This document shows, in pieces, positions 1 through 64,000 of a stretch of 64,000 bases of DNA. A program made the translations under genes and the position numbers. Under the pieces are notes generated by a model, which saw only the letters and a list, made by a program, of their open reading frames with translations, had not been told where the DNA came from and searched no databases. The stretch is taken from assembly GCF_032191835.1 (NCBI RefSeq), contig NC_083237.1, forward strand, positions 38,254,001-38,318,000, given 5' to 3'. The first letter of the stretch is position 1. The number at the start of each line of letters is the position of its first letter. Origin of the DNA: Heteronotia binoei (Eukaryota).

Positions 1-1249
1 TCATCTAAAAACTGTGCCAAGAGATTTTTTTCTTAGAAGCCATGTTCTGGAAGATCCTTCAACCACAACTCCTGTTGCTGCCTTCTGCCATGAGGGCAAA
101 GCAAGTGCACTACGTATGCTGGGTATGTTAATGGAGATGCAAATGGAGAAGCCAACAGTCAACACTAGGCTAGCTGTCGTGTATTCACACTTCACGAAAG
201 ACTGTTCCTGTAAACCATTTAGGAGAACTCCAGATACAAAGAAGAAATCCAATAGAAAGATCGTTGCTGACAACTTAATCCTGTCACGCAGACCATCCCT
301 ATTGTGTTTGCTATGGTGTTGCAATAGATAGCAATTTGAATCTAAATTCCCCACCTGTGTCTTTGTTTTAGCAAGGGTTTACAATAGGTAAACCCATCAG
401 TGCCCACTAATCCTTTTCCCCAAACATCTTGGGATCCTGCCCCTCAATGATATCAGGAGTCACATGTCACTTTGTCACAGGTCACATGTACTAGTGTCAT
501 GGGTCACCTGATGCCATTGCCTGGGGTTATGAATTTGGCTATATCTAGACTGTTTTTTGGCCATTCAGATGTGTCTTTTTCAGTACCCCTAACTGCTGTC
601 TGAGTCATCCCCATAAATCTGATCAGTTTTGGGCCCATTATTGTGAGCTATGCTGGTCGTTGCTTGCTTCACCTTCCCTATATCATCATTGTTTCTGGAA
701 GCATTTTTTTTCTGAAGACTTGGAGAGGTAGTATAACCCTGTCTGCAATATTTCCTTTGCATTTCTTTACCAACCTTTTACCTCTATTTTACTTAGGAAC
801 TGTATGTTTAGTGTGTGATTTTATTCCCTATATGCTTGAACTATTTTATTAATAAAACATCCAGTTTTAGTCAACTACTTTCTTGTTATTGTGTTTGGGC
901 TCCTGAGAGACTGCATTCTATATACACTGGTTATTGACCCAGCTTAAATTAGCCATTTTATGCTCATCGAACTAATTTCCCCACCTCAATTGAGTTTACA
1001 GTTTCCAATGGTACAGTTTCCAATGGTAAATTCAGTGAGAAATGTTACTTGGCAGTTAATTGCATTAATCAAGATTTACCTCACAATGAGCATGCTCTGG
1101 GTTTCAGCCATGTAGTCCAATGAAATAAATTTTGTTGATTGCAGAGGAACTTAATCTCAGAAAAGTGTGCACTACAGGTTGAGTCATATGTGCTGGAAGG
1201 AATGGACTGTGAAGCACCACTTCAAGTTAATGCAGACTTTAGAATAGGG

Positions 1250-1299
1250 GTGGCCAAACTTGCTTAACATAAGAGCCACACAGAATAGACGTCAGATGT
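1250..1299. mobile_element. Probable hAT-type non-autonomous DNA transposon end, running into an assembly gap
   Basis: Starts aggggtggccaaac, the same terminal motif as the complete hAT MITE at 48678; the other end is not resolved because of Ns. Confidence 0.4.
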
Positions 1300-1469
1300 N
1301 NNNNNNNNNNNNNNNNNNNNNNNNNNNNNNNNNNNNNNNNNNNNNNNNNNNNNNNNNNNNNNNNNNNNNNNNNNNNNNNNNNNNNNNNNNNNNNNNNNNN
1401 NNNNNNNNNNNNNNNNNNNNNNNNNNNNNNNNNNNNNNNNNNNNNNNNNNNNNNNNNNNNNNNNNNNNN
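1300..1469. other. Assembly gap (N run)
   Basis: 170 consecutive N. Confidence 1.
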
Positions 1470-1537
1470 GGAGGGAGAGGTGGAATAAAAGCAACATTAA
1501 CTTTAACACTGGCTGGCTTGGCTTGGAGAAGTGATTT

Positions 1538-2216
1538 TGCAGTATTAATTAGGGGGAAAAAAAACAAAGCAAGATATCCAATTTTGATTTGAAAGCAAGT
1601 GTTTATCACTGACATCTGTGAGTTCAAAATTTATTTAACAATGGATCAATGAAGAACCACTAAAATAACTTAGCAGTGTTATTAGATTAAGGAGACACAA
1701 TTAGTTAATTGTTAAGTCTCATTAGTCACAAACTGTAACTCGAAGGGAGTGATATGTGACACGTAACAAACTGTATGTAGGGAGAACCTCAAGGTGCTTA
1801 AGAACATGTATTTATGAACTTAAAAGTAATATATCTTTGTGAAGAACCAGAGCACCCTTGGTTTCACATTTTATAAACATAATATATGCCCACAGATATT
1901 GTCTTTTGGGCTATTCAAAAAGAACCAGGCCATAATAACAACTCGTTAATGAGAAAGGAGGGTGAGTGGTAAAGAACAGACATAGTGGCATACCTTCTAC
2001 AGAGATTTTTCAGCTCTCACCTTGAATAGTGAAGTGAGCAAGGTAGAGCTGGCCATATTTTATAGAGAGGAATGATGTAATGAATCCATTCCCCCTCTAA
2101 CCCTTAGAGGACTGATGGTTTCAAAAATGCTTAGCCATCATGACCAGATATGTTTGAAAAGGAGGTTCAGACTCTCATTCAGTCTCCAAGGGACCAGGGG
2201 TCTTAATCTGAACATC
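1538..2216. repeat. Local duplication, copy 1: block A (about 1538-1969) followed by block B (about 1967-2216)
   Basis: Block A is the reverse complement of 5727-6177; block B is a direct repeat of 5478-5727. Confidence 0.85.
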
Positions 2217-2486
2217 TCTTAGTTATGAATCAGGAGTTCTGAGCTCAGATCTCAAGTCCGCCATGATCTTGTTGAGCAACCCAGTTTCTTTTAGCTTCAT
2301 CAATCTGTATCTGTAATCTGGCAATAATAACACTGATCTATTTTACTGTGTTTTGGCACTAATCACAAAGTAATCTACCAGAAATGCATGGAACACACAT
2401 CACTGAAGTTCACTGTAAATGATAAGTATTACCATTATTTGTTGATCTTTATAACCAAACTATTTCACATGTTACATCTTTAAGCC

Positions 2487-3419
2487 CTAATGAGAGAAAT
2501 ATACTTTGCCTGCTACTCTCTTAATGGCATTTTTCATTTCTGTGTTTCTTAAGGTATAGATGATTGGATTCAGCACAGGTGAAATAACTGTGTATATGAC
2601 AGAGACAAATTTAACTTCTGGAAAGTTTTGTAAAGGTCAATCATAAACAAAGGCAGATGAGATCAAATGAAAGCTCACCACTGTGATTTGGGCCATGCAA
2701 GTGGAAACAGCTTTGTGCTTTCCTTCAGAGAGATGATTTTTTATCTTGAGCAAGATAACTGTATATGAAATGAGCAATCCAGTAAAGACCCCTGTAATAA
2801 TCAGTCCACTGTTAGTAATAATAAACAGTTCAACAATGTAGGTGTCAGTGCAGGCTAACTGGACAACCTGTGGGATATCACAGTAGAAATTGTCAAGTAT
2901 GTTGAGACCACAGAATGGTAACTGTATTACCATTAATATCACAGTAATGGCATGAATGAAAGCAACCATCCAAGCTCCTACCACTACCTTCAAACACATG
3001 TTCTGATTCATGATAGTCATGTATTGCAAGGGTTTATGAATAGCCAGGTACCGATCAGCTGCCATAGCCACTAGGAAAAAAATTACAGTACCGCTAATGA
3101 AGTGGATGCAAAACATCTGAATAATGCAGCTATTGTAGGAGATGGTTTTTTGCGGGGATAGTAGAGTTTGCAACAACTTGGGTGCTGTGATTGAGGATTC
3201 AGAGACTTCCATCAAAGCCAAGTTAGCCAAAAGAAAGCACATAGGGGTGTGAAGGTGGTAGTCACAGATTACAGTGATGATTATAGTGAGATTTCCAAGC
3301 CAGGTAGCCAAATAGATGAGCATAAATATGACAAATAGGAAGCACTTGTCTTCTGGACTTTGGGACAAACCCATGAGGACAAATTCACTCACTCTACTGG
3401 TGTAATTCTCCTGCTCCAT
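2487..3419 (-). pseudogene. Olfactory receptor (class II, OR4D-like) with one in-frame TGA at 2637-2639
   Basis: The 260-aa ORF has LHTPMCFLL, MAADRYLAIHKPLQY, FCGLNILDNFYCD and KAVSTC. The same frame continues past the TGA as [40 protein letters not shown] to TAG at 2487, giving about 310 codons. Confidence 0.92.
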
Positions 3420-4879
3420 TCCACAATCTTAAGCAGTAGGAAGAAGAAGAGTAATAAACTCATAGTTAGTTAGTCAGTCATGTCATTGTTCAGTTATATA
3501 TCTAATATAGAGTGAAATTCTTGCAGCAATTTAAAAAAAATCAAACAACGTTAAACCCCTTTTAGATGTGCTGATTCCAATAGTAGAGTTAAGCACATAC
3601 CTTCATCTCTAATTCTGATTGGATATTGTTTCAGTTTCTCTAATAAAAATTTCAGGTATAGGCTGAATTCTATTATTTTCTTCTTCAAATACTTTTTTCG
3701 AGTGTAAAAAATATTCTCAATTGAGAGTGGGTTTTTTTTTTCCTAATGGAGGAAGTGTTGCTGTAGTGGAATAAAAGTATTTCTTTGTTGAAGGATTTGT
3801 TCTCTGTTGGAGGAAGATATAGCAGAAAGGAAATCACAGCATAACGCACAGTTGAACATTCAGTCATAGAGCTCAATTAAGTCAATCTTTTCACTCAGAT
3901 TTGCCCAGTTGTCTCCTTACTACAACAACCACTTCATGGAACTTTTGTCTGTGCAGGTTCTGTATTCAGTTTCTATATGGTCAAAGAGGATTCTTCTCCA
4001 TTTTCACAAGCAGAATCCAATCCATAATGTTCAGATTGGTTACCTTGTTCATAAGGTACAGACTCCTGTTAAAATGAGCAGAACTCACATTGCCTTATTA
4101 AAATTAACATCACAGTTAAAAGCCCTATTTTAATAGCTAAGTGCATGCTATGTTGTCTTTAAATCTTTGCAAGAGTTCCAATAAAGATAACATCCACAAA
4201 CTCCTTGCATGTTTGAATATTGCATTGAAACAGCACCTGATTTATTTCTTTTTCCTACTCCAATATTTCAGTTCTTTCAGTTGTTTCTATTTGCACATAA
4301 CTTTACCAGAGGTACGTCTTAATTTTTTTTGGCTGCAAACATAAGACAAAATACGCTAAACAAGATTATATATGAAGGCCACTGGATGCTTTTCTGATTT
4401 ATTTTTTCCCCTGGAAAGACAACATTGCTTTTGCCTGTGACAAAACCAACCATTTAAACAAATCAATCATATCTTAAGATGATCTGGAACTGTCAATATC
4501 TATTGGTTGTCTTATTGTTATGACAACTTTATTCCAGATATGACAGGGTTTTTTTACACATACATACACATCCATCCATCCAAAAGTTTTGTAAACCGTA
4601 CTATATAATGCTGGAACATCTTTAAAATCACAATGTATTTCATATAAATCAATATGAAATAAGTATTCTTCATTTAAAAATTGCAAGGACCAGACGAGTC
4701 TGTACTAGTATTCAAATTCCCAGAATGCAATCTGCATTGCTGAGATAGGTACAACATTGTAGTTTAGTGGATTAATGAAAGAACAGTGTTGTGTTATTTA
4801 TATATAATAAATAGCATTACTTACTAGAAAAGAAAATGTCTTCATGTACAAGAACAGTTAATTCCTATGTAGATAGATC

Positions 4880-5075
4880 TGTGTAGATAGATCTAGCCAT
4901 GTTGGTCTGAAGCAGTAGAACAAAGCAAGATCCAAGTCACCTTTAAGGCCAATAAAGTTTTATTCAGAATTTAGGCTTTCTGTTTAAGCTTTCTGATGAT
5001 GTATGCTTCTAGCACACAAAAACTTACATTCTGAATAAAACTTCATTGGTCTTAAAGGTGCAACTTGACTCCTAG
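4880..5075. mobile_element. Penelope-like element terminal fragments in inverted arrangement
   Basis: cacctttaaggccaataaagttttattcagaat and its reverse complement (attctgaataaaacttcattggtcttaaaggtg); same motif as the RT-bearing copy at 29425. Confidence 0.55.
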
Positions 5076-5477
5076 TTAATTCCTATGTCACAGAAATATT
5101 GTATATTGTGTTTTTCTCACAGTCTTCCAGTGAGTCACACCTTACTGATGTCTTAGTAAGTTTACCCAGGAAAAATGATCAATGCACTGGTAGGCAGGAA
5201 AGATGGAAAGAAACAAGGTTCAAGGTAGAGTATTTATTTAGCTTGTATAGATCCCTGTGCAATTCACTTTGTCAGGGGATCTATTATAAAATATACAGCC
5301 ACAGTTTCATTAAAATATATGCAAATTAATACTGACTAAAATTATAACATATACAAACGAGCACGTTATAAGTTGGCCTTATAGGATTTCCATAATTGTA
5401 TCCAAGTCTGCAATGTATAAATGTCTATAATCAACAAGAATTCAGAGGGTTATTTGTATCCATAGTTACAATTAAAA

Positions 5478-6177
5478 TGGTAAAGAACAGACATAGTGGC
5501 ATACCTTCTACAGAGATTTTTCAGCTCCCACCTTGAATAGTGAAGTGAGTAAGGTAGAGCTGGCCATATTTTATAGAGAGGAATGATGTAATGAATTCAT
5601 TCCTCCTCTAATCCTTAGAGGACTGATGGTTTCAAAAATGGTTACTCATCATGACTAGATATATATGAAAAGGAGGTTCAAACTCTCATTCAGTCTCCAA
5701 GGGACCAGGGGTCTTAATCTGAATATCCACTCACCCTCCTTTCTCATCAACAAGTTGTTATTATGGCCTGGTTCTTTTTGTATAGTTCAAAAGACAATAT
5801 CTGTGGACATATATTATTTTTATATTCTATAAAATGTGAAACCAAGGGTGCTCTGGTTCTTCACAAAGATATATTACTTTTAAGTTCATAAATACATGTT
5901 CTTAAGCACCTTGAGGTTCTCCGTACATACAGTTTGTTTCATGGGCACCTGATGTTACATATCACTCCTTTTGAGTTACAGTTTGTGACTAATAAGACTT
6001 AACAATTAACTAATTGTGTCTTCTTAATCTAAAAGCAGTGCTAAGTTATTTTAGTGGTTCTTCATTGATCCATTGTTAAATACATTTTGAACTCACAGAT
6101 ATCAGTGATAAACACTTGCTTTCAAATCAAATTTGGGTAACTTGCTTTGGTTTTTTTTCCTAATTAATACTACAGAT
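5478..6177. repeat. Local duplication, copy 2: block B direct (5478-5727), then block A inverted (5727-6177)
   Basis: Direct and reverse-complement matches to 1538-2216. Confidence 0.85.
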
Positions 6178-6857
6178 GTAATTTTCAGGTTTTTTAATTG
6201 TTCATAAGGAACACTCACATGAAACATTACTTAAAAGGCTCAACTCTGAGTGAACTGTACCATTTAATTTTACTACATCGATAAGAATCAATCCATAGTT
6301 CCATCCAATGAAAGAAAGGATTATCCATTAGCAGAAAAACTAGACTTGTCAGTCCCCCATTCCCAGCAGGAGATTCCCTGGTTTTGTAGGCTCTTCCTCA
6401 CTGCCAGCCAGCTGGCCAGCAGGGGAAAGCCCCACTCCAATAGTCACCATGTGCCTTTAAACCTCAGCAAACTTAGTAGACGCTTGCAACTTTTTGTGTT
6501 TTGGAATATGTGTGTTCCTTTAAATCTCAGCAGCAGGAAAGCAGAGGGTAGAGCAAGCACACAGAGCCACAAGTTTGTGAAGCTGTGAGAAAGGCAGACA
6601 GCAGAATCCCTCTGTTTTGCATTCACTTCAGAAGTTGTTTCTATAGTAGAACGGATAGGAAAGAGTTAACTAGAACTGGATTATGGGATGGGGGGGGAAC
6701 TCTGCCCCCTACGCTGCTTTCCTTTCCTGTCTGAAGAAACTGGTTGAAATACAGCACACTGTTACATTCAGCAATTCCTTTGAGTAAACTGCCCCAGTGA
6801 GATCACAAAAGTGTGGGCTTGAAAACTGTTTATTTTGCTGCTTTGTAAGTGCATGTG

Positions 6858-7509
6858 GTATAGTCAGATCCAGAAGAAAATACATTCCATAGATGTACCC
6901 TTGGACAACCTCTATATGCTAAGTGAAATGCAGGCATTCAGAATCATGAAACAGAGGATCTTAGATATTGAGAAACAGTCCCTTTGTTCTTCTGGACATA
7001 AAACTTGTTCCCCTTTAGCATTTGGCATCTTTCCAGATCATGGGCTGCCTGCTGCCTACCTTTCCCAGATTACTTCACCCCAGTTACGCCGCTCTTTTAT
7101 GTTAGCAAGATTCAATGTTCTACCCTCAACGGTATTGTCTGGGAGGTTTGCCAACATCCCTTATCAGGATAGAGTCTGCCCATGTAATGGAAGTCACCTT
7201 GAAATGGTCACCCATGTCTTACTTTATTGTGATTTTTATGGGGAAGTGCGGGACTGTATAATCAAACCTATTCTGTCTAATTTTTATGGATTACCTGAAG
7301 CGAAGTTAGTTTTTTTCCTTCTATCCGACCAACGTTCCCATATCACAAGCCTGGTTGCAAAGTACCTTTTGGCTGCCATAACAATCAGGGAGCAAAATAC
7401 TAGCTCCCCTTCTTGATGTTTGACTGGTTTTTATAGCTGAAACTCCATGTAAATTTGCTATGCTGTACTTTTTATTTCTATACCAATAAAGGTATTTGGA
7501 TTGAATTGG
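6858..7509 (+). mobile_element. 5'-truncated LINE, C-terminal Cys/His domain of ORF2 (RTE-X-like; clade tentative)
   Basis: ORF with RRSFMLARFNVLPS...RVCPCNGSHLEMVTHVLLYCDFY; 3' end ccaataaaggtatttggattgaattg; imperfect TSD aagtgcatgtg (6847-6857) / aagtgtatgtg (7510-7520). Confidence 0.75.
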
Positions 7510-8839
7510 AAGTGTATGTGTGTCCCTTAAAAAAGTCATGCTTGGAAATGTTTCCAAAGGCTGACAAAGGGACTTGTTGGGGTATGACAAATTTATTTTC
7601 ATTTAGTGGAAGTGAAGCTGCCAGGGTAGGCAAAAAAAGAAGATGAGGAAATGAAGACTGTATTCAGGGGAACTGCACTGCTGTATTTTTATTTATTTAT
7701 TTAGGGAATGGGAAAGTCTCCTGGTTCCACCCCCGAAGTCCCCAGGTATCTCCTGAGTCAGACCTGGAACCCCAAGAAAAACACAAGCAACAAAAAGACT
7801 CATTCCTTCAAAATAAGATTCCTTTCTTGGCAGAAAAGGGCCATTGGATCTATCCCATATCCCATAAGGTGTCCTCAACCTTTGTGAGCCTGCAGGCACA
7901 TTTGGAATTCTGACACAGGGTAGTGAGCACAACCACAAAATGGTTGCTATAGAAGGTGCAGTGAACTACAAATGGCTGCCACAAGAGGCAACAACTACCA
8001 CAGAATGTTAGAGAGTATTGATATTTGTGACTTTAATTGTAGCTCTTCAATACTTAAGGCAAAAGCTCTGTACTTTTTTTATTATACTATTTTTAAAAAA
8101 TACATATTCCTTGTCTTCAGTAATACAGTGCTGCAGTGGCCTCTGCTGTCAAAGCAACGCATTTAATTAAATGTGCTAGCAAATTGGATCTGCAGTGGCT
8201 AATCAGAAATTCTGTTGGGCAAAAGGACCTCCTGATACTTCCCATTTTCTGAAATCACAGGGTGGGCTCCAGAAGAATTCTGCTATATATTATCACCAAA
8301 TTAAAATGAATTTTAAAACTCTTGTAAACATGTTGATATGCCACCATAGCAGATGACCTACAACTGAGGTCAATTCAGCAAAGAATTCAAAACTTCTATC
8401 TCATTATTTATTATTATTTATCATTTTCAAGGGCCACTAAGAGGGCTAACAATTTAAAACATGCATGATAAAATCACATTTTAAAACCATAAAACCAGCC
8501 CCTTCCTAAACATGGGAAACAATTAAAGAACAAACTTTTTAGTATGTTACACACCTAAGCAAAGAAAAAAAAATCAAAACAAAACAGATAGTCAAAAAAA
8601 GTCTGTCAAAATAATGAATGGCACAATCCTAAACAAAGCTGTGCCTTTCACAGTAAAACTCTAATTTAGCTTTGCAGTGTTAAGTATTTTATCAATGTAT
8701 ATTTTAGCATAATTTTTCTTCTTATTTTCACTCTATCAGTAAAGATCTCTAAGGAGTTTACAGCATCTGTGGAACTAATTATTAACTGATTAAAGGCATC
8801 TCACATATTTTAAGAATTTACAGTCACTGTCTATTTTTT

Positions 8840-9817
8840 TCACTGCAACCTAGAGACAAAGGATTTTTCCCTAGTAAAGATTCTGCTTCTTGAAGAAACA
8901 ATTTTCCTTTTGAGTTTCTTAATAGCATTTTTCATTTCTGTATTTCTCAGTGTAAAGATCATTGGGTTCAGCATTGGGGTAATGAGAGTATACATTACTT
9001 GAAATATCTTATCTCCTGGGTATACCTTGAAAGGACGGTCATAAATGAATATTGCAGGAGCAAAATTTAAGCTTAATACCACAATATGTGCGGAACACGT
9101 GGAAAGAGCTTTGTGCTTTCCCTCTGTGACATGGGTTCTAATCTTCACTAAAATGACAGAGTATGATACAAGTAAGATGAGGAACATAGCTGCAACAATT
9201 AATCCACTATTAGAAACCATCAGCAATTCAGTAATGTATGTGTCTGTACAAGCCAGTTTGACAACTTGGGGGATGTCACAGTAAAAATTGTCCAAGATGT
9301 TTGGTCCACAGAAGGGCAGCTGAATGAGGATCCCAATCTGGACAATGGAGTGAACAAAGCCACCCAGCCAAGCACCTGCTACCAAACTTATACAAACCCA
9401 TTGGTTCATGATAGTTAAGTACTGCAGTGGTTTGTAGATAGCTATGTATCGATCCACAGCCATGACTGTGAGCAAGAAATCCACAGAAGCACCAGTAAAG
9501 TGGAAAAAGAAAATTTGAGCAATGCACCAGTTGTAGGAAATGATATTGGGATGTGAAAGGAGACCTGCTAGCAGCTTTAGAGCAGTGACAGTGGAATCAC
9601 TGATATCTAAGGCAGCCAGGTTGGCCAATAGAAAGTACATAGGTGAGTGGAGCTGATGCATGAAGATGACTGCAAAGATAATAGTGAGGTTTCCAAGCCA
9701 GGTTGTTATGTAGATAGTGATGAAAATCAGGAAGAGGATGAAATTCCATTTTGGATTCTCTGAAAGACCTATGAGAACAAATTCTGTGACTTTTGTGGTC
9801 AGGTTTTCCTGAGCCAT
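8840..9817 (-). CDS. Olfactory receptor, class II, OR4D-like, apparently intact (325 aa)
   Basis: GN, LHSPMYFLL, MAVDRYIAIYKPLQY, LPFCGPNILDNFYCD, KALSTCSAH and PMLNPMIFTLRN motifs; N-terminal NLT sequon. Confidence 0.97.
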   Translation of the reverse strand: MAQENLTTKVTEFVLIGLSENPKWNFILFLIFITIYITTWLGNLTIIFAVIFMHQLHSPMYFLLANLAALDISDSTVTALKLLAGLLSHPNIISYNWCIAQIFFFHFTGASVDFLLTVMAVDRYIAIYKPLQYLTIMNQWVCISLVAGAWLGGFVHSIVQIGILIQLPFCGPNILDNFYCDIPQVVKLACTDTYITELLMVSNSGLIVAAMFLILLVSYSVILVKIRTHVTEGKHKALSTCSAHIVVLSLNFAPAIFIYDRPFKVYPGDKIFQVMYTLITPMLNPMIFTLRNTEMKNAIKKLKRKIVSSRSRIFTREKSFVSRLQ

Positions 9818-9884
9818 CTTGAACCTTCACAACGTACCTGCAATAAGCAGAAGACAAGAATAACATATGAGATACAACCAAATA

Positions 9885-10012
9885 GGCAGCCGTGTTGGTC
9901 TGAAGTAGTAGAACAAAATAGGAGTCGATTGCACCTTTAAGACCAACTTAGTTTTATTCAGAACATAAGCTTTCGTGTGCATGCACACTTCTTCAGACGA
10001 GGAATGAGGTAC
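9885..10012. mobile_element. Penelope-like terminal fragment
   Basis: gtgttggtctgaagtag...cacctttaagaccaac...ttttattcagaacataagctttcgtgtgc...cacttcttcagac, matching the copy at 29425. Confidence 0.6.
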
Positions 10013-10628
10013 AGTAAGCAGAGCCACATATAGCTGGTGGGTTTTGGAATGCCAAGTGGTACAAAGTTAAAAATCAATAGCAGAATAGTAAAATTAACAA
10101 ATTCAGAAAACCTTTGATCTGGTTTGCATTAACGTGGGAAACCACGTTACATGTCAGAATGCGAGACTGCATGTTAATTATTCTATTGCTAATAAACCTG
10201 GGTCAAAAAGAAGGCATTTCTTTCCCAGAAGTTTTTCCTGTCCAACTAATTTACCTTTTAACATGCAACATAAAAATATACATCATTCTAGTTTGCCATT
10301 ATGAAAAAATACATTAAAATATAGTGGAAGATGTGTTTAGTATATGTAATGAGATAAACAGCCAATGTCCCTTGTTTGTCAATACAAAAAGTATTATTCT
10401 GATACACTATCCTAAAAGAGAAATACATTGGAATACTGTGGATATATCGCCATACTTGGTGAAATAGAGTTTAGCATATGTAATGAGATTAAAAAACAAC
10501 AACAACAACATTGTTCAGTCCTGGGAAGGTGTTTGTTCCAAGTTTCATAACAGTTTGTAACTCAGCAATTCCCCTCTCCATTCTGTTCTTGAAGTTCTAA
10601 AGGGGGTTTAGCATTTGTAATGAGATTA

Positions 10629-10831
10629 TAGCTGGTCTTGAGGACAAAAGGAGATTGAGGAAGAATCGCACTGCTACAGCACCAACCCTAAATCAGACTT
10701 TTCCCTGCAGCCACTGTGGCCGGACCTGCCTGTCCCGCATTGGTCTTGTCAGCCACCAGCGAGCCTGCAGCAGACGTGGACTATTGCACCCTTCTTAAAT
10801 CTTCGTTCGCGAAGCCAAGCCGAGAGAGAGA
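10629..10831 (+). mobile_element. RTE-clade LINE 3' end
   Basis: Encodes FSCSHCGRTCLSRIGLVSHQRAC (C2H2-like finger) followed by a (GA)n tail; TSD gagatta at 10622-10628 and 10832-10838. Confidence 0.75.
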
Positions 10832-11306
10832 GAGATTAAAAACCAATACCCCTGTTCAGTCCTGGGGAGGTGTTTGTTCCAAGTTTCATAATAATTTGTA
10901 ATTCAGCAATTTCTCTCTTCATTCTGTTCTTGAAGTTCCTTTGCAGTAAAACAGCTACTTTGAGGTCACCCATTGAATGCTTTGGAAGGTTACAAAGATA
11001 CAAGTCTGAGATGCCATAATACCTCCTAATATGTAAGGTGATGCATACTGGGACAAAAAAAATCCAACTTCAAGTATGTTGGTGAGAGGGGAAAACATCT
11101 TGTACAATCTTTATTTGCCTATATTAGATTTGTCCCCTTTGATGTGTTGCGTGTGCATTCTATGATACTGATTGTCACCTGAAACAGCTATGAAGTAGCA
11201 AAGTCCAAGTTGATAAACATTTGAAATATAAATCTATTAGAATATGATATAGTCCCAAACTCTTTGAGAAGTACAATTGATGTAAATATGAAGCTCAGTT
11301 CAGGGT

Positions 11307-11505
11307 GGGGACAGTGGCTCAGTGGTAGAGCATCTGCTTGGCATGAAGAAGGTCCCAGGTTCAATCCCCAGAATCTCAGTTAAAAATGACTAGGCAGAAG
11401 GTGATGTGAAAGACCTTGGAGAGCTGCTGCCAGTCTGAGTAGACAATATTGACTTTGGTGGACTGAAGGTCCGATTTGGGGCAAGGCAGCTTCATGTATT
11501 CACTT
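11307..11505 (+). mobile_element. tRNA-derived SINE
   Basis: A box (tggctcagtgg) and B box (ggttcaatccc) followed by a non-tRNA body. Related minus-strand copies lie near 22860-22980, 36070-36195 and 45005-45120. Confidence 0.8.
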
Positions 11506-12105
11506 CTGTGGAAAATCAATGTTCTTAATAAATGAGGTTACTCCAGCCACCTTTTGTTGTTGTTGTTTGATCGATTGACTGGTTTTGCTCAATCTCACCT
11601 AACTCTCCTCCTTACTAAAACCCCCATGCTACATAGCATTTCTCTATGCAGGTCCCATGATCCCCAAAATACCCTTTCTAGTTATCAAATGGGCCCCCTT
11701 CCTCATTTTTACAAGCATAAAAGTTGATTGGATCTAACCCAATATATTTTGCAACCAATTCCAAGTTATTTTACCCCTGAATAAAATAAGGCAACATACC
11801 AAGTAATAAATCCTAGAACATCTGTGTTGTGTCCATTTCAATGAGCACTCCCACAATTCTTGATCCAAGTTCTTGATTTTCAACCAAGAATTCCATATTT
11901 CTTCCAGAAAAGGAACTGATCTCTGATTCTTTCCCAATGACATAGGTATACAGTTGAAAAATTATTTCAAAGATTAGTTAGTTTATATTTCTCTCAGAAA
12001 GAAAGAGACAAACTCAACTATTGCCTGTTCCAGTTCATGTCATATGATACTTAAAGCAGGAATCTACCTTTCTAACCAATAATATTTTCTGAGACTGTTT
12101 TGTGT

Positions 12106-12410
12106 AGGAAAGGAAAGGTTCCCGGTGCAAGCACCAGTTGTTTCAGACTCTGGGGTGACGTTGCTTTCACAACGTTTTCACGGCAGACTTTTTATGGGGT
12201 GGTTTGCCATTGCCTTCCCCAGTCTTTCACACTTTCCCCCCAGCAAGCTGTGTACTCATTTTACCGACCTCGGAAGGATGGAAGGCTGAGTCAACCTTGG
12301 GCCGGCTACCTGAATCCAGCTTCCGCCAGAATCAAACTCAGGTCGTAAGCAGAGAGTCCAGACCCACAGTACTGCAGTACTGCTGCTTTACCACTCTGCA
12401 CCACAGGGCC
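12106..12410 (-). mobile_element. Sauria SINE
   Basis: On the minus strand: tRNA-like head (gccctgtggtgcagagtggtaaagc), core actcagccttccatccttccgaggtcggtaaaatgagtac, and a BovB-like 3' end with a (cctt)n tail. Confidence 0.85.
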
Positions 12411-13417
12411 ACTATGTGTAGTGCTGAACAGTGTTCCTAAAATGACTTTGAGAAGTCAAGATAATAATAGGCAATAATTCAGATAGCCTTTGTTAGTGAA
12501 TGTATTGCTTAATTGGTTTATTTTAACAAAATTAAAAATCAAAGATTTCTACAGAAAATTTTTTAGTCTCATGTGAAAACTGTACTCCTCTACTCCACAG
12601 CTAACATTGAGCTTTATAAGGCGTGCCAAATCATGTTTTTTCCCCCCCTCTCTTTCTCTTTTTTTCCTGTGAACAGGGAATCAAATCACAAAGGAGACCA
12701 TTAAAGTACTTTCTACACTTTGAAACTCAGAATTGGATAGAGGTCATGCAAATATTACACCTGAGTACTAATTTTATTTCTTTAAGCATAAGCAAGACTT
12801 ATACATATAACTGTTAAAACCAATGAGTAAAGAATTCATGGAACATGACAGAAACACTCAGATTTCTAAAAATAAATTTCAGTAATCTTATAAAAGTTAT
12901 TTTTTCTTTTGCATGTTTCACCCAAGCAATTGTCTTTATATCCCGCCTCCCAAAACAGATCCGATGGGGGAACATGTAGTTACATAATCCTTTTTACTAC
13001 ATCTTCTTTCACTAAAGAATGGAAGAGTTAGGACTGCAGCTTAAAGGGGGAATGTTGTACGTAGGGAGAGGCTATTTAACCCTCCCCATTAGCCCCTTTT
13101 CTTCATTAAAAGTTCTTCCCCAGGATACTTGATGGATACATGTAAGCCCCTTTTCACAAAATGAATAGAACCACTTGGGGGTATATATTTGCTTCTCAAT
13201 TAAACAACATAAAAAAGGTGTTGAGGTTAAATGTTCTAGTATCTGGAAGACTCAGTTTCAAATCTTGTACCACTGAAGACTGCTGGGTAACCTTGGCTCA
13301 GTTATATTCTTTCAATCTAACATCCCTCACAGGGTTGTTATGAGGATAAAATGGTGGAGAGAAGAATGATGTAAGTTCCTTTGCGGTCCCACTTGGGAGA
13401 AAGGCAGGGTAACTCCT

Positions 13418-13526
13418 TCTTGTGGGCATGGAGCAGGGGTAACTGGGAGTGTGGGGGATGGTATTTGTGAATTTCCTGCATTGTGCAGGGAGTTGGACTA
13501 GATGACCTTTGAAGTCCCTTCCAATT
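13418..13526 (+). mobile_element. CR1-tail short repeat, copy 1
   Basis: gggagttggactagatgacctttgaagtcccttccaa is a CR1 3'-end motif; the sequence recurs at 14082-14200. Confidence 0.65.
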
Positions 13527-14075
13527 TTATTTTTAATTTAAAATTTTATTGAGATTTGTATTGCATACAACAGTACTGTAGAATATTGTGGATAAAACAG
13601 CAATTGTGGATAAAACAGCATATATAAGGAATTATTAAGCAAATTAATATAACTATATTACATAAGCTAACATTCGATAGCAGGTGTTAATTAAATACGC
13701 AAAAATAGATTATAAAAACAAAAAACTTAGAAATAGGTCAGAGAATTGCATTGTTCGGTAGAATCTCCTGTTGGGTTAAAACATTGATAACTGGGTACCA
13801 TGGAATTATATTTTTTTCTCATGTGATAACAGTGAAGTAGAATAATAACAACTAAAAGCTATTTTATAGTAAATAAAATTTTCCCAAATGTTATTATACC
13901 AACTTTGGAGTGAAGGTAACTGTACTTCTTTCCATTTTCTGGCTATTAAAGTTTTAGCAATAGATAGCAATAAAACAACCATTTCTTTTTTATGTATTTT
14001 GTTTGTATTCCAATAATTCAATAATATGGTCTCTGGAACTTTAGGAATCATTATTGAGAGCATTAGTTGTGTTTT
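13527..14075 (-). mobile_element. L1-clade LINE 3' fragment
   Basis: ORF with LLLSIAKTLIARKWKEVQLPSLQSWYNNIWE resembles the C-terminus of the L1 ORF2 at 57.5 kb; AATAAA and an A-rich tail on the minus strand. Confidence 0.75.
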
Positions 14076-14081
14076 CTCTTC

Positions 14082-14200
14082 TTCTGGGCATGGAGCAGGG
14101 GTAACTGCAAGTGTGGGGAATGACATTTATAAATTTCCTGCATTGTGCAGGGAGTTGGACTAAATGACCCTGGAGGTCCCTTCCAAATCTATAATTCTAT
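14082..14200 (+). mobile_element. CR1-tail short repeat, copy 2
   Basis: gggagttggactaaatgaccctggaggtcccttccaaatctataattctat. Confidence 0.65.
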
Positions 14201-15319
14201 AATAGCACTCACAATTTGTATTTGGCAATGTGGGATTAGCTGGCTGTTTCAGGTCCAAGTAAGATTTTTTGAACTCTTTCAGATTGGCTACGAAAGGTTT
14301 CTTTTTGCCTGTTTTGCCAAAGATTGGTAATGCTCCTGTAAATAAGCCTGAAATAGACCAGTTAGGGCCCACCAAACTTAATGCGTCCTTTTGCTTAAGT
14401 TACAAATGTCTGATGATTACCCTGAGTCATCTTATGATGAGAGATGCTTTCCAAACTGGTTGTTCTTATGTCTAGACCAGTGCTAGATATCTCCCTTCCC
14501 TGTTCTTTGCTTACTACTATGGTTGCAAATCTGGAATTTGTGCAGAATTGCTACTGATCTCCAGACTGTATATAACCCTTTTCGTGATGGGGGCGGGGAG
14601 GGTGTTTTCAAATCATTACATGACAGCACCCTTATGACTTGACAAGTATGAAATTGCTTCAAAGGTATAGGGAAAAAAATTCAAGATGTTAAATGGTTTT
14701 CAATATAACAAGCATTTATTATAAACAATTAAAAATAAAACTGAATGATAGTATCGATGAACATAACATTTGACGAGACCGGATCCTTAGCGAACAGCAT
14801 CCATTAACACAAGGAAAACAGAGAAAGAAATGGAGGGCTGCTTCTTTCCCATATGCTCTTCAATAGCGCTCGTTGCTCCTGCTCCTGCTGTTGCTGCTAC
14901 TGCTCTGGAATCCTCTCTCCGGCTTGGGTCTGCAAAGAAATTAGTAGTTTCCCTCAGTTAATCCCTGGTCTTTTCTTTCTTGCTGTAGGCCAGACTAATT
15001 CAGTCATGGGGAAAGAGTTTTAACCATATCATCAATCACAACTGGAGATAGACACAAACCAAGAAAATGGAGGTTTGTGAAGGTGTATGGTTTGTGTGGT
15101 CTGGACCATGAACCTCCATGAACTTTCCCACTTAATGAATGAGTTCACAGTTCATGTTCATGATGTTGTACAGCTCAAAAAGTCATTTAAAGGGAAATGA
15201 CACAAACCACATGAATTTCCCAAAGCCACCTGGGAGCCAGCAATAAGAAGGAAAGACTTGTTCCTGCTTTAAAACTGGTGGAGGCTATTGCACAACCTCC
15301 GGCAATTGCCCGTCTCCCA

Positions 15320-15727
15320 TTGCCCCCCCAGTCGGAATGAAGAGGCAGACACAATGTGTTGGGTATAAAAACTGGGCTGCTTTATTGAAAGAACTTGTCA
15401 CACCTATAACTGGCAGGGATTGGGCCTAGAAGGACAAGCCCTAGGGTCACCCCCTGACCCCGCCTTGTCCTGAAGGGTGAGCAACCCTGCCCCCAGCACA
15501 AGCCCACCGTATTCGGGTTGTTGCTGAGCGGCCAGGCCCCAAGCCATTCTCCACCTGGGCTAGCATCAATCCCCCATGGAAAGATCCGCCCAGGTGAGGC
15601 TTTTCCGTGAACTGCATTCCCCGCACTGAGCCGTGTAGCCCATCTGCAGTTCATACAAACCATCCGCACCCCTGGTGCTAGGCCATAGGTGCTCCCCTGA
15701 AAACACTGGCCAAAACATCCTCCAGCC
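15320..15727 (-). repeat. Ngaro terminal repeat B2 (about 405 bp), contains the poly(A) signal
   Basis: Direct repeat of 16086-16491; AATAAA on the minus strand (plus strand tttatt near 15382). Confidence 0.92.
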
Positions 15728-15895
15728 TGTGACCGAACAAATCATACTAACAAACCCTAACACTACAAGGCAGTACAAGGTAGGCGAAAAACAACTCCAC
15801 AAGGGCCAATTCTGTGAAGATGAAAAAATTTCTACCTGGCCCCTTATAAGGCGACCGGTTGAAACCTGTACTGCCAAAAGGGGAGGGCAGGCGGG

Positions 15896-16085
15896 CAGAG
15901 AGCCCGAAACAACTGCGTAGCTCTGGGCGGGGCTGGGGCTTATATAGCCCCGACGCCCGCCCAGAAAAAGCACCCGGATGCGCCGGGGCTGTCACTTTTC
16001 TGCTCCCTCCTTCCGAGGGGGCAAAGATGGCCCCCTGCCTAAACGACGGCGATGCCGTCTCGGCTGGGAAGGGGCCGGACCTTGC
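15896..16085 (-). repeat. Ngaro repeat A2 (about 188 bp)
   Basis: Direct repeat of 21802-21989, about 14 substitutions counted by eye, many at CpG. Confidence 0.92.
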
Positions 16086-16491
16086 CGCCCCAGTCGGAAT
16101 GAAGAGGCAGATACAATGTGTTGGGTATAAAAACCGGGCCGCTTTATTGAAAGAACTTGTCTAACCTATAACTGGCAGGGATGGGGCCTAGAAGGACAAG
16201 CCCTGGGGTCATCCCCTGACCCTGTCTTGTCCTGAAGGGCGAGCAACCCTGCCCCCAGCACAAGCCCGCCATATTTGGGTTGTTGCTGAGCGGCCAGACA
16301 CCAAGCCATTCTCCACCTGGGCTAGCATCAATCCCCCATGGAAAGATCCGCCCAGGTGAGGCTTTTCCGTGATCTGCATTCCCCGCACTGAGCCGTGTAG
16401 CCCATCTGCGGTTCATCCAGACCACCTGCACCCCTGGTGCTAGGCCATAGGTGCTCCCCTGAAAACACTGTGGCCAAAACATCCTCCAGCC
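16086..16491 (-). repeat. Ngaro repeat B1
   Basis: Direct repeat of 15320-15727; abuts A2. Confidence 0.92.
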
Positions 16492-16520
16492 ACCGCCAAC
16501 GCTAAGCCTCTGCTTAGGCA

Positions 16521-17116
16521 TTAGCACCCCAACGGACGGCCCAGAGCCGACTGCAATTCCTGCTGAATCTCCTTTAGAAAGGCCCAGTTGCCCAACTCCG
16601 AAAGATGGACCCCATCCGGCCGATACAGATCGGCATCTTCGACCCGTATGGCCGGATGAGGGAGAAAAAGCCCTAAGCCATTTTCCATGGCTTTCTGCAG
16701 GGCCCTGTTGATCTTGCGTCTAGCGCACTCTATCCCACCAGGTGAAAGGGCGAACCTCCAAATCCTGCGTGGCAATATTGCGGACCATACCAGGACCACA
16801 CCTGGCCGTCTTCGCTTAATTTCCTGGAGATCGGCCAGTGCCTGCAGCGAGAGGGCTTTCCCTTGCATCAATCCTAAGTCATTCCCGCCCAAGTGAATGA
16901 CCAATATGTGCGGAGGAGGTGCCGTCCTCTCTCTGAATAACAATGGCATAATACCCGGCCTGCGGAGGCCACGGCGACCCAGCCACTCCACCACAGCACA
17001 CTCGCTGAGGCCCAGCTGGGTGCCCACTGGAGACCGCCTGGCTTGATGGGCCGCCCAGAACACCATGCTGTGCCCGCAGATGAGAATACGACGCCTCTCA
17101 CTATGAGCCACAGCAC
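16521..17116 (-). CDS. Ngaro SGNH/GDSL-type hydrolase exon with no ATG of its own
   Basis: ICGHS (block I Ser), GRRG (block II), HLGGND (block III) and DGVH (block V) are all present; the ORF track starts it at a GTG. Confidence 0.88.
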
Positions 17117-17145
17117 CTGAAAAAACAGAAAATAGTCAAAAACAG
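17117..17145 (-). promoter_or_regulatory. Predicted 3' splice site upstream of the SGNH ORF
   Basis: Minus strand ...tttttgactattttctgttttttcag|GTGCTGTG: branch-like tgac, polypyrimidine tract and CAG. Confidence 0.75.
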
Positions 17146-17189
17146 ATAATAGCAATGGGCAATAAAACAGTCGCCTCCAAACCTACCCT

Positions 17190-18229
17190 CTAGGTGACCA
17201 ACAGGCGCACGTAGGTTTTAAAAGCTGCAGACCACCACTGGCCAATATGCTGGATAGTGGAGGGAGTGTAACCCATCATAGCAGCTGTGGAAGCGGCCCC
17301 AATCCGGAATGAATGCGTTCTGAACTTGACGCCTGGCTCGTCATGGCCCAAAACTGATATTTGGTAAGAGGGGAGCCCTCGTAATGCCTAAAAAAGGGGC
17401 CTTCGTCCTCACCCCTAAGGCGTGTGTAATGTTCAATGGCCAGAACCGGGCACAACTCGGGCAAAACACACTGCCCAATTGTGATGCTTGACCCCCTCTG
17501 TCGTTGATCAGTTTTGGACCGCCGGACCGTCAAAATAACCTGCTTCTGCCCAATTTTGACATCCCTGGCCTGAAGTGCCCATCCCGAAGTGTCAGTCTTA
17601 GATTGCACCACCACCTCACTAATGCATAACGTGCCAAAAAAGGCCATCAAGGAGGCTGCATGAAACAGAGCGGCCTCGAAAGGGGAAGAACATATACCCG
17701 GCCAAATCCCAAACAGCCCTTTAAGTACTGAAGGGGATATGGGTTGCCGGGCATCCACCCGCGGACCACACTTTCTGGCCCAACCTTCCAACATCTTCCG
17801 GACCCTGAAATCATCCGTATTCTCTGGGAACCCCGGAGCTTTGGTGATAAAGGCCAACGCCGCCAGTTGACCCCTAATTGTCTTCAGCCCCAAACCTCTC
17901 TCTTTCTGGTAAACACAGAACTGCATGATATGCGCCGTCGAAACCGGCCAACTATCGTGCAGTCCAGCAGTGCTCCTAAAAGCCCGGAACTGGGAAGCCG
18001 CCCTGTCATATGCCCTATTGGTACTGGGTGCCAAAGCTAGGCGAATGGCCCGACCGGCCTCTGCTTCCCAAGCTGCCAGAGGTCCAGAGGCATTCGGGTT
18101 GGCCACGGGTCCGCTTCTGAGGCAAGTTGACGGAAACGCTCCATCTGTTGACGAGACAGAGCGTCCGCCACCCTGTTGCACACTCCAGGTACATGCCTCG
18201 CCAGGAATAGAATATTCAACCGGAGGCAA
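17190..18229 (-). pseudogene. Ngaro tyrosine recombinase (frameshifted)
   Basis: VRRSKTDQ and LTKYQF; after a frameshift THSFRIGAASTAA...FKTYVR to TAG at 17190. The first catalytic Arg is replaced (FFGTLCISE versus FFGALRIS in the second element). Confidence 0.92.
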
Positions 18230-19877
18230 TGAAGTGTAAATGACCTTACCAAGTTCATCACAGATTTTGAGGACAAGGAGTTGATAACATGTACTACTGC
18301 CATGTTATCGCACCAGAAAATCATGGAATCTGGGCAAGCTGCTCAGCCCAGAGCCAAACGGCTACTAGAATAGGAAAAAATTCTAAAAAGGTAAGATCCC
18401 TACAGAGCCCATTGTCCAACCATTCTGCAGGCCACTGCTCGGCACACCAGCGGCCCCGAAAGTACACCCCGAAACCATTAGATCCGGCAGTGTCCGAGGA
18501 GATCTGAAGCTCGGCTTCAATCTTCAAATCTTCCCACCAAAAGGAAACACCGTTAAATGATTCCAAAAACTCCTCCCAGACCTCCAGGTCCGCCCGCATA
18601 CCGGCAGTCACTCGGACCCGATGGAGAGGGAGCCGCAACTGCTTCATAGCGTCACAGAGATGCCTCAAAAAGGCCCTACCGGGTGCCACCACTTTGCATG
18701 CAAAGTTGAGGTGGCCCACCACCTGCTGCAGTTCGAGCAGCAAAACCTTCCGCTGTTTCCTCAGCGCAGCTAACCGAATCTTAAGATCCGCAACCTTATT
18801 CTCAGGGAGCCGTGAAGCCTGCTGGACGGTGTCCAGCTCAATGCCTAAGAACGTAAGCACAGTACTGGGCCCCTTGGTCTTCTCATGCGCCAAAGGTACT
18901 CCGAGCTTGAGGGCTAACTCCTGAAAGGACTGTAACAACCTGCCGCATTGCCCCGAGCCCGCTGGACCCACAAAAATGTAGTCGTCCAGGTAATGCGCAG
19001 TATCGCTAAGCCCGGACCTGTCCCTTAACGCCCATTCCACAAAAGAGCTAAAGCGCTCGAATGCGGCGCAGGATACCGAACAACCCATCGGTAGGGCACG
19101 GTCCATATAAAATTTACCTTCAAAACAAAACCCCAGAAGCTCAAAATCATCCGGGTGAACTGGCAAGAGGCGAAATGCCAACTTAATGTCGCATTTCGCC
19201 ATCTCGGCCCCGACGCCGCAACCCCTAACTACCTTGACCGCCTGGTCAAAGGAAGTGTACCATACCGAACATAATTTGTCTGGTATAGCGTCGTTCACCG
19301 ATGCCCCTTTTGGGTAAGACAGATGATGAATAAGGTGATATTCCCCGGGCGCCTTCTTGGGGACCACCTCCAAGGGGGATACACGCAATACGGGTACAGG
19401 AGGGGCATCCAAGGGTCCCAAGACCCGATCCTCCTGGCACTCTTTGGCTATCTTAGCCCTAACCACGTGCTCAAGGCCTGCCACCGAACGAAGATTAGAA
19501 GCCAAACAAGGGGCCCTAGGACCCTGGTAAGGGATCCGAAACCCAAGAGAAAATCCATTCCACAAATACTCGCCGTCAGCTTTACGCGGGTACTTGCTCA
19601 GTAAACTACTGAGCACCCTCAGACGAATGGGGCTGGGCCCCTTTTCCAGGGGGCTGCTGATTGCCTCTGCCGCCGGGGCACTTACCCCCGGCCCTTGGCT
19701 TTGACCGACTACAAGCAGAGAGGGCGTGAGCCCCGCCACAGAGTGGGCACTCATGCTTGAATTTGCAGGGTTTTCTGGGGCACACGCCCTTCGATGCAAA
19801 CTCCCAGCATAACAGCCGGGCTTGAACCACCTGGCCCGCCATAACGTGGGCCCCTGCAGAAAGCTGCTGTTTGTCAA
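18037..19877 (-). pseudogene. Ngaro reverse transcriptase-RNase H (one frameshift near 18321)
   Basis: KCDIKLAFRLLP, LPMGCSVS, HYLDDY, TFLGIELDT; RNase H SDTAGSNGFG, LEFFPI, WCDNMAVV and NRVADALSR. Confidence 0.95.
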
Positions 19878-21141
19878 CTAAATGTCCGCTATCGGACCTG
19901 TCCCCTGAATTTGGCTTTGCCGGGGACATCAACTGCAGCCAAAGCTGCTGGTTGATCTGGTCCCATGGCAACCCCGGGTTAACGGTGGCCCTCATGTGAA
20001 AGGCCTCGTCGTATTGCAGCCAAGCTGTGCCGACGAAATCCGAAATCTGTGCCGATGAAATCGCGAGCCGGCTGCGCCCTTGCGATAACGCCTGTGTATA
20101 TCAGGAAACCGGGCAGCCAATTAGCCCAGGTCCGATCCACTTTCCTGCGCTTCAACTTCTCCTTTTCTTTGTCGTCACGTTCCTCCTTGTCCTTTTTCTC
20201 TAACTCTCTGAAGAGGAGGCTGAAAACATCTACGTATTCTCCACGTAGTATCTTATCCCGCGTGGCTGCCGTTAGATGGTCCCCCAACGTGGCCGCCGTT
20301 AAATGGTCCCCCAACGGCAACGCTGTTTTGCCATATGGGAGCATATGAAACGGGATGCTCGCATATGGATTTGGTGGGTAAAACCAAATACCCCTCTGAA
20401 AATTCGGCCACGCCCCCTGCATCTGCGCGTATTGCTGCCTGCCCCAGGGTAACATGCTGGGAGGGGCCTGCACTGTAGAACCCACCTGTGATGCGGCCAG
20501 GTTGGCCGGTAGGCCAGCGGTCATTAGACCTGGGCTGCCCACTACAAAACCTTGGGGGGCTGCTCCCTGATAGCCCCAAGCCCAAGACAGACACATACCC
20601 CCTTGATCGGCAGATGGTCCACCCTGTCCAAAAACCCACGGTGCTCCCGCTGCTGCAGTAGGGGGGGGGGCGGTAAGTGTGTAGGACCCCAGGGCCACAC
20701 CTGCAGCTACAGAAGGGGAGGCTTACCAACATTCCCAGGGAACGCAACTGCGCCTGCTGGCGGCTGCTGCACGACCTCTTCCGACGCCCCATTGCCATAC
20801 AGCTCTTCTGACGGGCCCTCGTCTGGGTCATCCTCTTGGTCTGGTTCTTGATGTGGTTCAAGCCAAGGCGCTCCACCCTGCAAAGCAGACAGACGAGCCA
20901 GTACTTATTTCTCAAAGGTCAGGCGTGTGGAGCGTCCCGTCACACGGCGACACCCTTCCCAAATGGGAGCTCCCGTAGCGGCTTTCTGTTGTTCCAGGGT
21001 GTCCAACTGGCCTATAATGGCCTGTCTCACTTGGGCCTCTTGCCCTGGGTCCTCAACGGGGCCATGCTGCTGTCCCCATCCCCAAGGGGGTCGGGCAGGT
21101 TGCTTGCCCTTAGATTTACCCTGCCCTTTTTTTGGCACCAT
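19606..21141 (-). pseudogene. Ngaro gag-like ORF1 (stops and frameshifts)
   Basis: MVPKKGQGKSKGK start; LGDHL...KILRGEYVDVFSLL; C-terminal Cys/His finger CWEFASKGVCPRKPCKFKHECPLCGGAHALSAC; aligns with gag at 58807-60320. Confidence 0.88.
20721..20729 (-). promoter_or_regulatory. Predicted 5' splice donor in gag (phase 1)
   Basis: Minus strand TTG|GTAAGC; the exon ends at 20727, 415 nt from the gag ATG at 21141. Confidence 0.7.
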
Positions 21142-21801
21142 ACTGATGTCCTACTAGCACACCCAGGCACAGCCACTACCAACCCCCCTCCAGTAAACCT
21201 TCCCAACAGGCCCAAAATTACCACCGTTACACTCCTCCCACGTGGTGAGTGGGGAGGGGGGGCAAGGGAAGCTGATACTGAATAAAGCAGAAGGCAACAA
21301 TGGGGGGGGGTGGCAACAGGCAGAAGCCAGGCACACACAGCCCCCTAAACACCCAACTGTAACACCCAAGCCAGGGCTCCACCCAGGATATGGTGGGGGG
21401 GGGGAGTTGAGGAGAGCAATGTGAATACAACGTTCACCAATGCCCCTTCCCTGGCCTGCTAAAACTATGGGCTGACGGAGCACTTTTCCAAACTTCTCAT
21501 CCTGGGGGGGGGGGAATGTGATACCCAGTCAGAGCACCCCACACAAACCCTTTCCCCAAAATACTATCCACCCCCTTGCTTCCCAAAGGAAAAAACCGGG
21601 AACCACCGGAGTCAGCCGCCGCTTGCACCTCAAGCCCCGCTCGCGCCCAAAGCTGGGAAACGCCAGAAAAAGCCACCGCTCGTGCCTGCCACCCACCGTC
21701 CGCACAGCATGCAGTCGTTCGCACCCAAAGCCGCCGCTCCAGTAAGTCCCATGATGCTCCCAGGCCTTCCTCCTCGCAGTTCCCCACACGTGGCTCTCCC
21801 T

Positions 21802-21989
21802 CAGAGAGCCCGAAACAACTGCGTAGCTCTAGGCGGGGCCGGGGCTTATATAGCCCTGACGCCCACCCAGAAAAAGCACTCAGATGTGCCGGGTCTGTCA
21901 CTCTTCTGCTCCCTCTTTCCGAGGGGGCAAAGACGGCCCCCAGCCTAAACGACGGCGATGCCGTCTCGGCTGGGAAGGGACCGGACCTT
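21802..21989 (-). repeat. Ngaro 5' repeat A1 with TATA-like motif and GC box
   Basis: Minus strand gggctatataagccccggccccgcc; repeated at 15896-16085 and homologous to 58123-58310. Confidence 0.9.
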
Positions 21990-22439
21990 CCCTTGGATGA
22001 AATCACAAGGGTGGGGGAGAACCTATTTGGGCTCAGCGTGGGACAGTTGATCAATCAGGTAGGGGCTGGCTTTGTTCCTGTTTAAAATAAAGAATGGCTT
22101 ACTCTTTATAAGAAATTTATAAATATTTGTCTTCATGAGGTCTCATTGCTGCATTGCTTGCATTTTGAGAGCTTTATGCAAACTATAGAATTGAAGGTTT
22201 GGAACCAAATAAAATAAATGTTTGGCTTGCTCCATATAGAAAAGTGGGTGGTTCCTTCATGAAGCTTTAGTGCTTGTATCCATGGAGAGTGTTTTGGCCA
22301 GCAATGAAATGGAAGGCGTTGAACATGCTTTTTAAAAAAGATACTCCTTCATTACATACAGCTTAACAAGAAGACATTAAGATTACTGATGAAGTGGCAA
22401 AACGAAACATGTCTATTATAAATAGTTATGCTGTAGTAT

Positions 22440-22637
22440 CAGGGCTTTTTTTTTTGAGCAGAAACACACAGGAATGGAGTTCCATCTGGCTTTGTGTCAG
22501 GGGGTGTGGCCTAATATGCAAATAATTCCTGCTGGGCTTTTTTCTACAAAAAGTCCTGTGTGAAACAAGGTGACATCAAAGCTTGTGGCCTAATATGTAA
22601 ATGAGTTCCTGTGGGCTTTTTCTACAAAAAAGCCCTG
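22440..22637. mobile_element. hAT-type MITE
   Basis: TIR cagggctttttt / aaaaaagccctg; perfect 8-bp TSD tgtagtat (22432-22439, 22638-22645); internal tandem repeat. Confidence 0.9.
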
Positions 22638-23984
22638 TGTAGTATTATACAACAATGAGCTCTATTGAAAATGGTTTAATTGTTTCTTATGGTTGTTATT
22701 GTCAGTTTTTGTGTAAATGATATTTGTAAATTAAAAAGCAGTTTTATTTAAAAAAGAAAGTATGGTAGCCTATACATATCACAGTTATGTTTGTTGGGGG
22801 TTTTTTTTTGTAATGTATCTATACTGTGATCCCATTTATTGTTTTTACTACACACACTGACAGCAGCTCTCCAGGGTCTCAGATATAGATTACCTAATTT
22901 TTTAAACTAGATATCCCAGGAACTGAACCTAGAACCTTCTTCATTTTAAGCAAATGCTCTACCACTGAGCCACAGCCCTGCACAGATCATTGTAACTATT
23001 TATTTACAAAAAGTAGTGCCCTGCCTTTCTCCTCATATAAGGGCTGCCAACATGGCAATTTAAAAAATACATGATAAAATCACATTTTAAACCATTAACC
23101 CCCACTCCCAAATACACATAATGAAAATATAATATTTTATATATACATCAAATAAAACATTGGTTATGAGGGAATGCCAAACAAAACAAAACAAAAGTCT
23201 TCACTTCCTGATGGAAGATGACAACAGGGAAGGAAAGAAGAATTCCCTGGAGAAAGCCTTCCAGAACATTGTTAATGAGAATGATATATAATCACCCATG
23301 GTCCACTCTTTCTTACAGTGTTGCTTGTGTATGGAGGGCTTATCTTCCAGAATTCATTTTGAACTATCAGTGGAATGATATAAATTTACTGCTTATTTAT
23401 TTGTCTCCTGGTCAAGTTCTTATCTGTCTTTCTATTTCATTTATCTTGTGTATGATTGCTACTGATGCTGTTTTGACTGCTTAAAGACTTTCTTTGATGG
23501 CTACTCTTATGGGACCTTTGCATTTAATTGGTTATACTGCTAAGGGAAAGAGAAATTTTGGTCTGGATCCAGTCAGTTTTTAAATTCAGCCTCACCCCAT
23601 TTTTCTTCCATACTACATCCTCAGTCCCATATGTTTATTGTCCCTGCCAGTCCATTGAACCCTTGGGATGGTCCAAGGAGACTACTCATAACTTATTAAC
23701 CTGAATTCTTAAAATTACTGATATTGACCATAACTCTCTTCCTTTTTGCCCCAGAGGACCCTGATTGACTCCTTCCAACATGTCCCTTAGCACTCTTTTC
23801 TTGATCCAGAATAGCCCATCTTTTGGCCATTGAACCAGCTATTCATAGCAATTTTCTTTGTGGCAAGAATAAATTTTGACTCTGTCCATATCCACACAAA
23901 ATTCATTGAACTGAAATTTGCTTCACTGTATAGCCAATCTCAATGAAATTACAACAGTGGTAATTTGCTTCTTGGCAACTAGTA

Positions 23985-26016
23985 ACAGCGACTGAGATGA
24001 CTAGAGAGACAATGGCGACATACTCGCGACGAAGCTACGAGAACATCTTATAGGTCATTTATGTGGACATGAGATGGCAGTCTGGGCCACAAAGAAGGCT
24101 TACTTTGCATCCCAGATTGCATCTGCGACCTCACAAACAGCACAATTGTTTAGTATAATTCGATCATCAACAATTTTACCTCAAGGTAAACCAAACGATA
24201 AAGAATTGGAAATTGACTGTGAGGCTTTTGCAAGTTTTTTCGCAGATAAGGTCTTGTCGCTCCAACATGACCTCTCCGCCATAATTGATACAGTGAAAGA
24301 ACTTGAGGCACCGAGCGCATCTTCTGGTCTAATTCTAGATTCCTTCAATCCACTTACCTGGAGGAAGTCGATAGGATCCTTTTCGCTGTACGCCCTACGA
24401 CCTTTGGGTTGGACCCATGCCCGTCCTGGCTTATAAAAGCTAGCCAGGCGCTGTTACGTGGGCCACTACAGGGTATTGTCAACAGATCCCTGGTAGAAGG
24501 GATCTTTCCCACACCTCTTAAAGAGGCTGTGGTCCGTCCCCTCTTGAAAAAACCATTTGCAGATCCGGCTGCATTGGCGAACTATCGGCCGGTATCAAAC
24601 CTTCCCTTTTGGGGTAAGGTTATAGAACGGGCGGTGGCAACTCAGCTACAGGGATTCCTGGATGACACTTCCACACTGGATCCATTCCATTCCAGCTTTC
24701 AACCAGGTCATGGGACGGAGGCGGTTCTGGTCGCCTCAAAGATGACCTCATGCGACATCTGGATTGGGGCGGCTCAGGGTTGCTGTTATTAGATCTGTCA
24801 GCCACATTTGATACAGTTTACCATCAACTACTGACTAGCTGCCTTGCTGATGTGGGGATTCAGGGGTCTGCCTTACAGTGGTTGGCCTCTTTTCTCCAAG
24901 ATCGAGGACAAGATCGAGGGTGGTGATAGGGGAGGAATCATCCCAAAGGCACTCACGACACCCAGCTCTATCTATTGATGGGTGGTCAGTCTGACTGTAC
25001 CCCGGAAAATCTAGACCTGGCTCTTCAAGACATAGCACCTTGGCTTAGGCTGAGTCGGTTGAAGCTAAATCCGACAAAGACGGAGGTTCTCTGCCTGAGC
25101 AGGGGTGGTTCAGAGGGGAAGATCCCTCTGCCGGCTCTTGACAGGGTGTCACTAATACCGGTCCCTAAGGTCAAGAGTTTGGGTGTGCTCCTTGAGTCCT
25201 CTCTTACAATGGAGGCCCAAGTAGCAGCCACTACTAGATACACCTTTTTTCATCTTCGGCAGGTGCAGCAGTTGGCCCCTTTCCTGGAGCGCAACTACTT
25301 AGCAATGGTGATCCATGCTATGGTCACCTCAAGAATAGATCACTATAATGCTCTCTACATGGGGCTACCCTTGGCGCTGACTTGGAATCTACAGCTAGTG
25401 CAGAACACTGCAGCATGGCTGTTAATGGGGCTCCTCTGGTGGGAGCACATTCAGCCAGTGCTGAGAGAGCTGCACTGGCTACCTATTGTGTTCCGAGTCC
25501 ATTTCAAGGTGTTGGGATTGACTTTTAAAGCCCTTTATGGTCAGGGGCCTGTCTATCTGTGGGACCGCCTTTCTCCACATGTTCCCTGGAGAGCACTGCA
25601 TTCAGGGACAAAAAATCTATTTTCCATCCCTGGACCAAAGAGTCTAGGTTGCGGTTGACACGAGCTAGGGCCTTCTAGCCGCCCTGAGTCCGCTTGCGGA
25701 GAGAGCGGGATATAAATGCAAAGTAATAAATAAATAAATAAATAATTCTCAGTGGCAGCACCAGAATTGTGGAATGCTCTCCCAGAGGCCATAAAGGCCC
25801 TGTGGGATCTCTCTACTTTCCACAGGGCCTGTAAGACTGAACTAGGAGAGAGCTGCCACCCTGCATCATTATAGAGTACCATATGATCACCGCTTATATT
25901 ATATTGTAGTGATACAGCACCATGAAATGAAATGTTTTTAAAATAATTTTAAACTGTAGCTATTTATATTGGTTTTTAATTTGTAAAATAAATGTTGTTA
26001 GCCACCCTGAGTCCGC
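23985..26016 (+). mobile_element. L2 LINE, 5'-truncated and decayed, with a nested short L2-tail copy at about 25678-25743
   Basis: PLLKKP...NYRPVSNLPF, LKLNPTKTEVL, VTSRIDHYNAL and LHWLP; 3' end tgttagccaccctgagtccgc; absent from the paralogous unit at about 38890. Confidence 0.9.
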
Positions 26017-26172
26017 NNNNNNNNNNNNNNNNNNNNNNNNNNNNNNNNNNNNNNNNNNNNNNNNNNNNNNNNNNNNNNNNNNNNNNNNNNNNNNNNNNNN
26101 NNNNNNNNNNNNNNNNNNNNNNNNNNNNNNNNNNNNNNNNNNNNNNNNNNNNNNNNNNNNNNNNNNNNNNNN
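26017..26172. other. Assembly gap (N run)
   Basis: 156 consecutive N. Confidence 1.
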
Positions 26173-26221
26173 TCCCCTTGTTTCTTTACCACTCACAAAT
26201 CATGTGCAACTATTAGCTAGT

Positions 26222-27214
26222 CTACAGATTGCATCTTCTACATTTTAAGAATTCTGAACTGAAATCTGAGCAGCAAGAAGGATAATGAATCCTTCTTGAA
26301 GACCAAATTTTTCTTTTGAGCTTTCTAATAGCATTTTTCATTTCGGCATTTCTCAGAGTGTAAATAATTGGGTTCAGCACTGGTGTCATGAGAGAATACA
26401 TTACTGCAACAAACTTCTCACCCGGAAATACTTTGAAAAGCTGATTATAAGTGAACATTGAGGGTCCAAAATGTATGCTTATGACCATGATCTGAGCAGC
26501 ACAAGTGGAAAGGGCTTTGTGCCTCCCTTCTGTCACATGTGTTTTAATCTTGATCAAGATCACAGTGTATGACACAAGGAGAGCAAAAAAGATAACCACA
26601 AGGAGTAGCCCGCTGTTAGTAACCATCAGTATCTCGGTCATGTATGTGTCAGTACAAGACAGTTTGACAATCTGGGAGATATCACAGAAGAAATGATCCA
26701 ACACGTTGGGTCCACAGAAGGGCAGCTGAAGTATTAATGCTACCTGTACAATGGAGTGGGCAAAGCCACCCAGCCAAGCGCCTGTCACCAAACCTACACA
26801 AACTCCTTGATGCATAATAAGCAAATATTGCAGTGGTTTGTATATTGCTATGTATCTGTCAACAGCCATTACTACTAGGAAAAAACTCACCGTTCCCCCA
26901 GTAAAATGGAAGAAGAAAACTTGGGCAATACACCAGTTATAGGAGATGGTATGCGTATGGGTGATAAGATCCCAAAGCACTTTGATTGAAGTCACTGTGG
27001 AGTCACTTATGTCCATGACAGCCAGGTTGGCCAAAAAGAAATACATAGGTGTGTGGAACTGAGGCATGAAAGTTACAGTAGTAATGATTGTCAGATTCCC
27101 CAGCCAGGTTGTGATGTAAATGGTGAAAAAAATGAGGAAAAGGATCATCTGCACCCTTGGATTCTGAGTCAAGCCCAAGAGAATGAATTCTGTTACTGTC
27201 GTATTATTTGCCAT
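26222..27214 (-). CDS. Olfactory receptor, class II, OR4D-like, apparently intact (330 aa)
   Basis: FHTPMYFFL, MAVDRYIAIYKPLQY, LPFCGPNVLDHFFCD, KALSTC and [12 protein letters not shown]; N-terminal NNT/NTT sequons. Confidence 0.97.
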   Translation of the reverse strand: MANNTTVTEFILLGLTQNPRVQMILFLIFFTIYITTWLGNLTIITTVTFMPQFHTPMYFFLANLAVMDISDSTVTSIKVLWDLITHTHTISYNWCIAQVFFFHFTGGTVSFFLVVMAVDRYIAIYKPLQYLLIMHQGVCVGLVTGAWLGGFAHSIVQVALILQLPFCGPNVLDHFFCDISQIVKLSCTDTYMTEILMVTNSGLLLVVIFFALLVSYTVILIKIKTHVTEGRHKALSTCAAQIMVISIHFGPSMFTYNQLFKVFPGEKFVAVMYSLMTPVLNPIIYTLRNAEMKNAIRKLKRKIWSSRRIHYPSCCSDFSSEFLKCRRCNL

Positions 27215-28825
27215 TTTTCCCCTTAGGAAAAGAATATATATTTTACAATGAAGATTTAATGTCTATGTATTATATATCTAGATTTTACCCAATCATTATT
27301 TTAGGTTGTATATAATTTCTGCATTCTGTTATGAGCAAAAGTAAACGTCTACTCATTGGGTCAGCTGAGCATGTCCTTAATTAATCTCAGTTATTGTTTA
27401 TCAATAAGTAGAGGCAGCAGCAGAGTTCAGTGTGTCTGAAGCCAGAAGTTCAATGCTGAAACAAATGTAATCATAAAGCAAAATTAGGTGATTCTTTTGT
27501 GTGTTTTTTGTGTGTGTTAGACTTATTTATTTTTAATGTTTTATTTTTTTCTTAAAGTAATACCTTTAATTAATAAACAGGATTCTACATTCTACATTCA
27601 GATATCATAAAATAACCAAACAAAAATCTTATTCCAGGAAATTACCACTTACATAATATTTCAAATAAAACAGTATAATGTTTTAAAAGGTTCATGCTTG
27701 CAATTATACTTTAAACTATAATCAACTTTCAGATAATGTAAAAGTAAATCAGATTGGAGTAATAGGGATTGATTGAAGGTATGTCATGTTCAATAAGTTA
27801 AGTAACTATTGGAAACCACATCTGCACAAAAGTATCACAATATTTCCCAGGGCCAGTTGAGAAATACTGATTTACCATCTTTCCTAGTATAAAGTGTTCC
27901 CATAAGCTATTAAACCACATCTTAACTGAAGGGGGCTCCTTACATTTCCATACATACATACATAATTTATTTCAACAGTCATTGACCAAATACATAAAAG
28001 AGATCTCTTATCAACTGGTACATTTCCATTTAGAAGCAATTAAATATTTAGCAACTGTTAGAAGTGTGGTTAATAATTTCTTCATTTGTCTATTATATGA
28101 TGCATCCAGCTAGTTGTGGAGGAGGATTGATGCTGCATTGTAAAACATTAGGTGATTCAAAAGCATAAGTCATGCTGTCATCCTGTATATAGATAGGTTA
28201 CTGACCACATTAAGTTGAATGGGATCCAAAGCAATTAGGTTGCAATAATAAGAACACTACTCTACTGGAGTAAGCCCCATGATAGAAGATGAAACTTACT
28301 TATGGCTAGACCAGTTTAGGATTGCTCTCCAAATTGCATAATATACAACTGCCATCTCTAGTATGAAAAACATAAAGCCTAACTAAGCTGTAGTTATGGT
28401 GTTCATATAGAGCCAGGGAAGTCTACCCCTGTCTTGTACCCCAATGTGAAATCTTCTTTAATGGTTTGGGAAATTCACTAATCAACAAATTACCCAGAGC
28501 TCATCTTGCTTTGTGTGAACATAATTTATACCCCACATAATAAATAGCACTCTCCAAAACTTGTACACAGTTCTAAGGTGGAGGGCTGCAGTGGGAATAC
28601 AGAACCCCATCACCCCTCCCCCTATTTTGTGAACAAAATCAGCTCCTGTGATCAGAGCAAGAGTAAAGGATCCAAGCCATAGTAAAATAATTTATAAATT
28701 ATATCCCACATTTCTGTAGCATTTGATTTCCTCCCCAACTAAAAGACCTCACAGGTTCCTATAGCTGGCACCTTAGGTGTCTAAGGAAAGGTGATTTAAC
28801 ACTTTACATTATCTTACTGCTCTTA

Positions 28826-29020
28826 ATTGGATGGTCCAAGCTAACCTGATCTTGTCAGATCTCTGAAACTAAGCAGGGTCAGCCCTGGTTAGTATATGGA
28901 TGAGGTATTACCAAGGAATGTTGGGGCCGCTATGCAGAGGAAAAGATGGACAAACCACCTCTGAATGTCTCTTGCCTAGAAAACCCAATAAATAAACCAT
29001 AAGTTGACTATGACTTGATA
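28826..29020 (+). mobile_element. 5S rRNA-derived SINE (5S-Sauria-like); not an rRNA gene
   Basis: cctgatcttgtcagatctctgaaactaagcagggtcagccctggttagta resembles 5S rRNA and continues into a SINE body (gcagagg...aaaccacctctg); paralog at about 40800-41000. Confidence 0.75.
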
Positions 29021-29424
29021 GTAAAAAAAAAAAACCACTTACCTGTTGAGTTCTACAATCCTATGATAATAAGGTATATGAGTGTATTCCCTTCATCACT
29101 TCTATTTGTTTTCATCTGATGGACATGTAAACTTTTTCATCCTTCCTGTTTGCATTGATCCTGTTCCCAATGCAATTGTTGCTTGTATGCACTATGCACT
29201 GTTTCTGTGTCTTTCACCATTTATATGCTATTGATAAGAATGCACATTTAAAAAGAAAAAAATCAGAAAAATAAAAACTGGCGCAGATCTGAATATTCTC
29301 ATGTTTGATCAGCACTAGGGAGAATCAGAATTGATTGGAGGGCTTTTGAGTTGAAGAATCAGGGAAAAGAAATTCAAAATAACCCTTAATGCAGCTTTAA
29401 CTCTTACTGATTTCAGTCAGGTGG

Positions 29425-29885
29425 GTAGCTGTGTTGCTTTAAAGCAACAGAACAAAATTTGCATCCACTGGCACCTTTAAGACCAACAAAGTTTTACTCT
29501 GGAAATAAGCTTTCAAGAGTGCACACTCTTCTTCAGATACATTGAAAAATAAACACCAACCATTACAGGTAGATAGTGGATGTGGACGATGTTGCCAGGA
29601 AGAACCAATTAGAGTCAAGATGCATAAGTAACTGAGCAGTAAATATAGAACATTTATCAAACTGACAATGAAACAAACTATGCAAGAAATAAATTTTCTG
29701 GACACTACTGGAGAAATGCATGATGAACACATAAACACCACCTTGTACCAGAAACCTACTGACTCACAAACATATCTACAATCCTCCAGCTGCCAACCTA
29801 AACATACCAACCAATAAATTGTATACAGCAAGTCTTTTATACCCAGAGTAAAACTTAGTTGATCTTAAAGAAGTCACTGGACTCA
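29425..29885 (+). mobile_element. Penelope-like element fragments, including RT
   Basis: The plus strand encodes EINFLDTT...INTTLYQKPTDSQTYLQSSSCQPKHT, the conserved Penelope-like RT thumb region, next to the ggcacctttaagaccaac terminal motif. Confidence 0.8.
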
Positions 29886-32800
29886 AACTTTGATTTTATT
29901 GAGACTTACTTTGAGGTAATGTGTAAAGAATTGTGGTCTTCAGTTCTTCACAGAAGATAAGTAAGCTAGCCAGGCTACATTCTAGTAAAACTGTTTCACT
30001 GAATTCTTTCACTTTTTAAACCTTCAAATATTCTTCAGTAGCCCAACATACTGTATGTTTTCCACTACAAACCTGGACAGATTATATCCTGTTTAAGCCA
30101 TTGGGCATTATTAATCAAATCAGAAAATGCCACATCCCTCAAGTCACCATAAATCAATAGTTTTACCTATCTGCTAATAATTTACACTACATGTATAATA
30201 GACTGAAAGATTATTGTATAATAGACTGAAAGGGAATTTTTATAGACGTTTAGAATAAACTCTTTTTTGTATACTTTTTATAGCACATGTGTTATTAGTT
30301 TGTCTGTTTAAAATATGTATGCTGTATTGTCTACTGCCAAAGTAGTGCCCAACATGGTGCCCAATCATTACAAAACTCTTATTCAACCAGCCTTTCTGGT
30401 TGATGTTCCTTTGGACCTCCATGACCCCCAAAGTTTGTACCTGAAATCATTAACTGCATGGATAAAAGCTAGGTACAATGGGCAATAAAGAGTGGAGAGG
30501 ACTTGGATAAGATTAAGCAGAAAAACTGGCTGGACTCAATACATTTAAAGTCATAAGAAAATGAAGGAGAAACTCTACAGCAGAAATCCAATTCCAAGGC
30601 CACTAACTGTCCATCTTCAACAAGGGGCCACAATGCCAGAAGTGAATCTGCTAAACAAGTTTCACTTAACAGGTCAATCCACAGAGAGGCTTCATCATTA
30701 AAAATGCTTCAAATTCATGGAATTCTCCGGTTCTTCTTGAATGGGAGTTTGAGTAGCATTTTCCCAGTTATATGAGGATTCATGTATAGGAGAAGATATT
30801 TCCTGTATGTAGGTTCCAGACTGTTCAGAGCTTTATTGTTCATCACTGGAACTTTAAAGGATATCTGGTTATCCCAAAGTATGCTGCTACAGCTAAACTG
30901 GATTGGGAGGCATGTACTGCTTGTTACCTTTCTTGGCCAAATTTTGAGTATCAGTATTCTATGTCAATTCCAGATTCCAAACCAGACAGAAAATATTTTT
31001 ATAGTCAATACAAGAAGTAAAAATATATAGTTGGCTAAATCCTTGTCCAGAGAAGTCAGTCACAGTCAGCTCATGAACGTTTGTTGACAAAAGTCCCTTC
31101 ACCTTTCAAGGTCTGGAAGCAATTTTACTGTGATTTTCCAATGTGTGAAAAAAACAACAACATATTGTCCCAAATGCAGGATATACAACCAGGCATGAGT
31201 TGGCACAATTGCCTGTGTTACAGTTTAAGGCTGCATTTTCATCAGTTTGGAAAGGTCAAAAGACCAAAATCCATGGCAATCTGTTTCTTTTGAAGAAAGA
31301 GGGATAGAATAGTATCGGATTATAGCTGTTTTTGTTTCAGAGATGCATTTAAAACTACTCAAATGAATATTTGAATATCAATTTGGCAAACAATGGGAAA
31401 ATGCCTACTAACCTGGACATTTGTTTATGACAGAGTTTTCCAAACATTGCCTGGCTTTAGGTATTCCTCTACACAGCTCCTCGCACTACAATAATCAGTT
31501 TGTGTAGAGGAACTGATCTGACTTCAGCTTTCCACAAGGCTTTCTCATATCACAGCTGGATTTCTCATGCCCATATTTTGAAAGATATTTAAAAAATATA
31601 TCTTTAACCCCTCCTCAGGGAAATCCAATGACATGTTGTGAAGGCATCATGCCATTATTTGAATGGATACAACATGTTCCTATTGATCACACAAGAATAC
31701 TGACTCATTCTAGCACAGGGCAAAAACCATCAAGGGGTTTCAACAATCTGGGGATTAGCCCACAAGGAATATAATTTAAAAGCATATGCATAATTGAAGT
31801 TCTTTTAAAAATTTGAATAAATTGCTTGTATTTCTAGATGTTCAGATGTGAAAATATATTACGGATATTACTTGCGACATGTGGAAATGTTGGGCCCCTG
31901 GATTCCAGTTCTTGCCAATAGTAAGGACATAGAGCAATGACTTAATTTAAATGTATGCATGTTACCACTGATGAAAGAAAGACAAAGGGGTCTTTTTATC
32001 AATGAAAAGGCTATGCTATGGATTGTGTATACGAATAAAAGCTTTCTGGTATTACATATTTCCCAGGGTCATCATCGGCAGGTTCTTGCATTATTTAAAA
32101 TTCTGTACATCAGAATAAATGTGCTGCTATCGAGCCTGAACAAATTGGCAGTATTCTTTAGTCTCAGAAGGTGAATGCTTTCTTAGTTTTTTTTTTTTTT
32201 TAAAGCAGAATGGCTGCAATCTGTTTTGGCATATTGGCCCAACAAATTTGGAATTGTTTGGGGGGAGATTTTAGATCTTCATTGAATCCATGCTTCCAAC
32301 ATCACAAAGCCTATGAACATTATCTCGGGTTATCTTGGGTTAACATCTCTCCATCCTGGTTTGCCAGATGTATGGCTAGCCATCCGCTCATATCTAGAAA
32401 AGGAAGGACTGTATTCTGCTATAGTGCCTTGGCCAGCAACATCAGGCTTGCACTAGGAGAAGCCTGAAGATCTCCACTATCCTAATCTTCTAACATTTCC
32501 AGTCCAGAACAACATTTAATGTAAGTTTTATACATTACTCCACAACAGTTGAACAATCCTTCCAAATGAGATCTCTATCATAGCGTAAATAGTTTTCTTT
32601 AACACACAACTCCACTGCAGTCTAACATGACATAAAGCAAAGACAGACAAGAAGCAAGGAGAAGATGAATGTGCATAAAGCAAAGAGAAATCTCTCAGTC
32701 AGAGAAAACCTAAGGAAGTATTAGCTGATTAGCTTGGTAATCAGCTCTCAAGATCTGCATCCTACTATTGTGCACTTGGCTTGCTTGATTTAAAGGACAA

Positions 32801-35269
32801 TTGGAGCGAGGCTATGGTCCAATGGCAGAGTGCTGGATATTTAGCAGAGTAAATGAAGCATAGTGGAATAATGCAGCACAGACACATGTATGTTTAACTT
32901 CTAAGAAAAAATTTCCTTCAAAATTAGGGAAAGAATTGTATGGAAAGAAAAGAACAATCTAACTCATTTTTCTGGTTCTTATCTCCTCCATCTTGTTTCT
33001 TTGTTCCTTTGCCCTGAGCCTGCCTTGGTGGGGAGGGCAGGATATAAATAAAATGTATTATTATTATTATTCTAACCCTAAGAAGGAAGGAATGGAAGTT
33101 TCCATCAAAAACTCCACGCCTTATGTGTTTGAAGAATAGCATGAACTTTCTCTGTGTAATGTACTCAAGAACAAATGATAAACATTTAATAACCTCAAGA
33201 AACTTTGTAGCTCCGCCTTGCACATGGGGGGCGGGGTGTGGACTATTGCTGTGGTCTTGTCCTCCATCGGGTGGATTCCTGCTGCATCAACAGCAAAGCC
33301 CAAGAACTCCACCCTCGGCACCCCTAGCGAGCATTTTTCCTTCCTTACTTTTAGACCTGCCGCCTGGAAGCGGCGAAGTACCTCTCTCAGGCGGCTGCTG
33401 AACTCCTCCGTGTCCGGGGCGGCGATCAGAACGTCATTGAAAAATGGTTGCACTCCGAGGATCCCTTTGAGAAGAGAGTCCATTATGCTCTGAAAGATCC
33501 CTGGAGCTACATTAACCCCAAACTGCAACCGCTGTACCCTAAAAGCTCCCCTGTGGGTCACAATGGTCTGCGCTTCTGCTGTCTTGGCGTCTACCAGGAG
33601 TTGCTGGTATGCTTGGGCCAGGTCCAGTTTCCCAAAAATTTTAGAGCCTGCTAAAGCCACCAGGATGTGGCTAACCACTGGAACAGGGTAGGGATTGTCC
33701 TGGAGCGCTTTATTTATAGTGCACTTGTAGTCAGCACATATTCGCACATCCCCGTTCGGCTTCACTGGCATGACTATAGGAGTTTCCCAGGCCACATAGG
33801 ACACTGGTTCTAATACTCCCTGGGCCGTGAGTCAGTCCAGCTCCGCTTCTATTTTGGGTTTTAGAGCGAACGGAACTCGCCTGGCCTTTAGTCTGATTGG
33901 TCTAACTAGGGGATCGAGAGGTAAGGTGATGGGTGGCCCCTTGTAACTCCCCAGGGACCCATCAAAAACTTTGGGGAATTCCCGGCACACGTTTTTGAAG
34001 TTGGTCGTTTGCATCTGCTCCACCCCCACTAATTGAATACCTAACGGTTGAAACCAGGCCAGTCCCAGTAATGTGGTGAGCTGGCGCTTTACCACTAGAA
34101 TGTCCAGTGACCCCCTGAAGTTCATTCTCTCTACCTGTACCCTGGCCCAGCCCACAATGTGTACAGTCTCAGTTGGAGCTGGTGGCTGGGGCACAGTTTT
34201 TTTAGGATCTCCTCCGAAATTATGGAGATGGAGGAGCCCGACATTTTGACCTTGGCATGGAGTGCCCTCGATGGGGACCGACATTTTGACCTTGTCGGGG
34301 GCGGAGAGGGGCAAGTTCGTTACCTGCAGGCTGGTCAATGATGTCGCGTGAGCATTGATTGAGTCATGGTGCGCAGTCTGGTGTCTGCGATTGGCCTTGG
34401 CCCGGCAAGCCCGCACTATGTGGCCCACCTTTCCGCAGTTTCTGCAGTCCATGTTGCGATAGGGACAGTCCCGCCTCTCGTGGGGGTCGCCACAGCTGGC
34501 ACACTTGCTGTTGGCCCGTCTCTCTGTTACTTGTTGCTGCGTGGGGGCTCTCGGGCCCGTCCCTTGTGGGTGGCGGAGCTGGAAGGCCTCTTTGTCCTCT
34601 GGGTCGCCAGGCGCCATCTCTTCCTGGTGGACTGCTTCTCCTCGTGGGTTGTTGTACGATTTGGTGGTTCTCTTGAATGCAGTTGCTTCGTTGAAAGCTT
34701 GTTGAAGGGTGAGCTCCTCCTTTGCGAAGAGCTTTTGCTGCAGCCTTTCGTCTCGGAGGCCCTAGATGAATCGGTCTCTCAGGGCTTCCTCCCGCTTGTT
34801 GAAACCGCAGTTCCCTGCGATATGGCAAAGAGCGGCCAGGTAGATGGCAGCCGTTTCTCCGAGCCCTTGATCTCTCTTGTGGAAGAGGAATCGGCGGGCG
34901 ATGATGGAAGGCTGGGGCAAGAAATGCCAGGTGAGGAGTCTGACGATCTCCCCGTACGTTCTCTCAGTGAGCTTCGCGGGGGCTGAGAGACCTTTGGTGA
35001 TCTTGAAGGTGGCCTCCCCGCAGACGCTCAGGAGTGCATCCCTCATGCGGCTGTCATCGGTAATCATGTTTGCATGTAAGTAGCACTCGACCCGCTCCGT
35101 GTAGGTTTCCCACCTCTTGGGGTTGGCGGGGTCAAACTCAGCAAGATGGCCCGTCATTACACTCGGGTTCGCCATGGTGGCGGTGGGCGCTTCTGTCTCT
35201 TGCGGCTCCATGCCTTCATCGTCTCCAGCCAGGTCAGTGACTTCTCGCTTGGGTAGTCCTCCTAGCTAG

Positions 35270-35287
35270 ATCCCATTCTCGTCGCCA
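35270..35287 (-). promoter_or_regulatory. Primer-binding site, tRNA-Ser(GCU)
   Basis: Minus strand TGGCGACGAGAATGGGA, 1 nt after the LTR, complementary to the tRNA-Ser(GCU) 3' end (UCCCAUCCUCGUCGCCA, recalled) with one mismatch. Confidence 0.8.
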
Positions 35288-35288
35288 G

Positions 35289-35565
35289 TGTAATGTACTC
35301 GATGACGAGACGTGTTGAAGGCAACATACTTTATTAGCTGGTACATCACAAGAGAGCGAAATGCGGGCCGGTTCCCGCTTTATATACAATACCCGGAACA
35401 GCCCTCCAACTGGCCTAATCCAATCCTGTCCAGTCAAACTTCCCGCCACAGATCTTAATTGGCGGAGTACTTTCGCACGCTACACCCAGCGACCAGGGGA
35501 CTTCCTCTGGTCACCTCTGTTGTGTCGCTGTGCAGTACTTCCGGATTTCATTGCAAGACACAACA
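35289..35565 (-). repeat. Gypsy 5' LTR
   Basis: TG...CA ends (tgtaatgtactc ... gacacaaca); tgtaatgtactc recurs at 33155-33166. Confidence 0.9.
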
Positions 35566-36361
35566 CTCCAATATACAGATTAGCCAATAATCAATCTTGT
35601 CAACTCATTAAGAATAAAACCTCCCCCGTTTTGGTGGGATGAATCTATTCTACACCTAATTGTTACTATCCTAAACATGCTGTTATTAGCTTAGAGAAAC
35701 TGGAAGCTTAAATGTTTCCCACTGGTTTCTAAATGTTGTGGTTTCTACTGTCAGACATATCCTTTTTTTTTTTTTTTGCATCCTCCAGGACTCAATTTTC
35801 CTGGACCAAACTGAGACCTAGATTTCCTGTCTCTTTACCAATGCTGGCATCTCCACACCTACTACCCCCATGCATACCACACCTAATCCAATCAAGCTAT
35901 CTGTTGTCATTTGCTTGCTATTGCCATTCAACATCTGACATCACCTTTATAAAGTTATATCTCCAGTACCTTTTGTTACATTTTATGACACATATGGCAC
36001 AGCCTGACAAAGTGACTTGTAAGTCAGACCCAGCCCTCATAACAAATGAGTTTGACAACTCTGGTTTACACACACTGGCAGCAGCCCTCCAGGGTCTCAG
36101 GCATTGATTACCTGATCTCTTTAACTAGAGATCCAAGGTACTGAACCTGGAACTTTCTGCATGTTAAGCAAATGTTATACCACTGAGCCACAGCCTTGGA
36201 ATATCGTTGTAACTATTTATTGCCTTTCTCTTCTTACAAGGGCCACCAACATGGCTAACAATTTAAAACATACATGATAAATTCACATTTTAAAACCATT
36301 AACTCCCCCCATGCACATCATGAAAACATACGCATACATATATACACACATACTTTCCCTA

Positions 36362-37184
36362 TGAAGAAAGGTTAAAACGCTTGGGGCTCTTTAGCTTGGA
36401 GAAACATCGACTGCAAGGTGACATGATAGAGGTTTACAAGATTATGCATGGGATGGAGAAAATAGAGAAAGAAGTACTTTTTCCCCTTTCTCACAATACC
36501 TTAACTCGTGGGCATTCGATGAAATTGCTGAGCAGTCAGGTTAAAACGGATAAAAGGAAGTGTCAGACACTGGACAACTTGGCTATTATGATATAATAGA
36601 TAGCTTAACTAGTATGATAGTATGCTTAAGATGCAATGTATAGACTGACCTAACTGACTCCATTTTAGAACATTTACTATTAGCCCTGAAACAGGGACCT
36701 TGCATACCAAAGTAGAAACAGAGATGTTACTAACCCCTGCTGTGAATTCCTCTCCTTGGTACTAACAAAAGCAACAACCCTTTGAAGATAAAATGCCTGA
36801 AGGAAAGCCAGCAGGGCTTTTCCGTGAGAATGGGAACCGCAGAGAGATAAGGGAAAGCAAGGTGTTACATGTATCACTCTAGTGTGGGAATGTAGATGTG
36901 TTTAGAAAACCTTTGATGTATTTTGATTAAAGCATTCATGCTCCCGCCAAAGAGCATCAGTCCCAATGCTTCATTGTTCAGAACCTTTGGATTATCAAAT
37001 AAAAGCCTTAACATTGTAACCAATGGAAGTCCGCTTGCTTTGAACCTCTTATGTTCTTATGTAAAGGGTGATTAACATGTGGAATTCACTGCCACAGGAG
37101 GTGGTGGTGGCTACAAGCATAGCCAGCTTCAAGAGGGGGTTAGATAAAAATATGGAGCAGAGGTCCATCAGTGGCTATCAGCCA

Positions 37185-37225
<41 letters not shown>

Positions 37226-37310
37226 AATTTTTTGGACACTGTGTGACCCAGAGTGTTGGCCTAGATGGGCCATTGGCCTGATTCAACATGGCTTCTCTTA
37301 TGTTCTTACA
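36362..37310 (+). mobile_element. CR1 LINE 3' portion, interrupted at about 36560-37060
   Basis: LGLFSLEK.RLQGDMIEVYKIMHG; aaagggtgattaacatgtggaattcactgccacagg; ends atggcttctcttatgttctta. Confidence 0.85.
36560..37050 (+). mobile_element. Possible solo LTR inside the CR1
   Basis: Begins tgtcag, has AATAAA near 36999 and is unrelated to CR1; no clean CA end or TSD found. Confidence 0.35.
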
Positions 37311-37394
37311 TATATACACATACATACAAACATATAGATATAAATATGCATACTTATATATAAATGTATATGTATATATATGTGTGTATATGTA

Positions 37395-37600
37395 TGCCAA
37401 GTAATGCCAAGGAATGTTCAGACTATCGCACCATTGCACTCATTTCACATGCCAGCAAGGTCATGTTAAAGATCCTACAAATTAGGTTTCAGCAGTATGT
37501 AGATCGGGAACTACTAGAAGTTCAAGCTGGGTTTCGGAGAGGTAGAGGAAATGAGTGCATTCACTGGATTATGGAGAAAGCACAGGAGTATCAAAAATGT
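37395..37600 (+). mobile_element. RTE-BovB RT fragment
   Basis: NAKECSDYRTIALISHASKVMLKILQ...QAGFRRGRG. Confidence 0.88.
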
Positions 37601-38997
37601 ATATATGTATGTATATAAAATATCAAATAAAACATTAGTTATGAGGGAATGCCAAACATTAGTTATAAGGGAATCCTAAACAAAACAAAAAAGCTGTGGC
37701 CAGGAGCCACTGCCTCCCTCTATGGGAGTACCTTATGAAGGTAGTGGAGTCCCCATCTTGGGAACCAACATGGATGCTGCTTGTCAAAAACAGGCTAAGT
37801 GAAGCCACTTTACGCAAAGGATTAGAGAGAGATGTATGGGCTTTTTCTGATTACAACATAAGGTATTCTCCTGGCTGGCTCCTCTCCCCTTCCCAATGGA
37901 ATGAATAGAACAAAAGGGTTCATAGGTAAAGTATTGCTCACCTCTTAATTCTGGGCTAGTTGCTAATGGCTCATTTTCCTGCCTTCCTGCTACAACTCAG
38001 CATCTTTTGTTTACCTCTATGCTAATGCAAGACATGTTGCACAAAATCCTTTGCCTTCCATCCTGGCTCCTCCTTAGAGTATCAAAGACTAAATTAAATC
38101 AACCATTAAATTCCATCATGGCCCATTCTGGTAAACATTGAGAGTCATCTTCACCTATTTTTTTGGCCTGGGAATCCATTCAGGTACCCAGGAAAGACAC
38201 ATCAGCAACCATTAAGAGCTATCACAGCTCTGGGAAGGTCTCAACCCTCCAAGCCTTATATAAACTAAGTCCAACGCCCACTACCTCATGCATTCTATAC
38301 AGCATCATATACAGTTTGTGACCCCATTACTCTCTGTAATTGGGTCTTTTGGGTGTGTCATGCTGGTCGTGCATCCCCTTCTCTCCATTTTTCCTGCTAT
38401 ATGGATAGCTGAACATTTGGAACAGGTAATAACACCCTCTTCCAACAATCCCTAAAAATCTCTTTTGATCCTCTCTATTTTCCTATGCCTTGACTGTGTG
38501 TATTGTATTGTGCATGTGCTTGTATTTCTTACATATTTTTTTTCTAGTAAACATTTTGAAATATATTTACTCTGGAGTCTTCTTTCTGAAACCAGACTGC
38601 ATTTTTTTAAATTACTGAGATTGAACATAACTCTCTTCCTTTCTTTCCCAGAGGACCTAGATTGTCTCCTTCCAACATGTCTCTTAGCACACTTTTTATG
38701 ATCCAGAATGGCCCATCCTTTGGCTGTTGAACCAGTTATTCATAGCAACTTCCCTTGTGGCAAGAAGAAATTTTGCATCCATCCATATCCACACAAAATT
38801 CATTGAACTGAAATTTGCTTCACTATATAGCCAATGTCACAGGCAGTCATAATTAAATTACAACAGTGGTAATTTGCTTCTTGGCAATTAGTCATCTCCG
38901 CCACAGTACCGAAGTAATGTCTACAGGTTACATTTTTATTTTGTTTCCCCCTATTTCTTTACCACTCACAAATCATGTGCAACTATTAGTTAGCCTA

Positions 38998-39930
38998 CTA
39001 AATGCATCTTCTACATTTTAAGAATTCTGAACTGAAATTTGAGCAGCAAGAAGAATAACTAATCCTTCTAGGAGACCAAATTTTTCTTTTGAGTTTTCTA
39101 ATAGCATTTTTCATTTCTGCATTTCTCAAAGTATAAATAATTGGGTTCATCACTGGTGTGATGAGAGAATACATTACTGCAACAAACTTCTCACCCGGAA
39201 ATACTTTGAAAAGCTGATTATAAGTGAACATTGAAGGTCCAAAATATATGCTTATTACTATTATCTGAGCAGCACAAGTAGAAAGGGCTTTGTGCCTTCC
39301 TTCCAGCATGTGTGTTTTAATCTTGATCACAAGGAGCACAAAAAGTATCTCAGTCATGTATGTGTCAGTACAAGACAGCTTGACAATCTGGGATATATCA
39401 CAGAAGAAATGATCCAGTATGTTGGGTCCACAGAAGTGCAGCTGAAGTATTAATGCTACCTGTACAATGGAGTGGGCAAAACCACCCAGCCAAGCACCTG
39501 TCACCAAACCCACACAAACTCCTTGATGCATAATAAGCAAATATTGCAGTGGTTTGTAGATTGCTATGTATCTTTCAACAGCCATTACTACTAGGAAAAA
39601 AGTCAAAGCTCCCCCAATAAAATGGAAGAAGAAAACTTGGGCAATACACCAGTTATAAGAGATGGTATTCGTATGGGTGATGAGATCCCACAGCATTTTG
39701 ATAGAAGTCACTGTGGAGTCACTGATGTCCATGACAGCCAAGTTGGCCAAAAAGAAATACATGGGTGTGTGGAGCTGAGGCTTGAAAATTACAATAGTAA
39801 TGATTGTCAGATTTCCCAGCCAGGATGTAATGTAAATGGCAAGAAAAATGAGGAAAAGGATGCTCTGCACCCTTGGATTCTGAGACAAGCCCAAGAGAAT
39901 AAATTCTGTTACTGTCGTATTATTTGCCAT
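38998..39930 (-). CDS. Olfactory receptor, OR4D-like; ORF open (310 aa) but lacks 19 aa of TM5, probably non-functional
   Basis: Close paralog of 26222-27214; reads TEILFVLLVIKIKTH where the paralog has TEILMVTNSGLLLVVIFFALLVSYTVILIKIKTH. Confidence 0.9.
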   Translation of the reverse strand: MANNTTVTEFILLGLSQNPRVQSILFLIFLAIYITSWLGNLTIITIVIFKPQLHTPMYFFLANLAVMDISDSTVTSIKMLWDLITHTNTISYNWCIAQVFFFHFIGGALTFFLVVMAVERYIAIYKPLQYLLIMHQGVCVGLVTGAWLGGFAHSIVQVALILQLHFCGPNILDHFFCDISQIVKLSCTDTYMTEILFVLLVIKIKTHMLEGRHKALSTCAAQIIVISIYFGPSMFTYNQLFKVFPGEKFVAVMYSLITPVMNPIIYTLRNAEMKNAIRKLKRKIWSPRRISYSSCCSNFSSEFLKCRRCI

Positions 39931-42900
39931 TTCCCCCCTCGAAAAAGAATATATTTTAAAAAGAGGATTTGACTTCTGTGTATTACATATCTAGATTTTA
40001 CCCAATTCATTAGTTTAGGTTGTACATAATTTCTACATTCTGTTATGTGCACAGATGAACTTCTATTCATTGGGTCAGCTGAGCATTTTCTTAATTAATC
40101 TCACTTATAGTTGATCAATAAGTAGAGACAGCAGGAAGTTTCAGTGTGTCTGGAGCCAGAAGTTCAATGCTGAAACAAATTTAATCATAAAGCAAAATTA
40201 GGAGATTCAAAAGCATGTCATACTGCCATCTAGTATATAGATAGGCTGCTGGCCACACTAAGTTGAATGGGATCCAAAGCGACATATGCTGCCATCATAA
40301 GAACACTACTTTCCTGGAAATAAGCCCCATTATATAAAATAAAACTTACTTTTGACTAGACCAGTTTAGGATTGCTCTCCAAATTGCATAACATAGAACC
40401 GCCATCTCTAGTATGAAGGAAACAAAACCTAACTATTGTGGCATATTCTTTATTGGGAAAACCACTAATCAACAGATTACCCAGAGTTTCTCTTGTTTTG
40501 TGTGAACATAATTTATACTCCACATAATTAATAACACTTTCCCAAGTTTGTAAACTGTTCTAAGATGAATGGCTGCAGTGGGACTAAAGAATCTCATCAC
40601 CCCTCCCCTTTTTGTGAACAAAATTGCATCCTGTGATTAGAAAAGGATCCAAGCCATAGTAGAATAATCTATAATTTATATTCCACATTTCTGTAGCATT
40701 TGATTTCCTACCCAACTAAAAGACTTCACAGTTTCCTATATTTGCTACCTTAGGTGTATACAAAAAAGTGATTGAATACTTTGTATTATCTTACTGCTCT
40801 TAAGTGGATGGTCCAGGCTAACCTGATCTTGTCAGATCTGAAGCTAAGAAGTGTTGGCCCTGGATAGTATATGGATGACGTTTAATCAAGGAATACTGGG
40901 GCTGCTACGCAGAGGATAGCATGGACAATCCACCTCTGAATGTCTGTTGCCTTGAAAACCCAACAGAGTAGACATAAGTTGGCCATGACTTGATGGTAAA
41001 AAAAACAAAAAAACAAAACCCAATAACAACACTTACTTGTTGAGTTCTGCAATGCTGTGCTAATAAGGCATGTGATTGTATCCCTTTCATTACTTCTATT
41101 TGTTTTCATTTGTTGGAGATGTGAGCTTTTTTGTCCTTCCTGTTTGCATTGATCCTCTTCCCAGTGCATTGTTTCTTGTATTCCCTATGTACTGTTTTTG
41201 TGTCTTTCACCATTTATATGCTAAAAATAGAATTGGCAAGCATGTGCATTTAATATGAAAAAAATCAGGACAAAAATATAAACTGGTGCAGATATGAATG
41301 TTTGATTAGCACTAGAGTGAATCAGAATTAACTAGAAAGCTTTTGAGTTGAAGAATCAAGGATGAGAAATTCAAAATCATACTTAATGCACATTTAACTC
41401 TTACTGAAATTCAGGTGGGTAGTCATGTTGGTCTTAAGCAGCAGAACAAAGTTTGCATCTAGTGGCACCTTTAAGACCAACAAAACTTTACTCACGGAAA
41501 TAAGCTCTCAAGAGTGCATACTGTTCTTCAGATACATTAAAACAGAAATCACCAACCATTGCATATAGATAGTGGATAAGGAAGATGTTGCCAGGTCTAG
41601 AAGCAATTTTACTGTGATTTTCCAAGGTGTGGAGGGGAAAAAAAATATTGTCCCAAATGCAAGATATACAACCATGCATGGGTTAGGACAATTGCCTAAG
41701 ACTATGTTACAATTTAAGGCTGTATTTTCATCAATTTAGAACGTTCAAAAGACCAAAAGTCATAGCAAGTTCTTTTTTTTTAATACAGAGTGGAAAGAGA
41801 GTGGTATCAAATATTAACTGCTTTTCTTTCAAAGATGCATTTAAGGCTCCTCAAATGAATATTTGAATATCAATTTGGTAAACAATGGGAAAATGTATAC
41901 TAACCTGGACATTTGTTTATGACAGAGTTTTCCAATCATTGCCTGGCTTTAGGTATTCCTCTACACGTCCTGTCACTACAATAATCAGTTTCTGTAGAGG
42001 AATTGATCTGGCTTCAGCTTTCCACAAGGCTTCCTCATATCGGAGCTGGATTTGCCATGTCCATATATTGAGAGAGATTTCCCCACCTCAGGGAAATCCA
42101 GTGACATGTTGTGAAGGCAGTATGCCACGATTTGAATGCTTACTACATGTTCCTATTGATCACACAAGAATACTGACTCATTCTAGCACAGTAGAAAAAT
42201 CATCAAGGGATTTCAACAATCTGGGGATTAGCCCTCAAGACATATCATTTAAAATCATATGCATAACTGAAGTTCTTTTTTTCAAAAAAATGAATAAACT
42301 GCTTTTATTTCTAGTTGTTCAGACATGAAAATATATTACAGATATTACTAGTGACACATGGAAATGTTGGGCCCCTGGATTTGAGTGCTTGCTAACAGAA
42401 AAGACATAGAGCAATGCCTTACTTTAAATGGATGCATATTACCACTGGCAAAAGAAAGACAAAGGGGTCTTTTTATCAATGAAAAGGCTATGCTATGGAT
42501 TGTGTATATGAATAAAGCTTGCTGGCATTACATATTTCCCAGGGTCATCATTGGCAGGTTCTTGCATTATTTAAAATGCTGTACATTAGAGTAAATGTGC
42601 TGCTATTGAGCCTGAACAACTGCAAGCATTCTTTAGTCTCGGAAGGTGAATGCTTTCTTGTTCTTCCAAAAAACAGAAGGGCTACAATCTGTTGTGGCAT
42701 ATCAGCCCAACAAATTTAGAATTGTTTGGGGGGAGATTTCAGATCTTCATTGAATTCATACTTCTAACATCTCAACGCCTATGATCATAATCTCTGGTTA
42801 ACTGCCTTGTTGTTATAACAGAGGAATGGAACATCCCTCCATCCTGGTCTGCCAGGTGTATGGCTAGGCATTCTCCCAAATCCAGAAAAGGAAGGACTGT

Positions 42901-44088
42901 ATTCTGCCTTGAACAGCAACATCAGACTTGCACTAGGAGAAGGCTGAAGATTTCCAGTATCCCAACCGTCTAACATTCCCAGTCCAGAACAACATTTAAT
43001 ATAAATTATATACATGTCTTTACTCCAAACCAGTAGAACAGTCCTTCCAAATAAGATCTTTATCCTATGGTGAATAAATTTCTTTTACACACAGCTCCTC
43101 TGCAGTATAACATGACATAAAGCAAAGACAGACAGGAAGGAAGGAGAAGATGAGTGTGCAGAAAGCAAAGGAAAATCTCTCAGTTTGAGAAAGCTTAAGG
43201 AAGTATCAGCTGATAAACTCTGGTAATCGGCTCTCAGATCTACATCCTACTGCCAAATAATTACCATTGTACAATGAGGCTCCCTTAGCTTGCCTGATTT
43301 GAAAGATCAATGGCCCAATGGCAGATTGTTGGGTATTTAGCAGGGTAAATAATAGAATAATGCAGCACAGACACATGTATAACTTCTAAAAAAAGGTTTA
43401 CTTCAAAATTAGGAAAACGATTACATGGAAACAAAAGAACAACAATCTATTTCATTTTTTCTAGTTCTGATCTCCTCCATCTTGTTTCTTTGTTCACTCT
43501 AACCCTAAGAAGGAAGGAATGAAAGTTTCTCCCTCTCCACGAAAGCTCCACCCTTCATGTGTTTGCAGAATAGTATGAACTATTACCTATATATAGATTA
43601 GCCAACAGCCAATTTTAATCATTAAGAATAAAACCTCCCCCATTTTAGTGAGAAGAATCTATTCTACACCTAATTGTTTATATCTTAAACTTGCTATTTT
43701 TAGCTTACCAAAAATTGTTTATATCTTAAACTTGCTATTTTTAGCTTACCAAAACTTCAGCTTAATCCTTTTATGATTGAACAGATGAGTGGATTTTGCC
43801 CATTATTTCACATGGAAAGATTTCCACCTCTTCAGTATAAACAGATGAAGACAAAAGAAAAAGAAACCTAACTGTACAGCATGCAATCTTTTATTAGTGG
43901 AAAAGAGCAAGAGTCCAGCAGCACCTAACAAAATTAGTGGCAGGAAATGAGCTTTCATCACTGCTCACTTCCTCAGATACAGTAAATCCATTTGCCCTTA
44001 TATCTTGGAGAGTGGAGTGATTTCAGATTAGATAATAGGCATTGGTAATGAGACAGGAAACCTAGGTCTCAGTTCAGTCCTGGAGAAT

Positions 44089-44510
44089 TGTAAGGAAGAG
44101 ATCAGCTTACAAACAAAACTGATAAACCAAAGAAGACAACTGACTTAAAAGTACTTGCAGGAATGGTCCGGCTTTCATCTTGCCAGAGCTGTTGAGTCAT
44201 CTTAATTAACGGGTGGACTGAATGATATAAAAGGGCCCAATGAGTTAAGGATCTTTTCCCCTCTCAAGATAAAGCCAAGTAGGAGGAAAAGAGGGTTTAT
44301 TATTGTGCATGTCTTGTGGGGCCGGAAACTCTCCTGCCCTTAAAGTTTGGATTTATTTGATTCTAATTGATTTGTTATGGTTTGTTGATCTCCAAAAGTG
44401 ATCTAATTTTCTTTGCCTAGATAATTATGAGCATTAGAGGCCTTTTTGCCTTCTCTGTATCAATAAAGAACTTTTTGCCTGATCTGTGGGAGTGTAGCGA
44501 GTGATTTACA
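44089..44510 (+). mobile_element. Possible solo LTR
   Basis: tgtaagg...gatttaca ends, TATAAAA near 44226, AATAAA at 44462, absent from unit 1; no matching TSD found. Confidence 0.35.
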
Positions 44511-46313
44511 ACCTGGAATCATACAACAATGCATTGAGATTCATTATCAGTTGTAATTCAGCAGCCTGTTTTACTAATTTCCCTCTGATATTCTTTTGTA
44601 AGGGAACTGCTACTCTTAGGTCAGCAACTGAATGCCCTGGCAGGTTAAATATTCCCCTACTAGTCGTTGAATGTTGTGATTTTTAATTCCAGACACGTCC
44701 ATTTATTCTTTGTATCCTCCAGGACTGAATTGTCCTGAACCAAATTGAGACCTTTGTTTCCTGTTTCATTACCAATGCTGGTATCTCCATGCCTACTATC
44801 CTTCTGATTATCACACCTAATCCAACCAAGCCAACTATTGTCATTCACCTGCTATTGCCATTTGGCATCCGACATCACATTTACAAAGTTTATATCTCTG
44901 GTATGTCATGTTACATTTTATGACATGTGTGACCCAGCCTAACAAAGTGACATTTATGTCAGATCCAGCCCTCATAAGAAATGAGTTTGACACCTCTGGT
45001 CTACACAGAGTGGCAGCAGTTCTCCAGGGTCTCAGGCATTGATTTAACTGGAGATGCCAGGGATTGAACCTGAGACCTTCTGCGTGCAAAGCAAATGCTC
45101 TACCACTGAGCCATAGCCCTGTGAAATAATTGTAATTATTTATGTATTTATTTGCAAAAAGTGGTATCCTGCCTTTTTCCTCTTAAAAGGGCCACCAACA
45201 TGGCTAGCAATTTAAAACATACATGATAAAATCGCATGTATAAAACCCCAACACACATCATGAAAACATTATAAAAACATTGAAAATATATACAAACATT
45301 AAAACATCATTTAAAAATATTTTAAAAATATAATCACATGTGGCCCATTTTTTCTTAGGGTGTTGCTTGTGTGTGGAGGGCTTATCTCCCAGAATTCATT
45401 TCCAGTTACTAGCAGAATGATACAAATTTACTGTTTATTTATTTGTCTCCTGGGATGGTCATCAAGTTCTCATTTATCTTTCCATTTCATCTCTCTTGTG
45501 TATGACTGCTATTGATGCTGTTTTGACTGCTTGATGACTTTCTGTGCTGGCTATCCCTGTAGCACCTTTGCATAGAATTGATTATACTCTGAGGGAAAGA
45601 GAAATTCATGCTCACCCAATTCCACAATACTACATCCTCAGTCCCATACATTTGTTGTTCCTGCCAGTCCATTGAACCCTAGTAGAAACATTGGGGTGGT
45701 CCAAGGAGACCACTCATAACTTATTAACCTGCATGATTTTCTTCTATTATTTAGATTGACCATAACTCTCTTCCTTTATTTCCTGGAGAACCTTAATTGA
45801 TGCCTTCCAACATGTCTCTTAGTGCTCTTTTTATGATCCAGAATGGTCCATCCTTTGCCCATTGAACCAACTATTAATAGCAACTTCCCTTGTGGCAAGA
45901 ATAAATTTGGTACCCATCCATTTCTACATAAAGTTCATTGAACTGGAATTTGCCTCAATATATAGCCAATATTACAGGCAGCCATAATGAAATTACAGCA
46001 GTAGTAATTTGTTTCTTGGCAACTATTAATCCCTGCCATCATGCCAAAGTAATTTCTACAGGTTACATTTTTATTTTGTTTCCCTCTATTTCTTTACCAC
46101 TCACAAATCATGTGCAACTATTAGCTAGCCTACTAAATGCATGTTCTACATTTTAAGAATTCTGAACTGAAATCTGAGCAGCAAGGATTCATTTTCAATT
46201 CAATGAGTCATCTTCCTTCCAGCAACAGATTTTCTTTACATCAAAGGATACTCTGTTTTTGACTCTTTTATAGTCCCACAGATCTGAAGCTAATGGACTT
46301 AATTTTGCAGTCA

Positions 46314-46882
46314 TACCAAACCTTTACTGGCATAACAGTTACAAATAAAAACACGCAGAATATAAAAATTTAAACATTGGAGATAAAATCAAAATGAAAC
46401 CGAGTTTACAGATGCATTAATACATGGTCAGATATAAATTTAAGGATGTCAGCCAAAAATTTTGCCACAGCCTCGCTAACCTCCCCCTCAGTATCATTCA
46501 ATAAATAATAACAGGGTGGCAGAATAGACAAATCTGGGGAGAAAGAAAGCTTACAAAATAAATCTTTACGGAGATTATGATAAAAGGAACAATCAAGCAA
46601 TATATGCTGAATTGAGTTGGGAATATTCGCTCCACAGAAACAGAGTCTGTCGCCTAAAGGGACTTGATGATATCTCCCTTGTAAAACTTTGGAGGGCAAT
46701 ACATTTAGTCTAGCCAACATAAATGCTCTGCGATGACTTGGAATGGTTAAGTTTGATAGATAATGGGGCATTTTGCCGCAGAAAGCATAAAGACCTAAGG
46801 AAGCTGGGGAGCAAATATGAGGGTCTGTTGGCCGTAGTTTCGTTTCCTCCAACTCCCACAGTCTCAATTTAATACATCTGAA
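46314..46882 (-). mobile_element. 5'-truncated LINE (RTE-X-like C-terminal domain), same family as 6858-7509, inserted in the OR coding tail
   Basis: RRAFMLARLNVLPS...RLCFCGANIPNSIQHILLDC; 3' end ccagtaaaggtttggta; 14-bp TSD taattttgcagtca at 46300-46313 and 46883-46896. Confidence 0.88.
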
Positions 46883-47846
46883 TAATTTTGCAGTCAAACT
46901 GGAAAGGAAGTCTCCTTCTTGAAGACTGAATTTTTCTTCTGAGTTTTCTAATAGCATTTTTCATTTCTGCATTTCTCAGAGTGTAAATCATTGGGTTCAG
47001 CATTGGTGTGATGAGAGTATACATTACTGCAACAAACTTCTCACCTGGAAATACTTTGAAAAGCTGATTATAAGTGAACATTGAGGGTCCAAAATGTATG
47101 CTTATGACCATGATCTGAGCAGCACAAGTAGAAAGGGCTTTGTGCCTTCCTTCCATCATGTGTGTTTTAATCTTGATCAAGATCACAGTGTATGACACAA
47201 GGAGGGCAAAAAAGATGACCACAAGGAGTAGCCCACTGTTAGTAACCATCAGTATTTCAGTCATGTATGTGTCAGTACAAGACAGTTTAACAAACTGGGA
47301 GATATCACAGAAGAAATGATCCAGCATGTTGGGTCCACAGAAGGGCAGCTGAACAAGAATCCCAATCTGCACGATGGAGTGAACAAAGCCACTCATCCAT
47401 GCAGCTGATACAAATCCTATACAAACTTCTTGTTTCATGATAAGGTAGTACTGCAGGGGCTTATAGATTGCTATGTAGCAATCAACAGCCAGCAATACTA
47501 AGAAAATATCTACAACACCGCTAATGCAGCGGAAAAAGAAAATCTGAGTAATGCACCAGTTAAAGGAGATGGTATTGGGGTAGGAAAGGAGACCTCCAAG
47601 CATTTTGAGAGCAGTCACAGTAGAATTACCAATATCGGTGCCAGCAAGGTTGGCCAGTAGAAAGTACATAGGTGTATGAAGCTGGTGCATGAAGATCACT
47701 GTGAGGATAATGGTGAGGTTCCCAATCCATGTTGTTATATAGATAATTAGAAAAAGTAGAAAAAGGAATAAATTCACTTTAGAATTCTGACTGAGTCCCA
47801 ACAGAACAAATTCTGTCACCCTGGAGGTCTGGTTGTCCTGAGCCAT
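46869..47846 (-). CDS. Olfactory receptor, OR4D-like, mosaic (325 aa), DRY changed to DCY
   Basis: Full 7TM motif set; N-terminal half resembles 8840-9817 and TM5-TM6 are nearly identical to 26222-27214. Confidence 0.93.
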   Translation of the reverse strand: MAQDNQTSRVTEFVLLGLSQNSKVNLFLFLLFLIIYITTWIGNLTIILTVIFMHQLHTPMYFLLANLAGTDIGNSTVTALKMLGGLLSYPNTISFNWCITQIFFFRCISGVVDIFLVLLAVDCYIAIYKPLQYYLIMKQEVCIGFVSAAWMSGFVHSIVQIGILVQLPFCGPNMLDHFFCDISQFVKLSCTDTYMTEILMVTNSGLLLVVIFFALLVSYTVILIKIKTHMMEGRHKALSTCAAQIMVISIHFGPSMFTYNQLFKVFPGEKFVAVMYTLITPMLNPMIYTLRNAEMKNAIRKLRRKIQSSRRRLPFQFDCKIIQMY

Positions 47847-48264
47847 TTAAAACCTTCACAATCTTATACCTGCAAGAGTCACAATAAAATATCAATAAAT
47901 ACACAGGATATTTAATGCATTATATATATTCATATATCAGTAGGAACACAGTTCTGAGTTCTAGTTTTATTGGTCAGGAGTAATATGCACCACAATTCTT
48001 GGTATCATCAAAAATTACTGATGAGTTTTGTGTCACCTACTACCTTATATGTTAAGGCTAATAATGATGCTATCCTTTACTATAATACAAAATCTGGTAC
48101 AATTAATGCTGACCAGATTCCCATAAGTAGGAAGAAAACTAACAAGTGAGAATCTGAAAACTACAGCTGTTGCACAGGGCCATATGAGATGATACTTTAG
48201 GTATGTGGGTTTTAGGCCAACCATTTTTTTTATGATAGACATCCAATTTATGAATGTTCTTTAT

Positions 48265-48560
48265 TAGATAAGCCACTGCTTAAAGACTGCCAGTGAGGGC
48301 GAGACCACCACCTCCCATGTAGTTGATTCCATGGTTGAACAACTCTTACTGTAAAAAAGTGTCTCCTAATATCCAGCCCATACCTTCCCACCCTTAATTT
48401 AAACCCATTATTGAGAGTCTTCTCCTCTGCTGCCAACAAGAGTCTTCTCCTCTGCTGCCAACAGGAACTCCCTGCCCTCCTCTAAGTGATAGCCCTTCAA
48501 ATACTTAAAGAGAGCAATCATGCCCCCCCCTCCCCAACCTCCTCTTCTCCTGACTGAACA
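48265..48560 (-). mobile_element. CR1 LINE fragment
   Basis: Minus strand ALFKYLKG...GFKLRVGRYGLDIRRHFFTVRVVQPWNQL. Confidence 0.8.
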
Positions 48561-48677
48561 TTCCCAAGGTTCTCGTTCTGGGCCAGCTGCTGTTTCCAGG
48601 TTGCTTTGAAGAGCACCCCAACATAGAGATAATTTTAGTAACTGACCATGAAACACACAATTATGTATCCTGTACAT

Positions 48678-48812
48678 CAGGGGTGGCCAACGGTAGCTCT
48701 CCAGATGTTTTTTGCCTACAACTCCCATCAGCCCCAGCCATCAGCCATGCTGGCTGGAGCTGATGGGAGTTGTAGGCAAAAACATCTGGAGAGCTACTGT
48801 TGGCCACCCCTG
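48678..48812. mobile_element. hAT-type palindromic MITE (135 bp)
   Basis: Near-perfect hairpin caggggtggccaac...gttggccacccctg; 8-bp TSD ctgtacat/atgtacat. Confidence 0.9.
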
Positions 48813-49460
48813 ATGTACATGAAGATCACAAGGCCCATCCCATGATTCTTTGTGATGGTTTTCCATCATATCATTATGGACTATGAATATGAACAGGAAC
48901 AATTACTGTCCTCATTAGTCTTTGTTTCAGTTAGGTTAGCTGACTTCCAAACATCCTAACTTCTTATGGCTTAATTATGTGTTCATTATATGTAATCAAA
49001 GTCGTGGACCTTTGTTTCAAGCCTATGTCTGCTCCTTTCTTCAAAATTGTATCAAGTTTTGTGTATTTTCTTTTTCTTTTTTTAACAATTACATCGTAAG
49101 AAGTCCCTTGGGGTACCTGATCTTTCAAGTTGTACCCAGAAGTCACTGGAAGTTCCCAGGAAACTGATGAGGGTGACTATCTCTTGTTCCTTGTCCAATA
49201 GTTGGATATTCAGAGCTTTTGTCTACCCTCCTAGCTGCCCAGAGGTGATGCAGCAGATAAGCAGTGCAATTCTAAGCTAAGGTTTCTAAGCCTATTTCTT
49301 CAAATGGTCTTAGGAGCATGTAACTTTATTCAGGGTTGTACTATTGTAAAGTAAGAAACCCTTCTAAACCGATGTTGATTTTGCCCAGTAGTGAAAGTAA
49401 TTTACATTTCTAGCCCTTACCAGCATATTTTTATCCCTGATTTTTCCTCATTAAGATGTA

Positions 49461-50262
49461 ATAATAATAATAAGTTTTTATTTATATCCCGCCCTCCCCG
49501 CCGAGGCAGGCTCAGGGAGGCTCACAAGTCATGGTGTGTACCATGATTATAATAATACAATTCATATAATAAAATGCAGTTAATAAATACGGTTAAAAAG
49601 ACAGTTACATAAATATTTTAAAAACCACAATAAATTAGAGGTGCTACATTACAGTAATATATATATCCAGATGGCCAGATGTCACTTTCAGGGTTCTATC
49701 TTATTGAAAGAGGACAGTTTTATAAGCCCTGTGGAACTGGTTAAAGTCCCGCAGGGCTCGCACTTCCTCCGGTAGCTGATTCCACCAGTGGGGAGCCATT
49801 ATTGAGAAGGCCTGCTCCCTCGTTGCTTTCAGTTTGGCCTCCCTTGGTCCATAGATTTTTAGGAGATTTTGGGAACTAGATCTCAGTGCTCTCTGAAGAA
49901 CATATGGAGAGAGGCGGTCCCTAAGGTAGGCAGGTCCTCGGCCATATAGGGCTTTAAAGGTAATAACCAGCACCTTGTAGCGAACTCGGAACACAATTGG
50001 AAGCCAGTGCAGCTCCCTCAGCCTAGGCTGCACGTATTCCCACTGGGGTAGTCCCACTAATAGCCTGGCCGCCGCATTCTGCACTAGCTGCAGTTTCCAA
50101 GTTCGGCACAGGGGCAGCCCCATGTAGAGGGCATTACAGTAGTCTAATCTCGAGGTGACCGTTGCATGGATCACTGTTGTCAGGTCGCTACATTCCAGGA
50201 AGGGGGCCAACTGCCTCGCCCTTCTGAGATGGAAGAAGGCGGATTTAGCAGTGGCTAAATCT
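49461..50262 (-). mobile_element. L2 LINE 3' portion
   Basis: FFHLRRARQLAPFL, VTSRLDYCNAL, VQNAAARLL and LHWLP; 3' tail gagcctgcctcggcggggagggcgggatataaat followed by (TTA)n. Confidence 0.92.
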
Positions 50263-51793
50263 TTTTTTTTAACAAATACATTGGAATACACACATATTCC
50301 AAAACACAGATGATCACAAGAATAAACACCACAAGAATAAACACAGTGAAGAAATCCCTCAACCCTCCCACAAGCACATGGAAATTCAGATGGTTCTTCA
50401 CATACATCATATGTTTTCATAACTGCAACATACCAATTAGGAAATGTCAGGATGTGTGGACTGAAACAGTGGTCACAGTAAGTCTCCAGATTCTTGGTTT
50501 CAGTTCTTCATTTTCAATTCAATGACTCATCTTTCTTCCAGCAACAGATTTTCTTTACATCAAAAAATACTCTGTTTTTGACTCTTTTATAGTCCCACAG
50601 ATCTGAAGCTAATGGACTTAATTTTGCAGTCAAACTGGAAAGGAAGTCTCTTATGGCTCTCTCCATCAACTGAGGTACTGTCCACTGCTGCCTACAGCAT
50701 AATTATTAACCTTTCCATATTCTGTAATCACAGTGACACCAAATATTATAGCACTGTTCCTTGCAGCAATGATCAATGTATCCAAAGTTACTCTGAGCAC
50801 TCACAAAAATGATATCACATAGCATACACAATACTGTTAGCTTTCTCTCAGCTATCTGTATTATCCCCTTTTATGTTGAAAAACTGCTATGTCCTTTGTT
50901 ATTGCTCTGATCCAGCAGTCTGCTGCAATGATCTCATTTTATCATACTGAAGAATAATATTGTCTTTTGTGAAGAGGGAATCAAATCACAAGAGACATTA
51001 TTAAAATAATACCAATATTTTTAGAAGTTAGCATAGAATGATACTGAAGTTGTAACTGAGTGGAGTGCTGTGTGTGTTTGTGTCTGAGTGTCCAGGAAGA
51101 AATTGTTCACATGTTTAAGATGTGCAGATATTCCTAGTTAAATGGAACACAAAAGTAGAAACTAAAGCAGAATTAAATATTGTTGGAGGATTTGGGCTGT
51201 GATCATGAAATGAAACAGGAGAGTGATTAATAGAATTCTGTGAAGACAACATTTGTTTATTGCAAGTGCATGTTTCAGACAACCAGACAGACAATTGCAT
51301 ACCTGGACATCAAAGGACAGCCAATATAGAAATCAAATTGATTATGTAATCAAAGATAGAAGATGAAGCTGTCTGCTAAACAAGACCAGGAGCTGATTTT
51401 GGAACAGACCATGAACTGTTAATATATATATATATAAATAGAATAAAACTGAAGCAAAACAAAACATTAATAATACCAAAATAAAAAAAACATCATTTTT
51501 GAAGAGTTTAAAGATCATGTAAAGAGCAGATCTGCCTTAATAAGTTCAAGTGAATAGGAGCCAAAAGAACTATGTGTTGAAACCAGAGATATTTTCAAGG
51601 AAGCATGCACAAAGACTATTCCTGTAGCCAAAAGACACTATAAAAAAATCAATGAATGATGACCTTCTTAAAATTGTTAAAGGGGGGCGGTGCAGCGACG
51701 TGGAAGATGGCGGACGCTTGAAGCGGCGGCTCCCGGCTGACAGTCCCTTCCCACTTCTCCCGCTTCTGTTCTCAGCTGTTTTTTCTACCTGGC

Positions 51794-52618
51794 ATGGGCA
51801 AACGAACTGCAGGAAACCCCAAGGCAGTCAAGAAGACCCCCGCAAAAGCCGCACAGATGCAGCAGGTACTGAATTTTCTTCCAATGAGCCCCGGGCCCTT
51901 ACCTCATTCTGAAATGGCGTCCAGCCCTTCCCCCGGCCCCGCTTCGGAAGAGGGCTCTTTAATGACAACTCAAACATTCCAAGCGGCGATTTCACGCTTG
52001 GAGGACACAATAGGGGAGAAAATCAGCAAAGCTATTACCCCCATACAATCAGAATTAAAAAAAATCAATGAAACACTATCAGCAGTCACTCAAACTGCAG
52101 ATTCAGCGCTGGAAATGGCTACAGTGGCCTATGATGCTGTACAAGCCCTGCAAAGCTCAGATTTATGGCTCCATGAGAAGCCATACCTGGATAACAGATT
52201 AAGGGCTGCAAACCTGAAATTCAGAGGCCTGCCAGAACAGGCGGAAGAGAACCAGGAGGTAAAAATCTTTATTGCCTCATGGCTTGCTTCAGCCCTCCAC
52301 CTCCAAGATGGAGTCGCCCCTCTTATCGATTCTGCCTACCGTTTGGGGGCATTACAGCCCAAGTCAAAAGACTTTTCAAGAGACATACTTGCCACGGTTC
52401 CAGACTCCAGGACCAAAACCCTGATTTTACAGAGAGCCCGATCTGAAGAGGGCCTACTCTACAAGGGAAAAAGGATCCTGGTTCTAGCTGATCTTTCACC
52501 GGAAACCCTGCAGCATAGAAAAGAAATGAAGCCGATTCTAAACTCACTATTTGAACATAAAATACGCTTCCGCTGGGCTTCTCCTATCCAGATACTGGTT
52601 GTTCACCAGGGCCTTTGA
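51794..52618 (+). CDS. L1 ORF1p (274 aa; the TGA may be premature)
   Basis: Heptad-rich region, then NRLRAANLKFRGLPE, IDSAYRLG and ILVLADLSPETLQHRK, typical of the L1 ORF1 RRM and CTD. Confidence 0.85.
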   Translation: MGKRTAGNPKAVKKTPAKAAQMQQVLNFLPMSPGPLPHSEMASSPSPGPASEEGSLMTTQTFQAAISRLEDTIGEKISKAITPIQSELKKINETLSAVTQTADSALEMATVAYDAVQALQSSDLWLHEKPYLDNRLRAANLKFRGLPEQAEENQEVKIFIASWLASALHLQDGVAPLIDSAYRLGALQPKSKDFSRDILATVPDSRTKTLILQRARSEEGLLYKGKRILVLADLSPETLQHRKEMKPILNSLFEHKIRFRWASPIQILVVHQGL

Positions 52619-53485
52619 CTAACAGCTTCTGATTTCACCTCCGGCTGTGATCTTCTTAAACAACTGAACATTGACTCTCCTTCATCTCCTGACTCAAGTG
52701 GGGCTACTTCATCCCGCCCAACCAACCCACCGTTTTCTTTCAAGCCAAGAAGACGACGTTGAGTTCACTATAGATGTTCAGTTCATTTCCTGTTACTTCC
52801 ATCTCCTGCTACTGAACAGTTGTATTTACACGACCCATGCCATTCTGTTCTGGTTTAAGGGAGCGGGTTTTTCTCTCCTTTTACTTTGTCATATTGTTAA
52901 GGGGACAGCCGGGATGTTCCTTCTTTTTGCTCCCCTCATATTAGATTGTATATTTCTTAAATACTGAGTAAAGTTGCATTGTTTCCTGGTTGGAAACAAT
53001 TAACAGTTTAGTAAGATTTATGTTGTTAATATTGTTGATTTGTTTTTTTAGGGGGAAAAGTTACCTCTTATTGTTGTCTATTGATGGCCTCTTTCAGACA
53101 GTACTTTTTGTTCAGCACTGGTATGTTTTGGTATACTCTGGCCATAACCCATGAATTCAGTGGATCCTTTTAGTGGTGTTTTGGTTTTTGGAAATTTTTA
53201 TTTTTATACTGAAAAGTGGTTTGTGTTTGCTCAATTGGGTCCAGACAAATATGGTTGTTGTTGTGAACTTGGATTTCTACAGTCAGGTTACCAACCTTGG
53301 TACTCCCACCCCAATGTTCTCTCTTTGTTCATTCTGTGATGTGAGAGCAGGGAAAATGTTGTCATTGTTATTTGGGTTTTTTTTTTTTAACTTCTTCTCA
53401 TTACTGCTATACAGAGTCCCAGTCTGGGTTTTACAGGTTTTATAGGGATTTCAACAACATTTTTATACTTTAATGCATTTAAATT

Positions 53486-56400
53486 ATGTCTGATTTAAAG
53501 TTAATTTCTCTTAACTGCAGAGGCCTTAACAATATTAACAAAGCTAAGCGGCTTTCTTCTGCTTTGACCAAATTGCAACTGTCAGCTTGTGTTCAAACTA
53601 ATACTAACCAGAATGCCTAAACTGTTGTATGGCTTACTAACCCTGTGACCTGTAACCGTAATTTAGCTGTGATAGCAAGGGGAGTGGGGGGGGGGGGAGA
53701 AGAGGAGCTTGGTGCCAAGAGCTGTAAAGGTGTTTGAAGTGCAAACTATGCGGCCAGCTCTCAGTCGCAGTAAGGCCGCCTGTGGGGGAGAGGAAACGGA
53801 CGTAGCCAGCTATGCAAGATATCAGTGTGGGAACCTCGCACCTCTCAGAAGTAGAATGTGACTGTATTGTGAGAATGATTTAAACCCCCCAGCTTTGATC
53901 CTGGGCCATAAAGGCCAGCTAGTTTGTGTGTACCTTATCACTTTCCAAGAACTCTCGTAGCAGTAACATGTATGTATCCAATAAATGAAACTTATTTTCA
54001 AATGAAAAGAGTCTGTCCATTGTTGGAGCGTCCATGAACCCTACGCTGACAGCAACCTGATCTTCTTTTCCTACAAGAAACCCACATTAAGTCGGCAAGC
54101 ACCACCATACTTCGATCTAAGTGGTTTCACACACAGTATGTAGCTCCTGGTTCTTCTAAATCCCGCGGAGTCGCCATCTTACTTTCAAAAAATACTCGGT
54201 TTGTTTTGTCGGCCCAAGAAGTAGATCCCCAGGGAAGGTATATCTTTATAAAAGGTATGCTTAACGATTCTCCTTTTACTTTGGTTTCTTTATATGCTCC
54301 CAATTCCTCACAAATTACTTTTATAAAAGACACGCTATCTAAACTCGCCCCTTTCCAAGAAGGGGCAGTCATTATAGGGGGGGACTTTAACCAAATTATA
54401 GACCCCAAATGGGACAGATCATTTAAGCAACATTCTCCCCCAACTTCTTCCTCAGCACCTATGCAATTTGTGCTTCATAATTTTAACCTACGTGACATTT
54501 GGAGAGTACATAACCCGGGGGTTAAGGACTACACCTATTTTTCGGCATTACATAACACCTTTACAAGGATCGACTATTTTCTTATTTCTCCCTCTTTATT
54601 GAACCAAGTTTCCCACACCAATATTGGCCTCAGGACACTTTCCGACCATGCTTGGTTGGAGTGCACGCTGCATGTTGGTTCTCAGGACAGGCCCTCATTT
54701 AATTGGACATTAAACAAATCACTCCTCCTGAACCAAGAATTTTGTACACAAATAGAGCAAGAGATCAATCTTTATTTCAAAAACAATTTGGATTGTGGGG
54801 TTTCCAAGGAAATTGTGTGTGATGCAATGAAAGCTGTTCTGCGAGGCAAATGTATCTCCTTGCATTCGGCCTACAAAAAAAGAAAATTAGAACTTAAACA
54901 ACTTATTTTAGACAATATTAAACATTTGGAACAAAACCACAAGCAAACCTGCTCAAATAAAGTTTACCAAAAACTAGCTCTTGAAAGACAGAAATTAGAC
55001 TTATTAGAAACATCTAATATCCGAAAAAACCTGCTATTCGTGAAACAAAGATACTGGTATAATCACCCCCGCTCGTTGAAGCTACTTTCGTGGAAACTCA
55101 GGAAAGAGCTAGGCGAAAGACAGATTAATTGTCTTAGAGACAACTCAGGTAAAATACACTCATCAAATAAAAAAATTTTGGACACCTTCCACCAGTTTTT
55201 CCAACAGCTATATACCTCGTCCAATCCTCCTTCCCACCTAATAGATCACTTTTTTCAAAACCAGAAGATCCTTACCCAACTCTCTTATGAACACCAAGCC
55301 TTTTTAGATTCTCCGATTTCTCCTCTTGAAGTCGCTGAAGCCATTAAGGCCTCCAAAATTAATAAAACCCCAGGTAGAGACGGACTACCTTCAGAATTTT
55401 ATAAAAAATTCAATCTTTCCCTGGTACCTCACTTTACCACTGTTTGCAATCTTGTTCTGGACTCTGGCTGTATGCCCCCCTCCTGGTCCCAGGCGAAAAT
55501 AGTTATGATTCCCAAAAAGGACAAGGACCCATTAAATGTTAAATCTTACCGCCCCATTTCTTTATTAAATAACGATTACAAACTATTTACTTCTATTTTG
55601 ACTGCTAGATTGAATACAATCATAGGACTTTATATTCACACCAACCAATCAGGATTCATCCTGAATCGTGATATCACGGACAACACTAGACAAACAATTA
55701 ACTTAATTCAATATTGCACTTTTCAGCCTTACGATTCCTGTATTCTTGCCTTAGATATAGAAAAGGCCTTCGATAGTGTAGAACCTCTCTTCCTTAAAAA
55801 AGTCTTACATTTCATGGGTTTTGGACCAAGGTTTAAAACGGTTATAGATTCTCTGTATTCCCGTCCATCCACGTTTATACAAATTAATGGTCAACAGTCC
55901 TCTTCACTTATCCTAGAAAGAGGAACTCGTCAATGGTGCCCCCTATCACCATTGCTATTTGCCATTGTCATAGAGCCTTTCGCAAATTTGATACGGCTTT
56001 CTTCAGAGATCTCTGGCATCTCTGTCCAAAATTCTACTTTTAAAATAAGTTTATTTGCCGACGACATAGTTTTATACATTACAAACCCACTACAGTCTAT
56101 AAAAGCCGTTTCCTCTCTCCTGTCTGATTATAGTAAACTTTCAGGTCTTACAGTTAACCATTCGAAATCAATTCTCTACCCGATTAAAATTTCTGATACT
56201 TCTAAAAAAGACATAGTAGCAAACTACCCCTTCCATTGGGTTTCTGATTCCTGGTCTTATTTGGGGCTGAAAATCCCCTTAAATATAGCTGGCCTATTAA
56301 AAACTAACTACATGGCTACAGCATCTGAGATTACTACCACGCTAAAGCAATGGGATAAGTTGCAACTATCCTGGATGGAAAGAATCCACACAATTAAATC

Positions 56401-57793
56401 CTTTATTTTCCCCAAGTTTCTATATCTATTTCGGGCTCTTCCTATTGAGATTTCTCAGCCCATGTTAAAATCCTGGCAACAAATACTGACCTCTTTCATC
56501 TGGAAATATAAAAAACCTAGAATCAAAGTATCAACTTTATTTCTATCAAGACTAAAAGGTGGCCTAGCTGTCCCTGACATTGCAAAGTATTATAAAGCTA
56601 CTATTTTATCCCAGATGACCAAAATATTGTATCAACATCCCCCGCCGCCGTGGATGCCCATAGAGGAAGCTCACTTCACCCCACTGAAATATTACGAACT
56701 ATTATGGCTTAAGAAAAATGAACGCCCACCATGGCAACTCATAAACCCATTCCTCAGGGCGCTCTTGTCAGTATGGGATTCGGAGCGTCACTTTCTGGCT
56801 CCAGGACTCTCTATTATTTCGTCCTATATAGGACAAAAATATTTTCCCCCTGCCCAACTACCCTCTTCCTTTAAGGTCTGGAGAGATTCTTCAAAAGTTT
56901 TTTTCTTTAACCTTCTTTCATCTTCTAAACAACTTTTACCTAAAAATGACCTGGACCAAGTTTTGACTAAGTCAGTACCTTGGTTTAAATACTTTCAGAT
57001 CAGGCACCTCCTTCAGGACCCTAAAGTGATCTCTTCACTTTCCCGCCCTTCATCTGACTATGAACACCTGGTTCTTCATTTTCATGAAGAGAGAACGCCT
57101 AATAGTCTCATCTCACGGCTATATCGAATCCTATTGTCCAAACTCGAAGCAACCTTACCCTCTTACACCACTCAATGGCATAAGGACTGTGGCACCATTC
57201 TCTCTCCTGACCAATGGGACTCTATATGGGCTAGTGATGCCCTACAATCTACCATTATAAATATATCTCAGCAAAACTTTAAACTAATAGCACGTTGGTA
57301 CTTTACTCCTAATCAGTTTTCCCACATGACTCAGTTAGGCTCCTCGGACTGCTGGAGAAACTGTGGGCTCAAAGCCTCTTACTGCCCCAAAATTAGACCA
57401 TTCTGGACTTCAATTTGTGCCCATCTTTCCTCCCTGACAGGGGTTTTGATCCCTGACAACCCAACAAGGATACTCCTTAATCATTGGTCTGATACTCGTC
57501 TGTCATCTTCCAAAAAATCCTTGGTAGTTAAACTTCTGACCGATGCTAAAACCACGATTGCGCAGTCTTGGAAAAACTCATTGAATTTGACACTTGATAA
57601 TTGGCTACTTAAAGTCTGGGAACACATTGTAATGGATAAAATTCAGGCAGCCATAGATCACAAAGACCCATACCAAGCCTACTCTAAGTATATGGCAACC
57701 TGGCTTCCCATTTTAGAAAAGCTTGACACCGATCCATTTTATGCTAACTCTTATACCAAAAACAAAATGTATAAGGATTTCCTTTTGCTATAA
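53486..57793 (+). pseudogene. L1 ORF2 (APE endonuclease and RT), split by a solo LTR
   Basis: MSDLKLISLNCRGLN (53486) ... PDLLFLQETH resumes at 54057 in frame with the 1195-aa ORF (GGDFN, SDH, YRPISLLNNDYK, GTRQ.CPLSPLLF, FADD). Confidence 0.95.
53580..54051 (+). mobile_element. Solo LTR (472 bp)
   Basis: Inverted ends tgtcagc...gctgaca, 5-bp TSD gcaac (53575-53579, 54052-54056), AATAAA near 53980. Confidence 0.92.
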
Positions 57794-58347
57794 AAATCTT
57801 TTAACAAGTTAAGTTCAAGTTAATTACAAGTGTATTACATTTTTTTTCTTCTCTTTTTCTTTTTCTTTCCTTTCCCCGATTTTATTTTATTTTTAAATAC
57901 TGTATTATAACTATTATAAATATTATTATCTTCAGTTTGTATTTTGTTTTTAAGGGTCGTTATTGTTATGTATTTTGTTTACTAAGCTTACGATGCTATT
58001 CCTGTTGATCCTAACGGTAAACTTCTTGTCTTATGGATTGTAAGCTATTTTTACGTATCAATAAAATTGTTTAAAATGAAAAAAAAATTGTTAAAGGTAG
58101 ACAAGAAGCAAAAGTAAAAGATGACAAAATCTGGCCCCTCCACAGCCTTGCTGTGTCAGCAGCTATAGGCTGTGGGGCCGCTTTTGCTGCCCCAGAGGAT
58201 CGGTGAGGCTGCCAGTTCCTGGGCATCCTGTTGAAGGGCGGGGCATTGGGGCTATATTAGCCCTGACCCCGCCCAGAGCCACACAGTTGTGTTTAGGCTC
58301 TTGGCTCTGTGCTGAGAGCGAAGGCCAGCAGGTGTGTCGGGCGAACT

Positions 58348-58454
58348 GTGGCAGCAGCAGCCAAGTAGGGAGGCACCTTTGAGTGGCAGAAAGAAGTGGC
58401 AGCAGCAGCCAAGTAGGGAGGCACCTTTGAGTGGCAGAAAGAAGTGGCAGCAGC
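58348..58454 (+). repeat. 48-bp tandem repeat (2.2 copies) in the Ngaro 5' leader
   Basis: gtggcagcagcagccaagtagggaggcacctttgagtggcagaaagaa starts at 58348 and 58396, with a partial copy at 58444. Confidence 0.9.
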
Positions 58455-59236
58455 GTTTTTTTCGGCGCTGTCGGCAGCCGGGATGGGTGCCTCGGGGGGC
58501 AAACGGAGTGGTGGCAGAAGGCAGCAATCAGTGGGTGTGGCCAGGCCAGGTGTCTCCAGCTGGGGCAGAGCCACAGAGGACCCAAAGTAATGCGGGGAAG
58601 GCCAAGAGGGGGCGGTTTTATTTGGGGCAGTCTGCCTGGCGGGAGTCAGTTGGGAGTAGAGAGGACAGCCTTAGCTAGGTGCTTGTATCTTTGGGCAGGG
58701 AGTATCCTGGCTTGATTTATAAGAGCATTGAACACACATCCCCCAGGTGGTACAAAGAATAAATAAATACATAAAATGGTGGATAGGACAGCGGTGGGGG
58801 TTACACATGGGGCCCAAGAAGGGAGAGGGCCCTTCCAAGGGTAAGCAACCAGCCAAGCCCCCCAGGAAGAGGAGTCAACCGGCCACACCCAGGAAGGTTG
58901 TTGGGGATGAGATCCAGATGCGGCAGGCCATTATCGACAAGCTAGGGGCCCTTGAGAGGGACAGGGGGTTGGCCAGTGCACCCTCATCATGGACAGGGCA
59001 CCATAGAGCCATGGGGTGGTCTGGCACGTTGACATTCAAGAGGGAGGTGCTGGCCCATCTTTCTGTGTTGCAGGAGGGAGAAGAGCAGATGGAAGGGTCT
59101 TCCCAGCAGAGTCAAGATGTGGTGCCAAGTGGGGGTGTGCTGCATAATGAGGACATTGAGAAGCAAGAAGAGGCAGAGTTGGAGCAGCCGGGGTCATCAA
59201 TGGCAGTGGCTGTGGAGGTGCCACCACCGCTGAAAG

Positions 59237-59245
59237 CAGGTAAGA
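59237..59245 (+). promoter_or_regulatory. Predicted 5' splice donor in gag (phase 1)
   Basis: CAG|GTAAGA; the exon ends at 59239, 433 nt from the gag ATG at 58807. Confidence 0.72.
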
Positions 59246-62200
59246 CCCAGCAGACATCACTCCCCCAGGTCTGGCCATGGGGTCCTTGTGTGCAGCCTTC
59301 AATGCCGGGGTCGGCAAGTACAGCCGGCTGGAGCTCCCCAATGCTGGGGAAGGTGCCATGGGCATACCCAAGCCAGCCAGGGCCTTCCTGGGCAGGGGCA
59401 ATGTACCCCCCTTCAAGCCTAGCCCAGTGTAGCTCAACTGTTACAGGCCAGCTCCAGGTTTCCATGGGAACTGCTGGGCCGTCTCAGGGCAGTGCCACAA
59501 ATCAGGCTGCTCCTGGGGTTCTCCCATGGGGTGGGTGGCCTAGTTTCCAGTGGAATGCATGGAGTTACCCACCCAATCCATATGGATCGGTATTTTTTCA
59601 GGCCCTTCCCTATGGTGATTCGGCAATGCCTTTGGGTGATCACCTGATGCCAGCCACAAGGGAGAAGATTTTGAGGAGGGAGTATGTTGACGTGTTTGGC
59701 CTTGTGTTTAGGGAGTTGGAGAAAAAGCCAAAGGAAAAGGAGAAGCTGAAACACAGGAAGGTCGACTGGACATGTTTGAATTGGTTGCCTGGGTTTCTAA
59801 TCTATGTGGGGGTCATTGCGAGGGCGCAGCCTTTCAGGGCAGCACCTTTGTTTCAGTATTGTGATATTGTATATTGGGCCTACAGCAACTTCATCGGGGT
59901 GGCCTGGCTACAATATGATGAGGCCTTCAGGATGATGGCCGCATTCAACCCATTCATGCCATGGGACCAGATAAATCTATAGTTGTGGCTGCAACTTATG
60001 ACCCCTGCAAAACTTAATGCGGGGGACAGGGCTGACAGCGGCCATGTGGTTCATAAGCTGCAGACCGCTCCTAGAGCCCGCACACCTGCAGGTCAGTCGG
60101 TTCAATCCCAACTATTGTGCTAGGAATTCATGTCCCAGAGCGTGTGCTCCTGCAGCGCCTGTAAATTTAAGCATGAGTGCCAGTTATGCAGGGGGCCTCA
60201 TGCCTTTTCCTCATGCAGCAAGACCAAGCCAAAAGGAGGTGGCAAGCACCCGGGAGAGGGTAACAACCCCCCACCGCCTGGTAAAGGGACCCACCCGCAT
60301 TCGGCTGACAATGCTTAGGTGGCTGTTAGAGGGTTATCCCATGCCAGCCGACAGGGCCTATTTGCTGGAGGGTTTCACATACGGTTTTTGGATACCTTAC
60401 CAGGGCCCTCGGGCTCCTTGTATAGCATCCAATCTTTGTTCTGTAGTGGGGATGGAGCATGTGGCCTGGGCAAAAATCGCTAAGAATTGCGCAGAGGGAC
60501 GAGTGCTCAGCCCCTTTGAAGCCCCTTCCAGTGCCACACTTGAGGGTGTCTCCCCTCGGGGTGGTGCCTAAGAAGGCACCTGGTGAATACAGGCTCATTC
60601 ACCACCTGTCATATCCATGGGGGGGGGGGGGTCGGTGAATGATGCCATTCCCGATCAGCTCTGTTCAGTTCAATATACATCCTTTGACCAGGCGGTTCAG
60701 AGTGGTATGGGGGTGCGACCTGGGGGCAGAAATGGCAATATGCTGCCAGTGTACACTGGGGATTTATGTTTGAAGGAAAATATTATATGTACAGGGCATT
60801 GCCGATGGGTTGCTCAATCTCCTGTGCAGCCTTTGAGCACTTCAGTTCCTTTCTGGAATGGGCACAGCAAGTCAAGTCTGGGTTGAAAGAGATGGTTCAT
60901 TACCTGGATAACTACCTTTTTGTGGGCCCCACGGACTCTGGACAATGTTTCAGGCTGCTTGATGCATTTGTACAGTTAGCTGGGGAACTTGGAGTCCCGC
61001 TGGCACATGAGAAGACGGAGGGTTACGCCTCTGTGCTAACGTTTCTGGGCATTGAGTTGGACACTTTCCGGCAAACTTCACGACTTTCTGCGGACATGGT
61101 CCAGAGACTCAGGGACTGATTAGCAATGCTCAGAGGGCAAAGCAAGGTGTCCCTGCTGGAGCTTCAGCAGCTAGTGGGGCATCTTAATTTTGCCTGCAAA
61201 GTTGTGGCACCTGACAGGGCATTTCTAAGGCGGCTATGTGACGCCATGAGCTCCCTCCGACTTCCCAACCATAGAATAAGGATAACTGCGCGTATGCAGA
61301 GGGATCTAGAGGTTTGGAAGGAATTTTTGAAGTCCTTCAATGGGGTTTCATTCTGGAGCGAGGACATGAGGATTGAGGCTGACCTCCAGATATCTTCAGA
61401 CACTGCACGTTCCACAGGTTTTGGGGTAATTTTCTGGGGGCACTGTTCTGCGAAGCAATGGCCCAGGGAATGGTTGGCTAGTGGACTCTGCAGGGATCTC
61501 ACTTTTCTGGAATTTTCCCCCATTGTCAAGGCCGTTTGACTCTGGGGGTACCAGCTAGCCAACCATGTGGTGCATTTCTGGTGTGACAACATGGCAATGG
61601 TACATGTTATCAGCACTTTGTCTCCAGATCGGCACCCATGATGAATCTGGTCAGTCTTTATGCTGCGATGCCTATGACTAAACATGTTTTTTTATGGCTA
61701 AGCACATGCCAGGTGTTTGTAATGGGGTGGCAGAAGCTCTGTCTCACCAACAGATGGAGCGTTTCTGCCAGCAGGCTTCAGAAGCTGACCCCTGGCCGGT
61801 GCGGATGCCCCAAGACATATGGCAGCTTGGAGGGCCGAAGCCGGTAGGGCAATTCTGCAAGCCTTAGCTCCAAGTACTAGGAGGGCATATGAAAGAGCGG
61901 CCTTGCATTTCCGGGTGTTCAGAGATGCCGCTGGATTACAGGACCTTTGGCCCATCCCTGTTATCCATTTGATGCAGTTTTGCATCCAACAAAAGGACAG
62001 GGGACTAACGATAAAAACTGTTAGAAAGCAGCAAGCTGCCTAGACATTTGTTAGTAAGGCCCAGGGGTTTAAAGAGGCTACAGGGGATTTCAGAATTTTA
62101 AAAATGTTGGAGGGTTGGTCCAGGGAACGCGGGCAATGGGTGGTTGCCCAGCAGCCCATTTCCCCCTCTGTACTTAAGGGGCTGGGTCAAGTGTGGCTGG

Positions 62201-62794
62201 AAGTGTGTTGATCCAGTTTTGAGAGCACACTTTTACACACAGCAGCACTAATAGCCTTTTTCGGGGCCCTGAGAATTAGCAAGCTGGTAGTGCAATCCCG
62301 GCAGGACCAGTCCAATTGCGCTCTTCGTGCCAGGGATGTAAAATTTAATGGTGACCAGGTCATTTTGACAGTTAGACGATCCAAAACAGACCAAAAGAGC
62401 AAGGGCATGGTAGTTACACTGGGCCCCTGTGGAGAAGCGGAGTTGTGCCTGATTAAGGCCCTGCAACAGTAAGTGTCAATTAGAGGGCACACCGAGGGAC
62501 CACTATTTTGCCATAGCGACGGTTCTCCATTGACCAAATACCAATTTTGGGCGGTAACCACATGGGCATTAGATAAGCTGGGGCTAGAGGATGTCAAATT
62601 TGGCACCCACTCATTCAGGATTGGTGTGGCTTCCACAGCGGCAGCAATGGGCTACCCTGGTCCAGTAATTCGGAGGGTGGGTTGGTGACATTCCTCGGCC
62701 TTCTGGTCTTATGTGCGTCCCTTGCTCTCTGTGTGAGCAAGGAAAACGCAGAGTTAATTTAGTAATGGCCACGGTGGGCAAGTTACTGTTCTTG

Positions 62795-62818
62795 GTTTGA
62801 CTGTTTGTTTCCTTATAG
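62795..62818 (+). promoter_or_regulatory. Predicted 3' splice site upstream of the SGNH ORF
   Basis: tttgactgtttgtttccttatag|GTGCTGTT. Confidence 0.75.
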
Positions 62819-63912
62819 GTGCTGTTGCTCGCCATGAGAGGCTGAGGATCCTCATTTGTGGGCACAGCATGGTGTTGGGGCAAAGTGAATTGGGGCTCAG
62901 TGAATGGGCTGTGGTGGAGTGGCAGGGGCGCCAGGGTCTACAATGGCCAGGGCTCCTGCCACTATTGTTTCAGGGGGGGACTGGTCCTCCACCTCACATA
63001 CTGGTCATCCACCTTGGTGGGAATGACCTTGGGTTTATGAAAGGGAAGGCCCATTCCCTGCAGGTGGAGGCTGATCTCCAGGTCATCGTGCAGAGGTGGC
63101 CCGGCATCCTCCTAGTTTGGTCTGCAATCCTTCCTTGCAGAGTTTGGCATGCCACCTGGGACCTGGCAGGCATTGAGAGGGCCAGAAGGAAGGCAAACCA
63201 GGCCCTTCAGAAGGTGATGGAGGGGGGCCTGGATATTTTCCTTCCCCACCCGACCATCTGGGTTGAAATGGAGGAGCTCTATCGATCCAATGGAGTTCGC
63301 TTGTATGAACAGGTATGAATGAACTTTATTACAGTCATAGACCAATATAAAAACTATAACACATCATATAAAACCCTCCTAAAATACCTAAGATAGTATA
63401 AAATACCCTCCTAAAAAAACATACAATACAATAAAATACATAAACATTTCCCCACCTATACAATCCAAGAGAACTAAAATATAATTTAACCAATTTTAAA
63501 ATTCAAGTCAGTTCCAATTTATATAAATCCTTTAAATCAGAGTATATAAAAACATTTATAAACTAAAATTCCAAGAGATCATACAAGACATGCAGTTTCT
63601 TGTTTCTTAGTATGGAACTTCACAAGATAATGGCAAAATTTGGCTATCTGTCTAGAGATAGTTGGACTTGCATCCACCAATAGTTTCTCCAAACATGCCT
63701 CGTCCGCGTCTGCCATTGGTTTAACTACAAACGGGGAAACAAACCTATCCCTCTGTACTTGGTGGAAAGGGCATTTCCCTTTCCCTGTTCATTCATACCT
63801 GTTCATACCAATGGAGTTCGCTTGTAAGACTTGGGTAACTGGGCCTTTTTAAATGACCTATGGCATGGGCTTTGGGGAGCTCTGGGCCATCCGGTGGGCA
63901 CTAATGCATAAG
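62819..63912 (+). pseudogene. Ngaro SGNH hydrolase exon, damaged
   Basis: ICGHSMV and HLGGND; about 10-aa deletion after GHSMV; DGVH changed to NGVR; LINE insertion at 63304-63807; resumes with LGNWAFL. Confidence 0.85.
63304..63807 (-). mobile_element. 5'-truncated LINE (RTE-X-like C-terminus) with an inverted copy of its own tail at the 5' end
   Basis: Minus strand encodes KCPFHQVQRDRFVSP...LEKLLVDASPTISRQIAKFC and ends aataaagttcattcatacctgttcata; 17-bp TSD ccaatggagttcgcttg (63287-63303, 63808-63824). Confidence 0.8.
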
Positions 63913-64000
63913 CAGAGGCTTGGCATTGGCGGTGGCAGAAGGATGTAGGGGTACTGAAATTTTGGTGAGCACCCAGGGTCAGCACCAGTTGAGTGCATGT

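Follow-up and report, generated by a model that had tools for sequence, protein, structure and literature searches.

The window analysed here is a stretch of 64,000 nucleotides from Heteronotia binoei (contig NC_083237.1, positions 38,254,001 to 38,318,000), and it contains two copies of a mobile element (Table 1). Judged by its repeats and ORF order, the first of these is a Ngaro-type tyrosine-recombinase (YR) retrotransposon: the repeats follow the Ngaro-like order A1 ... B1 A2 B2 (A 93% and B 94% identical), and gag is followed by RT/RNase H and the tyrosine recombinase, as in Ngaro-like YR retrotransposons. PAT-like elements also have split repeats (PMC9210276). A relative carries intact ORFs for Gag (510 aa), RT/RNase H (638 aa), and recombinase (359 aa). 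After the recombinase, in the place of the methyltransferase, stands an ORF encoding an SGNH hydrolase; no methyltransferase family was found among the seven window ORFs scanned. The hydrolase frame matches Pfam Lipase_GDSL_2 above cut-off, and SGNH blocks I, II, III, and V (Ser, Gly, Asn, and Asp-x-x-His) are present as GHS, GRRG, GGND, and DGVH. The esterase exon of the second, divergent copy bears one deletion and one insertion.

Table 1. Features of the two Ngaro copies in the window
Feature	Position	Strand	Remarks
Split direct repeat A1 (5' terminus)	21802..21992	-	93% match to A2
TATA box	21846-21852	-	within A1
Coding portion of exon 1: N-terminal Gag with basic peptide, two predicted helices, and linker	20727..21141	-	415 nt, phase 1
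Premature TAA inside exon 1	20905..20907	-	window copy decayed
5' splice donor GTAAGC	20721..20726	-	Gly-Lys in Gag frame; breakpoint of both intron-less copies
GT-AG intron	17117..20726	-	3610 nt; contains remaining Gag, RT/RNase H, recombinase
Rest of Gag with C-terminal Cys/His finger	19606..20722	-	frameshifted; ORFs 19979-20722 and 19606-20100
RT/RNase H, broken	18037..19877	-	RVT_1 E 4.9e-9 (above cut-off); weak RVT_3
Tyrosine recombinase, broken near C-terminus	17190..18304	-	weak Phage_int_SAM_1, E 0.026
Recombinase stop TAG	17190-17192	-	
Branch-point-like TGAC, pyrimidine tract, AG acceptor	17117..17138	-	
Exon 2, SGNH esterase	16521..17116	-	GHS 17075, GRRG 16979, GGND 16889, DGVH 16616
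Split direct repeat B1	16082..16491	-	94% to B2
AATAAA	16143-16148	-	within B1
Split direct repeat A2	15896..16086	-	match to A1
Split direct repeat B2 (3' terminus)	15320..15727	-	match to B1
Second copy, exon 1	58807..59245	+	433 nt, phase 1; donor GTAAGA at 59240
Second copy, acceptor and decayed esterase exon	62790..63900	+	AG 62817-62818, phase 1

Splice sites and reading frame

How is the esterase expressed? The first-pass annotation of this DNA had predicted that a spliced RNA fuses the Gag N-terminus to the esterase, and recomputation reproduced its terms exactly: donor at 20726, acceptor at 17117, an intron of 3610 nt, phase 1, and 336 codons. Exon 1 starts at the Gag ATG (21141) and ends after 415 nt at 20727, directly before GTAAGC; exon 2 runs for 596 nt from 17116 to a stop at 16521, behind a pyrimidine tract that ends TTTCAG; and since 415+596 is divisible by 3, the joined frame comprises 336 codons. 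The Cys/His finger, RT/RNase H, and recombinase all lie inside the intron, so that the splice skips them as had been claimed, and the TAA described as a decay stop in exon 1 is present. The intron has U2-type spliceosomal features, namely a GT donor, a branch-like motif, a pyrimidine tract, YAG, and exact removal, and the TGA of the window's branch-point-like TGAC is also the stop that closes the esterase frame upstream. One statement of the annotation needed revision. It described the hydrolase ORF as having no ATG, but four are in frame (17066, 16949, 16868, and 16688). The ATG at 17066, the first of them, comes immediately after the codon for the catalytic Ser in GHS (17067-17069), and hence no ATG of the esterase frame yields the whole enzyme. 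The score of the donor is moderate; on a rough weight matrix it ranks ninth among the element's 356 GT sites. Thus, the donor site alone is not beyond chance; it is conservation and the intron-less copies that place the splice beyond chance. With this amendment the annotation's observation is confirmed and its interpretation supported.

Conservation, intron-less copies, and other conceivable routes to the esterase

In the alignment of Ngaro copies, at least 12 lineages show conservation of donor, acceptor, and phase, as the predicted splice had led one to expect. Of the 65 copies that include the donor region, 64 read G^GTA(A/G)G there (G^GTAAG 54, G^GTAGG 10, G^TTAAG 1), the acceptor is YAG in 76 of 79, and a T(A/G)A(C/T) branch-like motif lies at −35 to −13 in 78 of 79; these DNA-level counts leave out amphibian and fish elements and are not independent, the copies having common ancestry and having been chosen for their resemblance to exon 2 or to exon 1. 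Each of the 12 lineages delimited at a 75% cut keeps the donor. Invariance is 0.85-1.0 in donor columns −1 to +5 versus 0.35-0.92 in the flanks. At the donor, 64 of 65 copies encode the Gly with GGT, a codon used for 238 of 839 other Gly residues of exon 1. The length of exon 1 is off phase 1 in 14 of 62 copies, which we read as decay because the Gag frame shifts too. On codon substitution, both exons are under purifying selection, with pooled dN/dS values (10 copies) of 0.22 between the acceptor and the catalytic Ser (upstream of the first ATG), 0.16 over the remainder of the esterase, and 0.20 for exon 1; of 53 open esterase frames, 45-50 retain the catalytic motifs. A non-autonomous family (L140-142, L145, L148, L149) lacks the middle of the esterase yet has spread, which indicates that an intact esterase is dispensable in cis. 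In the esterase tree, which has 61 rows and no outgroup, G000_L172 and Xen56 are badly cut and their placement is meaningless.

The search for genomic copies precisely lacking 17117-20726, a check proposed with the annotation, found two from different subfamilies, each carrying an intact 336-aa ORF. One of them, L009 (G000:C2), aligns to window positions 16085-17117 and then to 20725-21262, the 3610-nt intron being exactly absent. The other, L102 (identical with L150; G000:C5), encodes a protein 74% identical to that of L009; over 3393 nt aligned with its unspliced sisters L132 and L133 it differs by 19 mismatches, besides a few indels of 1-4 nt, and it has one gap of 1323 nt, beginning GTAAGC and ending TTTCAG, that is homologous to the window intron. 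Both retain the promoter-side A repeat and the entire B end, with termini as in unspliced copies, and neither has poly(A) or a flanking duplication (the longest word common to the flanks is 4-5 nt). The two copies do not fit L1-type processed retrocopies, which have a poly(A) tail and a target-site duplication and begin no further upstream than the transcription start. For L102, near-identity to the sisters, an exact GT-AG gap, and Ngaro termini without poly(A) show that a spliced RNA was made and re-integrated. The number of intron-less copies is at least two, some 17,000 candidates being unscored: scoring of 40 against the junction DNA of L009 gave no more, and none beyond L009 and L102 turned up among 120 scored or in the scoring with two Eublepharis models, which covered 118 and 119. 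A further candidate, L177, looked fused, but its acceptor is normal.

RNA evidence, though thin, points the same way. In one of four runs (X4), a contig joins the same donor and acceptor, from position 1574 to 2898 of L131, skipping 1323 nt with GT..AG; its short side is 30 nt, the runs contain diverged relatives, contigs carry no strand information, and DNA from an intron-less genomic copy could produce the same joint. Runs X1-X3 gave no such joint among the matches listed. The RNA result covers 15 of 36 joints. Among 120 homologues listed, at least 19 squamate gene models from six genera, all automatic NCBI predictions, cover 85-100% of the fusion.

Could the esterase be reached without splicing? 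It might be translated alone, starting at an ATG in frame close to the acceptor or expressed from an internal promoter, with splicing incidental; the Xenopus esterase has been treated as a separate overlapping ORF (PMC9210276), and upstream of the acceptor 16 of 79 copies, six young sisters included, do carry an ATG in frame. The annotation's expectation that there would be none therefore stands for 63 of 79 copies and fails for the 16, in which the position is not conserved (−19 to −154, the six young sisters at −28). Moreover, the esterase frame is often closed by a stop 22 nt upstream of the acceptor, the codons before the first conserved ATG, behind the catalytic Ser, are under purifying selection, and separate translation leaves the invariant donor and the intron-less copies unexplained; we consider it very improbable. 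Read-through or frameshifting from the recombinase has in its favor that the esterase frame starts 47-83 nt past the recombinase stop and that the two frames coincide in 20 of 56 scorable copies. However, the other offsets occur in 25 and 11 copies, young copies whose ORFs are intact also show all three, and there are stops in between, so that, as the annotation implied, there is no fixed read-through or frameshift. The variable offset appears largely to refute this route, which we regard as scarcely credible. A last possibility is that the intron-less copies are deletions at the DNA level or by template switching at a 3-base GGT microhomology, with no role for the spliceosome. The three letters do fit both sides of the joint, and internal deletions are common in this Ngaro family, but L132 offers about 23,900 three-base microhomology pairs between Gag and the downstream region, which makes two chance deletions at one same pair implausible. 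The two copies use one GT-AG pair although they belong to different subfamilies, both are in frame, the sites have conserved branch-like, pyrimidine, and donor features, and ordinary deletions among the fetched copies have other breakpoints. We judge such deletions to be very improbable.

Predicted fusion protein and its proposed role

We propose, with very high confidence, that the Ngaro element splices a phase-1 donor in gag to the phase-1 acceptor of the esterase. The donor lies ~130-145 codons into gag and the acceptor just behind the recombinase stop. Unspliced RNA would supply Gag, RT, and recombinase and presumably the genome, and spliced RNA would supply the Gag(N)-esterase. It is very likely that a ~336-aa protein is made from the spliced RNA; it would consist of a basic N-terminal peptide, two short helices, a flexible linker, and the SGNH esterase. 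Since the spliced RNA retains the two terminal repeat sets, it would occasionally be reverse transcribed and integrated by the element's own enzymes.

The fold model of the intact copy L102 bears out, as a prediction, the architecture of a helical N-terminus plus esterase put forward by the annotation: two N-terminal helices (residues 29-55 and 71-88, pLDDT about 67-78), a disordered linker, and an SGNH domain. Foldseek matches the esterase fold to PAF-acetylhydrolase and GDSL enzymes (E 1e-7), and the best PDB sequence match, a weak one (E 0.013), is the ZfL2-1 esterase (4c1b). Two [RK]hxxhE motifs occur in 20 of 24 named homologues, with strict R in both in 16; in the window subfamily they are degenerate (QLDTLE, RLSALQ). 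A complex prediction with three copies of residues 22-95, in which the alignment was not used, scored 0.02 and weighs neither for nor against oligomerization. Through the common N-terminus with its two RhxxhE-type motifs, the fusion might co-assemble with full-length Gag. It would then present an esterase that binds lipid and hydrolyses slowly, in line with the proposal for ZfL2-1 ORF1p, and could be the membrane-binding component of the element's RNA-protein particle. A membrane or particle role convergent with ZfL2-1 ORF1p is, by this analogy, a tentative suggestion. The explanation as a whole, in which the splice route yields a translated fusion, we hold to be highly probable, the membrane-binding particle role being its least certain part.

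Retroviral and gypsy env proteins come from a spliced subgenomic RNA whose intron removes pol, and the splice generally contributes no more than a leader or short peptide. The Ngaro intron too removes pol, but the element is a YR retrotransposon and some ~140 residues of Gag are joined to an enzyme. Likewise, the short gag of Ty1/Copia elements arises when alternative splicing of one transcript yields a second protein (PMC5580714), although Copia splicing truncates Gag whereas the Ngaro splice adds an enzyme to it. The closest elements described are the Xenopus Ngaro-like YR retrotransposons DIRS-53_XT and DIRS-54_XT (PMC9210276), which share the repeats A1...B1 A2 B2 and the order gag, RT/RH, YR, then SGNH ORF. 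In Xenopus the SGNH frame is described as a fourth, overlapping ORF, whereas in the present squamate it forms the second exon of a fusion with Gag; the same source describes the Ngaro SGNH ORF as without proven function, and 'splic' and 'intron' have 0 occurrences in its main text. ZfL2-1 ORF1p (PDB 4c1b) resembles the fusion in its basic peptide, helical region, poorly conserved linker, and SGNH esterase, with catalytic Ser and His in both (PMC3905857). In contrast, ZfL2-1 ORF1 is a single unspliced ORF of a non-LTR element with a solved five-heptad antiparallel dimer, while the Ngaro product would be spliced, has two short predicted helices, and would stand alongside full Gag (PMC3905857). 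Ngaro and tyrosine recombinases have 0 mentions in PMC3905857. The fusion is not a true LINE ORF1p, the element being a YR retrotransposon, and the likeness is claimed for the build of the product only.

Splicing may be real and the fusion a regulator: it might be a shortened Gag by which assembly is dampened, or else a soluble deacetylase with substrates in the host. The fusion has the Gag N-terminus without the Cys/His finger, several independent deletion families retain Gag and both splice sites, Ty1 p22 is reported as a precedent for truncated Gag dampening assembly, and deacetylation and depalmitoylation are given as alternatives for the esterase (PMC3905857). Against this, the retention of catalytic motifs in open esterase frames exceeds the needs of a mere dominant-negative, and the architecture parallels liposome-binding esterase ORF1 proteins (PMC3905857). 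We regard a regulator as unlikely, though a more serious contender than the routes without splicing.

Host exons in TSG101 and DUSP12

We note that a related phase-1 esterase exon is present in TSG101 from monotremes to squamates, and another, separately, in gecko DUSP12; the catalytic His is lost in both. At DUSP12, a decayed Ngaro relic retains donor and acceptor, and one NCBI model uses both. The LAP2alpha exons of TMPO and ZNF451 derive from the gag ORF of DIRS1-like elements (PMC4495291) and are alike in that a YR-retrotransposon domain serves as an alternative terminal host exon; the TSG101 and DUSP12 exons differ in being esterase exons, with the catalytic His lost. PMC4495291 has no mention of TSG101 or a hydrolase. 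Our broadest reading, which we offer as speculative, is that in vertebrate Ngaro elements alternative splicing yields a LINE-ORF1-like coiled-coil-plus-esterase protein, which enters the Gag particle for membrane binding or remodelling, and that hosts captured the exon at least twice, in TSG101 before the amniote radiation. The conserved alternative last exon of TSG101 (ESCRT-I) would then join the late-domain-binding UEV to a catalytically dead, transposon-derived lipid-binding domain.

No description of the Ngaro splice, nor any of the TSG101 esterase exon, was found in the literature, two key reviews, Repbase entries, and supplements lying outside the scope of the search. The literature searched likewise gave no earlier example of a tyrosine-recombinase retrotransposon with regulated splicing; the present element would be one. 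Once the Ngaro hydrolase is read as exon 2 of a fusion with Gag, it is clear which protein should be expressed and assayed, and natural intact copies of that protein exist. A group of squamate gene models labelled 'uncharacterized' is accounted for as transcripts of the transposon, and a TSG101 isoform of amniotes, strongly conserved and apparently not described before, comes to light. Finally, the fusion would represent convergence on the LINE esterase-ORF1 design and would bear on why retroelements carry lipid esterases.

Intron-less genomic copies and an RNA joint

Is the Gag N-terminus of these Ngaro elements joined to the SGNH esterase by splicing? We conclude that the Gag-to-esterase splice is real and well supported. 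In the window element on the minus strand, the coding part of exon 1 starts with the ATG at 21141 and spans 415 nt up to a GTAAGC donor. The intron measures 3610 nt and is closed at 17117 by a pyrimidine-rich AG acceptor; exon 2 extends 596 nt from acceptor to stop, so that the fused product comprises 336 codons; a premature TAA interrupts exon 1 at 20905-20907. The first-pass annotation had these splice coordinates, intron and product lengths and decay stop exactly right on recomputation. It erred in describing a hydrolase ORF without an ATG: ATGs are present, and the earliest in frame (17066) lies immediately 3' of the catalytic Ser codon in GHS. By score alone the donor is unremarkable, ranking 9 of 356 GT sites in the element under a rough weight matrix.

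The search proposed for genomic copies lacking precisely the intron yielded two, both with intact ORFs. The esterase exon, used as query against the same gecko genome, returned L009, the single copy whose match starts at the acceptor, and the L009 protein then returned L102 (the same locus as L150); no third appeared among the 118-120 candidates scored per search (of roughly 17,000). L009 aligns to window positions 16085-17117 and then jumps to 20725-21262, with an uninterrupted ORF of 336 aa to which the L102 protein is 74% identical. L150 has six near-identical unspliced sisters, L131-L136 (97-99% over both exons). When it is aligned with L132 and L133 over 3393 bases, the differences are 19 mismatches, a few 1-4 base indels and a single 1323-base gap with GTAAGC at its start and TTTCAG at its end. 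Three bases at the intron-less joint can be assigned to either side, but approximately 23,900 equivalent three-base pairs connect Gag with the downstream region, and ordinary deletions among the fetched copies have their breakpoints elsewhere. Both L009 and L150 retain the complete B end and, upstream of the TATA box, the A repeat; L150 retains the entire B1-A2-B2 array, and their termini are those of unspliced copies; neither poly(A) nor a flanking duplication was found at their ends. We infer that the element's own enzymes, rather than those of L1, copied the spliced RNA and integrated the product. This subfamily has a partial extra B repeat between A2 and B2 (4247-4536 in L131), which is also present in L150, the intron-less copy having inherited it.

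Contigs from four RNA runs (X1-X4; two studies, diverged relatives) were aligned to L131. In one X4 contig (depth 13.6, short side 30 bases) L131 position 1574 is followed directly by 2898, and the 1323 bases left out have GT..AG ends. The joint matches the predicted intron exactly, in a single contig that could also derive from DNA. The suggested check of RNA for the junction returned the exact sites once, in X4, and no such joint in X1-X3 among the 15 of 36 joints listed.

Conservation of the sites, phase and coding

The splice sites and esterase phase proved conserved in a sample of 79 copies, of which 77 are fetched loci and two are the elements of the window itself; the sample was picked by similarity, and hence is biased and made up of related copies. 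In 65 of them the donor region is present, 64 times with GT (G|GTAAG 54, G|GTAGG 10, G|TTAAG 1), and the donor site is retained by 12 of 12 lineages (75% cut). A YAG acceptor is present in 76 of 79, in phase 1 to the esterase in all, and 78 carry a branch-like T(A/G)A(C/T) at −35 to −13. Invariance is 0.85-1.0 in donor columns −1 to +5 and 0.35-0.92 in flanking columns; the donor Gly codon is GGT in 64/65 copies, versus 238/839 among other exon-1 Gly codons. Exon 1 lengths are 382, 400, 415, 421, 427 and 433 nt, with phase 1 in 48 of 62 copies; we read the remaining 14 as decayed.

Could the esterase be expressed by another route? The recombinase and esterase frames show all three offsets (20, 25 and 11 of 56 scorable copies; 23 not scorable), and a conserved read-through or frameshift from the recombinase is therefore excluded. 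Counting against the splice reading, 16 of 79 copies do have an ATG in frame ahead of the acceptor, at variable positions. Thus, of the outcomes named beforehand as refuting, read-through or frameshift was not borne out, and the ATG was seen in a minority without a fixed place. Pooled dN/dS (10 copies) is 0.20 in exon 1, 0.22 from the acceptor to the catalytic Ser and 0.16 past it, from non-independent pairs and with an acceptor-to-Ser stretch of just 16-18 codons.

In some subfamilies a second phase-1 donor-like GTAAG lies about 11 codons into gag (L164, L168, L171, L172 and the second window element, 58841, +34 from the ATG), and it is absent in L175 and L176; if used, it might yield a short basic peptide joined to the esterase. 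The esterase exon of the second window element is also interrupted, at 63307-63810, by an AT-rich insert some 500 bases long with a short duplication at its ends. Several independent non-autonomous families (L131-L138; L086, L092, L096; L146; L140-L142, L145, L148, L149) lack RT and recombinase and keep gag and both splice sites; the esterase is kept except in the last, where the middle is lost. Some of these copies are less than 1% diverged, and the family therefore moved recently.

Esterase exons in TSG101 and DUSP12

Coordinates of the window element and the host exons (G000, the same gecko genome)
Feature	Location	Strand	Loci	Proteins	Parts
Ngaro-type element, decayed	15320-21992	minus			A1, gag, RT/RNase H, recombinase, SGNH frame, B1, A2, B2
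TSG101 alternative last exon, SGNH	G000:C21:152569810-152570397		L151, L178, L179		
TSG101 SGNH-exon proteins				P0084, P0088, P0095, P0109, P0121, P0123	
DUSP12 Ngaro relic, decayed	G000:C4:17581323-17583400		L191, L197	P0018, P0019	

Host exons derived from DIRS gag domains have been described before (PMC4495291). The L009-protein search also returned TSG101 isoforms in which the UEV domain is followed by an esterase of this SGNH family. A follow-up search gave 21 named TSG101 entries in 28 matches (72-100% identical to the wallaby domain) from echidna, wallaby, manatee, turtles, crocodile, lizards and snakes; identity of the domain is 72-85% over the range that runs from the monotreme, marsupial and manatee to squamates, turtles and crocodile. 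The 695 candidates included no TSG101 from birds, amphibians, fish, rodents or primates, which does not establish real absence. In the gecko, the TSG101 donor ahead of the exon and the exon's own acceptor are both phase 1, and the ordinary next exon lies about 9 kb further on. The DUSP12 relic retains part of Gag exon 1, the GTAAGC donor and the acceptor, and gene models of two gecko genera use all three; its Ngaro origin is direct, and that of the TSG101 exon we infer. The catalytic His is lost in both domains, and the DUSP12 catalytic motifs are degenerate. In an unrooted tree, the nine TSG101 domains group together in a single clade (100/98) adjoining fish-type sequences and the two DUSP12 domains fall among gecko Ngaro esterases (100/93); these different positions therefore indicate separate capture events. 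Outside TSG101, the nearest relatives of its esterase domain (P0134 from fish, 357 aa; P0133; P0135) stand at 41-42%, with DGVH intact, and may be either Ngaro products or a host gene. An intron-less, processed pseudogene-like TSG101 copy with one stop (L152, L153; G000:C21:191992013-191992677) is 81-82% identical to the Anolis protein.

The probable fusion protein and its proposed role

Among 120 listed L009-protein homologues, at least 19 squamate gene models cover 85-100% of the L009 protein (Eublepharis 8, Hemicordylus 4, Anolis 3, Elgaria 2, Rhineura 1, Pogona 1) and, as gene models, share its basic start, helices, linker and esterase; frog and newt models have different, low-complexity N-termini. 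Isoform pairs of unequal length in Elgaria and Hemicordylus (P0034/P0024, P0037/P0028, P0040/P0043; 391 vs 341-342 aa, 364 vs 347 aa) hint at alternative donors deeper in gag.

Spliced subgenomic RNAs are a known strategy of env genes. They are also known from Ty1/Copia elements (PMC5580714), and the Ngaro SGNH ORF is itself already described, and called functionally unproven, in two papers (PMC9210276, PMC6681497). What appears new is the combination of a known strategy with known domains, and its element class: no description of a Gag-esterase splice or a TSG101 esterase exon was found among the papers listed by the literature searches.

An AlphaFold model of the L102 protein places helices at 29-55 and 71-88 (pLDDT ~67-78), disorder at 90-138, and then a confident SGNH domain that structurally matches PAF-acetylhydrolase and GDSL enzymes. 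Among 53 open esterase frames, GHS is kept in 45, GxND in 50 and DGxH in 50. An [RK]hxxhE motif ends each helix in 20 of 24 named homologues and is degenerate in the window element's subfamily; a trimerisation role has been ascribed to RhxxhE in L1 ORF1p (PMC5940361). The sole near-significant PDB sequence match is the ZfL2-1 ORF1p esterase (E 0.013), from a protein that combines a coiled coil with an active but slow esterase binding acidic phospholipids and liposomes (PMC3905857). The Gag-esterase fusion would resemble it in its predicted N-terminal helices and SGNH esterase. The Gag-esterase protein is likely made, and we tentatively propose, by this analogy, that it may be a membrane-binding component that would join Gag via their shared N-terminus.

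What the first reader, a model, noticed from the sequence alone, without database searches (positions are those of the whole stretch)
58807..63318. The divergent second Ngaro independently preserves the same phase-1 donor and acceptor pair
Seen in sequence: this element differs substantially from element 1, yet has CAG|GTAAGA at the equivalent gag position (exon ends 59239, 433 nt = 144 codons + 1). Its acceptor tttgactgtttgtttccttatag|GTGCTGT (exon starts 62819) lies 82 nt after the YR stop, versus 73 nt in element 1. Splicing the 3579-nt intron gives ...PPLKA-G-AVARHERLRILICGHSM..., again in frame. Both donors are encoded as Gly-Lys (G|GT AAG) in otherwise poorly conserved low-complexity gag sequence, and both second exons begin GTGCTGT. 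Inference: conservation of both sites and their phase across subfamilies indicates selection on splicing rather than chance.
Basis: partly seen in the sequence, partly recalled or inferred. Interest (0 to 1): 0.8.

Follow-up and report, generated by a model that had tools for sequence, protein, structure and literature searches.

The report
Spliced Gag-esterase message in Ngaro retrotransposons
A decayed jumping gene in a lizard genome keeps the splice signals that let active relatives skip 3.6 kb and make a start-codon-less esterase from the Gag start, a gene-expression strategy I could not find described for this class of element.

Summary
Exon 1 is 58807-59239 (433 nt, phase 1), with donor CAG|GTAAGA. 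The acceptor is TTCCTTATAG|GTGCTGT at 62819. The intron is 3579 nt and the join is in frame.

The same two-exon, phase-1 structure occurs in nine other Ngaro copies from six species (five squamates and one frog), plus a deleted remnant. One of those copies carries no hydrolase gene model. RefSeq holds many 'uncharacterized protein' models that are exactly this Gag-N::SGNH-hydrolase fusion.

The same donor also serves a second acceptor in front of the tyrosine recombinase (YR) ORF, which likewise has no ATG. RefSeq lists both products as isoforms of one locus. Both window elements keep that acceptor too.

- Element 2 is a dead copy. It has at least 17 stops, has lost the hydrolase Asp/His, and carries a 502-bp insertion that creates the false ORF end at 63318. 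The conservation therefore reflects selection on its active progenitors.
- I obtained no RNA reads. Transcript support is indirect: RefSeq isoforms, host-gene exon capture and one intronless contig.
- Papers I could search mention the hydrolase ORF ('function unknown') but no splicing.
- First readers noted the same idea on other DNA of this genome. None of the Ngaro notes shown to me carried a follow-up.

The parts
58253..58260 (+). TATA-like box (TATATTAG) in the 5' region of element 2. Inferred promoter of the primary transcript.
   Evidence: Read. Element 1 has the homologous block GGGCTATATAAGCCCC...CAGTTGT at 21852-21845, inside its A1 repeat. Promoter function is inferred and was not tested.
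58807..59239 (+). Exon 1: Gag start codon plus 144 codons and 1 nt (basic N-terminus and two predicted helices).
   Evidence: It is homologous to the N-termini of RefSeq fusion proteins (MPPKKG.G.SKGKQPAK...). The helices come from the model of relative P0005.
59240..59245 (+). 5' splice site GTAAGA (CAG|GTAAGA), phase 1.
   Evidence: rank 1 of 298 GTs; G|GTRAG kept in 8 of 8 copies, counting Anolis GTAAAG.
58807..59982 (+). Unspliced ORF1 (Gag), open for 391 aa through the donor. Gag homology continues to 60312 with 2 stops.
59240..62818 (+). 3579-nt intron holding the rest of gag, RT/RNase H and YR.
60023..61831 (+). RT/RNase H remnant, broken into several frames with 8 stops in the aligned pieces.
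   Evidence: tblastn with the intact Eublepharis element L001. The RVT_1 Pfam hit is on element 1 and L001.
61739..61753 (+). Second acceptor (CTCTGTCTCACCAACAG|ATGGAGCG). Exon would start at 61754 in the YR frame, compatible with phase 1.
   Evidence: The same site is used by RefSeq Gag-N::YR isoforms. It is inferred for this copy.
61687..62736 (+). Tyrosine recombinase remnant (7 stops). Natural stop TGA at 62734-62736.
62796..62818 (+). Candidate branch point TTTGACT (A at 62800), pyrimidine tract and AG of the hydrolase acceptor.
   Evidence: The tract is 68% pyrimidine against 47% element-wide. TTGAC/TTAAC sits at the same place in element 1, L001 and L018.
62819..63305 (+). Exon 2, first part: SGNH hydrolase (ICGHSM and HLGGND blocks present).
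   Evidence: Pfam PF13472, E=1.5e-4. tblastn shows 59% identity to the L001 hydrolase.
63306..63807 (.). 502-bp insertion with ~19-nt terminal inverted repeats, flanked by a 19-nt duplication (CCAATGGAGTTCGCTTGTA). It interrupts the hydrolase.
63808..63911 (+). Exon 2, remainder. Block V reads NGVR instead of DGVH, there is an in-frame TAA at 63825-63827, and the natural stop is 63909-63911.
   Evidence: Element 1 has DGVHLS at this point.
20727..21141 (-). Element 1 exon 1 (415 nt, phase 1; one in-frame TAA). Donor GTAAGC at 20726-20721.
16521..17116 (-). Element 1 exon 2: intact 196-aa SGNH hydrolase with no Met before the GHS motif.
18144..18153 (-). Element 1 YR acceptor (CGTCAACAG|ATGGAGCG). 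Exon would start at 18144.
15320..21992 (-). Element 1 with split direct repeats: A1 21992-21802, B1 16381-16082, A2 16086-15896, B2 15619-15320.

Best explanation
Both window elements are dead copies of two diverged subfamilies of Ngaro, a tyrosine-recombinase retrotransposon of the DIRS order.

In active members, one primary transcript serves unspliced as genome and as Gag mRNA. How RT/RNase H is made is not addressed here. A 5' splice site about 120-145 codons into gag (G|GTRAG, always phase 1) can be joined to either of two 3' splice sites. One lies in the 3' end of the RT/RNase H ORF and opens the YR frame. The other lies in the short spacer after the YR stop and opens the SGNH-hydrolase frame.

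Both downstream ORFs lack a usable start codon. Splicing therefore donates the Gag AUG and yields Gag-N::YR and Gag-N::hydrolase fusion proteins.

Shown here:
- the sites, their phase and their conservation;
- the absence of an ATG in the downstream ORFs;
- matching annotated isoforms in RefSeq.

Inferred:
- that the junctions are used in RNA in vivo;
- that the shared Gag N-terminus (basic stretch plus two helices) directs both enzymes to the Gag/RNA particle, as Gag-Pol fusion does in retroviruses.

The hydrolase is a cytoplasmic-type SGNH esterase of the PAF-acetylhydrolase Ib fold. Its substrate is unknown.
For: (1) Element 2 and element 1 give in-frame phase-1 joins.

(2) RefSeq proteins of 323-343 aa from Eublepharis, Anolis, Rhineura, Hemicordylus and Elgaria start with the Gag N-terminus and continue into the hydrolase.

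(3) I mapped the gene models to DNA. Eublepharis L001-3 has exon 1 of 421 nt and an intron of 3615 nt. Anolis has 385/3451, Rhineura 421/3572-3574, Hemicordylus 370/3528 and the frog Mixophyes 364/3640. All are GT..AG and all are phase 1.

(4) L001 is an intact element with gag of 518 aa, RT/RH, YR and hydrolase. Three loci encode the identical 340-aa fusion, so this is a young multicopy family and not a host gene.

(5) The hydrolase ORF has no Met before the catalytic GHS in 5 of 7 copies. In the other two, the only Met lies inside the intron. In-frame stops lie 21-192 nt upstream of exon 2.

(6) Heteronotia copy L019 has only its YR annotated, so it was not selected by any hydrolase gene model. 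It still has GAAG|GTAAGC at 424 nt (phase 1), TGTTTTAG|GTGCTGTGG and CGGCAG|ATGGAGCG.

(7) Gag-N::YR isoforms exist. P0288 and P0029 are isoforms X1 and X2 of one Hemicordylus locus and share exon 1. P0259 and P0109 (Anolis sagrei isoform models) share the same exon-1 sequence. P0288 equals my same-donor solution.

(8) Host genes capture these exons. DUSP12 isoform X1 of Heteronotia uses a Ngaro remnant's donor GAGG|GTAAGC and acceptor TTTCTAG|GC. A Gekko DUSP12 isoform X1 (P0238) also matches the hydrolase but was not mapped. VGLL4 and SPRYD4 isoforms in a snake and a caecilian also end in this hydrolase domain; they are named but were not mapped.

(9) One 1677-nt Logan contig (L011) carries an intronless Gag-N+hydrolase ORF of 394 aa.
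Against: No RNA-seq or DNA run was listed for either element, so no junction read was seen.

RefSeq models may rest partly on protein alignments or ab initio prediction. That extra isoforms require transcript evidence is my understanding of NCBI's pipeline and was not checked here.

L011 may be a DNA retrocopy rather than RNA, and its genomic parent is unknown.

The YR acceptor has no marked pyrimidine tract.

Some lacertid and amphibian models read from the YR C-terminus straight into the hydrolase (P0131, P0151, P0187). Other lineages may therefore use a different route.

The splice scores are from a crude home-made matrix. In five loci the sites were chosen by a gene finder, so their ranks are not independent tests.
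Confidence: 0.8

Rival explanations
1. The splice sites are real, but the spliced RNA is a minor by-product. The hydrolase and YR would be made mainly by another route: frameshifting or termination-reinitiation on the genomic RNA, an internal promoter, or a YR-hydrolase readthrough protein.
For: Models with the YR C-terminus fused directly to the hydrolase exist in other lineages (P0131, P0151, P0187). The YR ORF overlaps the RT/RH ORF, the classical setting for frameshifting. The YR acceptor is weak by composition.
Against: In the gecko-type elements a YR stop and in-frame stops separate the two ORFs. The hydrolase start lies about 4 kb from the 5' end, out of reach of scanning ribosomes. An unused site would not keep G|GTRAG, its phase and a pyrimidine tract across squamates and a frog.
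Confidence: 0.1
2. It is coincidence plus annotation artefact. GT and AG dinucleotides are common, and gene finders join any open frames, so the fusion models and the reader's prediction repeat the same error.
For: No RNA was seen here. In five loci the sites were selected by Gnomon. Ranks by my matrix are modest in some copies: donor rank 9-10 in element 1 and Anolis, acceptor rank 24 in Rhineura.
Against: The window's two copies, the unannotated L019 and the remnant L018 show the same sites without any hydrolase model guiding the choice. Donor positions -1, +1, +2 and +4 are invariant in an otherwise unalignable stretch. Phase 1 holds in every copy mapped. Two acceptors share the phase. Neither downstream ORF has a start codon.
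Confidence: 0.05
3. The intron exists chiefly for regulation: it removes RT/YR to limit transposition, or marks the RNA for export or decay. The fusion protein would be incidental.
For: Spliced retroelement RNAs cannot serve as full genomes, so splicing lowers genome RNA. The function of the hydrolase is unknown (PMC9210276, PMC6681497).
Against: The hydrolase ORF is kept open with an intact Ser/Asp/His in many young copies. The join is always in frame, which regulation alone would not require.
Confidence: 0.05

Closest known systems
Ngaro elements with a hydrolase ORF after YR (Goodwin & Poulter 2004, as cited in PMC9210276; Repbase DIRS-53_XT and DIRS-54_XT of Xenopus)
   Same: Same element class and gene order: gag, RT/RH, YR, SGNH hydrolase, with split direct repeats and no methyltransferase.
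   Different: The papers I could read describe four overlapping ORFs and call the hydrolase's function unproven. None mentions an intron, a Gag fusion or how YR and the hydrolase are translated. I could not read the two primary reviews.
env mRNA of avian leukosis / Rous sarcoma virus (own knowledge: the 5' splice site lies six codons into gag, so Env starts at the gag AUG)
   Same: A single donor just inside gag, an acceptor in front of a downstream ORF, and the gag AUG donated to the downstream product.
   Different: Here 121-144 Gag codons are carried over, not six. The products are a recombinase and a cytoplasmic-type esterase with no signal peptide or membrane anchor visible in the sequences. 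The element integrates with a tyrosine recombinase, not an integrase.
Spliced subgenomic RNAs of LTR retrotransposons (Drosophila gypsy env, copia gag mRNA; own knowledge)
   Same: Splicing is used to set the ratio of products from one retroelement transcript.
   Different: Those elements are Ty3/gypsy and Ty1/copia elements, and no Gag-tagged enzyme fusions are made.
Esterase domain of LINE ORF1p (zebrafish ZfL2-1, PDB 4c1b)
   Same: An SGNH-type esterase carried by a retroelement next to a helical, possibly oligomerising segment. It is the best PDB sequence hit of the fusion protein.
   Different: The hit is weak (E=0.099). In LINEs the esterase is part of ORF1p itself and no splicing is involved.
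PAF acetylhydrolase Ib alpha subunits and bacterial GDSL/sialate O-acetylesterases (PDB 1wab, 3dt6, 2hsj, 6njc)
   Same: Same fold by Foldseek (E about 1e-7 to 1e-5, TM 0.6-0.7 by target). The Ser, Gly, Asn and Asp-x-x-His blocks are conserved.
   Different: Sequence identity is only 14-21%. The substrate here is unknown. UniRef's '1-alkyl-2-acetylglycerophosphocholine esterase' names are automatic.

Membership tests
Ngaro (DIRS-order YR retrotransposon) | Reverse transcriptase/RNase H plus a tyrosine recombinase in one element | tested here: met
   RVT_1 is found in element 1 and L001, and Phage_integrase in L001 YR. Element 2 aligns to the L001 gag, RT/RH, YR and hydrolase in that order.
Ngaro (DIRS-order YR retrotransposon) | Split direct repeats A1 ... 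B1 A2 B2 | tested here: met
   Element 1 has A1 21992-21802 and A2 16086-15896 (93% identical), and B1 16381-16082 and B2 15619-15320 (94%). Element 2 cannot be tested because its 3' end runs off the window.
Ngaro (DIRS-order YR retrotransposon) | No methyltransferase domain (present in DIRS1/PAT) | tested here: met
   Pfam finds only RVT_1 in the 518-624-aa RT/RH ORFs. There is no room for a further domain between RT/RH and YR.
SGNH/GDSL hydrolase | Blocks I (GxS), II (G), III (GxND) and V (DxxH) with the Ser-Asp-His triad | tested here: met
   This holds for element 1 and all 20 aligned relatives: GHS, G, GGND and DGxH are invariant, PF13472 is hit and the fold matches.
SGNH/GDSL hydrolase | The same blocks in element 2 itself | tested here: not met
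   Blocks I and III are present. Block V reads NGVR, followed by an in-frame stop, and the ORF is split by a 502-bp insertion. This copy cannot encode an active enzyme.
Retrovirus-type subgenomic spliced mRNA | Donor downstream of the gag AUG and acceptor upstream of an ORF that lacks its own start, joined in frame | tested here: met
Retrovirus-type subgenomic spliced mRNA | The spliced RNA is observed | not testable with these tools
   No run was listed, so read laying could not be used. Indirect support comes from RefSeq isoforms, exon capture by DUSP12 and the intronless contig L011, whose library type is unknown.

The most novel reading that the evidence does not exclude
Ngaro elements are 'complex' retroelements. 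One donor inside gag and at least two alternative acceptors produce Gag-N-tagged recombinase and Gag-N-tagged esterase. The shared 120-145-residue Gag N-terminus would act as an assembly tag that brings both enzymes into the Gag/RNA particle, doing by splicing what retroviruses do by Gag-Pol frameshifting. This would be the first expression mechanism defined for the YR and hydrolase genes of any DIRS-order element.
Probability: 0.45. Interest if true: 0.8.

Novelty: new variant of a known kind. Interest (0 to 1): 0.62.

Why it matters
How tyrosine-recombinase retrotransposons translate their downstream genes has been left open. The papers I could search list overlapping ORFs and call the hydrolase's role unknown.

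A conserved, phase-locked donor with two acceptors gives a concrete model that is easy to test. It explains why the YR and hydrolase ORFs have no start codon. It predicts two fusion proteins that can be sought by proteomics or antibodies.

It also has a practical side for annotation:
- Hundreds of RefSeq 'uncharacterized protein', 'xerD homolog' and 'PAF acetylhydrolase-like' entries in reptiles and amphibians are transposon products.
- The strong hydrolase acceptor is captured by host genes (DUSP12 mapped here; VGLL4 and SPRYD4 isoforms end in the same domain but were not mapped), which creates chimeric isoforms.

Tried and rejected
- RNA evidence. The look-up of sequencing runs listed no run for element 2 (kind rna) or for the element 1 hydrolase (kind any). 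Read laying therefore could not be used.
- SRR6291285, the source of the intronless contig, is named in no held paper. Whether it is RNA or DNA stays open.
- Goodwin & Poulter 2004 and Poulter & Butler 2015 are not held.
- Complex prediction on two copies of Gag-N residues 1-100 of P0005 gave 'no answer' (score 0.05). This is neither support nor evidence against self-association.
- P0033 (Elgaria) is not on record as a gene. The newt locus for P0066 came back without DNA.
- The Logan contigs for P0050 and P0061 are not Ngaro transcripts. They belong to a gene, probably of a fish, in which a long unrelated ORF is spliced onto a hydrolase exon.
- The RefSeq isoform lengths alone do not fix the YR junction, because 4-9 GT..AG solutions fit them. 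P0288 then confirmed the same-donor solution.
- The splice scores come from a hand-typed donor matrix and a simple pyrimidine count, and are used only for ranking.
- An env-like role for the hydrolase was considered and set aside. The fusion proteins show no signal peptide or hydrophobic anchor on reading them, and the fold neighbours are cytosolic esterases.


Full report
**What is there.** The window holds two Ngaro-type retrotransposon copies. Element 2 is on the plus strand from about 58130 to beyond the window end. Element 1 is on the minus strand at 21992-15320. Over RT they share about 66% nucleotide identity, so they belong to different subfamilies. Element 1 shows the split direct repeats that define Ngaro: A1/A2 are 93% identical and B1/B2 are 94% identical. 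Pfam finds RVT_1 and a GDSL-type hydrolase in element 1. tblastn with an intact gecko element places gag, RT/RH, YR and hydrolase in order on both copies.

**The observation.**
- Element 2 exon 1 is 58807-59239, 433 nt, phase 1, with donor CAG|GTAAGA.
- The acceptor TTCCTTATAG|GTGCTGT puts exon 2 at 62819.
- The intron is 3579 nt, and the YR stop lies 82 nt upstream of exon 2.
- The joined frame reads ...PPLKA-G-AVARHERLRILICGHSM.
- Element 1 has the same layout: 415 nt, phase 1, TTG|GTAAGC, TTTTTTCAG|GTGCTGTGG, a 3610-nt intron and a 73-nt spacer.
- The reported end at 63318 is an artefact. A 502-bp insertion with inverted ends (63306-63807) breaks the hydrolase, which resumes at 63808 and ends at 63909-63911.

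**State of the copies.** Element 2 is dead. The pieces aligned to an intact relative hold 17 stops: 2 in gag, 8 in RT/RH and 7 in YR. Hydrolase block V reads NGVR instead of DGVH. Element 1 is less decayed. It has one stop in exon 1 and frame breaks in gag, RT and YR, but its 196-aa hydrolase is intact. The splice signals in these two copies were therefore inherited from their active progenitors and are not maintained in place.

**Relatives.** A search with the element 1 hydrolase found many RefSeq 'uncharacterized proteins' of 323-343 aa in Eublepharis macularius, Anolis, Rhineura, Hemicordylus and Elgaria. They begin MPPKKG.G.SKGKQPAK..., like Gag, and continue into the hydrolase at exactly the predicted junction (...G|AV..R.RILICGHS). 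An exhaustive profile search gave 1628 relatives, many with an N-terminal extension of 100-250 residues. Named examples also come from Pogona, Podarcis, Zootoca, Anolis sagrei, several frogs and a caecilian.

**Gene structures.** I mapped the models onto their DNA. All are GT..AG and all are phase 1.

| Locus | Exon 1 (nt) | Donor | Acceptor | Intron (nt) |
|---|---|---|---|---|
| Eublepharis L001-3 | 421 | ATG\|GTAAGT | TTTTCTTAG\|GTGCTGTGG | 3615 |
| Anolis L004 | 385 | TAG\|GTAAAG | TTTTTCAG\|AAC | 3451 |
| Rhineura L005-8 | 421 | AGG\|GTGAGT | TTTCAACAG\|ATC | 3572-3574 |
| Hemicordylus L009 | 370 | TTG\|GTGAGT | GTCTTACAG\|ACT | 3528 |
| Mixophyes (frog) L010 | 364 | CAG\|GTGAGC | CCCTACAG\|ACC | 3640 |

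L001 is an intact element: gag of 518 aa, RT/RH, YR and hydrolase. Three loci encode the identical fusion protein. This is a young multicopy transposon and not a host gene.

**A copy not chosen by a gene finder.** The last look-up fetched a Heteronotia copy (L019) in which only YR is annotated. It has GAAG|GTAAGC at 424 nt (phase 1), TGTTTTAG|GTGCTGTGG after the YR stop with an in-frame join, and CGGCAG|ATGGAGCG before YR.

**Conservation.** I anchored eight copies at the donor. Positions -1, +1, +2 and +4 are invariant, +3 is always a purine and +5 is G in seven. The flanking 24 columns carry 0.0-1.0 bits, mostly under 0.7. In the Gag frame the donor reads Gly-Lys or Gly-Glu. That exchange reverses charge but keeps the purine at +3, which points to a nucleotide-level constraint. 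The 22 nt before the acceptor are 59-82% pyrimidine, against 46-51% element-wide. In element 2 the donor ranks 1 of 298 GTs and the acceptor 2 of 404 AGs by a crude score.

**Why a splice is needed.** In 5 of 7 copies the hydrolase frame has no Met between the upstream in-frame stop and the catalytic GHS. In the other two, the only Met lies inside the intron. In-frame stops sit 21-192 nt before exon 2, so readthrough from YR is excluded in these families. The unspliced ORF1 stays open through the donor: 391 aa in element 2 and 397-518 aa in intact relatives.

**A second acceptor.** At the Hemicordylus and Mixophyes loci a second product (449 and 421 aa) starts at the same ATG and ends at the YR stop. 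Using the same donor, an AG in the 3' end of the RT/RH ORF gives an open Gag-N::YR frame of exactly those lengths. The RefSeq protein P0288 is identical to that solution.
- P0288 and P0029 are isoforms X1 and X2 of one Hemicordylus locus.
- P0259 (YR) and P0109 (hydrolase) of Anolis sagrei share the same exon-1 sequence.
- Gecko proteins P0252 and P0253 show the same junction (E|DGALSP...). It corresponds to CAG|ATGGAGCG inside the RT/RH motif SRQQMERF.
- Both window elements keep this site, at 61754 in element 2 and 18144 in element 1.
- The YR frame has no Met upstream of its conserved domain in element 1 or in L001.

**Transcript evidence is indirect.** No sequencing run was listed for either element. 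Three lines of support remain.
- RefSeq lists alternative isoforms that share exon 1. As far as I know, NCBI's pipeline builds such isoforms from transcript alignments, but I did not check this here.
- Host genes capture the exons. DUSP12 isoform X1 of Heteronotia enters a deleted Ngaro remnant, leaves it at the Ngaro donor GAGG|GTAAGC and rejoins at the Ngaro acceptor TTTCTAG|GC. The remnant has no RT or YR. A Gekko DUSP12 isoform X1 (P0238) also matches the hydrolase but was not mapped.
- A 1677-nt Logan contig (L011) carries 448 nt of leader and an uninterrupted 394-aa Gag-N+hydrolase ORF that aligns end to end with the Pogona and Anolis fusion proteins. Its library type is unknown, and its genomic parent was not found. 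If the junction lies at the GT..AG borders, it would record a past splicing event whether the contig is RNA or a retrocopy.

**The protein.** A model of P0005 built from 20 relatives has a confident SGNH domain (pLDDT about 90-96 for residues 150-330). Two lower-confidence helices (36-54 and 69-94) precede it, followed by a disordered linker. Foldseek places the domain with PAF acetylhydrolase Ib alpha and bacterial GDSL or sialate esterases. The best PDB hit by sequence is the esterase of a zebrafish LINE ORF1 protein, but it is weak (E=0.099). I saw no signal peptide or membrane segment on reading the sequences, so the likeness to retroviral env lies in the expression mechanism only. That the shared Gag N-terminus brings YR and the esterase into the Gag particle is my inference. 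A self-association test gave no verdict.

**Literature.** The papers I could search state that some Ngaro elements carry a hydrolase ORF after YR 'with no proven function', and describe overlapping ORFs (PMC9210276, PMC7192593, PMC6681497). Searches combining Ngaro or tyrosine recombinase with splicing terms found nothing on natural splicing of these elements. The two primary reviews are not held, so an earlier mention cannot be excluded.

**Earlier notes of this scan.** First readers proposed the same fusion on element 1 of this window and on several other pieces of this genome. None of the Ngaro notes shown to me carried a follow-up.

**Verdict.** The finding is one instance of a general, conserved alternative-splicing scheme of squamate and amphibian Ngaro elements. 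The scheme is visible in public annotation but, as far as I could find, has not been described. Confidence that the sites function as splice sites in active relatives is about 0.8.

Noticed in passing
window 63306-63807: A 502-bp AT-rich insertion with ~19-nt terminal inverted repeats (TGAACAGGTATGAATGAAC...) sits in the element 2 hydrolase. It is flanked by a 19-nt direct duplication (CCAATGGAGTTCGCTTGTA), which is unusually long for a target-site duplication.
   Followed up: partly
L018:11403-13491 (Heteronotia binoei DUSP12 locus): DUSP12 'isoform X1' ends in two exons taken from an internally deleted Ngaro. A cryptic acceptor inside gag-N is followed by the Ngaro donor and the Ngaro hydrolase acceptor, 1.37 kb apart. 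A like-named isoform exists in Gekko japonicus (P0238), so the insertion may be old and shared.
   Followed up: partly
P0114, P0379: A VGLL4 isoform X5 of the snake Erythrolamprus and a SPRYD4 isoform X2 of the caecilian Rhinatrema also end in this hydrolase domain. These may be further cases of host genes splicing onto the Ngaro acceptor.
   Followed up: no
L012:1-1920, L015:817-1464: Logan contigs (probably from fishes, by their sequence relatives) carry a hydrolase of this family. In L012 it is the last part of a 639-aa unrelated ORF. L015 shows the matching genomic exon behind TTATTTCTAG|G. This looks like a host gene that acquired the domain.
   Followed up: partly
P0131, P0151, P0187, P0137: Some gene models read from the YR C-terminus directly into the hydrolase with no stop between them. 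Certain Ngaro lineages may make a YR-hydrolase fusion instead of using the spacer acceptor, or these models may be faulty.
   Followed up: no
window 58348-58454: A perfect 48-nt tandem repeat (2.2 copies) lies in the 5' leader of element 2, downstream of the TATA-like box at 58253-58260.
   Followed up: no
window 21852-21845 (-) and 58253-58260 (+): Both elements share the block GGGCTATAT(A/T)AGCCC...CC(T/C)AGAGC.AC.CAGTTGT in their 5' regions, although the leaders are otherwise unalignable. It is a likely core promoter and start site.
   Followed up: partly
L001:4259-6133: The RT/RNase H ORF overlaps the end of gag by about 300 nt in another frame and has no obvious start. How it is expressed (frameshift or a third acceptor) was not examined.
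   Followed up: no
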